A stretch of DNA of 63,628 nt, filler included, from Rhabdomonas costata (Eukaryota), in NCBI GenBank assembly GCA_019059605.1. It is 26 parts of 26 records of this genome, joined end to end, with 100 filler letters (N's around TTAATTAATTAA, not from the genome) between each part and the next. Parts side by side here need not be neighbours in the genome. Positions count along the whole stretch, not along the records: positions 26,974 to 29,334 come from JAHMHO010003874.1; positions 29,435 to 31,782 come from JAHMHO010003875.1; 24 more parts are not named here. The stretch is one strand, 5' to 3'. The position numbers and the translations under genes are program-made. The notes below the pieces were generated by a model that was not told where the DNA came from, did not search any database, and saw nothing but the letters and a program-made list of their open reading frames with translations. How positions within the stretch are numbered: the first letter of the stretch is position 1; each line of letters begins with the position of its first letter. Shown here piece by piece: positions 1 to 63,628 of the stretch.

Positions 1-510
1 GGTGTTTGTGAATGGGGCAATTATTGAGGTTCCCCCCTGAACCCAGGGAAAGCGTGTGCATGATGTTTTTGTCGGTTTTTGACCTCCGGAAATTCTGGAA
101 GGGTAACCTGTAGTTGGGACATTTTTTTTGGTCAGGTTTCAGATAAGCGGGCCCGAATGAAGACTAATACGGGTACTTCACGGATTGCTTGGTTGCTGAG
201 AACTTCTTTTTGCGACTACTGCAGAGCATGACCTGGCACGGGTTCATAACCTTCCCGGTGTCTTGAGTTCCTTTCGTGCAGATATATTCTCTGGAAGGTG
301 AGCCCTCTCGCTCTGCGAAAACGGACTGGGCTCCCATGAGTTTGCCTTCCACTCGTCCAGCGCTTTTCGGGGGGGGGGGTCAGGGAAGGCCGTCTTCCTT
401 TTCAGCGGGCCTATCGACAACGTATCTGTTCTTTCTTCTCTCAGTTCTTGTGCACTTTTTGTTTGGTGAGATGGTGTTTATGTGCCCCGATATGATAGGG
501 GAGCGTATAG

Positions 511-1517
511 CCACGGGTGCGGGCGCTTCCTTTTGCGCGACCCTGCCCGCCGGTTGCCGACCCACCATTTTTGTGCACCAGTGCGAAGCCAAGTTTCGCT
601 GTGGCAGCTGCTCGCGGTCATGGGGCAGCTTTGAGGTGACCATTCACCTGCAGTTCTGGAATGGCAAGCGGGCCTTCCGGGTTGTCCTGTTTGGGCAGGC
701 TTGCCAGCTCTGTTCTGCGGAAATGGGATCCCATGGAAGTTGGGGGCGTGTTACCAAGGGTTACCTTCGGAAGGGGGTGACTCTTCTGTCTCTCGGGTTA
801 CTCAGATCATTATGCCCTTTCTTCTGTAATTTTGGTTATAGTTGAGGTTATTGTTGAGAAGGGCCCTTTATGCGCTGGGGCGATGTCCAGTGCTTGTGCG
901 CGTCGTCCGTATGTGTCTCAGTAAGTGTTCGCTCCCTTTTGGTGGCCATATCCCAGTGCGCTTCTTGGGCTGGAGCGGTGTGAGAGGGTTGGAGATATCG
1001 CGCACATCCCAAAAGGAGGCCCCGCACCCGTAGGATAGGGAACCTCGGATATGGGTTTGCTCATGCGTAGATGCGTGCTGACACCAGAAAAGGGTCTCGT
1101 ATCGGTTAGTAAGGCAGTTTTCTAAACTGGCTGTGGTGTGATTAGGTGCTGACTACGTTTGCGTAGTTGTCGGTGTAGCACTGACCTGCACAGTAGTGGA
1201 GTGCCTGCGTGCGGTGCTGCCTTGGTGGCATGGTCCCAACTTCCAGGGTACCGAGGGTGAGGAGAAAACGTGGATGTCGCCTGTGGTGTCAGAGGTCCAT
1301 TGGTGCAAGGTGACTGATAAGTTCGTTGAAGTCCTGACGAATGACAAGCCCTCAGAACGCCATGACGAGGAGGACTGGGGGAAGAGCGAACGCCCTCATG
1401 ACGAGGAGAACGATGAGGCGTCCTATCCATCCAGAGAGTACGAGAATGTGTCTGAGTACGCCCAGACTTACACGACCGAGGCCGACTTTCGGAGAGGCCG
1501 CCGTGGGAACGCCCGAG
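511..1517 (+). CDS. 3CxxC-type zinc-binding (RTP/ZAR1-like) domain protein, partial, at least 2 exons (~511-776 and 1247-~1517)
   Basis: AKFRCGSCSRSWGSFEVTIHLQF..FRVVLFGQACQLC fits the zf-3CxxC pattern FxCxxCxxxWxS..GQxCxxC; second exon follows ttccag at 1246 and includes ERPHDEE; exon borders approximate. Confidence 0.6.
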
Positions 1518-2353
1518 GTCTTGTTCCTTTTTTGGCTCGGTTTTTCCCCGTGCCGATACAACAGTCCCCTCATGACACGCAGACACGCGCACACACACAC
1601 ACAAACACACACGTTTTTGATGCGTACAATACCACATGACTGCGCAGCTCTGCTTGGAAGGGACATCAATTTGTTCAGGCAATAAGTCAAAATCCCCAAA
1701 AAAAAATGAAGAGAGAGGGGGATGTTGAGAAGGATTGACACGACAGTCAACAAAGGCTCTTTCCCCGAATTATGGCACGCACTCCCTTTGCGGCGAAAGA
1801 TAAACGGTAAAAACGATACCCCCCCCCAGAACACATAACATGATAAAGTTGGATCGACGTATTCCGTATTCCGTATTTCCCCCAATGTTCCCGTCTCAAG
1901 CCAGGCTCAACAGAACACTTGAAGGCACGTGAAGAACTGTCCATACGTGGCGTGTGTTCGGCTGTGCATGAGTTTTGTGCGACTGATATCGCCACGGACA
2001 CGATTATTTCACCCACACAGGAAATTATCAACACTCATGGTCAACTAAGTTTTCCACCAACTGCAGTTTTCACATCGAAGGAACTCCAGGACAGAAAACG
2101 CACTTGAAATGCTCCCTTTACGTTTTCAACGCGTCAACTATGATTTTTCGATCATTCGTACTCTTCGGATCATGGCCTTTGGTGTGAACAAAGCATTTCC
2201 AATGACTGTTCTCAACCCTACCGTTTTTATGTGCAGCGTGGTGATTGCATTCGGAAGGATTACTCTTTTTCTCCCATAACCTGCCCAAAGCTGCGTTTTT
2301 TTATTCTAAAAAAACTTTGTCTTTCTAAAAAAAACCCTTGTCAGAGAGTAGGT

Positions 2354-2453
2354 NNNNNNNNNNNNNNNNNNNNNNNNNNNNNNNNNNNNNNNNNNNNTTA
2401 ATTAATTAANNNNNNNNNNNNNNNNNNNNNNNNNNNNNNNNNNNNNNNNNNNN
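2354..2453. other. Artificial contig-joining spacer (first of 25; recurs about every 2450 nt, last at 61182-61281)
   Basis: N44-TTAATTAATTAA-N44, identical each time, with stops in all six frames; the contigs between spacers are near-equal in length. Confidence 0.98.
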
Positions 2454-2969
2454 TTTTTGGGGTAGGGTAACCCGTTCAGTGACACCGCACGAACCGTGCC
2501 GACCGTGTTTTTTTTCTCGTGCTCTTCTTTGTGCTACCCTGTTCATGCTCATTTGTGTTTTTTCAGGCACTCCACGCCACTGCTGCACCACCCTTCCGCG
2601 CGTATGTGTTTCTTTGCTTGTCTTTCTGGTCTTCTCTTTGCTTTTGTACCAGCCAGTGTGCGGCCAACCTGCCGCCCGCCTGCCGCCAAGTAGCAGCCCC
2701 TGCGCGCCGCAGCCGGCAGTACCCCCGCCCGCCAATCAGCCCTGGGCGCCGGGACAACCCGCCTGATGCTCAAGAAGACCAGAACACACGCATGCACACA
2801 AATATACACTGCACTTGACCACTGCACCACTTTTGCTGCACTTGTTGTGCCCTTCGCACCCCTTTCCCCGACTAACGGATTCTTTTGGCCACACCCTAAC
2901 ACACCCAGTTTCTGACATTAGTCGCCCCTTACCTTTTTCCGGGGCTCCTCCGCCCCTAGTGGCGGAGGG

Positions 2970-3499
2970 TGCAAAGGTCCTCCTAATGTCAGAAACCGGA
3001 TCTTCTCCTCCGGCCAAGGATCACTCCTTGCCCGGAAACACGTACTCCCACAACACATACTTTCACCCACATTTCCCCCCCAACGAAATTCCCTTTTGGC
3101 CAGATGACCTTTCTGGCCATTCCCCTTGACCATTGCTACTGTCTTTTCCCTGCGCAACACCCCTTGTCTTTTTGTGCTTTTCTTCCTGCGTTTGGTTTCC
3201 TTTGGTACCGCTTTTCCCCCGCGGACCTTTTGGTCACTTGACCCTACCGCTTGTTTTCAAATTTGCTACCGCATTAGACCAAAACTAAAGGAATCTAATT
3301 GGAAACCCCCTTTTGCTAGACCAAAACTCCCATCCACACAAAACTACCGGATTTGACCCGAAAATTTAGGCCAATGAATTGATGTAAATATTTCCCAAAC
3401 TTTCTGTGAACATATGGCTTCGTTTTTGCAAGCTTTTACACACTTTTCTTCCCTCTCTCAATTCCCGTCTTTTTTTCAATCCAAAGAACCGTGGTTACA
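2970..3499 (+). mobile_element. LTR-like repeat family A, copy 1
   Basis: 2976-3332 is repeated at 4454-4810; ends in GTTACA (3494-3499), the inverse of the TGTAAC start of copy 2; preceded by purine-rich GGCGGAGGG. Confidence 0.5.
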
Positions 3500-3659
3500 A
3501 GGTGTGTGTGTGTGTGTGTGTTTTGGTTTTTTCTAACGCTTTTGTTTTGGGAATGGGAAAGCGATCGAGTTTCAACTTAATTTCTACCGGATCAGTATTT
3601 TGGGCCCTGAGCCCAGGACGAGGTTCGGGAGACCGAGCCCCCTCAGAATAGGGAAAAGC

Positions 3660-4132
3660 TGTGAAAGGCCAAAGGGCACACTCACACCCCGTGAAGTGCG
3701 CGTGTTTGTTAGAAGGGGCGAAGCCAAAGCACACCACAGGCATCAGGCAGTCGAAAGCACACACTCCACGCGGAAGGGCAGCCCACTCGCAGGCAGTTTG
3801 CCAAGAGGGTTGGGTTTTGGAGTCAAAGCTTGCGCTCCCTTGCACCCTCGTAGCCCCGCCACCCCAGCAGGAAGAGAAAGCACCACAACCGTCAGGTCAC
3901 CGAAGAAAAGCGGGAGTCGCGAAGGACCCTGCCACGCGCCGCGAAAGGCGGCTGAGTGTATTCAAAGCCCGGTACTTGGTGTATACCAAGGTAAGCCCCG
4001 GCAGCGCCCAACGCGCGTCACAGGCGTTCGGGAAGCGGTGAGACCCAAGACGGGTCCGCAGTCCTGTGAACCCACCGGGAAAGATACGTGGCCAGGCAGA
4101 AGGCTGGGCCATCACAGGTGGTAGCAGAGGAT
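3660..4132 (+). mobile_element. LTR family B (3660-4116) with tRNA-iMet-type primer binding site (4119-4132)
   Basis: Termini TGTGAAAGGCC...GGCCATCACA; followed after 2 nt by TGGTAGCAGAGGAT, complementary to a typical eukaryotic initiator tRNA-Met 3' end; polypurine AGAATAGGGAAAAG just upstream. Confidence 0.65.
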
Positions 4133-4447
4133 AGATTGGAAAACACCTTGTGTGGTGCAAAGCGCGTAGCGCTCTTTGTCGCGACAAGTCGTCGCGTGGT
4201 AGCAGAGTTTATTGGGGGAATGTTTCGTACGAGACAGGTCGTATCAGACCGCCTGAGGCAGGGAGCCTGCCCGCGACACGCAAAGCGTTGGTCGCAGGCG
4301 GAGAGAGGACATGCTCGTACAGAGTGTGTGTTGTGTCCCTGACCCGAATCATCGTGCAGAGCAAAAATCATCTTTCGTCCCACCCTGTGTGTGATTGAAT
4401 CGAGCTTGATGTTGTGATCGCCTTGCTTCTACGCACAAGCCGGGAAT

Positions 4448-4810
4448 TGTAACGGTCCTCCTAATGTCAGAAACCGGATCTTCTCCTCCGGCCAAGGATC
4501 ACTCCTTGCCCGGAAACACGTACTCCCACAACACATACTTTCACCCACATTTCCCCCCCAACGAAATTCCCTTTTGGCCAGATGACCTTTCTGGCCATTC
4601 CCCTTGACCATTGCTACTGTCTTTTCCCTGCGCAACACCCCTTGTCTTTTTGTGCTTTTCTTCCTGCGTTTGGTTTCCTTTGGTACCGCTTTTCCCCCGC
4701 GGACCTTTTGGTCACTTGACCCTACCGCTTGTTTTCAAATTTGCTACCGCATTAGACCAAAACTAAAGGAATCTAATTGGAAACCCCCTTTTGCTAGACC
4801 AAAACTCCCA
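4448..4810 (+). mobile_element. LTR-like repeat family A, copy 2 (truncated by contig end)
   Basis: Starts TGTAAC; 357 nt essentially identical to 2976-3332. Confidence 0.55.
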
Positions 4811-4910
4811 NNNNNNNNNNNNNNNNNNNNNNNNNNNNNNNNNNNNNNNNNNNNTTAATTAATTAANNNNNNNNNNNNNNNNNNNNNNNNNNNNNNNNNN
4901 NNNNNNNNNN

Positions 4911-5060
4911 GAAATGTTTTCAGAGAGAGGGGAGGAAAGATCCTCCACGGGACCCTAGACAACACACTTTTGCGGGTTCAAAGACACCCACCGAGTTGGC
5001 ACGTGGAATAAGATGAACATGGGCCATATAATTGAACTTGCTTTTCCGACCCAATCAAGT
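4911..5060 (+). repeat. ~150-bp direct repeat, second copy at 7077-7229
   Basis: Near-identical sequence GAAATG...CCAATCAAGTG with a few substitutions and indels. Confidence 0.9.
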
Positions 5061-6004
5061 GGTCCCGATGGAGCGAGTTAAAGGCATCGCGAAAGTCTAG
5101 CTGCACCATATACTCGCCCTCCTGGGCCTGCGCGTGTCATTCCCGAACGGTGTGAACGAGCAGTTCACAGGGGAAAGATCTCAACAGTGCACACCATCAA
5201 AAATCAAGAGAAAAAAGTGGTCGCCCTAAGGCGACCCCACTTGGCCGCGCAAAGAGGCGGTATGGGATCGAAAGAATGATTACACTCAGTAATGGTGTAC
5301 AAACAAAAAATGCACAATTTTCGGACACAGATTCCGCTCAACGAGTAGCGGTGTGGAATCTTAACCATGCACGTTGTACTCGTGATTCGAATTTGGAGGG
5401 GGGGATGAGGACATGGGTTGGTCAACCTAATAATCGTCGGACACCAAGTGGGCGGTAAATTTTGTGGTTTGTCATCTTCAAAAATGATACTTGCTTTCAC
5501 ATCATCTGTAAAATTAGTTTCGGCTGAGGTATTCGGTGAATGTATACCTGTTTGTAAACATGTTGACGCTTTCAATTTATGATTCATATAAACTTGAAAA
5601 TCTTGAATCACTTGAACGTGTGAGGTACCAAGATTTAACAAAAGTAAATGTTCTATCTATCTATCTGTCAATCTATGTATACTAATATATGGATCATTAT
5701 CATACTAATATATAGATCATAATATGAAATTAGTGTTTATATACTAATGCTAATCACCACCAACTTGAAAATACGCATTTTTTTTGTGTTGAAGAAGATA
5801 AATCATAGCATAGCATGTGTTTGTCATGGACTGAAATCATACTTACACCTGTTAAAGCTGTTAAAGTCATTGAAGCATTAGATTTTACCCATTTAGTACC
5901 ATAGTATCTTTACTTGACTTGGTGAGAGAGAAGTTAAACTTACATCTGTATGAACCCCCCTACCGGGGATCTTAGGCGTCCAAGATCAAAAACAGTTATT
6001 TAGT

Positions 6005-6166
6005 GGGGAACCTGGCAAAGTATAACTAACCCCCCGTTTCTAAAGAACCTCTCTTAGGGGAAACGTGGCAAAGAGTAACTAACCCCCTACTTCTCAAAAA
6101 ACCTCTCCTGGGGGGAACGTGGGAACGTATATCCAAACCCCTGCTTCTAAAACAACCTGACCTGGG
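6005..6166 (+). repeat. Three degenerate ~53-bp tandem repeats
   Basis: Unit approximately GGGGAA(C)(C/G)TGG...AACCCC...TTCT..AA.AACCT at ~6005, ~6057 and ~6111. Confidence 0.8.
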
Positions 6167-7663
6167 TGCGAACCCTAATGTCGGATCTAATTCCTTTTCC
6201 AAACTCGCAGTGGCTGAGATTCGCGGTGCATGTGTCCCTCTGAACTTCTCAGTCGCTCATCCTCTGCATTTTAATGCTTCATTGGCGGTGACGGCTGAGA
6301 GTGCAGTTGAGAGGCGTACCAAAGAAAAGAAAAGTGAGTCGAGGGATGTGTGTCGAGCGGTTGGGTGGGATTTCCCCCCGTTGTTGTGGAGACAACGGGA
6401 GCGTGGAGCAGTTTTGTGGGTAAATGGGCCAAGCAGGTTAGCCTTGTCACCCATGTCCCCCTCGCTGAGTGTCTCCTGTCTTCTCCGGGCTCTTCGTGCC
6501 ACGGGCGGTTCGAAGTTTGAAGCAGTCGAAGACTTTTTGGCCTAAAAATACCGTTGTCTGGTGACAGGTTATGTGATGAAACCGGAAAGTTTTCTCGGCG
6601 GTTATGTTCTCCACAAAACCCACCGGAACGCCGTTTGACAGCAGAATGGTAAAATTAATCCATGTGACCTTTACTCTCGGTGCAAGTATGCAGAGGCCTT
6701 TTGTGATGCTTCAGGCATGCCGTGTTTATCTTTTCGAGCTTTTGTTTTTGATCAGAGGAGCATTGGCGGTTGTGGCTGAGAGTGGCTTCGGGCTTAATTG
6801 CTGAGTGACTGTTTGCTTTGCACCACGGCTGCCCATGGGGATGGACCTTTGCCTCGTGACAGGTTGCCCACTTTCAGTGCCACTCGCACTCACCTTGGTG
6901 TATGCGTTGTTCTGCTCACGGTGGGCTTCTTGGCGCTACAGCAACTTTCGCTCAACCGGGCTCGCCGTCAGCTTCAGCTGCAAGTTTGCGAGCAGGTGTC
7001 CCAGAGAGGGGGCACTGCTGCCCATTCCACCGCAAACAAAGTGAAGAAAGTAGTCCCTCAGCAAATGAAACCTGCTGAAATGTCTTCAGAGAGAGGGGAG
7101 GAAAGATCCTCCACGGGACCCTAGACAACACACTTTTGCGGGTTCAAAGACACCCCAACGGAGTTGGCACGTGGAATAAGATGAACATGGGCCATATAAT
7201 TGAACTTGCTTTTCCGACCCAATCAAGTGACCATCCATGTAAAACCCTCCCCAACAAACCACCNNNNNNNNNNNNNNNNNNNNNNNNNNNNNNNNNNNNN
7301 NNNNNNNTTAATTAATTAANNNNNNNNNNNNNNNNNNNNNNNNNNNNNNNNNNNNNNNNNNNNTTGTTTTTGTTACACTGAAGCGCCGAGCACCGGGTCG
7401 GTGGACCACACTATTTTCACAACGCATTGTTGCGATGCAGGTGCGTCCTGGATTAAAAAGGTTTCAATTATCTTTTCATGCTTGAGCCCTCACATACACT
7501 CAGTGTGACAACTTGTCGGTTGAATCCGAGCAAAGGAGGACGAGCGCTGGATTTTCTTGGTTACCGATTCCACGGACAGATAAGAAGCCTTTTCTGCATA
7601 AACATCGAGGTGGACATCTGTTCGCGGGGCCACAAGTTGAGTGAAGCGTTTCCGGATTTCAGA

Positions 7664-8030
7664 TTATCCTTCCAACTTCCATGTATAAACCTGCGTGCAC
7701 AAAAGAAACGACAGTGAAGCCGAAAACATACTGAGGAGGAAAAGAAGTCTTTAAGTGAGTTGCACTGAGATGCACTGAGAAACCTTCCGTGCAGAAGCCT
7801 CAAATCGAATGACCATATCAGCTTGGGTGACCAACGCAAGAGATCCTTCCTGTGAAGACGGCTCCAAAGCGCTAAAGCAAACCTTGGGAAAAGTCAGCGT
7901 TCACCTTGGCCACACCGCGAGCCGAGAGAAGTTGCAGCAGCTCCACCTCTTCTTCACTAAGCTGCCGCTCGATGCTCATGGCAAAGGTGTCGATCAGCTC
8001 GGTAAAGTGGGGCATTGGAATAAACCGGAA
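7664..8030 (-). CDS. C-terminal exons of an unknown protein (~8030-7905 and 7690-7664)
   Basis: GC3-rich PHFTELIDTFAMSIERQLSEEEVELLQLLSARGVAK, GT donor, CAG acceptor, then VYTWKLEG-stop. Confidence 0.5.
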
Positions 8031-10362
8031 TCCAAAAAAACGGAAAAAAAAAGTCCCTATGTACAATTCAACCGTTTTTTTGTTAACTGTCCATCATCTT
8101 TTGGCATAGGAATCCATGTTTCCACAAAAGCAAGGAGATGACTACTACGATTCTGACATAAGAGATCACGAACGAACTAATGAATGAACGCCAGAGCAGT
8201 GCTTCCATACGGCAAGCAGGTTTCAGAGTTGCCGACTTCTCCGATCGATCCCATTACTCCAATGAGCTGCCACACGTGCGAGCGAAGCGGAGAGAGAGAC
8301 AACCTCCCAACCTGCACACCGTATGGGCACGTGCAGGACCATACTGTACGGTCTTGTCTTCCCTCACATCAGCCACAAAGGGTCAGTTGTGGCAACTATA
8401 TGCACACTCAACCAACTCAAGGAAAATCCACATATGCACAGATCCCGACAAACGCACGCACGTACCTACCTACCTATCACCTATGTCCTAGCGCACTTCC
8501 TTCAAGTTTCCGCGGCATTCATTCCAACGATCAAGAACCGAACTTTGTGCAAGCGGGCAGTGAAACAGATCCTCCTCCAATGGAACGGCGGTGGCCCTGG
8601 CTTTGCAGTGTTCAATGTGCAACTGTCCACATCGGGTGTTGGCCTATTCCTTCCCGCTCCGCTGGAAAAGGCAAGCCTCGGTGTTCCGGTGCCAATCGAC
8701 AAAATCGTGAGGGGGCGGAAAGAAAGAATGAAATGAAAAGAGGTCGCTGAAACAAATTTTGCGAAATGGGCCAACTGCCCCAACGCACTTCCACACCCAC
8801 ACCAACAACACAAAAAGACGCTAAACTGTGAAAGCGCACACTGTGCCCGAAGATGAGGCACAGAAGGGTTGCCATAAACCCAACACTGGACACCCAAAAA
8901 GCAACAAGGCACGAGAAGTCAAACCGTGGCGAGGGCGTGTAAAATGTTTCAATCGTAGAATAGGACGATCAACTGTCCCAACATGTTTCAATCGTAGAGG
9001 TAGAAAGTGCAAAAAGAGAAGCGGGGAAGAATTTTCTGGGACAGGGTGTAAGGTCCATGCATTTACATCCGGGGAAAGAGATGGAGCACAGCGCCTTGCT
9101 GTTGCGCGGATCGCAGGGATCTTGAGTCAGCTGAGCGATGGGCTAGTGACTTGGAAGTGTAAAGGGGACGGGCCGAAAGGGATTCCCATGGATGATGCAC
9201 CACATTAAGCCAACACAGCAACATAGCAGATACGCTCTTTACCCGTGCAAACGCGTGTACCCTATCCTCCCCCAAAGCACTCCATTGAAACGTTCGGTGC
9301 CAGCGGTAATCTGAGATGCTCTCAAAAAAGAAGACTGCTACCCCAAGCACATGCAGAGGAGCTGCCCCAAAGCAGCGCAACTGCATTCTTCTATTGATGA
9401 ATGATGCTCGAACCCACAAAAAAGTAAACGCCCACCACTAGCGTGTGTTCTATCAGTCATCTGCCCCCCCCCCCCACACACACACACGCACTTTCTCCAC
9501 TTGGCGAGGGCAACCCTTTTCTGGGGAAGACTAACAAAGGCACACTTTTTTGGAAGCGGATTGATGATGGGTGGGTACTTCAAGCAAGGCACGGGCCCCG
9601 AAGGGGGTTCGAAAGCAGACAAGCGAAAAAAAGGACAGTCAGAAAGGCTATGGGCAGGAGGGTACGTCCACGCAGACACACATACACAAACACACACGCT
9701 GGCAAACCAACCANNNNNNNNNNNNNNNNNNNNNNNNNNNNNNNNNNNNNNNNNNNNTTAATTAATTAANNNNNNNNNNNNNNNNNNNNNNNNNNNNNNN
9801 NNNNNNNNNNNNNGGGGTTTTGGTATTTCCCCTGCCATCGCCAAGAGCAGGGGAAATACCAAAGGCGCCCAAACAGGATATGCACACGAGTGCGATAGAT
9901 CGACAAAGTAAATCGCGGTGACGCCGCAAACACTCATACTCACACTCACACTGACTCACAACAGCTCATTTGAACTTCATCCCATGTGGTGGGGGAGGCC
10001 AGTAAGACAGAATTATCATTCGGTTCTAAGTCACTTTCGTTTTTTTTGTATCCCTCCCCTTGCAGGCATATGTTTTTTTCGTCTGGAAATCTTCTGTGAT
10101 CTCCGGACAACTCTGTGACCACGGCCATTTTCCCTGTCAAACCAAGCCAATATACCCAGTTTAGAACCAAACAAAGCGGATAAACGTCCAACAGAAAGGC
10201 GCAGAGAGACAATGCAAATTACTACCTTTTCCTTCCGTACCTATGAACACTGCTGATGCTTCCCGTGCTTCTGTTCTCGGCAAACAACTTTAGAATGCAC
10301 CGTAGCTTGAAGGTGGGACAAAAGCATGCTGCAGAGGGAGGGGTTCCAACAGAGTCAAAAAC

Positions 10363-11166
10363 CTGCGGTAGCCTGCCATTTTCAAAAGCATCCCCGCAAT
10401 CTCGGAGTCCTCTCCATCAAAGGAGATTGTGACTACTTGGTCCTGAGGCTCTGGCTTGGGACGCATAAACCTGAAAGGCAAACGAATTCGAGGGGGGGGG
10501 AGACCAGCATACCTGCACCGTGAGGAAGGATGGGGGGTGTTAGGGCATCCACCTTTGATTCCACTCCACGTGGTCCAGTTTAAAGTTGCTGTGAAGCTCC
10601 ACGACTGCAGACAAAACGGTACGGAAGGGAAACTATGCACACCAAAGAACGAAAGTCCCAAGCGAAAGGGAAACTGCGGCTTACGTGGGATTCTCAGCGC
10701 GGTGGGCAAAGGCTTGCCCTTCTTGGACCTGTCCCGCACGTCGATGAGAAAGATATCTGGTTCAGGCCACCTTGTACAGGCAAGATGCACAGGGTACATT
10801 TATTTCAAGATAAGAGCATAGGAGATGGACCCAGAAGCTGGTGGCACACACCGAAGAAGTTCCTTGACAACCTTCGAGCTGATAACAGCGGGTCTTGAGG
10901 TGGCATGAGCCCGATACCTTTGCTGCACAAAGAAAGCACAACAATAACCACCGGCAAAGTGCAGTAGGTTCTGAGTTCAAAAGGCAACTGCAGTTCAACT
11001 GCAGGGCACACCAAAAACCAAAACGCAATGCATACGTCCTTGAAGATGGAACCCTGTGTCGATCCAAAGAGGTCGGGCCGGATCTCTCGCAGCTTGAGCC
11101 AGGGCTCCGGAATCTCTCCAGTCGCCTCTGTGAAGGAAGACTTGATCACCCACCGCACCAGCTTGA
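10363..11166 (-). CDS. Rhodanese-like domain protein (HSP67B2/TSTD-type fold), partial; exons 11166-11036, 10922-10852, 10770-10685, 10604-10553, 10470-10363
   Basis: GT-AG splicing with consistent phases gives ...ISSKVVKELLRWPEPDIFLIDVRDRSKKGKPLPTALRIPLVELHSNFKLDHVEWNQRFMRPKPEPQDQVVTISFDGEDSEIAGMLLKMAGYR, which has the rhodanese motifs LIDVR, IP, KP and GY. Confidence 0.75.
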
Positions 11167-12386
11167 CTGCGCAAAAAACGGACCCCGAGCGGCAAGAGAG
11201 CATCCGGAGGCGAACAAGAAAAGGATAAAAACAGCAATAATGAATAAGGTGCTGCATGGAAAATAGTGCAGACCACAGCTAGAGGCGCAAAGACGGTCGA
11301 AAAATACCGTCCTGTCCGTTACGGACGTGACCGTGCGACAGGATTGTGGTAAAGTGTCACATTATGACTTTTGTCCGAATGTCCCAATTGCAGGATTTCG
11401 CCAAGAAAGAAATTTAAATGAAACGAAAGCAAAATGCACTTTGTCTGCAGGTTGCGACACGAAAAAAAAATTCACTTTTTTCCGGTTTTAGTTGCAAGGG
11501 GCTGAGAAGGTGTGTGTGGGGGTGAAATGGCGGGATTACCGAACAAAAACTTGGAAAGAAACCATTTCCATTCGAGTGACCACGAAGCCACTTCCTGCAG
11601 GTCACACTGTCGTTTGGCCAATGCAAAGATTACTGTGGTCCCCCCCCCCCAAACTATTTACCCCCGTGAGCAGTAAACGCAATTGATGAACAGCGTTTGC
11701 GCTACTCAGCAACGCTTCATGAGATGCTTCCTCTACACTCACATCGGGAATCGCGTGCACCCGCACAGCGAACCAAAGAGATGAACATCCAAACCAAAGG
11801 GTCCAGAAGTGACGAAATGACAAACAAATGCAGGATGCTGAGCAAAAAAACTGCATGGAGGCTGCTGCCCACTTCAGCAAAACAAACAGGACAACCTGAA
11901 CAGCTGTGCATTTTCAATTCAGGGCGATCGACGCACCGAAAGAGAAAAAGGAGAGAGAGAAAGAAAGAGATGGACAGTCTGGGAGACGTGATGAATCACA
12001 ACATAATTCACCACTGCCACGGGAACCTCTATCCGGAATCGGATACAGCAGAGGTTCCGCGAAGCATCGACAGAGCCGAAGAAAGATGTACAACAAGCGC
12101 TGACAAGAGAGGAAGTGCTGAAACCACATTTCAAATTTACCACCCGCAGCCCACAACCACCCCCCNNNNNNNNNNNNNNNNNNNNNNNNNNNNNNNNNNN
12201 NNNNNNNNNTTAATTAATTAANNNNNNNNNNNNNNNNNNNNNNNNNNNNNNNNNNNNNNNNNNNNTGTTGTGGGGTACCGCGGTACCCCACAATATCTCA
12301 GCATTGTAAAAAGGGAATCCCATGCCCGTCACTTTGCACAAACTCAGAGGAGAGGAAAAATGTGTGCCCCTCTCCCCATCCCACAC

Positions 12387-14452
12387 CGTCGAGGGCTGGT
12401 GAATTGTGCAGACCGCTGCCACGCCGAGCTCGCGGCACAGGTTCAGCACAACTAGCATCACCTGTTGCGCTCCCTTGGCATCCTGAAAACAGCCACCACA
12501 CTTATACTATGTCCAGATGCACATGACGGGAACCAGCTGAGCCGATATAAATAAGTTCACGCCCACAGCAGTCTTACGAAGGGGTGCACAGTATGTCGGA
12601 TTCAGATTAGTTTAAAAGATAACTGAAGACGGTCTCCAGCTCCTGGCTGTGAGCCCCCCAAAAGTGAAAGGTGTTGAAAGAAAACGTGACGTTGTAATGA
12701 CCAGCCACCAGCGTCTGTCCACAGACGTCCAACAAGTCGGCCGGGGGTGGGGGCGCACCAGTCCCGTTGTGGGCTCATCCAAGAAGAGAATCGAGGGGTT
12801 CGACATCAGCTCCACTCCTGTTGCGAAGTGAAGCAAGTTAACAGGGTTTTGATGTGGAACCTGCTTAAAATCTCCGTGCCCTTGAAGACGTTGAGCACTC
12901 AAACCCACCGACTGAATCGTGGGCACCCGATAACCTACTCACCTAAACAGGTAGCCCATAATTTTACACCGAACACAGCACAGTCATCTCTGCGCTCACC
13001 CAGGTTCCCAGTTTCTCGAGGTGGTGGCCACTGAGAAATTCCGCAGTGATGCTTCCAGGTATACTCGCGGGGGAGAGGGTCTTGCAAGGTCTGCTACTGC
13101 ATCTCCCTGGAACCCTTTAGCGGGTTTCATACACACCAATGCTGAGGCGCTTGCGCTGCTCCACGGTGATGTCCTTCACGCGCTCGTGGGCGATTGCGCG
13201 GAGCTCCAGCACGGACAGCAGGGTGCGCAGCAGGGCCTTCTTCTCGGCCTTGGGGACGGACTCGGGAAGCCGAAGGTTGCCACTGAACTTCAGTGACTCG
13301 TAGACAGTACACTGTGAACGACGAGCGGGGGCAAAGAGACACAGCGTGGCGGGGAAGACGACGGGAAATGCCACAGCGTAAAAAGGAAACAACAACACCG
13401 TCCCAGTCTGAATAAACGAACACCAGCAATACGGCAGTGGGTGTTAAGACAACAAAGCATCTGGAAGGACCCCCCCCCCAAAAAAAATGATGAAAATAAA
13501 AGAGAAGAAAAAAGGAGGGGAATTCATCGAAGATAAGGGACAGGACAGGGAACTGAAATTTCCGCTCGAAAATGCAGCACATATGACGCGGGAAGTCAGG
13601 GAGCGGGAGCGACAGGGGAAAACTTATTGCGAAAAGTACCCGATCCGGGTCGAAGGGAAACGCACCTTCTGGATGTGCTGGTCCATCTGCTGAACGTAGC
13701 CCGTGTATCGCGCGAAGTCCGTGGTCTTCTTAAGCTGGCCGTTGACGAGGATCTCCCCGTCAATCTTCCCCGCTGTCTTGCGGCCTGAGCACAGGCACCC
13801 GGGAGACGAGCACAGCGGCAGTTCAGCACACGAACAGGCCAATTAACACGACAACTAGGGCATGGCGAAATTGACCTGACCCATCCGCAGTAGCCTGCCA
13901 TTCACTATCCTGTCTGCCTTCTCCTTTGATGCTGGGCCATATCACCAAAACGTGTTGTTCATATCTACTTGTGGTAATTGGAAAGCAGAGAGAAATAGGA
14001 AAAAGAAAGAGGAAAAACCATAAGGCCCTTCGTAGACACATGCCCCAGATTCTTTGTTCAGTGAAGATTTCTTCACATTTATCGCGAAGGAAGCTAGGGA
14101 ACCCGTTCAAAACCTGCTTAAAATTAGGTGTAGTATTTCTCTATCATCATACTTCAAGGGGACACTGAGAAGGGAACTGATCATGGTCACCGTGTCTGCC
14201 CATGCTATTCACTCCTTCCTCATATCTGTAATTGACCCCCCCCTCATCCGCGGCCGGCGGACCTGCCAGGACGTCCAGCAGGGTGGTCTTCCCGGCACCT
14301 GAGGGGCCCATTAGGGCCGTCAGGGTGCCCGGCTTGGCGTACCCGTTGACCTCATGGAGCAGCTCCCGCTCCAGCTTCTGCCCGCAAAGCAGGCGAGCCC
14401 GTGTGATGACGGAGTAAGACAGCTTGCTCCAGCACAGCTCCATCGGCGGGGG
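12387..14452 (-). CDS. ABCG/PDR-type ABC transporter, nucleotide-binding domain, partial, 5 exons
   Basis: Walker [41 protein letters not shown], Walker [20 protein letters not shown]; canonical introns. Confidence 0.93.
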
Positions 14453-14757
14453 CTGTGCGCAGACGAGAGCCCCCCCCTTTTACAAATGTTACAAATTTTC
14501 GCTATCTTCAGTCAATTTTGGATTTGGCAAAATTTCGGAAAGATCGAATCCGGCATTATTGGAGATTCCTGCTTCAAGTGAATCAGCAGCACACCAACTC
14601 CCAGATCCAACCCCAACNNNNNNNNNNNNNNNNNNNNNNNNNNNNNNNNNNNNNNNNNNNNTTAATTAATTAANNNNNNNNNNNNNNNNNNNNNNNNNNN
14701 NNNNNNNNNNNNNNNNNTTGTTGGTGTTCTGCCTTCAGGTGAAGGCCAAAAGTCACG

Positions 14758-17069
14758 GCGTTCGCACTTCATTGCGTACATGGACGCTGCGCCGAGATTG
14801 GTTCTGCAATTTGTATTAATGATTGGCAGCGTTATGGAATTCTTCTCGGTTTCAGTCAGCTTGGTGGATCCGTGCAGTAATATTCCTATGGAAATATTCA
14901 CGCTGATTCTGTTCTCCATTACCACCCTTTGTCTGATAGCCGAGCTTGTGCTGAATTTCTTCACCCCAGTGCACGTCAAGCATTGGGCCATTGTTGAGGA
15001 CCGTAGGCAAAGTCGCCAGCAGTACATGAAGACGTGGTTTGCATGGGACTTGGTGATGTGCCTTCCTCTGGACTTGCTGGCTCTTCCCTGGGTTCCCAGC
15101 CCTGGCCAGATTTGTTTCGAGAATGGCGTTGACACGTTCACTCTGCTGAGTCTGTTTAGGCTGCTGCATATGGTTCGTGTGCCAAGTTACTTTCGCCGCC
15201 GTAACCCCATTCTGGGACATCCCCGTGTCGTGACTGTGTTGCTTTTCTTGACTTTGATCTTTCTGGCCTTACACGTCATTGCGGTGGGATGGATGCTGGT
15301 CTTCTCTTCGGGGGAGAGCACGGAGGCATTTGGGCTCCAGTACTTGAGCGCGCTGAGCTGGTGAGTGCTTTATTTGGTGATGGATACGCATCCGTTTGGC
15401 AGCATCAGTTTCGCTGCATTTTATCCGAGCTCGGTGCTCGTTCACATCCGCCATGGCACCTTATTCCGCCTAGCGAAACTGTGGAGTGGAGCAAAAAAAA
15501 ACGTATACGCCAAATACGCCAAAAAAAAACAATGCAAGCTTACGTCATCGATCTTTTTCCGATAACCATTTGGGTGTAATTCGGTTTGCCTTTGTTTTAA
15601 TTTGGGTTCTTCAGATTGTGACTTGATGACTGACTTGCGTGATATGGTTGTCCCTATGTATCGGTGCTTTATCGGTGGCTGAAGGGGAATCTTTATTGAC
15701 TTCTAATTTTCGTATAGGGCTTTTCAAAGCATTGTCCATGGCGACAATCAGTCGATATCTCGCATTGGTCCTCAAGTCTACTCCTTCGTGGTGCGGTTAT
15801 TGGGGTTCTGCACCACCCTCATTATCGAAGCCAAACTGACTGAGTTCTTGGTCAACCAGAACCCTTTTTATGTGTGGGCACGCCAACGGAGAGGGCAGCT
15901 GGCCTCGGTGATTGTTGAGAACCATGTGCCGTGGGAGCTGCAGAAGAGTGTAATGGCGATGTACCCCGCGATGCTTGAGGTGAGTAAGCGGGAGTTCTAC
16001 AATGTGGTATGCGAGCGTCACCCTCCAATTTTCATCTGTACCCTCGCCCGAGTTAATGCACTGCTGCGGTTTGAGACCGATCTGTGTGCATCGGGTTTCA
16101 GGTTCTTCTTTTCGTATGGGTGGAATTGTGGCGGGGCTGCAGCCCGTGCAGTGCTGTTTGCGCAGCCCCCTCATCGGAGTCATTTACTAGCAATTTGACA
16201 ACAATTTTCCCCCTCGGTTTTCAGCACTCACACCTATGACTTAAATGAGGTATATGTCTGATATGTGCTGGACATTTTTTTCTGCGGCAGCACCGGAAGG
16301 TGGCGGGAGCAAAAACCTGCACGAGGTTACATATCCTGTCCAAGTCCCCGGAAACGACAGTCTCGTCCTGTGTGCCACGTGCGCGTGTTCAGCTACTTTT
16401 TCCATTGATTTGCAGTTGCATTTGTGTGAATGTTGGTTAGCGTGAGAAGCTTTTCCAGTTCGCTTCGGGGTTCCTGCCGTGTGATATGGAGTTTTGATTG
16501 GAATTGTGGTTTGTGTTGCAGTTCTTAGCAAGGCATAGTCCATCTTTCTCTCTGGATCAACTATATAAACCTGATTCCTTTCGACCACTGCCTGTACCCC
16601 AGAGATGTACCGCTTCCCCACCCACATATTTTTCCTGCAGGCGGCGCCTGTAACCGGGTGGGGGTTCAGTTCCTGGTTTCCTGGGTGTGGGGTCGTGACG
16701 GCACCGGCAGAACCCCTCTTGCTGCACAAACCTATTAGCAGCATTTCCATACCAATGACCTCATGACAATCCTCCTTTCCTCGCTCATGCTCTCTCATGC
16801 TCACCCCCGTCAACCCATTGAGGCGTTTCCAACCAAAATCTTAATTTCTTCACCTTCCATTGGTTCGCCGATTCGCATGCGGCCTACATCGCACCCTTTG
16901 TTAAGCAGATATGTCCACCTTATGTTATTGCACTCTCGATTCCTTTGCTATCCAGGTGGAGGAGCTGCCGGCGTTCCTCTCCGCGAAAATCAAGGAGTGC
17001 ATCAAGCTGCAGATGGTGCGCAGTGTGCCGCTGTTTGCGGGGGCCAGCCCGGGCTGGCCCCCAAAAACA
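14758..17069 (+). CDS. Cyclic-nucleotide-gated/EAG-like cation channel, partial; exons 14758-15361, 15718-16006, 16956-end
   Basis: TM segments with YMKTWFAWDLVMCLPLDL, S4-like LFRLLHMVR, C-linker VPWELQKSVMAMY..VEELPAFL..VRSVPLF. Confidence 0.85.
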
Positions 17070-17202
17070 NNNNNNNNNNNNNNNNNNNNNNNNNNNNNNN
17101 NNNNNNNNNNNNNTTAATTAATTAANNNNNNNNNNNNNNNNNNNNNNNNNNNNNNNNNNNNNNNNNNNNTGAGCAGCTGGAGTTTAAGTGCTGATGCTTA
17201 AG

Positions 17203-19447
17203 TCATGACTGCTGTGTGAGTTCGCGTGCAGACGCCTCACTGAAGGAGGATGAGGAGGTCGCAGGCTCAGAGGGGTTAACGCCGTGCTCGAGCATCACCT
17301 CCTGGAAAATACGCATCAGCTCCTCCCCATCTTCGGGACTCTGCCGTGAGACGGACAACAAATTTTCAAAAAAAAAAGCCAAACAGGTGCTTCTGCCCTC
17401 CTCTCTCCCCTGTCCGTCATATCATGAACTCTGTCCAAAAACCCATCCCGTAGCATCGTTCACTTCCTCTTCAATCTTTGTCCGTATTCTTTTCTTCGTT
17501 CTAGCCGTCGCTCCCTCATCCTCCTCTCTGTCTTTTTTCTGTCCTTTACCCTCCCTCTTTTTTTTCCTTTTTCTCTTTTCCATTTTTTCCCGCACGCTTT
17601 CCCTCTCCTTCTCCCTCGTTCATTCCTCTCCTGTTCAGGTTCTTTCCCTCTCCTTTCCCTGTCCAACTCCTTCACACCCCTCTTCTCATGCCTAACTCAC
17701 ACAGCGACTCTTGTGTTCTTTACTGTAGAAAGACACCACTGTCCCCAAGTCAAAGAAGAAAAACTTATTGCGTTACCTTTTTTACGGACCCTGAACACAC
17801 GCTTTAACAAAAGGTCAGTGTAAAAACACCCAGGTTAGAAGTAAAAAATAAAGCGAAAGATGATGAAATCGGCTAAAATAACCCGTGAAAAGGACAAGTA
17901 AGGGCAATGGCGCGGCGAAGAGATGTCCCACAACTAAAACGAGTACTTGATGGAAAGCTAATTTTCTGGCGAGCTAATCCATGCCACGTCGCCGGGCTCC
18001 TTCCATGTGTGGGGAGCTCCTTCTCGCAGAAATATGGGGCAAAATATGAAAGTTAACCACTTCCGCCCCCTGTCCCGCCAAATTTCATTCCGTTTAGGGG
18101 GTTATACTGGGCCTAAAATGGCTATTAGCTATGTAAAAACACGTTTTTCCGCGCTCCCGAGATGCAAAATTTAAAGTTGCTGAGGAAGGGAGGAGGGAAG
18201 GGAGGCGGAGAGCGTGCCTCGCTCTGAAGCGCCCGCAGCTTCTCTGCAAACTCGTCGGCGTGCTCGCTGGCGACAATGCATGGGAAAATCAGCTTCGCCA
18301 GTCGAACCTGAATTGGCAGTGGAGACGGACGGGGCTGCATTATGCGTCACGCAAAAACGATTGAAAGCAAAATCCGCGGCGGAGTTCTGGGGTGAAACTG
18401 TGGGTGGGTATGCATACCCTAGCAGAGGTTCACTGAAATCGCACAGCACTGCACGCCACCAGCACCAGCACCAAATCAAGCTCGGAAATGAGCGGCATCC
18501 CATCATTCCCCTCCCCAACCACAAAAAAAATACACCAAATCAGTCCACCACACCGCCGCTCTCTCTGCAGGTGTACGGTACAAAACTTGGATGCGGTGTC
18601 ATGAGCCCAGCCCCAGGTAAGAAGTGTGAGGTGGCCCTCCCATACGCATGGTTCTGAGGTCAGGCCCTGAGCGACCGCGACCAAGGTGTCGTTGAGGTCC
18701 TCGGGCAGCCGACACCGCTTCTTCCAGTGCTCGAGATAGAACTTCTGAGAGCCCGCCACCAGAAAAAGCAAACAGATTAGCGGCCGCGTCTGCACCGTTG
18801 CATGTAGGCTCTCATGGTGATTGCGCACTGATGATTACAACACACCAACCCAACTACCCACGCATACCTGAAGACCGTCTGTGAGAAGCCTCAGGTTGGC
18901 CTGGCGATGCACCCAGTTCCCTGAACCACGCTTCAGGCGGGGCAGCTCGATCATCCCTGTGATGCTGTGAAACACCTGAAATGGAAACAAATCAAAGATG
19001 GGGTCGCCAGCAAAAACCCTGCTCAGGGGTGCTATGGAAGTTGGGAGTTGGTAACGGTTACCAGTGGTGCCAATTTTTACTATGGGAGCACATTGTTGTT
19101 AAAGTTGTTAAAGGGCCCCCAGGTCACGTCCCCGCCCCAGCCACCCGCTCCGGCTTCGGCCGCGCGACGCGGACTGGCCTAAACTAATGCTTTCCTACTC
19201 GTCCAGACATATCCCAGACATTGGTGAGTCCCCTCCCATTGGGCCTGCTCAAGGAAGAAGCCCGGAATAGGAGGAAACGGACACATGAGCGCCCCCGACT
19301 TTCAAGCACGCCCGAGACTCCCCGCCTACTTTCAAAATGATGAATAATAATTGTTTTTCGCGTGAACCTTTGGCATCCCGTTTCTGCGGGTGTCCTGCTG
19401 TTTCATCAAAAACTGCACTGATCTGACGGGCATGCTTGATGGACATC
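17203..19447 (-). CDS. Unknown multi-exon protein, C-terminal part
   Basis: GC3-rich exons at ~19447-19368, ~18956-18868, ~18746-18646, 18564-18554, 18266-18218 and 17340-17203 join in phase and end at TGA. Confidence 0.55.
19054..19165 (+). mobile_element. Partial copy of the MITE family seen at 56134-56267 (intronic)
   Basis: ACGGTTACCAGTGG start and internal GGTCACGT.CCCGCCCCAGCC..CCGCTCCGG are shared with the 56 kb copy. Confidence 0.6.
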
Positions 19448-19816
19448 CTTCAGCAAGCCAGAATCAACAGAGTTAAGGACAAGATGCCATTGGGGAACAG
19501 TTGCTGATACCACACAAAACCNNNNNNNNNNNNNNNNNNNNNNNNNNNNNNNNNNNNNNNNNNNNTTAATTAATTAANNNNNNNNNNNNNNNNNNNNNNN
19601 NNNNNNNNNNNNNNNNNNNNNTTGTGTGTGTGGCATAAATGCACTAACGCCGGTTTACGGTATAAAGGCGCTCCAGAAGCATCTAACTGTCGCAGATCAC
19701 CGTTCTAAATGGATGACAGTGCGCCGCTTGATCATTATGCGTGATCAACACCACCTTTCAATTCCATTGCGATTCTCGATCTGCACGTTGTGATACCCAT
19801 TACTCTGGTGCCGCAG

Positions 19817-20123
19817 CCTGGTGGGTGCCCTTGTGGACTACTTCGTGCTCTCCCGTGCCTCCCACTTTGTGCTGACGAAGTCTGGGTTCAGCCTGGCCGC
19901 GGCGTGGCGGGCAGGCAGGCCTTACATCCTGAACCCTTTCCCCATCAAGCTGGGCGTGGTGAAGGGGGTGGGGCTGTTCAAGAGGTGCCGCAGCCCTGCC
20001 CCCTGGTGTGGACCAGAGTACCCCAGGAAGTTTCCGCGGCAGTTCCACTTCGGGGCCCCTCGCACGGTGTGCGTATTGCCCCGCTTTGGAACGCCAAGCG
20101 TTCCCGTGCCGTGGTATGGGTAG
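19817..20123 (+). CDS. Fucosyltransferase-like (GT-B, alpha-1,2/1,6-type) protein, last exon
   Basis: ALVDYFVLSRASHFVLTKSGFSLAAAW resembles fucosyltransferase motif III (DxxLLSxxxxxIxTxSxFS). Confidence 0.65.
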
Positions 20124-23100
20124 GGCTTGGGCGGATATGGGCGCTCCTCCCCTCGCGCTGCGGACTGCTTTCTCTGGCTGAAGGCTGTGGCAGGCAGCTG
20201 GACGCGGTTTTGGTGATCCCCATTGTGCCCACCCCAGCTGCCTCTGGTGGACAGAGGACCTCCAACCAGCGGTGTTTGCCTGCAGCAGCGGCCAGCGCGT
20301 TGCTGAATATCTCTGGGCCTTCAAAGTGGGACTGCAGGCCGGTGTGCCGTGGTCTTGGGATGCTCCAAAGCAACCGGTGAGGAACTGCTGGGAAAGATGA
20401 ACGAGTCGTACTTATGGTTGGACTTTGAGCTTGGGTCTGGTGGCAGGGTGGGCGTTGGCAGCAAATGCCGATTCACCGTTCATCCGCCTTTGCCATTGTG
20501 ACTTGTGGGGGTTAATTGGGTTGGTTCTGGGTGCTGAACTTCTCGCGCTGAGAAACATTTTACTCGGACGCGTCGAATATTAATTGGGATGTGTCTCACG
20601 ACCATCGGGTGGTGTGCAGTCGAACGCGAGCAGCCGCAGGTGATGGCTGCAAAGGTGCGGGGGCAGTTCCTGTTTTCTTTTTTCTGTTCCAACGCTGATT
20701 TGTCACACACAGTTGTCACTCTTCTGACCTTTCCACTCTTGTACCCCGGCAAAGTAGAGCAACTTTCACGGGGATTGGGATCATTCCTCGCATTAAACAA
20801 AGTGAACTATTCTATTATGGGCGCTTGTCTTCGCCCCGAGGTTGGTCTGGTGAGTTGTTGGATTTTAGAAACTCATCCCAGAGGTTGGAAATCCAGTGAG
20901 ATCCTTCGAGGCGCAGCTTATCAAGGGCAAGCTTTCCGATTCCATTGCCCGGGCGCAATATTCCGTCAGTGCTTAAAATGGCGCTGTTTTTTTGTGTCCC
21001 CCTCCCCCCGTCTGTGTGTACCAAACACACAATCTGTGCACAGCGGCCGTGTTTTTAGTTCTTTGTGGTTCTTACTTCCAGTTCGTGCCCCCCGCCTATA
21101 TTTTCGATCGCCTTCGCGCGCGAAGCCTCTCCCTTCCTCTTTGAGCGAGTTGCCAGCCTTTGCGGCGCTTCGTTCGCGTGTGTCTGCCCAAGCAGCAAGA
21201 GGATTAGAGGTCGCTTCCCCTCGTGGAACGTTACACGAATGGCATCGTATGATGTTGTAGTTACTGCAACCCTAAGGAGCTCCGCGGTCTATCGGATTTG
21301 ACGCAGTCCGCCCACCCCTTTCATCCAATCTTGCGACTACTGGAGTTATATCGGCTTCATATTTTGGCCCTGGACCTTTGTTGGAAAGGAAAGGATCGAA
21401 AGAACCCGATTAAATCCGCTCAACCCCCCTCCCCGGCTTCTGTGGCAGCAACGTTTAAAATGCTTCAGTTTCCGAAGATTCTGGTATTTTGGCACCGGTC
21501 TGCATAGCTTTGCAGGCTGATTCAGAGTTTCACAAAAATTTCCTGAATGGGAGTACAGCACCAAGTGGATGGTTTAGTTTTTTTCTCGAGCGACCACGTT
21601 TGCCTCACCTGTCCCTCCCGAGGGAAACTGACGAGAAAGTGTGGTGGGAGGATACACAAAATGGGGCAGTGGGTGTCGACCGCAAACCCAGGGTCCCGAG
21701 CTGACGCCGATGCTCTGTCCGCGTGGGCAGAGAGGGAGCGGGAGCGAGGCAATCTCTCAGCCGCCCTCAGCGGAGTTCGGAAGGTAACATGTGGAAATGC
21801 ACACACTGGGGTGGGAGTTGGGAGTTTTGGTAAGCCATTGACAATTGGAGCTTCGTGAATGAAGTGAAAGGAGTGCAGGCGAGATGTACAAGGGAATCCT
21901 CCGCGGATCTCTGTCAAAGAATCGCGTGGACGATGCAGAGTGTTGATTGTTCAAAACAACCACACCACCCNNNNNNNNNNNNNNNNNNNNNNNNNNNNNN
22001 NNNNNNNNNNNNNNTTAATTAATTAANNNNNNNNNNNNNNNNNNNNNNNNNNNNNNNNNNNNNNNNNNNNGTGGTGTATGGCGTTGCGTCGACCAAAGAT
22101 CCAACAACAAACCGCACCACACATTTCAGAAACAAAGCAGAACAAAGTGGTGGAACAAAAAAGAGCAGAAAGGAAAACAGAAGGACAAGAAAAATCCAAA
22201 CATACACACCTTGAACACCAAAGGGCAGAGCTTTGGAAAACGGGATGTGCCCCACCCCTAAGACCCAGAGAACATGAGATCAAAACTTTCTTTGAGACTT
22301 GGGGTTCGGAGTTTGGGGTTCTTCAAAATGCGCACTTTTGGAAGAGACATGCATTTCTTTCAATTGTTTTGTTCCTTCAGACCACCCGCACTATAGAAGC
22401 GCTGCCGGGTGGGCGGTCGGGGAAGACCTGGTGGCGGTGCCTCCGTCTCCGCGCCAGATGCGGAGGATCCGGGGCGCCCGATGGGAGAATGCCTGAACTT
22501 CCGAGTGGGTCGCTGGCCGCTATCTTTGCCCATGAGAGTAAGCGACGCAAAGAACAGCAGGAATGAAAATCCTGAGCCATGCGGAGATGCAAATGCGAGC
22601 CAGCAAAAGATATAAAACATAAGGGGTATTTACTGCTCGTTACATCTGTTACATCTGACTATTGTGACCATTCCGCAGGAACGGGTGCAGCCATTTCCAT
22701 CGGCAACACTCTTTGACCATATCAGGAGAACACATGAGGTCAGATACACTCAGGGAAAGTCCAACACTCACATCTTCACAGGGGACAGCGTGGGAAAGTC
22801 GGAAAGGAATGCCGGGCTCCGGCAAGCAAATGAAAACTATGGTGGGGACTTCCTTACAGAGAGTAAGGGCAAGGTTCACAAAAGCAAGGTTTTCTCCGAA
22901 AGCCAGGAAAGTTGTCACATCACTTGCAAATCAATGTACTCTGAGGGCACCAGCTGTAAACGTAGGCAAGAGCTTCTCTTGTGTTTGTGTGAATGAAAGG
23001 GAAATGCGCGTTTCTGGCAAACTCTTCTTCATGGATTTGCACGGGGAGAAGGAAAGGGAGGGAGCATGATTACATACGACGTCCCTGTGTGGGCTCTTCC

Positions 23101-25205
23101 ACGTCCAGACGGGGGTCTTGCAAAAAACTGAACGTGGTAGGAATTTCGACGAAAAAAGTTGATCTTCCCAAGGTTTTTCTGTAAATATGTTATGTGCCTA
23201 CTGGAAATCATCATTCTCTGTGCGCCGATATGAGGGTTCTATGCGACTTGTGGCGTAAAACGCTGAATAAAAAGTAAGTAACTTTGACTAAATACGTGCA
23301 TTCCTAATGCTAGCATTATAAGTGTTATTTGGTTGATGTGTCGCAGCACAGGTGAGGCATGTTCAATGACAGAGTGGCTCAACATATTCTCCAGTCAAGC
23401 AGTCCAACATAACGCGCAAGACAAGTTAATATCCGGTTTCGCCGGTCACGAAACGGGATGTGATACTTCCAGTATGCTGGCAGCCAGTCCAACCCCCCCC
23501 CTCCCATCCCGTTGCGGGTGAAGAAGAAGGCAACTCAAATCCACAATGGAAATGGGCTGGAAAAATGGTTACAGAATGACAGAACAGTTCGCAACAATCA
23601 CACACAGAGACAGATTTTTGACAAAAATACATCTCTCAGCAAAATTCACAGGAGAGGAAAGCTCCAAGGCGCCATCAAATGCCGAATTCCTAAGCGAAAA
23701 GCAGTGATGCCCTTAGCTGGGAAGCCCAGAGATCCACTCTGCCAGCTTCAGCAAGGGCATAGTCTCGGGAGGAGGCCTGACGAACAACTTGCACCGAGAG
23801 AGCCCTGCCGTACAGTGTGTGCGAGGGAAATCCAAGCAGTCGGGTATTGTGACACCAATAGAGAAGCAGATTTGTTCGACCGGCCGACCACTCAGCCACT
23901 TCCCACCTCTCAGCAAGGAAAATTGCATTAGTGGCATTAGTGAAACAGAACGAATGCACAGTGATAAAAAACTGTTGCCGGTGACCAAGAGACATTTTTG
24001 TTTCATTTCTTTTCATTCGGAGTGTTGGACAATTTGACGTTGTCAAACGATTAAACATTGCTGGCCAGCGGTGAGCGGTAAGGGGCGGCTGTGGCGGAGA
24101 CGTTTACTGGGCATTTGTCATGGACCGCGGGATTATCCAGATTCCGGTACCCTCGCTTCAAGAAAAACTGAGCAGTCTAAAGTTATCATAGACCTTAGCA
24201 GAAGTCAAAAACATCAACCGAAGGCATCTGGGCTGTTCATCATGAAAGGCAATGGGTTTTGCTTGGTAATCGAATGAATAGAGAAATTTATGGGGAAACA
24301 CAGGACAACCTAATTAGCAACATTTCGGTCTCTTGCACTCCAAACAATTTGATGCAAGGCTGTGGAAGGCGCATCGGCGCTCACCAAAATCACAAACCTC
24401 TGGCGGTGCACGGCCATAAGGGNNNNNNNNNNNNNNNNNNNNNNNNNNNNNNNNNNNNNNNNNNNNTTAATTAATTAANNNNNNNNNNNNNNNNNNNNNN
24501 NNNNNNNNNNNNNNNNNNNNNNTGTGGGGTGGTGGGGCATAAACACTTGATAGGGATCCATAAATGCACTTAAATATTAATTTTATGACTTTCATGACAG
24601 TTCTGACTTTTTCACGACCATAACTCCGGAGCAGCGAAGCATTCAAGACCAATAATTATATAGAGGGCGGCACAAAAAGCGATTAGCAGAGTTCAAATAT
24701 GAGGAAATAGGTACCCTGGTGGGGAAATACAGGAATGTAATCGTGAAACCACGGCAAAAGGCAGAAGTTGTCGGCTTTTTCGGCCGTGAGCAATCCGCAA
24801 CATCCGATTCTTCATGGGACCCCCCCCTTTTTTTTCTGGAAAGTTCTTTCTGCTTTAAGATCGAAAGCCCTTGGTTTGTTCCCGCTACTGTTTGATCTGC
24901 TGCTCTTGGGGTTTCCGTTATGGTCGCCTAAGTTTTGCAGTGGTTGCGGTAGGTAGCCTTTTGGTTACGGACCCGAGAACTCTATCTTTTGAGAGACGGT
25001 GCGGGGCAGACACTGGCCGCAGCCGGGTGGATATTTATGGTTTTCTCAGCTCATGAACAGCGTGGAAAGCCCACCATCTTGTACGCCACCTGGAGCTTGA
25101 GAGCAAACCATTGTGCGACACTAAACAATAAGCACCAAACGGAGGACGTGTTGAAGGTGCATCCCACACACACACGAACTATTTTGCCCCCCTCCAAATC
25201 GTCAG

Positions 25206-25327
25206 GTCTTCCCGTCTCGGGGCGGCTGCGGTTCATCCACCGGCAGATGCAGGACATCAAGGATGGCTTTGACGTGCTGATGGGGGTGCTGTTCATTCGC
25301 GGACTGTCGTACGTCCCAAAGCCCTGA
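25206..25327 (+). CDS. Terminal exon of an unknown protein
   Basis: CAG acceptor, GC3-rich LPVSGRLRFIHRQMQDIKDGFDVLMGVLFIRGLSYVPKP-stop. Confidence 0.5.
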
Positions 25328-26416
25328 TGGAGCTGGCACGTCTCTCTCTCTCTGGTTATGTGTGTGCAGTGAAGGCGATGGTGTACTTTGCTTGAGTAGG
25401 ATACTGGAGTTCTGATTGTGCTGGTGAAAGCGGACGCTGTTCTGGTATAAGTGCATTTTAGGGAAGTGCCCGCAGCTGCCGACTTGCTACTGGCCCCCGA
25501 ATTGTAGCTGGCCCCGGTCCTGTGAGGAAGCTGCACGTAACCCCAAAACCCCAGGTCCACCACATCAGGACGCCCCTGATCCCGGGTAGGTGGCGGCAAG
25601 GACGCGAAGCACTGCATGAACAGTGTGATTTTGAAGGACAACGGGCGGAGAGCCGTTTGCCTGGCCCCCTTTCGCTGCATAGCTGGTATCGAGGCACGCA
25701 AGTGTTGTGCACATACGTTGTGGGTGCCGTCGATAAACCCTCCGCTGCGCTGGGGAAAGAACCGGCAGACGATAGAAAAGGGAACAGTCGCCAAGGGGCA
25801 CGGGTGGGTCCCGTCCTGAGGGTGCAAGGACCGGCCACGCAGCGTTTTTGACAAGACTCCACCAGCCCGACTTCCCCGGTCTCCCCTCCAAGCTCGGGAT
25901 TCTGAGCGCCCACATCTTCCGCCAGCTCCTCCACACACATACACCTAACCACCCTGCGCCTGACTGTAGAAACATCAGTGCGTCTTTATTTCTTTCCATC
26001 GAGCTCTCTCATAGTGTGGAACAGGAAAGATTCAGATGAGACCTGCTCTTCTTTTGCATAGGGACATATTGCGCTGTTATTTACCTTGTGAAAGACTTCA
26101 CGTTGACATGGCTCCAGCCTGTGCAGATTCACCTTGGTCCACTTCAACGATGCCAGAGGGCGATATTGAAATTTAAATATTTGTCGTGGGTATATTGTCA
26201 GCATTATTTTCAAGCGAAAGCATCGGCGGAAGGTTTCCTCACTCCGTGCAACGGTTGCTTGATGCTCCGCCATGCTCGCCTGCTCTGGCGTATCCCCTGA
26301 TAATTACCTATTAGTCAGTAATCCGTGGAAGAAAACGAATGCCAGCGAGAAGTTCTTGTGGTTGGTCTCTTTTTTTTTCTTTTTTTTTAGCTCTTTCCGT
26401 TCTGCATCCGTTTCCA

Positions 26417-26873
26417 ATGGCTGCTGATCCTCAGGAAACCCTTGAGAAGCTCTCAGAATTGACGAAGCGTTGGGAGAAAAGTAAACCTCGCCCTTGCTCC
26501 AGAGCCGCCTTTCTTAACGAGGTGCAAAACCTCCGTGATGCGCTTGAAAGAGCAGGTGACCTTGGCCTGTACGCTCTGACTGCGCTGGTTAAGGCCTATG
26601 GACTCGAGGTGGTGGACTGCGTGGAAGGCCTTGAGTGGGTACGCTCCAAAGTTAAGGAGACTGGCCTTGCTGTAGATACCTGGTACTACTTTGACCTTGT
26701 GAAAGCGTATTGCGTGAATGGCAATCACGGAGAGAAGCTGGCAGAGCTTCATCGCGAGATCACAGACTCTGGACTTGCTTGCAGCCCGGGGATACTGAGA
26801 GTACTGTGCCAATCATATAACAAGTGCCAAAACCGTGAGCAGCAGCGAGAGGGATTGAATGCCCTATGGATGG
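26417..26873 (+). CDS. PPR-like helical repeat protein, 5' part
   Basis: ~36-aa repeats ALTALVKAYG..KETGLAVD / YYFDLVKAYCVNG..TDSGLACS / ILRVLCQSYNK; T-tract plus AG upstream of the ATG. Confidence 0.65.
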
Positions 26874-27077
26874 NNNNNNNNNNNNNNNNNNNNNNNNNNN
26901 NNNNNNNNNNNNNNNNNTTAATTAATTAANNNNNNNNNNNNNNNNNNNNNNNNNNNNNNNNNNNNNNNNNNNNTCCCCGGCATAAGCCGGTACGTGTCAC
27001 TCCGACCGGGCGTAGCCATGCAGGAATACCCTGGGGTTCGTGAGCGAGTGGAGGCAGCTTATGCTGGGGGAACGAGT

Positions 27078-27345
27078 GAACCACTGCACTTCTAGGAGGA
27101 GATGCGAACGTAGTGAGCATCGACGACATCAAGAACCTTAGGGCCCCCACGAAACGCAGTGAGTGGGGATTGGAGGCATGAACGTAGTGAATGCCGACAG
27201 GATACAGGAACGAGGGAGCGCAGCGACCGAGTGACAAGCAACATCTTCTGTATCTGTGAGGGAGCGTAGCCGCACCGCGGTGGAGCGACCGAACCACTGC
27301 ATTTAGGAGGAGATGCTGACCGTAGGGAGGCATCGACGACATCAA
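27078..27345 (+). repeat. Two ~55-bp direct repeats with internal hairpins (27078-27132, 27291-27345)
   Basis: GAACCACTGCA..TAGGAGGAGATGC[loop]GCATCGACGACATCAA occurs twice. Confidence 0.9.
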
Positions 27346-28789
27346 CATCTTTTACCCCTAGAGGCTCATCGTCGCTCCCCACCATTTAAGGTGGTTCGCT
27401 CCTCTTCACTCCCTCAACCCCAACAGCCTATACGTGTCACTTCCCTCGCTCCCCGACTCACATCGGTACGCTCGGTCCGTCCTTGGCGTAGCCGTAGCGA
27501 ACATCCTTACTCAGGGTTACGCTTTGACTTAGCGTTGGGTTTCGAGGGTTTCAGTTGGCGTTGGGTTACCCCTTCACTCTCTTACACCCTTCTACTCCCC
27601 TTCACCTTAGGCTTACGTTGGGGTGTCGGGTCTTTGCCTCTGGTCTCACCTTTCACCTTCCCTCTCAACGTCACGGGTTAGGCATCCCAGCTACGTACTC
27701 AGCACTCTCGACATCCCTACTGGCATCGAGGCGTACCTTTCACCCTGAGTTACCCTTCCACGCTAATGTTGGAGATGGGTTACTGGTTGCCAAGGTGTGG
27801 GTCCGTTACCATGCAAGGGATTGCCGTAGCGTTACCCTTCTACCATGGTCATCACCATCACCATTGGCCTCAAGCAGCAGGATGTCACGCATCGCATTAC
27901 CTTAGCCCTTAACCCTGTAGTGGTACAGCAACTCTACGACAGAGTGTGTCCTAGGGTGGGTTCAGCGTACGTATGCTGACAACTGGTGCTTGAGACGGTC
28001 ATACTCTGCAGCATCGATCCTACGACAACATCACCTTTACCTCTATGTGTGTGGGTTCCCTGTAAGGATACGCCTACTACTACCATAGGGTTAGTGTATG
28101 TGTGTAGGTCTAGCGCATAGTTCCAGCTGTGTGGCTATTCCATCCTATGTGGTAGTGCCTACTCCAGTGGGTATGACCGCTTGACCACTACCACTATCGC
28201 CACTACTACTGCACGTGGGTACATCAACTGGTTTATACCTATGCATATACGCATGGTTATACCCTATGGTTGACTCCTGCACTCAGCCTCATGCGAGACA
28301 GTGATAGGACGCCAGACTCCCTGGGGCTCACAGGCATTGCCATACGTATAGGTATGGTTACCCAGCAAGCTCACCCCAGGCACCAACATCGGGCTCAGAC
28401 ACATGGCGTGAGTGTACTAGGTGCAGATATACGCATGGAGACGCATACCCTTACCGTTCGACCGTTACCCATGCACCTCACCTCATGTGGGGCTGGTGTA
28501 CGTCATAGCCTAGCATCCATCACTAGGTCTTTCGTCAGAGGGACCGCCCCCTGGAACAGCACTGTGCCACTCAAGGTAACATACACACGTATTTCCAGGC
28601 GAACCTGACACCACCGCACAACCCAGACGTTGAACTTCAGGGTGACCAGCCCTTACTACTCGCAGCTACTGGGATACGTTGGCTTGCTTATTTTCGTGCA
28701 GCGCGTATTATGAAGAAAGTCCTTTCTACCACTACCGACCTTGTCCTGGATCCGCAGACCCTTACCTAGCTACCTTCAAAACCGCCCTC

Positions 28790-29160
28790 CGAAGAGAGAA
28801 GAGGAACCCGAGACCGAGACCAAAAGCCCAACCACCAACTCCGATACCCAATGCACCCTCAACTCGCAGACACTCACCAGACCTAAAACCTCCACCCCAG
28901 AATGCCGAATACCAGGAATACCACCAATACCGAATACCACCAATACCGAATACCGAATACCACCAAGACCTAAACCCATGACACCAAACCCCGACACCAA
29001 AAGGCCTCGAAACCCAACCCCTAACCCCGAAACTCAAAGACAGAACCCGAATACCAGAAAGGCCGATACCTAACACCCTCAACTCGCGAGCACTAACCCC
29101 AACCCCTAAGAGGAACCCCGAATACCAGAATGCAAGAACCCAAAAACCTTAAATACCCGA
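28790..29160 (+). repeat. C/A-rich degenerate repeat tract
   Basis: Many CCGAATACC/CAATACC units, ACCCTCAACTCGC twice, GAGGAACCC twice, CTAACCCC twice. Confidence 0.85.
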
Positions 29161-29856
29161 GGGAATTTCTAAAGGTGGGGGGATGCCCGCAAGGGGACCC
29201 CAGGAAGAGATGGAGTGGGGGTGCACCCCCCTGATGCTGGATTCTAGGTCCCCCTAAAGGTCGATGGAGGGGTGGACGTGAGGTGGGATGGGGGGTGCAG
29301 GTCACCTGGGCTAAAGGACCTCCACACCCCCCCCNNNNNNNNNNNNNNNNNNNNNNNNNNNNNNNNNNNNNNNNNNNNTTAATTAATTAANNNNNNNNNN
29401 NNNNNNNNNNNNNNNNNNNNNNNNNNNNNNNNNNCCCGACCCCGTGGAGGAGCTGGTACGGCACGTGCCTCTTTTTGCATCTATTAAGCAGCTATGCGCT
29501 GTTATTGAGCAGTTGAGCGCTGGCGCGGAGCGCACCATAGCTGCTTAACAGCACGGCGTGGGGTGCCAGGTCACCTTGTGTGTGTTGGGCGGTCAAGACC
29601 CCGTGAGGGACTGGCTTCTTGCATCCATCTATCGACGGTTTTTTTATTACTATTATTACTCTTCTGCGAACAAAACAGTGTTAGCGCGGGATGGTGTCCT
29701 TTGTATGCGTCTGTTTGAGGTTCTCCCATCCGTTAATCGGTCCACAAAACGCCAACAAATAAAACTCGGAGGTGTGAGTCATCCCAAAGCTATCACTAGC
29801 AAGCTCAATTTCCTAACTGTTAGGATGCGTGAGCAATGGTTTTTTATATATTTCAG

Positions 29857-30313
29857 TACCACTGCGATGAGACCTCCCTGCGGCTGTGGTCGCGAGCCCG
29901 CAAGCAGCTCTCCCGTGTGAGCTCCGTTCAGTCCGCCACGGCGAAGATGGTGGAGCTGCTCGAGAAGCACACCGCGGGGATGCACTCCGAGGTGACGCCC
30001 GCCATCCCCCCCAGGCGGTGGTCGGATTAACACGTTAACACGTCAGGAGAGTAATTGAACTGCACGGTGGATTTCCTGTCATTGTCATTGAAAACTTCAG
30101 GAGAGAGATAGTCAAGGCCCTCACCCCATGCACTGCCTTCGAACCGATATACGCATCATTGTCAGACGGCATGAAGCCACCTTTGGGTGCAGCCAATGAC
30201 GCTGTGGGGGGTGTGGGTCACGTCTCTCAGGCCAAGGTGCAGTTCAAGGTGCTCAAGGCCGAGGGCCACCCTCTCGACTTCCTCGCCCCCGAGCTCCAGG
30301 CTGCGCTGGCCGC
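29857..30313 (+). CDS. Internal exons of an unknown protein (29857-29991, 30231-30313)
   Basis: GC3-rich, AG/GT bounded, in phase: YHCDETSLRLWSRARKQL..MHSE|AKVQFKVLKAEGHPLDFLAPEL. Confidence 0.55.
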
Positions 30314-33300
30314 GTAAAACTGGCTAATGCGGCTCGCCTCACTGGAGAGAAGCAGCGCCTGTCATTGTATATAGAGAGGCTTTTGGCCTCTGGTCTGTCC
30401 AAGGGCACCACGAGTGGGCCCATGGACGGGTGTGCCCAAAAAAAACAAGCTCCCCACCTGTGTGGGTGCTTGCTACTTTCACAAACTCTCTGTTTGATGT
30501 TCGCTCCCATTCCCAATGGCCCTTTTTTCTCGTTGGGATTCCACCGGGAAAAGGGGGTTGGCCCCACCTTGGCCTTCCTCTTCTTTTTCTCAGACTCCGC
30601 ACCTCGGCTGCATCTCTGCAGTATGAGGGTCACAAGTGGGAGCTCCTGACTTGCTCTTTCCCTTTGGTCACACTGGTGATGTATATATCCCGCGTGTGCG
30701 CGTGCGCGCGTTGTACGATGGGGTGCATCCTTTTAGTAGTTACCCAGGAGCCATTTCGTCCGCCGAATGACGCCGGAGCTCTTGCCTTTGCTTGGCCTTC
30801 CGCGTCCCCCCCCCCCCTTCCCGCCTCAAACACGTGTGTGGGTCTGTGTCTGTGTCTGTGTGTGAGGCTTCCTGGAACGTCTTTTCTGTTGTACTACACG
30901 CTGAGCAGTGTCTCTTTCTAATTCTTTCTTTCCCATTCGTGTGTGGGAAAATGGGATGTTAAGATTTCTTATATACATGCCGATTGTATTCGGATAGGCA
31001 GCAACCAAGCCGAGAAAGTCCAACGCGCCTGACGTGGGAAAAGGTCATGCAACCACAAGTGACGGGAGGCAAGTGAATACATTGATCAGTTTGTCGAACT
31101 GGTATTTGCTTCCTTTTCTTACCGTCATTTCTGGCTGTGGTGTGTGTGCCCTTTTCCTGGAGCGATTGGTAAATGAAGGAAACGCCCGTAAACTAGGTAC
31201 GTGAGTTAATTTTGCGGACAGCCAGCCCTTGCGGTTATTGTGCGCTCTTCTGGGGCATGAAAAGCACGGCAAGCCTGCGTACGCATGGCGGCATTACAAA
31301 AGTTCTAGCCAGAGAAGTTCTGGAACAGGAACAGGAAGATTCGAAAGAGAATGCGGGCACGAAAGACCAAAACACAGAGGAAGGGCATTTATGCAGCACA
31401 CTGGGGGCAAAGAAGTGGGAAAGGAAACCTTTCAGTCTTCTGGGACTGAAAAGCTTCGCAATCTGTCATGCAATCTCCGTCACCTCCTCCCTTTGCAAGC
31501 GCTGTTCAACTTTGACCTATCTCACGCCCATGACGTTTTGATCTGAGTCCGCATGAATTTTGGCGTACCGTAATGGGTGGACTTCGCTCGCTGCCAATCA
31601 GTCTTCGGTTAAGACATCATTATCAAAGAGAATCGTGTGCACAGCGGTTGGCCGTGTCATCATAAAAGCGGTGAGATAAAGCTAACAAGAGGCCAGAAGT
31701 TGGGCTTATACAGAGGACGCGCTGTCATCCATGTAGCATGGCTGCTTCTACGTGTTGTCGATTTTGTGGTGGGCTTGGTTAGNNNNNNNNNNNNNNNNNN
31801 NNNNNNNNNNNNNNNNNNNNNNNNNNTTAATTAATTAANNNNNNNNNNNNNNNNNNNNNNNNNNNNNNNNNNNNNNNNNNNNTTTGTTGGGGGGCCAGGG
31901 ACCCCGGTAGCGTGAAATGGGAACCAGTGCAAGAGGCTACCTACCCGTATCCCGGTCAACTGGGAATTTCCTTATATGCTCCCAACGGTCGTTATACTTG
32001 TTACCCCAGTTTCAGAAGAATAATGCACCACAACGTTGCAGGGTTTGGTGAAAGCGAAGGACAACCCATCCGGTCCCCAGAATTCGTGGGCGAGAAAAGT
32101 TTGACCTGTGCGTGCCTTGCCTTTGACCCGGGCCCTCTTCGGGAGCCTCGGGAGAGAAGAAAAACGTCACAATCGGACAAGGAAGGGAGGTTCTGCCCGC
32201 TCCTCACACATTTCCCTTCCTTTACACCAAGCGGAAGACACAGCACGCCACAACCCCTCTATTTGTGCTAGAAGAAGAGAACCGGGGAAGAGATTCCAGT
32301 TCCGGCGTTTGCACGGAAGGGATAGAGAAGAGACGGAACAACCCCCACCAAAGTATGCTCACCAAATATGGAAGGTAAAATGAAAAGTAAGATGACACGG
32401 CGCTGGAATCCTTATACCAGCATCAGGGAACACAAGAACTTACCTTCGACATTGTCGAAGCTGGAGGCGCGTGCACTTTCTGGAATAGAATGGAGGCAAG
32501 CAAACCCGAAAAAAGAACAAAGTTACAAGGGAGAAGGAAGTGAGGCAGGGAGACATGGCCTAGCTTCCACACCGAAAGCACCACCCCGGAAGTGTCTCTT
32601 TGAGCCGATCGATTGTTCTTGGCCCAAAGGGCCGAGAAAGAAACAGAATGAAAAGCAAGGGAACGAGCAGCACAGGACAAATCCGCTTGGAAGCAACGGC
32701 GGCGTCGTCTTCACCCACCTCTTTTCCCCTTCCCCCCCTTTTTGCAAACAGACGTCTTCATCAGTCGGCCAGATGGCCAAAAAAAACAGAGCTAGAGAAT
32801 GGACAGATCGAAACTGGAATCAAGGAATCACAATAGAAAAAGGCGGGGGGAAGCATCTTCAATGTTCGCAGCAGACAGGGCACCCCACAAGCTTGAAGAT
32901 AATACCCGTAACACAGAATCGAAGTTGATCGTGACTCAGAGAAAGAGACGCGACACATACGCACACCCCCGCATTTAACAGAATCGCTGAGGGCACCAGC
33001 GGGGAAGAGCCAGTGCTGGAGTTTCTGAGGAGGATGGATCACGTGGGGGAGAAGCAACAGCTCATGGGTCACCTAGAGTAAACATAAACTGTAAAAGATA
33101 TTTACCCCCCAACTCGCTAATCTGTGGAGCATTCCTTTCTTGCACTGACATTAGGCAGCCACTGAACACCGTCATGCATCAAATTTCTCAAGCACCCCTT
33201 GTGCAACGTCACAGCCCTTCTGACATTGACAGAGAGGCGGAAAAATCGCCGCCCGCTGTTCATACACGGGTAGATACATTTTATCAAAATATCAAAAGAA

Positions 33301-34635
33301 TTTCTGTCAAATTCAAAAACAACGTTAAATTCTGACTGTTTTCCGCTTTTCTTGCTCGATGCCCGAGGGTGTGCCCACAACTTGAGCCGTGACATTGCGA
33401 AACTTACACTGGAGGGCACTTCCAGGACCTATGGGGCGGCCTATAGGCGGGCTGGGCTATTGTATACCAAGGTACCCCTATACCCGGAACCCTCAAGGCC
33501 CATGGCCCGGCTATGTGGGGGACCCACACACACAAGTAGGCGGAGCTTACCATGGTGCGGGTGTGGGGCGATGGCAGCTCGGCTAGATAGGGCCCCTGTA
33601 TCAAGGGGCTCCAGATGCCAAAGGTTATTGGCTGACCTTATATCATGGCGACATAAAAACCCTAGCGCTATGGCGCTGCACAAACACACGCACGGTTAGA
33701 ATCCTTCGCAAAAAAAAAAAGCTGAGATTCTTCCAAATACGGGCATGTTCTATAGCGCGGGTTCTCTTCTCATGATATTCGGTGGGTGGCAAAGGCAAAG
33801 GGGATCCATTTCCCGAAACGGGCCACACGACTATAAAACGTCGTTACAGCCCTCCGGACACACTGCTGTCTTAGATGTCTCCTCTGACCTTGACCTGCAC
33901 TTTCTGGACGACGCTGTAATGATGCTGTGATGAGGTTGTAATGCCTGTCCCACCTGTCATCTGCACAAGCCCTTGACCAACGGTACTTGTAAAAACCTAA
34001 CCTAACCAAGCGTGCACTGGCGCGAGATAACCACAGCAACAGTTTACCTAACCCCCATCAGTTTACACAGCAAGATTGAGGAGGTTAATACTTTACGGGC
34101 AAGAACAACCGTTACGCCCCACCCGCAAAGATACATCATGTCACCTTTGCAAATGGTGATGAAAGATTGGCTCGGAGGGGAGAATTCCGTAAAAGAGCCC
34201 AGATCCAATGAGAAGAACGTATATTTTGAAACNNNNNNNNNNNNNNNNNNNNNNNNNNNNNNNNNNNNNNNNNNNNTTAATTAATTAANNNNNNNNNNNN
34301 NNNNNNNNNNNNNNNNNNNNNNNNNNNNNNNNTGGGTGGATGAGACGTCACAATCCTGTTATTCTCCCGGATTCTACGGACAGCCTTTTTGAGATGAATA
34401 AGGGAGAGGTTTGGTGAATTGGCCTTTGGTCCTTTCTTCGGCATTGTTTCTGAGTTGTGTTGGATACCTGGCCCAGCCAGGGTCAAAAATAAATATTTGG
34501 GGATCCCCACTCAGCCGACCGGCAACTCGGAGCCCCGGGTGCTTTAACGCTGAACATGATGACTGAACGATTGTAGTAGAGTTGCTGATGCTGTGATGAT
34601 TCGGTGCCTTCCTGCCAGTCCTTCACGTACCTCAG

Positions 34636-35847
34636 GTGCTGGAGTTTTATGAGAAGCACTTCGGCCTGCTCAGGATGGCTTCAAGGCTATGCTCGAGATC
34701 ACCGACGCGGGGAAGCTCCAGCCGGCGATCGAAGCGTTGTACTGTGACGCCAAGGTTGAAGAAATGTGGGGTTTGGCCCACAATAGATTTCGTGCTCGTT
34801 TGTATCGTTTGAAGGCCCCCTGACGGCTTTCTATACGTTCTGTTCACAAGGTTTTCAGCATTCTACTGTTACAAGTTCATCTTCTCGGGTACTCTACCAT
34901 GCCCCACGCTCGGGATCATGCTTTTGGGAGACCGGATGGTTTTCGTTGTATTTTGCTATTACTGTTCCTTACTTCTGGCGCTTTTCAACAAAGGCCTCCG
35001 CTGGCACAATATTGATGTTAAATATGATTCTGCGCGCGATGGCGGCTCCGGTGAATCACGCGAAAGATTATACGTATTACGTTATTATACGCGTATATCG
35101 CCGTTGAACGTGTACCACCCTATTATCATTCACTGCACCGTGTCCACGATGCCCCTGAATAAAAGGGACACCGTGATGGGTGGTAGGTGGTGAGGCGATC
35201 GGGGGTCGCAGGTTCTCGCGGAGTACTGCCGGCTGAACCGCGAGGGCTTCTCGAACATCAACAAGAAGTTCGTGAAGCACAGCCCGGGACGCACCCCCAC
35301 CCTGGAGCTCAGCGCTGCCATTCGCGAGCGCGCCCTCTCCAGCGCCATCGCCTCCAAGGGCCCAGAGGGCGTGCTGGAGGCCCTAACCGCCCTGTTCCAC
35401 ACCAAGTGCGAGAGAGAAACGAGTGAGCGACTGGCGGTGCAAGTGAGAGTGAGATCAGCGAAGGACCTGCATTGCCCTGCATTACCATCTAACGCGTCCA
35501 TTCGAGATCAAAACACCTGGGAAGGTGGTCAAATGAGTGAAAGATTGGAAGCAACCGCACAAGCACCCTTCGGAAATGTTTGCTAGTTTTCGAGTTTGCA
35601 CACGCCAACACCATGCCAAGACATATACGGCCAGGGAGTGGGGGTGCAGGGCAATTTTCCGTCCTTGCAGCGCCTAATTGCCTTTGTCCTTGCACCATTG
35701 TGCGGTGGGACCGGCGTGAACCAGTGGTGCAGTTACAGTTAAAAAAAAGTGACAGCGGAGGGTTTGCTGGTATGCTTATTTCCGAGTGTTTTCCGCATAG
35801 GGTTTTCCCCGAAAAGGATTTGAAGGACGCCTTGGAGCACCTGGAGC
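34636..35847 (+). CDS. SPX-domain protein, partial; exons 34636-34754 (apparent 1-nt frameshift at ~34672), 35212-35405, 35801-35847
   Basis: VLEFYEKH, ALYCDAK|VLAEYCRLNREGFSNINKKFVKH (SPX motif LNxxGFxKIxKKxDK) and VFPEKDLKDALEHL. Confidence 0.75.
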
Positions 35848-36782
35848 GTAAGTGGACTCAGGCATGTCTGTCAGTCTGGAGCAACATCACATCACCTCTT
35901 TTTAGGCCAGTTTATGTTTCAAACACACACCTGCGCGTAGGCATGCATATTCGGGTATTGTCAGCGTCAGTCAAACAATCTGCAAGCCCTAGTTGCGGAA
36001 TTACTTTCTGTTACCACTGGGGGACGGGCGCTCTTTTGGAGGGAAGTGTTTTTGCATTTTGACGGCGTTGACTTGGGTTTGCAGCCCTTGTTGCGGAAGC
36101 GTATGCAATGGGATAAGTTTCGGGGGAAGGGGGGATGAAGGTTGCTCCTGGTGGATCCTTTAGGACGAGCGCTCCAAGCACAGAATTGCCAGCCTAGAGC
36201 AGGCCGCCTTCTTCCGTACCAAGGCGTCGCGCAAGGAGCATCACTACGGTATTCCTTTTTTTCCCACCTTCCCCCCGGCTTGCCCCTTGGTGGCTCGTTC
36301 TCTTATTGCCTGCGATTGCCCTGACTTCACGTCAAATGGCGGGTACCGCATTACCGCATTACCACAGTTTTCTGCTCCACGGTAGTGTTGTATGTCGCCT
36401 TTTTTTTTAGCAACCAGTGCAGTCACGAGCGTGGGGATTGGGGGTTTGCCTCTTGCCGGACTCTCCCGGCGTCTTCTGCCAATGCGATGGGAACATATTC
36501 TCTCCCTCATCGTCTTTTTTTTTTCCCATTTCAGCATGAAGAAACCATTTGCAATGATGCGGGCGAAGAGTGGTGTAGTGCCTTTTTCTTGTTCTTTCAG
36601 TGCTGAGGGTACTGACGGGGACGTCGAATGTGCTGCTGGCAGAGGTGCGCCGGTGCTCCGCCCCCCCCCCCCCCCAAGGGATNNNNNNNNNNNNNNNNNN
36701 NNNNNNNNNNNNNNNNNNNNNNNNNNTTAATTAATTAANNNNNNNNNNNNNNNNNNNNNNNNNNNNNNNNNNNNNNNNNNNN

Positions 36783-38901
36783 GGTGTTGGGTGAGATGTG
36801 GGTGAGATGAAGGCGGGCCAGGCACCACCGTTGCACACGCCCAGGGAAGTGCTGTAGCAGGAGCTGGCGAAGGAGAGCAGGAAGTCCTCCTGGGTGGAGG
36901 TCACCCCATCCGAGGTGACCTGTACCACTCTGCCAGTGCCGACACCGGGGTAGTTGGCGAAGATGATCTGAGACAGGATGGGGACAGGGGCAGAAGCCGC
37001 GAACAGGAGAATCCATAAGTTGACGACCCAAACAGATTTTTTCATGCGTCCAGGGTGCTTTCGCAGTGAATGGGGAAGGCTTAGTCAAGTGCCACACAAA
37101 AGAAACGCAGTCACCACTTTCTGCAACCATTTTTTTTTCATTTCGGCGATCAACGCGCAAGCACAAGCTCACACAGACAGGGAAAACCGCAGAGAGGATG
37201 TAACGCAAGAAAGAAAAAGGGTTGTTGTTATCCCCCCCTTTTTTTGTCTTCTGATGGGCAAAGGCGTCCCAAGGTTATCCGAACAGGAACAGGAAAAACT
37301 GAGCCTTCGAAGATCCAGCAGAACGAAAGTCCAATTCGGTAACATCACGCCGAGACTAACTTCCATTGAGGACCGACGGGCATCGGTAACATGCATACCG
37401 TGGTTTCGTTTCGAAATAAGATGACGGGGACAATAGCGGGCTTCGAAAGCACAGGCTTCAACAGCACCGCAGCAAACTTCACGCCCAGGTTGAGCCCCGT
37501 GATTGTGACATTGACGGTCCCTGTGGAGGGAATAAGAAGAGAGCCGTGCTGTTTTTGCTTACCTGTGGTATAACACTCAAGGTAGACATTTCAAACGGAG
37601 AAAACAGACGGAGCAGATTAAGTTCAGACGCAAAGGCCAGCGCGACGTCTCGAAGCGGTGGTGGGGAAGTGCCATACCTGGGCGCTTAGCACCAAGGGTA
37701 CTGTGGCCATGAGTGTGTGAGGGCATACACAGCAGATACATCCGAGCAGATACACATACAGGCAGTGAAACCGAAGGAAGCACCTGAGACGGGACACAGC
37801 GAGGTTGCCTTGGGCTGGGCGGAGGTGTCCCCGGGGCAGCCCAAAATTGCTGTCAGCACAGGCGGGAGTACAAAGGAGACTAGCACGCTGCTGGCCGACA
37901 GCCGACCCGCGACCTGAACGACACAGACATAAATAACATCGAAAGTGTGTGGTGAGGCACTGGCCGGGAGTCACTCCCTTGTTGTGTGGTGTACTCCTCT
38001 CTGTGAGGATCAGACTACCCAGGGAAGGAGAGTGTGACATCTGAGTCCTTCGCAAAGTTGTGAAGTGACCACTTGTGACTACTTCGAAGGCATGACTGTA
38101 TGGCACACGGCATATTTACACCGTATATGCCACACATATACAGGTGCTGACAATATCCTCTGCTTCTGCTTCTGCTTCTGCTTCTGCTTCTGCTTCTGCT
38201 TCTGCTTCTGCGCACTTTTCAGTTTCGGTTTCTGCTGCTGAATTCAGAAACTTCCCACCCACCCACATACATACCACAATCCCAATCGCGATGTTCGCCC
38301 CGCCTCCGGTGAAGCCCAGGCACTGCGCCGTGGTGTCCGAGAGCACGGTGGCGGAGGTGCACTCGAAGTACGCGTCTCTGCCGCGCACGCTGGCGTTGAA
38401 GAGGGCTCGCGTGGTGCCGTTCAGCGCTACCACAGAGACCCGGCCCTTCGTCAGGAACCGCGCCCCAGTGAGGGTCAGCACCTGAAGCCCACACGGCAAC
38501 TAGGTGCAGCACAGTTGGATGGAAGAGATCTGGAATAGGTGGCCTCCGACTGGGCGGAAAGGAGCTCCGGGGTTGGGGACACGGCAGCGACAGGGCAAGA
38601 TCGAACTTGTGGAAGCCAGGATCTGGGCCCAAAGATGACCGGGTAGCCTCCAAACAAGCTGAATGGGCTGGGAGGAGACGTGAAAATAAAGTGCCCACCC
38701 AGGCTTGTTCAAGTCGGACTCCCCACCTGAACGCTGAGAACACACTTGGCTCTGGTTGTTGGGCATGCACAGCACGGTGTGCGTGGGCTGGAGGTCCGTG
38801 CACCCCGATACGCCCAGCAGCACGGGGTAAGGGTCCACCAGGGTCACCACCACAGCCAGGTCGGCATCATTGGTCATGTTCCACATGTTGGTTACCCAAA
38901 C
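36783..38901 (-). CDS. IPT/TIG-like repeat surface protein, partial, about 5 exons
   Basis: Repeated P(V)LxxVxGC..TxxC..VLTLTGxxF / VTITGLNL beta-rich modules; canonical introns. Confidence 0.6.
38159..38211 (+). repeat. (GCTTCT)n microsatellite, intronic
   Basis: About 8 perfect hexamer copies. Confidence 0.95.
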
Positions 38902-39239
38902 CTGCCCCCCCCCCGAATGGAATGGTTCCGATTGGTGAGCAACGGTAAGGAGAGACGTGATGGCTCTAGGACAACCGCCACTTCGCGCACACGCACACAT
39001 CCGCACACGAACACGTAGGGCGGGTGGTGGGGCGGCACAGTGGAAAAGAGCCCGAGCGACCCAGACCGAGCGGCCGAGCGGCGTGAAGCTTGCAAGGATC
39101 AAAACACGCTTGGGTCCCTATCCCACAACAAANNNNNNNNNNNNNNNNNNNNNNNNNNNNNNNNNNNNNNNNNNNNTTAATTAATTAANNNNNNNNNNNN
39201 NNNNNNNNNNNNNNNNNNNNNNNNNNNNNNNNTTTTGGG

Positions 39240-41257
39240 GGTTGCGCCACAGGAAAGTCGGTCTGCATCCAAGTTTTCGCACAGCTGACTGGCTCTAAGG
39301 TAGTTTCCATCAACTGCTCCAGTGACACCTCTGACCAAGACATTTTGGGCAGCTACCTGCCTGTGAAGGGGGAGGGCACGCGTACATTTGACTGGCGCAG
39401 CTCTGAACTGGTCCGAGCCATCTGTCCCAGGGGAGAGGTTTCCAGCGCAATGGCAGCTTATCAGCTGTCTGCTCGCGGTCGGCCACAAAGCCGCCCTGGA
39501 AGTGCTAACCCACGATCCCGCCTGCCCCACCTCGACAAGTCAGTGGTGGTCTTTGAAGACCTCGACCAGGCGTCCACTGAGGTTCAACAGCTTGTCGTTC
39601 CCTTTCTGGATACCCGGCACCCCGTGCTTTTTGTTGAAGACAGAGCTGTACCCGTGGACTGCGCCCACATTGCCATGTTCGCCACTCGGACGACCACTGA
39701 GATGGCCGCTTCGGCGTCGAGGTTGGTTGTCTCTCAGCACCTTGTTGTGTCCCAGCAGGACGCTCTGAGCGGCGCCGAGGTGGGAGCCATTGCCTGGAAA
39801 TATCTCAGCATGTGTGGGCTTGAGGAGCCGGTATTTGAAGAGCTCCTGGGGAGCCTGTTGGAAGAGCTTCCCAAAATGCTCCAACACAAGGAAAGTGACG
39901 AGGTGCAGAGCTTCAACCTGCGGGACGTACTGAAGTTCTGCGAGGTATTCCGCAACCTGAAGAGTAACTGTAGCCACATCCTTCTGGCGGATCCCATTCT
40001 TTTGGGCTGCTATGCCGCCCTAATGGTATTTTCGGAGTGCCACCTCCACCGCGAAGATCGCGAGCGTTCTCGCGAGTACATTATCACGAAGCTCGGAGTG
40101 AGCCCCGCCAAGCTCTTCCCGCTGAACATCAGCAACGACGGGACCATCGGTCATCTTCAGCTTCGGAGGAACGCGTTTGGGGAGGAGCCCGGGCACGCCA
40201 TCGGGGAAGGCCGGTTCGTGTACACGAGGCACTCCACTCGGCAGCTGCAGAAGCTAACGATGCTCGTCATCAGCCGCCTGATGGTTATTCTGGAGGGCCC
40301 GACGTGCAGCGGGAAGACTGAGCTGATCCTGGAGCTGGCTGCGCTGTGTCGGCAGAAGCTGGAGATCATCCCGGTGCATGCCGAGACCGAGATCAGCGAC
40401 CTCCTCAGTGGGTTCAAGCCCCTCATCGTGGGCGGGGATGGCCCTGCCTGCGCTGAGCTCAACGCGGTGATTGGGCTTCTGGTGAATAAGATGAAGAAGT
40501 CCGAGGTTCTGGCATTTTCGATGGAAATGATGAATGCGGTACGTGTGCTCTGGGCCGCTGTATGTGGTGTTGGGTTTGGTGCTGACATTCCCTGTGTGGG
40601 GTAGAATGATTTCGTTTTTCACAGGGAAATGAGTGGAAATCTATCGTGGCGGTGGTTCGGGATTATGTCCAGCGCTCTGAAGATTCGGAACTTGAGACTC
40701 GCTTTGATGCGCTGCTTTGCTACGAGAACATCGACCGCGAGGCGTTCTTTTTGGCTGAAGGTGCGCTGATTCCGGAACTCTCCTGGAGACCAGGCGCTCT
40801 GCTTCTTTGACCTCTTTTGATGGAAGGCAATACTTGTCATGCCACCGGGAACCATAAAGACCTTTGTCTGAAGGGGCTTAATTGGGCGAGTATGCACAGG
40901 ACCCGTGACTTTTGGTTGTACCGCTTTCCATTGTGGATTTGTCGCCAAATGGACCGCACTGAGGTTTTCGCATTTCTGGTGCGGCGTGTGGGAGTATAGA
41001 GTATAGGTGCTGTGTTTCAGGTCGCCTTCCCAAGGCGATGCGGCAGGGCCATTGGGTGCTTCTGGAGGGCCTCAGCCTGGCCCAGCCCAGCCTGCTGAGT
41101 TTCTTGTACCCCTACTTGGACTCTCGCCGGGATTTCGCTGGTGGAGCGGTGCACCCTGGCTTCCGCCTGCTGGCCACCAGCAACGCTGCTCGGCAGGGCA
41201 GCAATGGAGTGCCCCACGCTATTGTCAACCGCGGTCTCCGGATGTGTCTCCCCCCAG
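39240..41257 (+). CDS. Midasin/dynein-related tandem AAA+ ATPase, partial; exons to 40538, 40625-40760, 41021-41257
   Basis: Walker A ATGKS and LEGPTCSGKT, DILGSYLP, FNLRDVLKF, AMRQGHWVLLEGLSLA, HPGFRLLATSN. Confidence 0.8.
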
Positions 41258-41280
41258 GTCTGTGTGCGGCAAGGTGGTTC

Positions 41281-41319
<39 letters not shown>

Positions 41320-44300
41320 TGTAACATCTGAAATTCCTTTCCTTTGTCTTTTCTGCCTTTTTTTCTCACTGTTGCAACCGATAAGGACGCCGCAACCAAA
41401 GGCCTTTGTTTCTATAAATGAAAAGTGATTTAGATGGTAAGCACGTGATCACCCGTAAAACCTCAGAAGCTGTCTCCTTCTCCACCCGCCACATTACGCG
41501 GGGAAAAACGAGGAGCTATCCTTTTTCTATTCTTGCAGTGGACGAGGCCTGCCGCTTGCCCAAGGAACCCTCTTCCCCCCCCAACNNNNNNNNNNNNNNN
41601 NNNNNNNNNNNNNNNNNNNNNNNNNNNNNTTAATTAATTAANNNNNNNNNNNNNNNNNNNNNNNNNNNNNNNNNNNNNNNNNNNNGGTGTTGGTGCAGAG
41701 CGATTTTCCTTCGAGACCGACTTCTCTTAGCTGGTTCCTACGCATACACACGAGAAGAAATGTGTTGCATTCAACACTTTGTCTGAGGAAGTCTCTCTCG
41801 CTGTGGTCTGTTTCGCTGTGGTCTGTTTACTTAAGCTTTGCCTTTAAAGCTTTCTTCTCCTCCCTTATTCGCCCTTCTTCGACGGCGGGAAACGGGGCTA
41901 CGTCCTCAAATCCAGAAGGTCAAAGAGAACCATGCCTGAAGTATTCCTGGTGAAAAAACATGCGACGACTGACAAAGTCTTTCCAGCTTGTTCGTCAACT
42001 CGAAACCTCCGCCGTATCCCGCTCTCCCTCGTAGATGGCTTAGCAACCTTTGTAAGCCCCGAGCGCTCCAGAGCAGACATCACCCTCTGCAGCGAAGACC
42101 GGTACCGCGGGCTCAGCCCAATGTGCAGGAAAACCGCCAGCGGGGCCGCCGGGGGCTCCACCACGGGCACCACAACATTGGTGCGCGCATTGTTTGCTTT
42201 AAAGGAAAAAGCCTGCAAGCCAAGTCAGGTTCAAACAATGCACAACTGAGTGCTGAGGGAACAAATGTGAGCTCCTCCTAAGTTAAAGTTCCAACAGTGG
42301 GAAGGCAAAGCCGGGCAGAATGCTTCCGTTTCTGGAACGCGGACCACAAACAGACAAACCAGAAAACTTAGCGCTTCTCAAGTTACTCGATGTCCCGATT
42401 CCTGGATGCTCACATTTCGTGGAAAGATAAACACTACCAATTTTAGGGAGCTTACTCGCGCCCTTGCGAGAACAAGCAGCGCAGACGCCATTCGTCAATG
42501 ACGTGGCTCGCGCCCCTGCGATGACAGCTCTGATGATTAGGTCTACCGTGAAGTCATGTGCAGTGAAGTCACGCAAAGAATGCCAATAACTAGAATCGGA
42601 AGACGAATAGACCCTGCCAGCTGATTCCACCGACGCGCCGGTGTGTGCGGGTTCCCTAATCCAACTGTGTTCCCGAATTTCCAAAGTATGCTCTTAAAGG
42701 AGGAAGAAGCAGAGGCTTGTAACAGGAGTTGTTGTGTGGGGTTCGCACTCTCGCACAAGTCCATGGCTTGAAGAGCCCCGTCCCTTCGTCGGAGCGATAC
42801 CAAACGGGAAGACCTGCTAAACATAACGCAATAACGCGAAAGGCGTAAAAAAGAAGAGAACAGAAAAGACATACATCCCATCCGGGAAAAAACTGGAAAA
42901 AATGCATTTTTGTCAAATCATTCAAAAAACACTCTTACCTCCCACAAAAAAACGCGCGTTGGAGGACTAAGAGAATTGCAGTAGCATGAGCAGTGTCTCG
43001 AACACACGCGTCCTTCGTGGGGGTGGACAACAGGTATGGGGAAACACTCGCTGAGTTTTCTCTTTTATTGCTCTAACACTGAGCACTGAATCGAAGCTGA
43101 CAAGAAGAGTAATAGATTTCTTGGTGTGGACTGTCCAAAAGTAAGAAATGTCAGCGAAAAGGCATCATGTCAGTGATTTCAGACTTTTTCTCTGAAGGTT
43201 AAGGGAAGTTTGAAGGTCGACTGGCCATAAATTGGAGGATCGACAAACACGGGAGTTTGAAAGGTGTAAACTATTAAAGAGCTGGTAGGGCTGAGACAAA
43301 CAGTACCAAATCAAGAAATCAAGGAGAGGGAACTCGTCCCGACGTCATCGCAGGAACAATGCACAGTGATGTCCCAGTCCAGGAAAACCTGTATGTCCGC
43401 ACCATACCCGGCATTGCGGTCTTTCACCATTTACAACACAACGTTTGCCACTTTGACTGCACACGTGTTGGAGTGTATACGTTCAGACCAATCACTGTTA
43501 TAAACTTCGATTTACAACCGGATTGAAAAAAGCACCAAACGCTCTAGAAGAAATGCATTGCCCTGGGGTCAGGTTCACATTTCACTGTGGTATGGCATCA
43601 GGTCTTGGCTAAGTGCATGTGTTTAGATGGTGACCTCAGTCTACGTACGTCCCTGCATACACCCTACGCTTGGTTTCAGGATGGCCCTCAGAGTGGTGGC
43701 CTCACGACATGTGCTCGTACCATGGGCCCCCGGCCTCTGCGTATGGGTTATGCGCTCTGGGTGGAGGCATCCGAGCAGGGGCATGGCACGCTATGCATCA
43801 CGTATGGCCTATATGTGGAACTGACACAAGGCCTGGAGGATGTTGGTGGGCATCTGCATTTCCGCGTGGGGTTATAAGTTGACATTTTGTGACCCGAAAC
43901 CACAGTGCTTACGGTGGGTCGGTTAGGTGTGTATATGTGCTCTGCCTGTATGCGTGTGGTTATGTGGTTGTGGTGGGGTGTTTATCTTGCGCAACCGGTT
44001 GCTGGTGATGCAAGATAAACACCCCACCAAAACCCNNNNNNNNNNNNNNNNNNNNNNNNNNNNNNNNNNNNNNNNNNNNTTAATTAATTAANNNNNNNNN
44101 NNNNNNNNNNNNNNNNNNNNNNNNNNNNNNNNNNNTTGTTTTGGTTTGGTTTGCTGTACGCTTTGCTGTACTCATTCGCGGATGCAGTGCTGGGCAGTGC
44201 TGGAGTTGATCTCCAATAAGTCGGGTTGCGCTGCGAGAAACCGCAGGAATTAGATTACTGCCTGGCTTCCGCTTAACTTTTGCGTAATAATGTTTAAACG

Positions 44301-45300
44301 GACGTCGCACCACGCGCTGCAGATACTCTCAGTGCACCCGAGGCTGCAAAAATATAGCGCATGAGAGTGCATGTGTGTGGGCATATAGGTGTAGTTATGG
44401 GGGTTTTCTAGGGGGGCGCACGGCGCATGAAAACAGGAAGTTTTTTTTTCGATTTTCTCAAACTGCGGATGCCCATCACTGAGGTGGCGACTCCCCTCCT
44501 GGCCTTTTTGTTTCTTTGTGAGCGTTTTGAGCCATTAGCCAGCAACACCCGGGACCGCACCCACCGAACGCCGCCAAAAAGAGGACGCCCACCCATTCCG
44601 GGCGAAATCCTATTCGACAGCGGACAATTGTAACAGCCCATCCTCGCAATGCGAACCTGTTTCGTCCGAAGTTTCTGCCCCATTTGTTAGCCCGGGCAGC
44701 TCGTCTTCGGCGGGTCGGAACATTGCGCTTCACCCGGGCGCGCGTTGTCTTGTTCCATTCCGCTGGTTTCACCGCACGAACCGATCCAATGCGCGAACCG
44801 ATGTTGCTCAAAGAATCTTTCGGCGCGCCGCGCCTCGGACCCAAGCAATGACGCGTTTGATGTTCGTAGTCGGTTCGTTCTGATTTGCTAAAACTGCTCG
44901 GGCCCTGAACTTCCCTGTGTCACGGTCCAGATCACCCAGGTGTTCCATATTCATAGACAGAGGAGAAAAGTCACATGCGTGGGTCATAGACATTTTGCAG
45001 ATTTCCAAAGTGCCCTTTTGTCAAGGGTCAGCTGATACAGAAGTCGAAGCTTAGCTCCTCGTGAACCAGCTCCTGGCCAGGCCATGGGTCAGGCTATATA
45101 TCAACCAGAGAATGCACAGACAATCAATGCATTTCCCGCATGTGCTGCCAGCATTGATGGCGGTGGCTGAAACTGGAAAGGAAAGCTTCAACATTGCGCC
45201 TTCTCGTCAGATACGACGACAATTGACAGTGAAGTAGCTCACTGCAATCCGCTATTCCGTTGCTCTCCTGACGTGAACGATGCATATCACAGCAGCACAC

Positions 45301-46276
45301 TTCCACGTGGCTTGGCCCACCCCGTCGTACACCACGGCCACCCCCTTGCCCGTCGCCGCCTTCGCGGCCTGCACCACTTCCCCGTACCGCACCGCAACAT
45401 CCGCGCCCAGCTCGACGGCCAGCTTGCCCTTCTCCGGGGTGGAAGTCGTGGCAATCACCTTCGCCCCAACAAGCTTCGCGATCTGCAGCAGGAGCTGCCC
45501 CGTGCCCCCGGCCGCGGAGTGCACGACGCACCAGTCCTGTGAGAAACCATCCACAAGAACCCGCGACAAGTGGAGTCCCTAATAATCCTCCTCTCCGGCG
45601 CACTCGAGTGACTAATTCGAACAGCAACCATATATTCTTCAACAACTCCAAAACAACATCAGCAAACAGTACAGTGACAAAGGTTCGGCCTACAGCACTG
45701 CGGCAAAACTGCAAAGAGAGAGGAGGGCAGAACACAAAGAAACCAGCAAGGTGTGTCAACCCACAGAAAAGCAAATTAGCAACGCATTATGCCCTGTTCC
45801 GTATCTGAGAGTAGTCCAGTTTCTGATTCTCAAGAGTCAGGGCGCAACCTCATCCACGGAATGAGCCTGACCAGAGAAACCTGCAAGGCCAATGGAAAAA
45901 TATAATCAACTGCACACATGAAACCAGCGTTCCCGCAACGCACCCCGGCCTTCAGCGGAAACGTCGATCGTGCCAGGTAGTGCGCCGTCATGCCCTGCAG
46001 AAGTACCGCCGTGGCCAGCCGCACCTCCAGCCCTGCAGGGACTTTCACCACACTGCTGGCCTCCACCGCCGTGTACTCGGCGTAGCTGTTGGGCGCGAAG
46101 TACACCACGGGGTCGCCTTCCCGCAGGCCCAGCTCCGCAGGGACATCGGGCCCCAGCTTTGCGATCACCCCGCCCCCCTCCGTCCCCAAAACGAAGGGCC
46201 TTTCCCGGGGGTACAACCCGCTACGGTGGTAGGTGTCGATAAAGTTCAGTCCAGCAAAAGAGTTCTTCACCAAGAC
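45301..46276 (-). CDS. NADPH:quinone oxidoreductase (zeta-crystallin/QOR, MDR family), partial; exons 46276-45944 and 45536-45301
   Basis: GLNFIDTYHRSGLYP, LGTEGGG, LLQGMTAHYL, VHSAAGGTGQ, VVYDGVG. Confidence 0.92.
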
Positions 46277-46710
46277 CTGAACGTCAGAGAAGCAGAGTGG
46301 GATGTCCACTACGCAGACCTCCCTCGAAAAAAAGAAAGGTCAAACCTCAAAAGCAAACGCCCTGCGTCGGGAAGGGACTCAAATCTCTACTTAGCCACCA
46401 TCCCACGGGGCGACTATGCTTCTTTATGCATGCACCAAGCGACCCTCGGAAGGAAAGGAATCGAGATGAAAACGCTATGCGCAGGNNNNNNNNNNNNNNN
46501 NNNNNNNNNNNNNNNNNNNNNNNNNNNNNTTAATTAATTAANNNNNNNNNNNNNNNNNNNNNNNNNNNNNNNNNNNNNNNNNNNNGGTTGTGTGGTCAGT
46601 TCTTCTCGTTTCCTCTGCTCCTGGAACTTCAATCGTCCTGCTACCTCACCACACTAGCCTGGTTCTCGAGAAGGCGGAGGGACACGACCCTGTCTGTTTG
46701 TCATTTCCAG

Positions 46711-46974
46711 GGTCATGTGGCCTATCACGGCCCTGCCAAGGACGCGGTGGCGTACTTCGAGAAGCTGGGATTCCAGTGCCCCGCGGACATGGACACGGCG
46801 GACTTCCTGCAGCAGGTGGTGACCTCTGCTGGGAAGGCCTACCTTACCCCCGAGGCCCAGGCCAGCGGCATCGCGCCCGCCACCCCAGCGCAGTTCGCTA
46901 CAGCGTACTACGGCAGCGCAGTGTTCCAGGCGATGGAGACCCGAGAGATCCCAGGCCACACACATGCCGGAGAG
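46711..46974 (+). CDS. PDR/ABCG transporter exon (end of first nucleotide-binding domain)
   Basis: GHVAYHGPAKDAVAYFEKLGFQCPADMDTADFLQQV matches the PDR motif GxxxYxGP..YFExLGFxCP..ADFLQxV. Confidence 0.88.
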
Positions 46975-48180
46975 GTGTCGACACACATCACCCCAGCTCA
47001 CAGAGGCCGATGGCTGTCAGTGTTTTTTTTTGTGTGTATCCTCTGAACAGAGTAATGCGTTTCCACGTTTCGGACGTCCCAAGGGTTCGCGCAGAGTTGT
47101 TTAGTTCACTTATCGCGGTACGCTGATTGTGTCATCCCCAAGCCCGGTGATTTTTTTTCGTTTTGTGCCGCAATAGTTTTGATTGATTGCTTCGCGTGCG
47201 CGGTGCACTTTTCTCGGCATGGAGGTTCTCACTTTTTGTACGTACGCGTATTCACTTTCGTCTTTCACCGCAGCTTGCTCCGCAGCATCCTCTGGAGCGG
47301 AGGCTGTACACGAAGTTCCCGAACTCTTGGCGTATGTGGGCTGGTGGGCAGTGTGGGACTGATTGATGCCAGGTTGCCAGTGAAAGCCAGATGTCCGGTC
47401 TGAGGGCTGAAGGGCACCCCCCCCAGAGAACCCAAATGTACCTGCCGCCCTGGAGATAATTGGTCGCATTGCTCTAGTCATCCCGAGAACAAAATAAGGG
47501 GAACAAGAACACTTGAACCTTGGTGCCTTTGGAAGGTCAGCCTGTTTGGCCGGGGCCAGGGAGTGTTTGGGGTTGTTATGGGTACGGGTATGTTTTGCCT
47601 CCCCCCTCCATTTGGTCACAAAGAGCTCATCGTCCACTGAATATTGCAGAACAAGAATTGGGCCAGCGGAAGGCAGTGAAGGTTGTTTCATGTTCACCCC
47701 CACACACACACACACGCACACACCTCCCCTTACACACGTATCACACCTTCCCAGTGAACTCGTTATTTATTTAACCCTGCCTCACACGAGAAAAATTTAT
47801 GTGCCTGGCGAACAATATATAGGGGGTGCCCCCCCTCCGGAGGAACACATGTTTCATCGGGAACTAATGAAAGCCGAAGAGGAAGTCGAAATGTGTACAA
47901 ATGTGTACGAACAGAAGTGGAGTCGTGCTTTTCCCTTGCACCTTCGGCAGGAAAGCAGCCTAGAAAGCACCTTGCCGGTTTCCCTGTGGTTTCCCTGTGG
48001 TTTCCCGCTGGTTTCCCGAAGTGCGATCCGGAAGTCTCCTCACTGGGACCTTTGTTTTGACTTTTCTAAGGCATGTTTGCATTGGTGTCCTTCGCTTCTG
48101 TACGCGACTCCCGTCTCTCTCACCGCCCTTCCCGACTACCGCCGCATCTATTGTATCCCGCCACAACCCCCGCTTCTCTT

Positions 48181-48337
48181 TCTTCTTCTTCTTCTTCTTC
48201 TTCTTCTTCTTCTTCTTCTTCTTCTTCTTCTTCTTCTTCTTCTTCTTCTTCTTCTTCTTCTTCTTCTTCTTCTTCTTCTTCTTCTTCTTCTTCTTCTTCT
48301 TCTTCTTCTTCTTCTTCTTCTTCTTCTTCTTCTTCTT
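48181..48337 (+). repeat. (TTC/GAA)n microsatellite, about 52 units
   Basis: Uninterrupted trinucleotide run. Confidence 0.98.
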
Positions 48338-51182
48338 TGTGTTCCTGCACGCTCTGTTGAACTCTGGTGCTGTGATGCCACAATAAAGAACAACGAAGAA
48401 GAAACACTTGGTGGATATTGCGTGATGGTCAGGTGATCATAGAGGGAAAGTGTGAAAAAAGCGGAGAACGCGTGCCGTGGATTTAGTGTGCTTGAAAGGA
48501 ACAAAAAAGGGGGGAGGAACGTGTACATTACCGACGAAGAAAGGCGAAATGAGCACACACAAAAAACATGTTGGTTTTGCAACAAACACCGTGCCGAGTC
48601 TGGCACTGTGAACAACAAACACTGCACAGCAAGCAGCGATGTACAACCAAACCAGCACCTGGTTTGGACACAGCATGCATTCGCGGAACAGCGTTGGAAA
48701 TGTGGAAAGGTTACTTGCGAAATTCGAAGGTTGTGATAAAAGACTGAGGCCGACGAAAGTAGGGAAGATCGCGCCAAATCCGGACCCTTAGATGGTTGTC
48801 CTCCTCGATGCCATGCCCCAGCATCCTTCACACTGGTCACGGTCTGGACCCCACTCCCAACCAACCGTCCTTTCTGCCTCCACGACTGGAGTGACTCCCC
48901 GCGGCCTCCGCCAACAAACGTCAGCCCGGCACCAATGGAGNNNNNNNNNNNNNNNNNNNNNNNNNNNNNNNNNNNNNNNNNNNNTTAATTAATTAANNNN
49001 NNNNNNNNNNNNNNNNNNNNNNNNNNNNNNNNNNNNNNNNGGAACCCTCAACCCTTGTATGCATTGTCCCATGAGGGATTGCGTGCCTTTGTCATTCGTA
49101 TGCGTGTAACCTCACAGGGAAGAGGTGATGGTTGCAGCATGAATATTATCTTTTGATTGATTATGACATCCCAAAGTGAGTTACAATTTTGGCAATCATT
49201 GCCTTAAGTTCGTAAGGGGGATTACTTACACCCCCCCCCCTCCCGATAAATCAGTCAAGTGTCGCTGACATTTTGGATTTTGGATTCGAGGGACACGAGC
49301 CCAACGTACCAGCGTTGCTCCGCTTTCACGAGCGGGTGGGGCCGCCGGACAGATGTAGTTCGGAAGGCAGTAGGGAGCCGTGATATCGGAAATGTCGTGC
49401 CAGGGCACCCGTCAACTCTTCTCCCCATAAGTTTGTGATTCCGTTTGTTTACGTGTGCTGCTCTGTTTTATGCCATTGCGCGCCTTTTCATCTCGACATT
49501 GGCAACTTTGGGTCTCCTTTGGGTGCTTCTGCCCCTTTCCCGCCTGCTCCGTGGAGCGTCCTGCAAACCGAGGGGCTACGCGCGCACAACCCCCGCCCCC
49601 CACAGACACACGTGCTGCATGGGTGCGTTAGTTTCTCAGAAAGGTCGTGCCCCAAAGGGTGGAGACGTTACTGGTGGTTGACTGTCTCTTCACAGTGCAG
49701 GTTGTACCCTGTACTCATTTGTTGATAAGCACACGCCCACACACATACACCATACTCGCATACAGTGAACACGCATGTTCAACTGCAAGAAGGTATCCAT
49801 GGACACCTGTTCCTACGTTCTCTCCCCTTCCCCCTCCCCCCAGACACACGTATACTATTCCTGTACGAAGGGTGTTTCCCTTTGAGCTGCTCGCTCTTCG
49901 TTTGGGGATGAGCGAATCATTTTCATTCCCGAGAGGAGAGGTCCCCGAGCACGAGCACACCGAGCCTCAGTTCCGAGCAGAGCTGTGGTCGCCTTTGGTT
50001 CCAACTGTCTTTTGTGATGTTTTTTAATACTTCCCGAGGAGAAGAATGCTCCGTGTACGCGCAAGCGATTGCCAACAGATCGTGCAGAAACTTACAGGAG
50101 GTTGGATGGTAATTGCACGCAGACCATCAAGGTCACATCACCTCACTCCTGTCCCCCCCCCCCACGTCCCTACTCGGGCTTTATGGGGGCATCGTGCGGG
50201 TGTGTGCTCCTAAATTCGCGCTGAATGGGCTGCTCTCTCTGTTTTATAACGCCATGGCGGCTTCTGGGCCGCCTCGGCATCTTTTCCGCCGAGAGTCGTT
50301 GCGCTTGGTTTTTGTCACCTCTTTGGGAGAGAGAATGAAAAGTAGAGCGATGAGTTTGCTGAGCCAGGAGGTCACCTTTGAGGGCCTCGGCCCTGCCGGT
50401 GACCACCTGTCAGTGCACCACTCCCAGCAGTTCATTCATCGTTATTTGTCGTCGTTTGTGTCGGGTTGTGCCGCTGTCTTGGTGAGGAAAACAATAATCT
50501 TTGGTCCCCAGAGGGCCCCCCCCACTACTTCTTTTGTTTTGTATACGCGTGCATACTATCAGCCTGTATGCATCAGTTTCCAGTTATTTTCCCTGGAGAT
50601 CTCCAGATCTTTGTATCCACGGTCCCTCCCCCAGTGCAGTGCTTGTCTTGAACACAAAAGCTTCCCTCTGAGCTTTGAGAAACGCCCTTGTTGGTATGAA
50701 ACCAGAGAATGAAAACCTGCAGCTTGCTGTGCTGCAGCTTTTGGCTTCGTAATTTCGAGGGACCGTTGCATTTTCATTGGGAAATAGGCTGTCTGCTCGT
50801 TGTCTCCCATGGCCTCGCTCCACCGTTTGCCCGATGTCGGGTGAATGGCATGGCGATATTTCGTGTCAAGATGTACCGAGGTACATTTTTTCCCAACCTC
50901 ATTTTGCCCCACACCCGGTGTAAACTGAAAAGCAAACAAATTCTGGACGAAGGTTTCCTGTAAAAATCAAAACGAAGAAAGTCAATTGCAAAGCCAATTA
51001 TAATCCAAAGTCCTGGACTTGGGCAGCTTCACCGTGCAAAAGATGCTCTGGGTTTTGTTAAGGCTTGATCGTATGGCGCGGAACAACGTTTGCTGCGCCC
51101 CCCTGATCTTGCACCTGTTCTCTTCCATCTTGACGCAAGTCTCTTCTCGAGGTTTTGTGAGCAATTAGCGAATGGCCAGTAG

Positions 51183-51287
51183 GTCCCTCAAAGTTGCCCA
51201 TGTAGAAGGCAGCTCTTTGGAGACCGCGTACCACCAGATCGCCGTGGACGGAGAGCTGTCTGAGGAATCTCTTGTGCAGGCATTGCG
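51183..51287 (+). CDS. Exon with a degenerate EF-hand-like motif
   Basis: LETAYHQIAVDGELSEESLVQALR; AG acceptor and GTATGT donor. Confidence 0.45.
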
Positions 51288-53948
51288 GTATGTCCATATT
51301 TGGTTTGCTCGCAAAAAAAGCTTATGGTTTATTCGCCAATTAGCTTCTGAAGTTATGTCATTCTGCTTCAAGCTTGTTCACCACAAAAANNNNNNNNNNN
51401 NNNNNNNNNNNNNNNNNNNNNNNNNNNNNNNNNTTAATTAATTAANNNNNNNNNNNNNNNNNNNNNNNNNNNNNNNNNNNNNNNNNNNNGGTGGGGGGGA
51501 AGGAGAAACCCCCCGCGGCCAACCCCTCGGGGGGTTTCTCCTTCCTCTCCGCCCCGCTCTCTGCCGCGGCCGCCGCGCCAGCCACTGCCAGCGCCTTCTC
51601 AGGTCCCCAGCACACTTCATTCTTCCTTTCCACAAGCCGAAACCTCATTTGGCTTTCCTGCCCATTCTCGCTTTGAACAAAAAGTCACTTGATCGAGCGC
51701 AAAATAGCGCGGTTCTTTTGTTTGTGCGTGTGTGACTTGAGTACGCCTGAATAAGTGATGGCTCATCCGAAGTGAAAGGTTGGCTCGATGGCTGATGGTC
51801 TCGCGCGATCCGGAAACTCGTGGAGACAGACTCCGGAGACCCAAGGAAGATACCGTGGGGTTTGGGAGGTGAGCACCCCGTGACTTTCACCGAGAGTCAA
51901 ATGCAATCAGTGCCGCGGATGCCATGATGTCATCGCACTCCAGGCACGTGCGCAGGTTACCACAAATTAAGGGACCACCTGAGGAAGGTGGGATCAGCCC
52001 CAAATCAGCCAGCGCGCGTTGCGCTGGACATGCACAGAATCCCCGTCGCTTTGCATCGGCGGCCCTGTCATGAGGAATCTTCTGGCTGCCCCTCTGCCTT
52101 TTGGGCTGCCACCTGGGCGCTTTGTAGTGCGCTGATAACTGGCTACAACCCCCGAAAGCGTTCCTGCCCTCTCCCATTCTCAGCTCATAGAAAGGCAACA
52201 AGTTTCAGAAAGGCCTTTCCTCGAGGAAAGCCCGTAGGGAGGAAGCCAAGGTCCCCTTTTCCTTCGGCCTTTGTGTCCCTCGCTTTCCTTCCGCGCACCC
52301 GTACATGCAGCTGCAGTCCCCAGCGCGTTTGGGCCCTCCACAGCGCCCTCGGCTGCAGTCCCGACCCCCGCCCTTGCCGTCGCCGCGGCCCCAGGCCCTG
52401 CTGCCTCCGCTTTACCCTCCGCCACCTCAGGTTTTTGTGTCTGTCCTTTTGTGCATGTTGTCAGTCTAGCCATATAGCCATAGATTCTTTTTTCTCCCGG
52501 TGCCTTCCTTAGACGGTGGTCGTCCTTCCGTTTCAGCTTCCTTGAAGCTATAGCCTTCATTGTGGCAACTGAGAAGCAAGCACAGATCGACTTCCGCAGT
52601 GCTGAAGCGAAGTTGCCGAGAGAGTATATGGAATGATGGTTTTTTTGGGGACAATGGGTGTGCGAGCAGATATCTTATGGCAAAGCGCGAGGGGGTGACG
52701 CATTTCTTTGCTCGTATGTTGTCACGCAACAGCTATCAGTGGGTCTACCACCAAAGAGTACTTCTGCGATGGGTCTGCTCCCGCCGAGGTCTGCCAGCAC
52801 CCCCTCCCCCCTTTCTCTCTCTCTCTCTTCGTCTGCACTTTGATATTGCCCGCATATTGCCAACGGCGTTCTTTCCGGACTGCGGGTGGCAATTCATAGA
52901 TTATCTTCGGAATGCTTCCTCGGATGCATCGGACATGAATTGCGATCAAAAATCAGTGTCGGTCTGCTCAGCCAGGCCTGGTCCTCAGTCGCATGACAGG
53001 TGGGGAGGGGGATACACAGTTTCATTGCACGGTGGAGAGTGCCCTCTTCAGGGCTGTGCTAGCGACACCAAACCTCAGCAGCTAATGCGGCCCCACAAAT
53101 CAACGGTTCCTGCAAAACATACGGCGCAAGCGTTGGTCGTCCAAAACGGGTCTCTTTACCCGTGATGAGATTTATGACCAGCTGGTGAACGCCCGCACTG
53201 TGACGATTCACATGCATTAAGCCAAAACTCGTACATCAATTGCTATCATCGGTGGGAGCCGCTTCTCAATAGCTCGTCAAAGATTGTATGTCAGGAACTG
53301 GAGCATTACGATGGATGACCAGATGTTGTGAACCGCATCACTTAACTAACTCTTCCCCAACCACTCCTCGATCTCCCTCCACATGAATGGAGTTATATCC
53401 ACCCTACTGTTCCAGAAGTCGAGCATCTTCCATGCTCCAATCCCACCCATTCCAAAGCAATCACTAGCGATCTCCAACCATTCCAGTCCGAGGTTTGAGC
53501 CTCAATGATTCTATCCGCTTCTGCTGGAGGTTAAGGGCGTCGATTTTACGACGTTGACCTCCAACGGCAGGTCTTTGGCAGTTTGTTGTCTGGTAAAAGG
53601 TTGCATTGTAGAATTGGCAGCGGAAAGAATTCAGCGTATTGAGGCACGTGCAGTAGGATGGTGCAGGTTGTCGGCTTTGAGATATTCTTTGGTCCAGCTT
53701 CGCTCGGAGGAAACGGCAGAGATTCTTACCGTGGTTGTAAAGATGATGAGGTGGGACATTCAGGTTGAAGTAATATGATTTGCCTGTTGCATTTTTCTGG
53801 CTCTTGTAGCATAGTCCAAATTCCAGTTGAAAGGGGCGNNNNNNNNNNNNNNNNNNNNNNNNNNNNNNNNNNNNNNNNNNNNTTAATTAATTAANNNNNN
53901 NNNNNNNNNNNNNNNNNNNNNNNNNNNNNNNNNNNNNNGGGGGGTCAG

Positions 53949-55459
53949 GTTGTGTACCCCGAGTCGCAGTGCTACGACAGTGGCTTCGCAAGGCTGTGCA
54001 ACTTCAACTTGGGCTCGGCATCCAGCGACTTGTACTCCTTTCTTTACGACCTGCCTGCTGGGCACCTGAAGTTCGGGCCCCCAACGATCGCTCCCGGCTC
54101 CGCACCGCAGAAATACGTCGTGCTGGCGACCACTCTGCGGGCTCCGGTAGAGACCCCCCGCAGTGCTGCGCATGTCCCTCCCTTCGAGCGAGCTCTTTGG
54201 TTGAACAAGAAAACCTTGGTTTACAATTGTAAGATGCTGTTTCGAAATAGGTATCGAAGAAGATCCGCTTCGATGCGAAATTGATGGAGTGTGAAGTGCG
54301 TTTATTTGCATTGAGGAGCGGGGCGTAATCAAGTAATCAGGGAGCTCCTTTGCGCGTTTCTGGGTGCGAGTGCCACCACTGGATCCTGCCTTTAACTATC
54401 GGTGGGTGTGTCCGGTCGTGTGTGTGGTGCTTGGGTTCGGTGTGGCTAGTGTGTGTCCCTTCTCGGTCAGGCCATCACCGGATACAGCCAACATCCACCG
54501 GCCATCGTTCTTCCACCACTCGAAATCCTGCTAACCTTTCCCTTGCTGCTCGTCCCCTGCTCATTGCCTGTGTATGGTAATACGTCCTGTGACCCTTGCA
54601 GCTCTGAGACTCTTTCAGCCGTCTGCAGAAGACTCAATTCATGGTGTAATGAAAAAGAAAAGTGAGTCATGAAATTCTCGGCAATGGAGAGGTGGACCCC
54701 GAATCCGTACCCCGGACCCCGAAGTCAGAAGGCGGGAAAAGCCCCATGATGGTTGAAAGACCTTAGCAACAGCAATGCCTCGGGCATGCATTGTGCATCT
54801 GGTTGGATGGATGCAGGGTCCGGCAGTTTTTTGTTGTTAAACCTAAAAGACGGAAAAGGAAAGGAAAATCCAAAGGTCCAAAGGCTTTCGATTTTCTAAA
54901 AAAAGCCAAGACGCAACAGCCCAGCAGAAACAACACATTGTCATCTGATGTGGTGGGTATGAGCCATGGAGGGATTGAAGTGGTGTAGCCTGTTTTTGTT
55001 TGTGAACATACCAGGCCGGTGTAGCAGGCTACACCGTAAACTGCGAGTGCCACGAAGGACCACCGGCAGAAATATAGGCTGAAAAGATTTCTCTGGTACG
55101 GAATGTCACATATTAAGTTCTCAGTTTGGGGGTGTTACTAGCCTTATGATGTGAAAAAAAAAGAATGTGAAAAAATGAAATGATGTCAAAAAAAAGAAAG
55201 CACTCAAAATATTGCACCCCGTTGGTGGTTCAAATGGTGAACAATGTTGGCAGGTGCTGGTTTTCTTCTCATGCTCTGTGCATGCTCTTTTCAGGACAAC
55301 TCCCTGGTGGGGTTCTTCACCCGCAACGCGCAGTTCGACCAAATTGCGACCTACCTGGAGGGCCTTGTGGTGGGCCAGCCCTCGCAGCGTATGTACCTCG
55401 TGGAGCGGGCCACAGGGCTGCTCCTGGCCGCCAGCACCATCGATCCCGCGGCAAGGGCG
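53949..55459 (+). CDS. Cache-domain receptor protein (probably receptor adenylate/guanylate cyclase type), exons 53949-54146 and 55295-55459
   Basis: DNSLVGFFTRNAQFDQIATYLEGLVVGQPSQRMYLVERATGLLLAAST fits the dCache pattern; the cyclase domain itself is not in the contig. Confidence 0.6.
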
Positions 55460-56133
55460 GTGTGAAGACACACTCCCCTCCAATACACAGACTAACCCGG
55501 ACCGGGGGACTGGATAGGGCGCACACCGGAATGCTCATGTGACGTTGAGTCCAGAAAAAAGATGAAGAAAATATGTTCCTGCCTCACCCAGCCTCACCCA
55601 GCCCGGGGGAAGCAACCCTCATGGGTTTGCTTTGGACAAAGAATAGGAACGGAGTAAGGTAGAGGTATCGCGAGGCGTGAACTGAAACTGCTGCTACCTC
55701 GAGAGTGGGCTTCAGCGAGGATTCTCTTGTGGGCGTCAAGATTCCGGGGCCCCAAACAGGAGGTTTGCCATCAGCAAAGTAGGCTGCCAGGTCTGCATGC
55801 TTCAAAACAGCACAGACCCACACATCGGCACATGGCCGGACAAACATGAGTTGATCATGCGCACCCGGGCATATCTTCGTTCAAGGGATGACACATACCC
55901 GCGTTTTCTGTGTAAGCCGAGGCAGATCGATGGCGCTGGTCTGTGGTGAATCGTCACGCACAACAGTGTTCTAGGACCCCTTCATTATTTCCTTCTCGTC
56001 TGCGCTCTCCTCATGTGTATGCGTGTGTGTTTCCATCCCATCTTTTCATCACAACCTAACACAGTTGTTCAACTGTGATGAAGCGACTTGCTGAGTCAGG
56101 TGCTCTGGCAGTTGCGGGTGGGGAGAGGGGGTC

Positions 56134-56267
56134 ACGGTTATCAGTGGTAACCGTTTTTCTTGGAGAGTATATTTTTTTAAACGGCCCCTCCGGTCACGTT
56201 CCCGCCCCAGCCGTCCGCTCCGGCCGCGGCCGGTTCAAGGCAGTTTTCTGTTACCACTGGCAGCTGT
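56134..56267. mobile_element. MITE-like element with terminal inverted repeats
   Basis: CAGTGGTAAC (56142-56151) and GTTACCACTG (56250-56259), extending imperfectly to ~18 bp; related copy at 19054. Confidence 0.65.
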
Positions 56268-56383
56268 TAACCCCCCCCAACAANNNNNNNNNNNNNNNNN
56301 NNNNNNNNNNNNNNNNNNNNNNNNNNNTTAATTAATTAANNNNNNNNNNNNNNNNNNNNNNNNNNNNNNNNNNNNNNNNNNNN

Positions 56384-56410
56384 GTGCTGGGTGTGTTTGG
56401 TGGTTTGTGT
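56384..56410 (+). other. Probable whole-genome-amplification primer remnant
   Basis: GTGCTGGGTGTGTTTGG plus a G/T-only tail at the contig start; one mismatch from the GenomePlex-type primer sequence GTGTTGGGTGTGTTTGG as I recall it. Confidence 0.6.
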
Positions 56411-56556
56411 TAACGTGAAATATACTCTGTCGATTTACTTTTCTCTTTTTTTCTCTTTCCGTCCTTTTTATAGCCCCTGAGGTTTTTATTGGTCGTTTTG
56501 GAGTGCATCTGTGATTGGCCCTTGTTTGTGAGTCGCCTCGTTTTTGATGTAACGAG

Positions 56557-58732
56557 ATGAAGCTGGGTGTGGCGTTCAATGTTTTTGATGGGCATGAGCT
56601 TCTGGAGCGGGCGGTGGCCTGCATTCGGCCCTTCTGCGGGCACCTCGTCATCGTTTATCAGGTATGAAAAGATGAAGAATTGTGCAGTTTTGACGCCCAA
56701 ATTATCCGAAGCGTCAGTTGATCGCCAAAGTCATATGGGAAGGGAAGTTTTGCACCGCTGTGCATACACCCATATCCCACATCCTTCTCTTTCCGTCAGC
56801 ATCCCGGTCTTCCCAGCCAAATGATGGATTCGTTCAGTTCTTTCGCTTATCCCTGTTCTGGGGGTTCTACCAGGTGGGCCTATCTAGACTCTATCTAGAC
56901 TCTTCAGCCGGCTCCGGAACCTCACCAATCGTCGGGGTCCTCAACGGAATTGGGGGGGGTAGGACCACTTACTTCGGCCCAAAACCTGGCCCTATTCGCT
57001 GGGTGACATCCGCCGTGGTCATTCCTGGACCGGACCGGACCGGACAGAAACCTAGCATTGACCTAAGAATTCGAGCTAGACTGACGGGTTGGGGCTCATA
57101 TTTGGTGGTATGGTAGTACTCCTGAGATGAGTTGGTTGGCCGCTTCCTGGCCTTGGAGTCCTTCTCCACGGCGAGGTATGGCCCCTTCCCATTTTGGCCC
57201 TTTTAAGGGCATTTTCGACTTCGAAAATTTTTCAAGGGCCCGGGGTGCACTTTTCGGATCTTAGCAGGCCTGAATACCTAGCCTAAGCTGTCGGCCGGGC
57301 CTGCTTAGCATACCTAAGGGCACCGGAGTGGGCCTGAATGCTTCGGTTTAGAAGCCACGCGAATGGCCATTTAAGGGCCATTTTGGGGTGTTTTTGGGCC
57401 CTTACTGCCTTTTCACAGGCTTGGTAGGACCTTTTGTTTTTGCACTAGCATTACATCGGGCTTGGGCTTTGATAAGAGAAAGAACTTTAGGCTGGCACAC
57501 CGTCCGCCCCCCTGCACGCCAGCAACGATTTATTTCTTTGACTTTGCCTGCGCGCGTGTTTGGGAGTGTTTTCTTTTGCGGAGGCCAGACCATCTCGAAC
57601 TTTGGGCAGCCGTGCCACCCCGACCTGGTCCCCCTGCTCACCCGGCTGAAGGAGCAGGGCCTTGTGGATGAGTTGCTACAGTACCCCAGCACCGATGCGG
57701 GAACCGCGGACCCCTCCGCCCTGCACTTCGCCCGCGAGCAGAAGCGCAGACTGACCTCCCCATTTGCCAGCCTGACCGACGTCGGGGGCTCCACCGCGGA
57801 GATCGCGGAGCAGTTCCTGCACGAGCTGTGCAAGCGTGAGGTGGGCCGCGCGGCGTGTGCCGCAACGGGCTGTGAGCTCTTCATGACGATGGACTGTGAC
57901 GAGTTCTACCGCCCAGAGCAGCTCCAGTTTGCCATTCAGTTTATGGAGGATAACCCGGTCTACGAGGCATGCGCCTGTCTGATGAGGTAGACTGGCACAT
58001 GGCACAGGGAGGGGGGGAATAAATTGGATTTAATCAGGTGCGAGGCTAGCCTTGTGGCAGGTTGAGGTCAGCCTGTAATGACGCATTGTCGTAGAATCCA
58101 TGAAGCCGAGCAGAAAAGAACACAGTGATTTTCGTTTCCGGATGGATGCGATGCCCTTGAAATGGAAATCAGAGCTGTTAGCGGAGAGGTTGGTTTGCGT
58201 GTGCGTCAGATACTTCTACAAGTCGCCGACGCTGGAGCTGCTCCCGCCAGATGAGAAGAACTATGCCCTTGCGCTGTGCCGGTTACGTCCGGAGTCGGAG
58301 TTTCTGCTGGCCCACCCCTATCCCGTGCTGGTGGACCCCACGCGCACCCTGAAGGGGGTGCGACGGCTGAAGGTCTTCTCCCGGGAGGAGCTGCAGATGT
58401 ACCACTTTTCTATGGTGCGATCCCATCCTCCCTGTCCATGCGTGGATGACAATCAGCCCAGAGGGGTTGGGGTAGGGGGCTCAGCTTTCGCTCTTCCGAT
58501 TAAATGAGCAACGCGCCGCCACGACTTATGCAATCGCAGTCACCAGCCCAGTGCGAGGATTTTTTTTTTTGCCAAACACGCTTTACAGGTGCGGTCGCCG
58601 TGGGGGATTCTTAGCAAGCTTGCCAACGTCTCTAACCGCTCCAATTATCTCATGCAGCCCCAGGAGTTCCTGGAGCGGCTCGCAGGCTGGACTCCCGAGA
58701 GTGGCGGGCGGCCGCCCCATCCCCACACCCAC
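56557..58732 (+). CDS. GT-A fold (GT2-like) glycosyltransferase; exons 56557-56661, 57589-57986, 58210-58414, 58589-end
   Basis: MKLGVAFNVFDGHELLE..IRP..VIVYQ|TISNFG, KRE.G, DxD motif FMTMDCDEFY, VDPTR, MYHFSMVR; all junctions GT-AG and in phase. Confidence 0.8.
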
Positions 58733-58832
58733 NNNNNNNNNNNNNNNNNNNNNNNNNNNNNNNNNNNNNNNNNNNNTTAATTAATTAANNNNNNNNNNNN
58801 NNNNNNNNNNNNNNNNNNNNNNNNNNNNNNNN

Positions 58833-60876
58833 TGTGGTTTTTGTCAAGTCGTTTGTACACTTGTCGGATGGAGTGCAGGTGTTCATAAATCGCGTTGAAT
58901 ATTATAACATCGCCATAGTACGCTCCGGCAAAGTCACGGAGATCGTACAGGACAAAGTACGGTAGAGGTGGCATAACACAACACAAAGTGCATGACACTG
59001 TAGTGAAACGTGCCATAATTAGTCTTAAATGAAATAACGTGGACGTGCTTTGGGTACACTCGGATTTGGTGAAAGCCAGAGTTGAGGTCAATCTCGGTGA
59101 AGTAGCAAGCCTTCCACACATGGTCAATCATTTCGTCAATACATTGTTGTATTTACGCGTCTACTGTAGTGATTGCGTTCAAACGTCGGTAGTCAACACA
59201 GCGTGTAAGGTTTACGTTAGCATTGGGTGCAGATATGATGCCTGCTCCGAAAGGAGACACTGTGTGTTCAATGAATCCGAGATCCGTTAGTTTCTGAGAT
59301 GCTTTCGCAACCAATTATCTTCAGTGGTGGACAATCGGTAGAGTCGTTGATCTGGAACTATGGCTTCCTTTACTAGGTCGACTTTGTGATCAGTAGGCAT
59401 GGAGGGGGCATACATGCAAACTCTTTGTTGAGTTCAAAGACCTCCTTAGGTACGGAGGCCTTGCGGATTTTGTGGTAGAGGTTTTTGCTGGATCTCAACG
59501 AGACGTCTTGGTGCAGCTTTAGTCTTCTCTTGGATTCGGTTATGCTAGGCTAGAAATCTGCCAATATCTATCGGAGAGTTCCCCGGCGTCCTCTGAAGAG
59601 ATTTCAAAAATATCGAGTGGTTGTGAGGACTTCTCCGAATCAGCTAGGGGGCATCTGCATTGGCTGGTTTGCCTGGGTTTGCCTTCCATCTGTCTTGATA
59701 TCCACATGCTCTGGAAGTCGTCGGTGAGAAATCAAATCGACTCGTCTGGGCTTCTGCTACTCTGGTCCATTGTCACGCAGCGCCATTGCGTGGGGCTTGA
59801 TTAGCCTTTCTAGCCATTTAGAATACGTCATACGCAGGTAGGGCTGTGATCTTGTAGGTGATATCATGCCTAACAATCTGAACTTGGAGCTTTCTCCAAT
59901 CCACTCAAGTTTGATGTCTGAGAAGAAAGGTGTAGCCCAATACTACTGGAATGGGGGTGGAAATCACACGGAAGAACATACGCAAAGGCATTTTTCTAAG
60001 CAATGCGGACACTCTGACAAAGGTGTCGACCACCAAGGTTGTTCCGTTAGCGACTCTGAATGAAACCAACTGCTTCAGAAGCCTGCGCGGTATGTGCAGT
60101 TCAGTGACCAGGGCTTCGCTCATAAAGCAATCTTAAGCTTCTGAATCCAACAGGGCTGGCACTACATGTTTTCCAAATGTAAGCTGTAGGAAAAGTAGTG
60201 GCCTCGGCGGCGTAGAGTCTGGTCCTTCTTCAATAGAAACTTCATCGTCAGTGACCAACCGCTCAGGAAACAAATTTTCAGCTTTAGTTCTTCGAAACCA
60301 AGTAGTTGTTGCAAAAGAAACGTGGGGTTGGGGAAAGGAAAAATAATTTGGATGTTTTAGCATTCCTGGTCGATATCCCAGCGTTAACTGCTCAAAACGT
60401 CGCTTGACATGGGCACTGACCGCATCTCACATGACATTTGTTCTGTGTTGCGGTTGTACTGGTGTTCCACAACAGCGTAACGCACGTGAGTCGAACTTCC
60501 CTCAGTGGTGGAAGTCTCGGAACGCACGATGACGGTCGTTATTTGACTTGACACATATTGGCACATATTGACACGTAAGGGGTGCAACGCACACCGAAGA
60601 CGTCGCATCAAAACCGGCACAGAAGCAACCCTCATCTAGCGGTAAAGCGGTCGCTCTAGTTCCTGCTGTCGTCTTGATGACATGAGTCAAAGTTTTCAAA
60701 AGAAGTGGAAGTATACTTCAAACCTTTCCTTGATCCAAACGAGACTCAGATAGGCTACTTACGTCTCTTCAGAATAACTTGACCACTCAACACGAGCGGT
60801 TTTCTTCGCCGTTCGCAACACACGCATATCCGTGGGGTGTTCGCCGCGGGCGCGTTGTCGCTGGAAGATGACTCAT
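58833..60876 (-). pseudogene. Decayed Ty3/gypsy gag-pol (gag remnant, aspartic protease, N-terminal reverse transcriptase)
   Basis: Protease ALLDSEA..FMS..VANG..VVLGYTFL; RT FTEIDLNSGFHQIRV..G.F.Y.VM.F and AYYGDVIIF (YxDD mutated); many stops and frameshifts. Confidence 0.9.
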
Positions 60877-60893
60877 TTTAAATTAAGCCCAAC

Positions 60894-61170
60894 GCCTCGT
60901 CTCCACCATGTAGTCCGTATTTGCTGATACAAATTACCGTACAATACTTGTAACACTCTCCACAGCTCTACACAACAACACGTTCCGTTGTGGACAGCGT
61001 GGTGCTCACCCTCACCCTCACCAGGCTCCAATCTCATCTCCATTCCCAGTCTGACCTCTCAAAACCAACGCTACGCCCTCCGTCTCCACGTTCTACCGAC
61101 ACGCTACCAGACAGCCTGTGCTACTCTCTCGGTGACTCGGTCATCCTCTGATGACATTCTCTGATTAAGC
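60894..61170 (-). mobile_element. 5' LTR (partial, ends at 60909) and PBS (60908-60894) of the gypsy element
   Basis: Minus strand ...GGACTACA followed directly by TGGTGGAGACGAGGC, then an ATG at 60876. Confidence 0.7.
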
Positions 61171-61309
61171 CCCCAACACAANNNNNNNNNNNNNNNNNNN
61201 NNNNNNNNNNNNNNNNNNNNNNNNNTTAATTAATTAANNNNNNNNNNNNNNNNNNNNNNNNNNNNNNNNNNNNNNNNNNNNTTTTTGGGTGACACTTTGC
61301 ACGTCGCAC

Positions 61310-62259
61310 CTTTGCAGAGCAAAGTGCAAATTTGCAAAGGGAGCTCGAAGACAACGAGGACGACAATTTGGAGGAAGCTTCGCACCACTGGTGTACAAAG
61401 CGTTCCACCAAAATAATGTCTCTGGTAAATTTCAACTCTTAACCGCCTCTGATAGAGACCAGTTGGGTGGGCAGCACGGCACACCGTAAGCAGCTGTTGG
61501 TATTTCTCAAGAGCTTCTTTCTCCTTCCTTTGACCCTGAGGAAGAAATAGAGAATTGCGGACAGAATTTCAAAAGCCAATGATGAGCATCAGATTGCAAA
61601 GGAGATAGAGGGAGAGGGAGGACTGCGATAAATGCTGGGGAGAGGTGGGATGGTCGCGTACTGCGGAATTGGTCCCAGAGATATTTACGTGTGCGTGTGT
61701 GTGTTTGGTTGATGCACTGCGCTGGCAACCAGCTGGACACTCTGCACCGCTGGAACACAGCGCTTTCGGAAACTTCCAAGAGGCACAATTTTATTCCTTC
61801 ATCCTTCCCATGATCTCTCACGCAAATTCGCAACGCGCTTTGCCTGTGCACTTTGGTCCAGCAACATTAAAGAACAGGGAGGACTCCAGTTGCTAATAAG
61901 CAGTGATGAAAACACCGATGCACCGCGCGCACGCGCTTGAGCGAGACAGTAAAATAAAGTAGAGAGACAGTAAAACAACCACTGTAAAAGACGTGTGCAC
62001 TTGTTTCTTCAGCACGCAAGAATACACATACATACCAAAAGTTGCCGCGCTTCAGCAAGAAGGGGATGCTCCTGCAACTGAAAGCAAGAAACAACAAATT
62101 CGATTCGAATAGATCATGAAACGCTTGAGCAAAAAAAGCCAACCACACCTTGCTTGAGACGTAAGCTCGCTGCTGCGGCCACCGCGGAGGGGCGCACGCC
62201 CAGCAGCGCATTTGAGGAACGGCCCAACGCAGGCCGTGTCGGAACCTTGCTAAGCACAT
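61310..62259 (-). CDS. 5' exons of a probably mitochondrion-targeted protein (62259-62149, 62071-62036, ~61437-61310)
   Basis: Arg-rich, acid-free N-terminus MCLARFRHGLRWAVPQMR..RAYVSSK|EHPLLAEARQLL; TTTTAG just upstream of the ATG. Confidence 0.55.
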
Positions 62260-63152
62260 TGTGGGTTCTAAAAAATCGGAGGGCGGGGACGATAGCTGTG
62301 CATGAGAAACACTCCTACGACAAGCGCACACAAGGCAATACAAGTGCCAGTCTCTGCCGAATCCATTTGGCATGACGTTTCAAACAGTACGGATGCAAAG
62401 TGGAGGAAGTACGGATGCAAATTGCATCACTGTGTCTTTTTTCCTTTCACGAGCACATACATGCATTCCTGGATTGATCGGTTGGAGCACCCACATAGAT
62501 CAAGAACCAGTCAAAATACATAAAGAAAACTAGGTACAGCCTGAAAAACTCTGTGAACAAATGCACAACAGCAAAACCACAACAATTCGACAGAAGTTAC
62601 CACGAACGAGAGCAGTGCCACCGGCAAAGCATGCGAGCCCCCACGAGGGGGTACAGCTTCGCAGCATATGGCAAAGACGGCACGGGGGGGGCCCTCGTCC
62701 CCACCAAACATGCACAACAAAACATCACTTCCCCTCAAACCCACAGGTGCCCATGCGTCAGCAAAACACGCACAAACACACAGGAGCGTCTCTATTCCGG
62801 GAACAGGTGTAGCGCCGCGAAGAGCTCGACTCATAACTACTCCAGAGGACTGCTCGGACTCCGAAAAATTCACACACCACCATATTTTTTTTGGGGGGGG
62901 GGCGAGGAGTGTAACTAATTCGCCCATGGGACCCATGCATTGCTAGCGTAAGTGGAACGAAACGCCTTAAACTTTGAATGACCAAAACCAGACAGGAGGA
63001 AGAAGGCCTTGAGACAGCGACAACGAGAAAAGCCACAAGCTCTTCTTGGCGCACTTGAAACACCTTTGCCCTAGGCTTATCTAACACCGAAGCATGGTCA
63101 TGGCCCCCTCAGCAACACGAAAAAGAGAGAACGGACACTAGATAACGGGATC

Positions 63153-63336
63153 TTAGCCCCATGTCAGGGGGCGGACCAGGCTGAGGATCTGCTTCACCGC
63201 GTTCTGTAGAAGCAGGTCGGGGGCGTCGATGGCCTGTGTGACAGCCTCCTCTCCGTGCATCTCCCGCAGGATGGTGTACAGATTCAGGTGGACGTCCTGC
63301 CCTGGAAGCTCCTCCAGATTGGGCTCGTCGTCCTCC
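63153..63336 (-). CDS. Terminal exon of an unidentified protein
   Basis: CAG acceptor, GC3-rich EDDEPNLEELPGQDVHLNLYTILREMHGEEAV..QILSLVRPLTWG-stop. Confidence 0.65.
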
Positions 63337-63628
63337 CTGCGAGAACATGGAAATGGGCTGAGACCGATTGTTTCGTGCTTACCCCCCCCCCACATACACT
63401 CCCATCGCCCTGGAGAGACCTTGGAGCAGCGCGGCAAGAGGCATTTTGCCGACAAGAGGTAAACGACTTCTGCGGATGTCGCCACAAAGGGCCTTGGAGC
63501 GGCACAACAGCTTCGTACCATGTAGATTCGAACTTCGCCTATTAACAGCAGTAAACCATTGCATCCCCACCCGCGCAATAACGACAAAAGGGCAATGCAA
63601 ATCCGCATAATTCTATACCACAACACAA

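What the first reader, a model, noticed from the sequence alone, without database searches (positions are those of the whole stretch)
26974..29334. Contig built like a mitochondrial minichromosome or small extrachromosomal replicon
Seen: unlike the other 25 contigs it has no exon/intron signal and no poly-T or poly-A tracts. It has four zones: a hairpin cluster (26975-27500), an A-poor arm (27500-27680), a ~1.1-kb unique core rich in TAC/CAT/TAG (27690-28780), and a T-poor C/A-rich repeat arm with terminal GC palindromes (28790-29334). Established: euglenozoan mitochondrial genomes are often multipartite; diplonemid chromosomes have shared constant regions around a gene-module cassette and kinetoplastid minicircles have conserved regions plus cassettes. 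Inference: this may be one member of an undescribed multipartite mtDNA or plasmid family, from the host or from a co-amplified organism.
Basis: partly seen in the sequence, partly recalled or inferred. Interest (0 to 1): 0.75.

Follow-up and report, generated by a model that had tools for sequence, protein, structure and literature searches.

The report
Gene-less contig with two-way hairpin cluster
This small piece of DNA is clearly unlike the host's nuclear DNA and carries a cluster of unusual G-A-zipped hairpins facing both ways, so it may be one fragment of a many-piece mitochondrial genome, but it holds no recognisable gene and nothing yet shows where in the cell it sits.

Summary
The zones are real. 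The contig is the compositional outlier of 26 (TA o/e 1.14 vs 0.43-0.68). The 'hairpin cluster' is eight G.A-zipper hairpins: six on the + strand (27040-27340), then two on the - strand (27364-27477), switching where purine skew peaks (27339); paired bases change together between two paralogous copies. The arms are weakly inverted relatives. The 1.1-kb core has no codon periodicity and no protein, rRNA or tRNA match, also under TGA=W/TAG=Y; an LSU-rRNA likeness failed. Circularity, copy number and shared arms were not shown: no terminal overlap, no look-alike contig, no genome or reads available. Best reading (0.4): a gene-less piece of Euglena-type multipartite mtDNA with a divergent single-strand initiation region; rivals are a nuclear mobile-element relic or DNA of a co-amplified organism. 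A diplonemid or kinetoplast minicircle is not supported. This scan already noted G.A-hairpin arrays and mirror-skewed gene-less contigs elsewhere in this assembly. One hairpin matches 22/22 in 18 actinobacterial plasmid records (E about 2), probably by convergence.

The parts
26974..29334 (.). Whole contig, 2361 bp, 54% GC, no recognisable gene; ends are assembly/amplification ends
27040..27340 (+). Six G.A-zipper hairpins on the purine-rich + strand (27040-27081, 27095-27127, 27167-27203, 27207-27235, 27256-27294, 27306-27340); four have three tandem GA/GA steps and a GTA or GCA triloop. A seventh, single-step hairpin at 27145-27169 is read by eye
   Evidence: 6 observed, shuffle maximum 2-3, 0 of 500 at k=2 and k=3; none on the opposite strand
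27040..27132 (+). Copy 1 of a two-hairpin unit duplicated 213-216 bp apart
   Evidence: (69 nt, 84%, E 6e-14)
27256..27345 (+). Copy 2 of the unit; against copy 1, three pairs change on both sides, one goes G-T to G-C, one T-G pair is inserted on both sides, GA steps unchanged
   Evidence: 31 of 31 cells paired; only two sequences, 61 of 500 shuffles as high
27210..27231 (+). 22-nt zipper hairpin identical to an intergenic stretch of Microbacteriaceae plasmids
   Evidence: 18 of 19 matching records at 99% or more, E about 2
27339..27364 (.). Strand switch: cumulative purine skew peaks at 27339; hairpins change from + to - strand
27364..27477 (-). Two G.A-zipper hairpins on the - strand (27409-27364 with four tandem GA steps; 27477-27442 with two)
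   Evidence: two or more in 1-3 of 2000 shuffles; four steps in 0 of 2000
27500..27690 (-). Left arm, A-poor on + (T-poor read outward from the core); shares words with the right arm in inverted orientation, 14 nt exact at 27534-27547
   Evidence: (10-20 of 1000 shuffles as high)
27690..28780 (.). Unique core, TAC/CTA-rich, AAA/TTT-poor, no codon periodicity, no protein or RNA family match
   Evidence: (chi-square p 0.54; host exons p below 2e-6)
28780..29150 (+). Right arm, T-poor and A/C-rich, built of short repeated words with a 16-23 nt tandem at 28900-28970; inverted 14-mer at 29005-29018
29150..29334 (+). G-rich tail with simple GC palindromes and three copies of a 7-mer; last about 13 nt probably primer-derived

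Best explanation
A fragment of a small extrachromosomal DNA molecule, most likely one gene-less (or unrecognisable-gene) member of a Euglena-type multipartite mitochondrial genome. Shown: alien composition; two back-to-back sets of G.A-zipper/GNA-triloop hairpins that can fold on one strand only, + strand left of about 27350 and - strand right of it; skew reversal there; inverted, repeat-built arms round a non-periodic core. Inferred: when the region is unwound, each set folds on its own strand, resists single-strand-binding protein and serves as a loading site for a primase or a T7-like mitochondrial RNA polymerase (as for RepB'/ssiA and the N4 virion polymerase), so synthesis starts divergently: leftwards on the + template, rightwards through the left arm into the core on the - template. 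The arms are recombination-shuffled repeats and the core is selfish or decayed cargo. Inferred only: mitochondrial location.
For: Composition outlier among 26 contigs. Zipper hairpins beyond shuffles on both strands, with 5 of three or more GA steps here and 0 in the other 25 contigs. Compensatory changes between paralogous copies. Skew switch coincides with the strand switch. GNA mini-hairpins are far more stable as DNA than RNA and occur at replication and transcription starts (PMC13037366, passages and section 4.2). The identical 22-mer lies between genes in plasmids, on the template strand 90-230 nt upstream of ardC, glutaredoxin-ssb-parB or DUF3846-parB genes in 3 of 3 records opened (of 19). 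E. gracilis mtDNA is a pool of 1-9 kb linear molecules with repeats and non-functional gene pieces (PMC4700960; PMC4806707). Unchecked leads: earlier notes report euglenid-type cox1, cox2, cob with TAG=Tyr and a nad5 piece in A-poor repeat DNA in this assembly.
Against: No mitochondrial gene or fragment in six frames under TGA=W, TAG=Y, nor rRNA. GC is 54%, close to the host contigs (46-56%) and far from the 25% of E. gracilis mtDNA. No look-alike of the contig, hairpin zone or right arm, although origins of one organelle genome should be shared. The zipper design is generic: 4 of 6 viral loci fetched by pattern carry it, beside HNH, helicase or radical-SAM genes and no replication initiator. 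Standard DNA energies do not favour the zippers (z from +1.4 to -2.0 for 9 hairpins); the fold rests on sheared G.A pairs. The covariation rests on two sequences (61 of 500 shuffles). Host lineage unconfirmed.
Confidence: 0.4

Rival explanations
1. Nuclear relic or non-autonomous member of a mobile element that moves through single-stranded DNA or RNA (Helitron/HUH-like or Penelope-like), the hairpins being its cis signals.
For: GC like host contigs; many G.A-hairpin contigs reported across the assembly and one beside a Penelope-like fragment (earlier notes; unchecked); unique, diverged sequence with local duplications.
Against: TA excess and near absence of A/T runs are unlike all 25 other contigs; no transposase, Rep or reverse-transcriptase remnant in six frames of 27500-28800 or in the ORFs; no exact terminal repeats, though the ends are not true ends.
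Confidence: 0.25
2. DNA of a co-amplified organism, virus, satellite or plasmid (non-coding control region of a small replicon).
For: Foreign signature; the same hairpin design in plasmids and phages; the assembly shows amplification-primer ends; earlier notes report virus-like contigs in it (unchecked).
Against: 2.36 kb without any coding signal is atypical of bacteria, phages or plasmids; no BLAST match at E 0.01 in 72,556 plasmids or 50,697 phages; duplicated motif absent from viral and metagenome collections; no sigma-70 excess (1 against 1.5).
Confidence: 0.2
3. One reading: a circular cassette chromosome of diplonemid or kinetoplast type whose core holds a cryptic gene module, guide RNA or the missing euglenid mitochondrial LSU rRNA.
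For: Inverted flanks round a unique core recall Namystynia class X chromosomes, and empty chromosomes exist in diplonemids (PMC7049700); purine skew changes sign at only two main points, 27339 and 28790, as a circle would allow; core folds somewhat better than shuffles (z -1.4 to -3.1); a two-block LSU likeness reached 1 of 300 shuffles in one setting.
Against: No constant region shared at over 90% over 100 bp; arm symmetry is weak; no exact CSB-3; LSU likeness not significant in 15 whole-profile settings, 63 of 300 in the second two-block setting, and E 1.5 with a covariance model; SSU likeness rank 25 of 26; folding excess ranks 3 of 26 contigs; no terminal overlap.
Confidence: 0.1
4. Ordinary low-complexity nuclear non-coding DNA or an amplification chimera.
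For: Fragmented amplified assembly with primer remnants; no homologue anywhere.
Against: Internal repeats are 78-84% identical with compensatory changes, not the near-100% copies a template switch makes; hairpin counts beyond all shuffles.
Confidence: 0.05

Closest known systems
Euglena gracilis mitochondrial DNA (PMC4700960, parts 2-4 of 6 read; PMC4806707 and PMC8130358, passages; Spencer and Gray 2011 seen only as cited)
   Same: Small molecule in the 1-9 kb range, rich in short repeats, low or no gene content.
   Different: 54% GC against 25%; no gene or gene fragment recognised; no G.A-zipper control region is described in the text read.
Diplonemid mitochondrial chromosomes (PMC3035467 and PMC5658414, passages; PMC7049700, abstract and first third of Results)
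   Same: Unique core between repeat-rich flanks; inverted flank words as in Namystynia class X; origin suggested by a skew switch; empty cassettes exist.
   Different: No shared constant region found; no module; core of 1.1 kb against cassettes of about 300 bp in D. papillatum; circularity not shown; host reported as euglenid in earlier notes.
DNA mini-hairpins GCGNAGC at single-strand initiation sites: G4 origin, RepB'/ssiA, N4 virion RNA polymerase promoters (PMC13037366, passages and section 4.2)
   Same: GNA triloop closed by a C-G pair; strand-specific; candidate primase or polymerase loading site.
   Different: Here stems are extended by two to four tandem G.A steps and arrayed, six on one strand and two on the other; no cognate protein is encoded.
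Intergenic hairpin of Microbacteriaceae plasmids near ardC, ssb and parB; resembles Frpo-type single-strand promoters of plasmid leading regions (recalled, not read)
   Same: One hairpin identical over 22 nt.
   Different: Single zipper per plasmid, E 0.4-2, no flanking similarity: convergence on a constrained motif, not homology.
Dinoflagellate plastid minicircles (PMC2665238, abstract) and Stylonematophyceae mitochondrial minicircles (PMC10250338, passages)
   Same: 2-3 kb scale (dinoflagellate); structured non-coding core plus cargo; raised GC in the red algal case.
   Different: Those carry recognisable genes and a shared core; gene-less minicircles were not detected in the red algae.

Membership tests
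Diplonemid mitochondrial chromosome | Cassette-flanking constant region shared with other chromosomes (>90% over >100 bp; PMC5658414) | tested here: inconclusive
   None in the other 25 contigs (best E 0.12) or the scan index; whole assembly not available.
Diplonemid mitochondrial chromosome | Gene module in the cassette | tested here: inconclusive
   No Pfam hit in six read-through frames, no Rfam hit; short divergent modules would escape these tests.
Diplonemid mitochondrial chromosome | Circular molecule | not testable with these tools
   No terminal overlap, but ends are amplification ends; no reads.
Kinetoplast minicircle | Conserved sequence block CSB-3 (12-mer, recalled) | tested here: not met
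   No exact copy; best in the contig has 1 mismatch at 28489 inside the core; 12 window-wide matches at up to 2 mismatches against 6.0 expected.
Kinetoplast minicircle | Guide-RNA gene complementary to an edited mRNA | not testable with these tools
   No mitochondrial mRNA of this organism available.
Euglena-type mtDNA molecule | Carries a full gene or fragments of cox1-3, cob, nad1/4/5 or rRNA | tested here: not met
   proteins, tables 4 and TGA=W/TAG=Y; rRNA. No euglenid query sequences were available, so short fragments can be missed.
Euglena-type mtDNA molecule | Small molecule rich in short repeats | tested here: met
   true length unknown.
Euglena-type mtDNA molecule | AT-rich (25% GC in E. 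gracilis) | tested here: not met
   54% GC (PMC4700960). GC of this host's mtDNA is unknown to me.
Euglena-type mtDNA molecule | Located in the mitochondrion, high copy number | not testable with these tools
   No depth or reads.
Mitochondrial LSU rRNA, domain V | Conserved peptidyl-transferase loop sequence and helices | tested here: not met
   nhmmer from 120 prokaryotic loci: no hit; covariance model from 41 of them: 3 bits, E 1.5; by eye the A2451 strand and A-loop are missing (context).
Bacterial plasmid or phage | Dense coding, Rep/Mob genes, sequence match | tested here: not met
Subtelomere | Tandem TTAGGG/CCCTAA array (recalled euglenozoan repeat) | tested here: not met
   Three scattered CCCTAA and one TTAGGG; no such array.
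Transposon (TIR, Helitron, Penelope) | Transposase/Rep/RT remnant, defined termini, target-site signature | tested here: inconclusive
   No ORF remnant; termini and flanks not in the contig.
Single-strand initiation mini-hairpin (GNA triloop) | C-GNA-G loop on a stem, one strand only | tested here: met
Single-strand initiation mini-hairpin (GNA triloop) | Priming or transcription start activity | not testable with these tools
   Needs bench work.

The most novel reading that the evidence does not exclude
Heterotrophic euglenids keep a GC-rich mitochondrial genome of many small chromosomes, most of them gene-less, each replicated and transcribed from a divergent array of tandem-G.A zipper hairpins read as single-stranded DNA by a T7-like polymerase or primase, whose sequence drifts between chromosomes while the fold is kept; some cores would hold the still unidentified euglenid mitochondrial rRNA pieces or genes.
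Probability: 0.15. Interest if true: 0.75.

Novelty: new variant of a known kind. Interest (0 to 1): 0.42.

Why it matters
How the many small molecules of euglenid mtDNA are replicated is open, and the LSU rRNA of E. gracilis mitochondria was still unidentified in the papers read (PMC4700960, PMC4806707). If this cluster is mitochondrial it gives a concrete, testable origin/promoter and a structure-based probe to pull the whole chromosome family out of a fragmented assembly. Whatever the compartment, it is natural comparative evidence that long tandem-G.A zipper DNA hairpins are under selection. If it is a nuclear relic or passenger DNA, it is one more example of a motif this scan has already noted many times.

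Tried and rejected
Whole genome and sequencing runs were unavailable. Protein coding: 19 ORFs under table 4, 6 under TGA=W/TAG=Y against Pfam and NCBIfam, six read-through frames against Pfam and PHROGs (best PHROG E 0.03, unknown function), PDB, 1.84 billion representatives for the 270-aa + frame and the 5.8-billion set for the 210-aa - frame: nothing; the other four frames were not searched against these large sets. No periodicity. RNA: Rfam, tRNA (99): nothing. LSU domain V likeness at 27881-27990 seen by eye: rejected; a metagenome scan with a pattern made from it gave 20 loci, 17 bacterial 23S with indels and 3 unrelated, none like the contig; viral scan 0. SSU 3' end likeness at 28540-28610: rejected. 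Core as structured RNA: z -1.4 to -3.1 but rank 3 of 26 contigs. The AGGAGG word before ATG in the cluster is a hairpin arm, not shown to be a ribosome-binding site. Relatives: plasmids and phages, pattern scans: no homologue. Host lineage: quinone-oxidoreductase exon best hits 63% or less to diatom, bacterial and unnamed proteins, midasin exon no hit, PPR-like ORF uninformative. Paper searches found no description of G.A-zipper arrays in euglenid mtDNA; the library lacks most subscription papers, including Spencer and Gray 2011, and the supplementary alignments I looked for were not held as searchable text.
Full report
Setting. The window is 26 contigs of about 2.35 kb joined by spacers. Several carry exons of ordinary eukaryotic genes (AAA ATPase, quinone oxidoreductase, ion channel, ABC transporter; 5 of 15 ORFs tested had Pfam hits) next to GT-AG-like introns read by eye. 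33 of 52 contig ends carry 10-19 G/T-only (5') or A/C-only (3') bases, which I infer to be whole-genome-amplification primer remnants; contig ends therefore say nothing about molecule ends. No genome, reads or depth were available. I could not place the host myself; earlier, unchecked notes call it a euglenid with mitochondrial genes using TAG for tyrosine, a code published for a heterotrophic euglenid (PMC8219788, section 8 read).

Observation. The contig is the outlier of 26: TA o/e 1.14 against 0.43-0.68, trinucleotide divergence 0.116 bits against at most 0.056, 7 A/T runs of four or more against 14-43. GC (54%) is not unusual. The zones are as described, plus a G-rich tail. Two statements are overstated: contig 58833 also lacks runs of six, and splice-like words are not scarce.

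The hairpin cluster. Standard folding is unremarkable. What is special is a ladder of short Watson-Crick rungs alternating with tandem GA/GA steps, often capped by a C-GNA-G triloop. A scan for two or more such steps finds six hairpins on + in 27040-27340 and two on - in 27364-27477; five have three or more steps, against none in the other 25 contigs. Shuffles keeping di- or trinucleotides: 0 of 500 reach six on +; on -, two hairpins in 1-3 of 2000 and a four-step hairpin in 0 of 2000; neither set folds this way on its opposite strand. A two-hairpin unit is duplicated (84% over 69 nt). Between the copies all GA steps are kept, three pairs change on both sides, one G-T becomes G-C and one pair is inserted on both sides; with two sequences this is suggestive only (61 of 500 shuffles; slid controls give 0 double changes), and the structure was derived from these sequences. 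The cumulative purine skew peaks at 27339, at the strand switch, and bottoms at 28790, the core/right-arm border. The two-strand arrangement is the new anatomical point.

Arms. Read outward from the core both arms are T-poor. They share 6-8-mers in inverted orientation (44, 22, 12 against 5, 1, 0 direct), reached by 18, 20 and 10 of 1000 shuffles, with one exact 14-mer. This is weak relatedness, not an inverted repeat. There is no telomeric array and no terminal overlap.

Core. No codon periodicity (p 0.54; three host exons p below 2e-6). No hit in Pfam, NCBIfam, PHROGs or PDB under table 4 or TGA=W/TAG=Y, none for the 270-aa + frame among 1.84 billion representatives or the 210-aa - frame. 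No Rfam or tRNA. Because the euglenid mitochondrial LSU rRNA is unidentified (PMC4700960), I tested a likeness to domain V at 27881-27990: not significant in 15 whole-profile settings built from 120 prokaryotic loci, 1 of 300 and 63 of 300 in two post-hoc two-block settings, E 1.5 with a covariance model from 41 loci; a metagenome scan gave 17 of 20 bacterial 23S with indels and 3 unrelated. An SSU likeness failed. Folding excess (z -1.4 to -3.1) ranks 3 of 26 contigs. The core is best called non-coding or decayed; short divergent fragments cannot be excluded without euglenid queries.

Relatives. None at E 0.01 in plasmids or phages; the duplicated motif is absent from viral and metagenome collections; nothing in the other 25 contigs or the scan's sequence index. 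The design, however, is widespread. A zipper pattern found 6 viral loci, 4 with a true zipper at the match; neighbours in the 5 loci scanned were HNH, helicase and radical-SAM genes, no initiator. At relaxed E, 27210-27231 is identical in 18 of 19 matching plasmid records, with no annotated feature under the match in the 15 rows listed; in the 3 opened it lies on the template strand 90-230 nt upstream of ardC, glutaredoxin-ssb-parB or DUF3846-parB genes. These E-values (0.4-2) do not show homology; I read them as convergence on a signal used on single-stranded DNA. The link to plasmid leading-region promoters is recalled.

Mechanism. GNA mini-hairpins are much more stable in DNA than RNA and occur at primase and N4 polymerase start sites (PMC13037366). 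I infer that the cluster is a divergent single-strand initiation region: on unwinding, the + set primes or transcribes leftwards and the - set rightwards into the core. Mitochondrial RNA polymerases are T7-like, as is the N4 enzyme (the former from general knowledge). Folding in vivo, activity and compartment are all inferred.

Compartment. Against: 54% GC versus 25% in E. gracilis, no gene fragment, no shared origin sequence. I give mitochondrial 0.4, nuclear mobile relic 0.25, co-amplified organism or virus 0.2, cassette minicircle with cryptic gene 0.1, artefact or plain low complexity 0.05. The diplonemid class criterion (PMC5658414) and kinetoplast CSB-3 are not met on what could be tested.

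Novelty. The scan has already noted G.A-hairpin arrays and mirror-skewed gene-less contigs on other pieces of this assembly. This contig joins both features and shows the strand switch. Eight paper searches found no account of such arrays in euglenid mtDNA, but the library lacks key papers. Other papers seen: PMC8061765, PMC7194472, PMC8130358, PMC3035467, PMC10250338 (passages), PMC2665238 (abstract), PMC11014236 (listing only). Verdict: a real, odd, unassigned element; interest 0.42.

Noticed in passing
window, 33 of 52 contig ends: 10-19 G/T-only bases at 5' ends and A/C-only bases at 3' ends: probably amplification-primer remnants; terminal features of any contig in this assembly should be distrusted.
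   Followed up: partly
window 58833-61181: Second most divergent contig by trinucleotides (0.056 bits), 47.5% GC, CpG o/e 0.91, no A/T run of six; may be foreign DNA.
   Followed up: no
window 39234-41330 (+): Long exon with AAA_5 and a dynein-heavy-like P-loop hit, midasin-like by my reading.
   Followed up: partly
window 26420-26869 (+): ORF whose nearest Atlas clusters are pentatricopeptide-repeat proteins (0.95-0.96; recognition below threshold); no Pfam hit.
   Followed up: partly
window about 48150-48300 and 38100-38160: A long trinucleotide microsatellite and a hexanucleotide repeat seen as homopolymer or dipeptide runs in ORF listings.
   Followed up: no
L155:2501-2533, L156:2501-2533, L157:2501-2533: Conserved G.A-zipper plus further GNA mini-hairpins on the template strand upstream of ardC, ssb or parB-linked genes in actinobacterial plasmids; a candidate single-strand promoter or initiation signal, unannotated.
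   Followed up: partly
L150-L154 near position 1000: Intergenic zipper-type hairpins in phage contigs, two of them upstream of HNH endonuclease genes.
   Followed up: partly
window 27869-27994 (+): Predicted 126-nt imperfect rod closed by a 12-nt inverted repeat, enclosing the rejected LSU-like words.
   Followed up: partly
window 29169, 29254, 29311 and 26992, 27432: A 7-mer three times in the G-rich tail and a 9-mer twice at the borders of the hairpin cluster; possible protein-binding sites.
   Followed up: no
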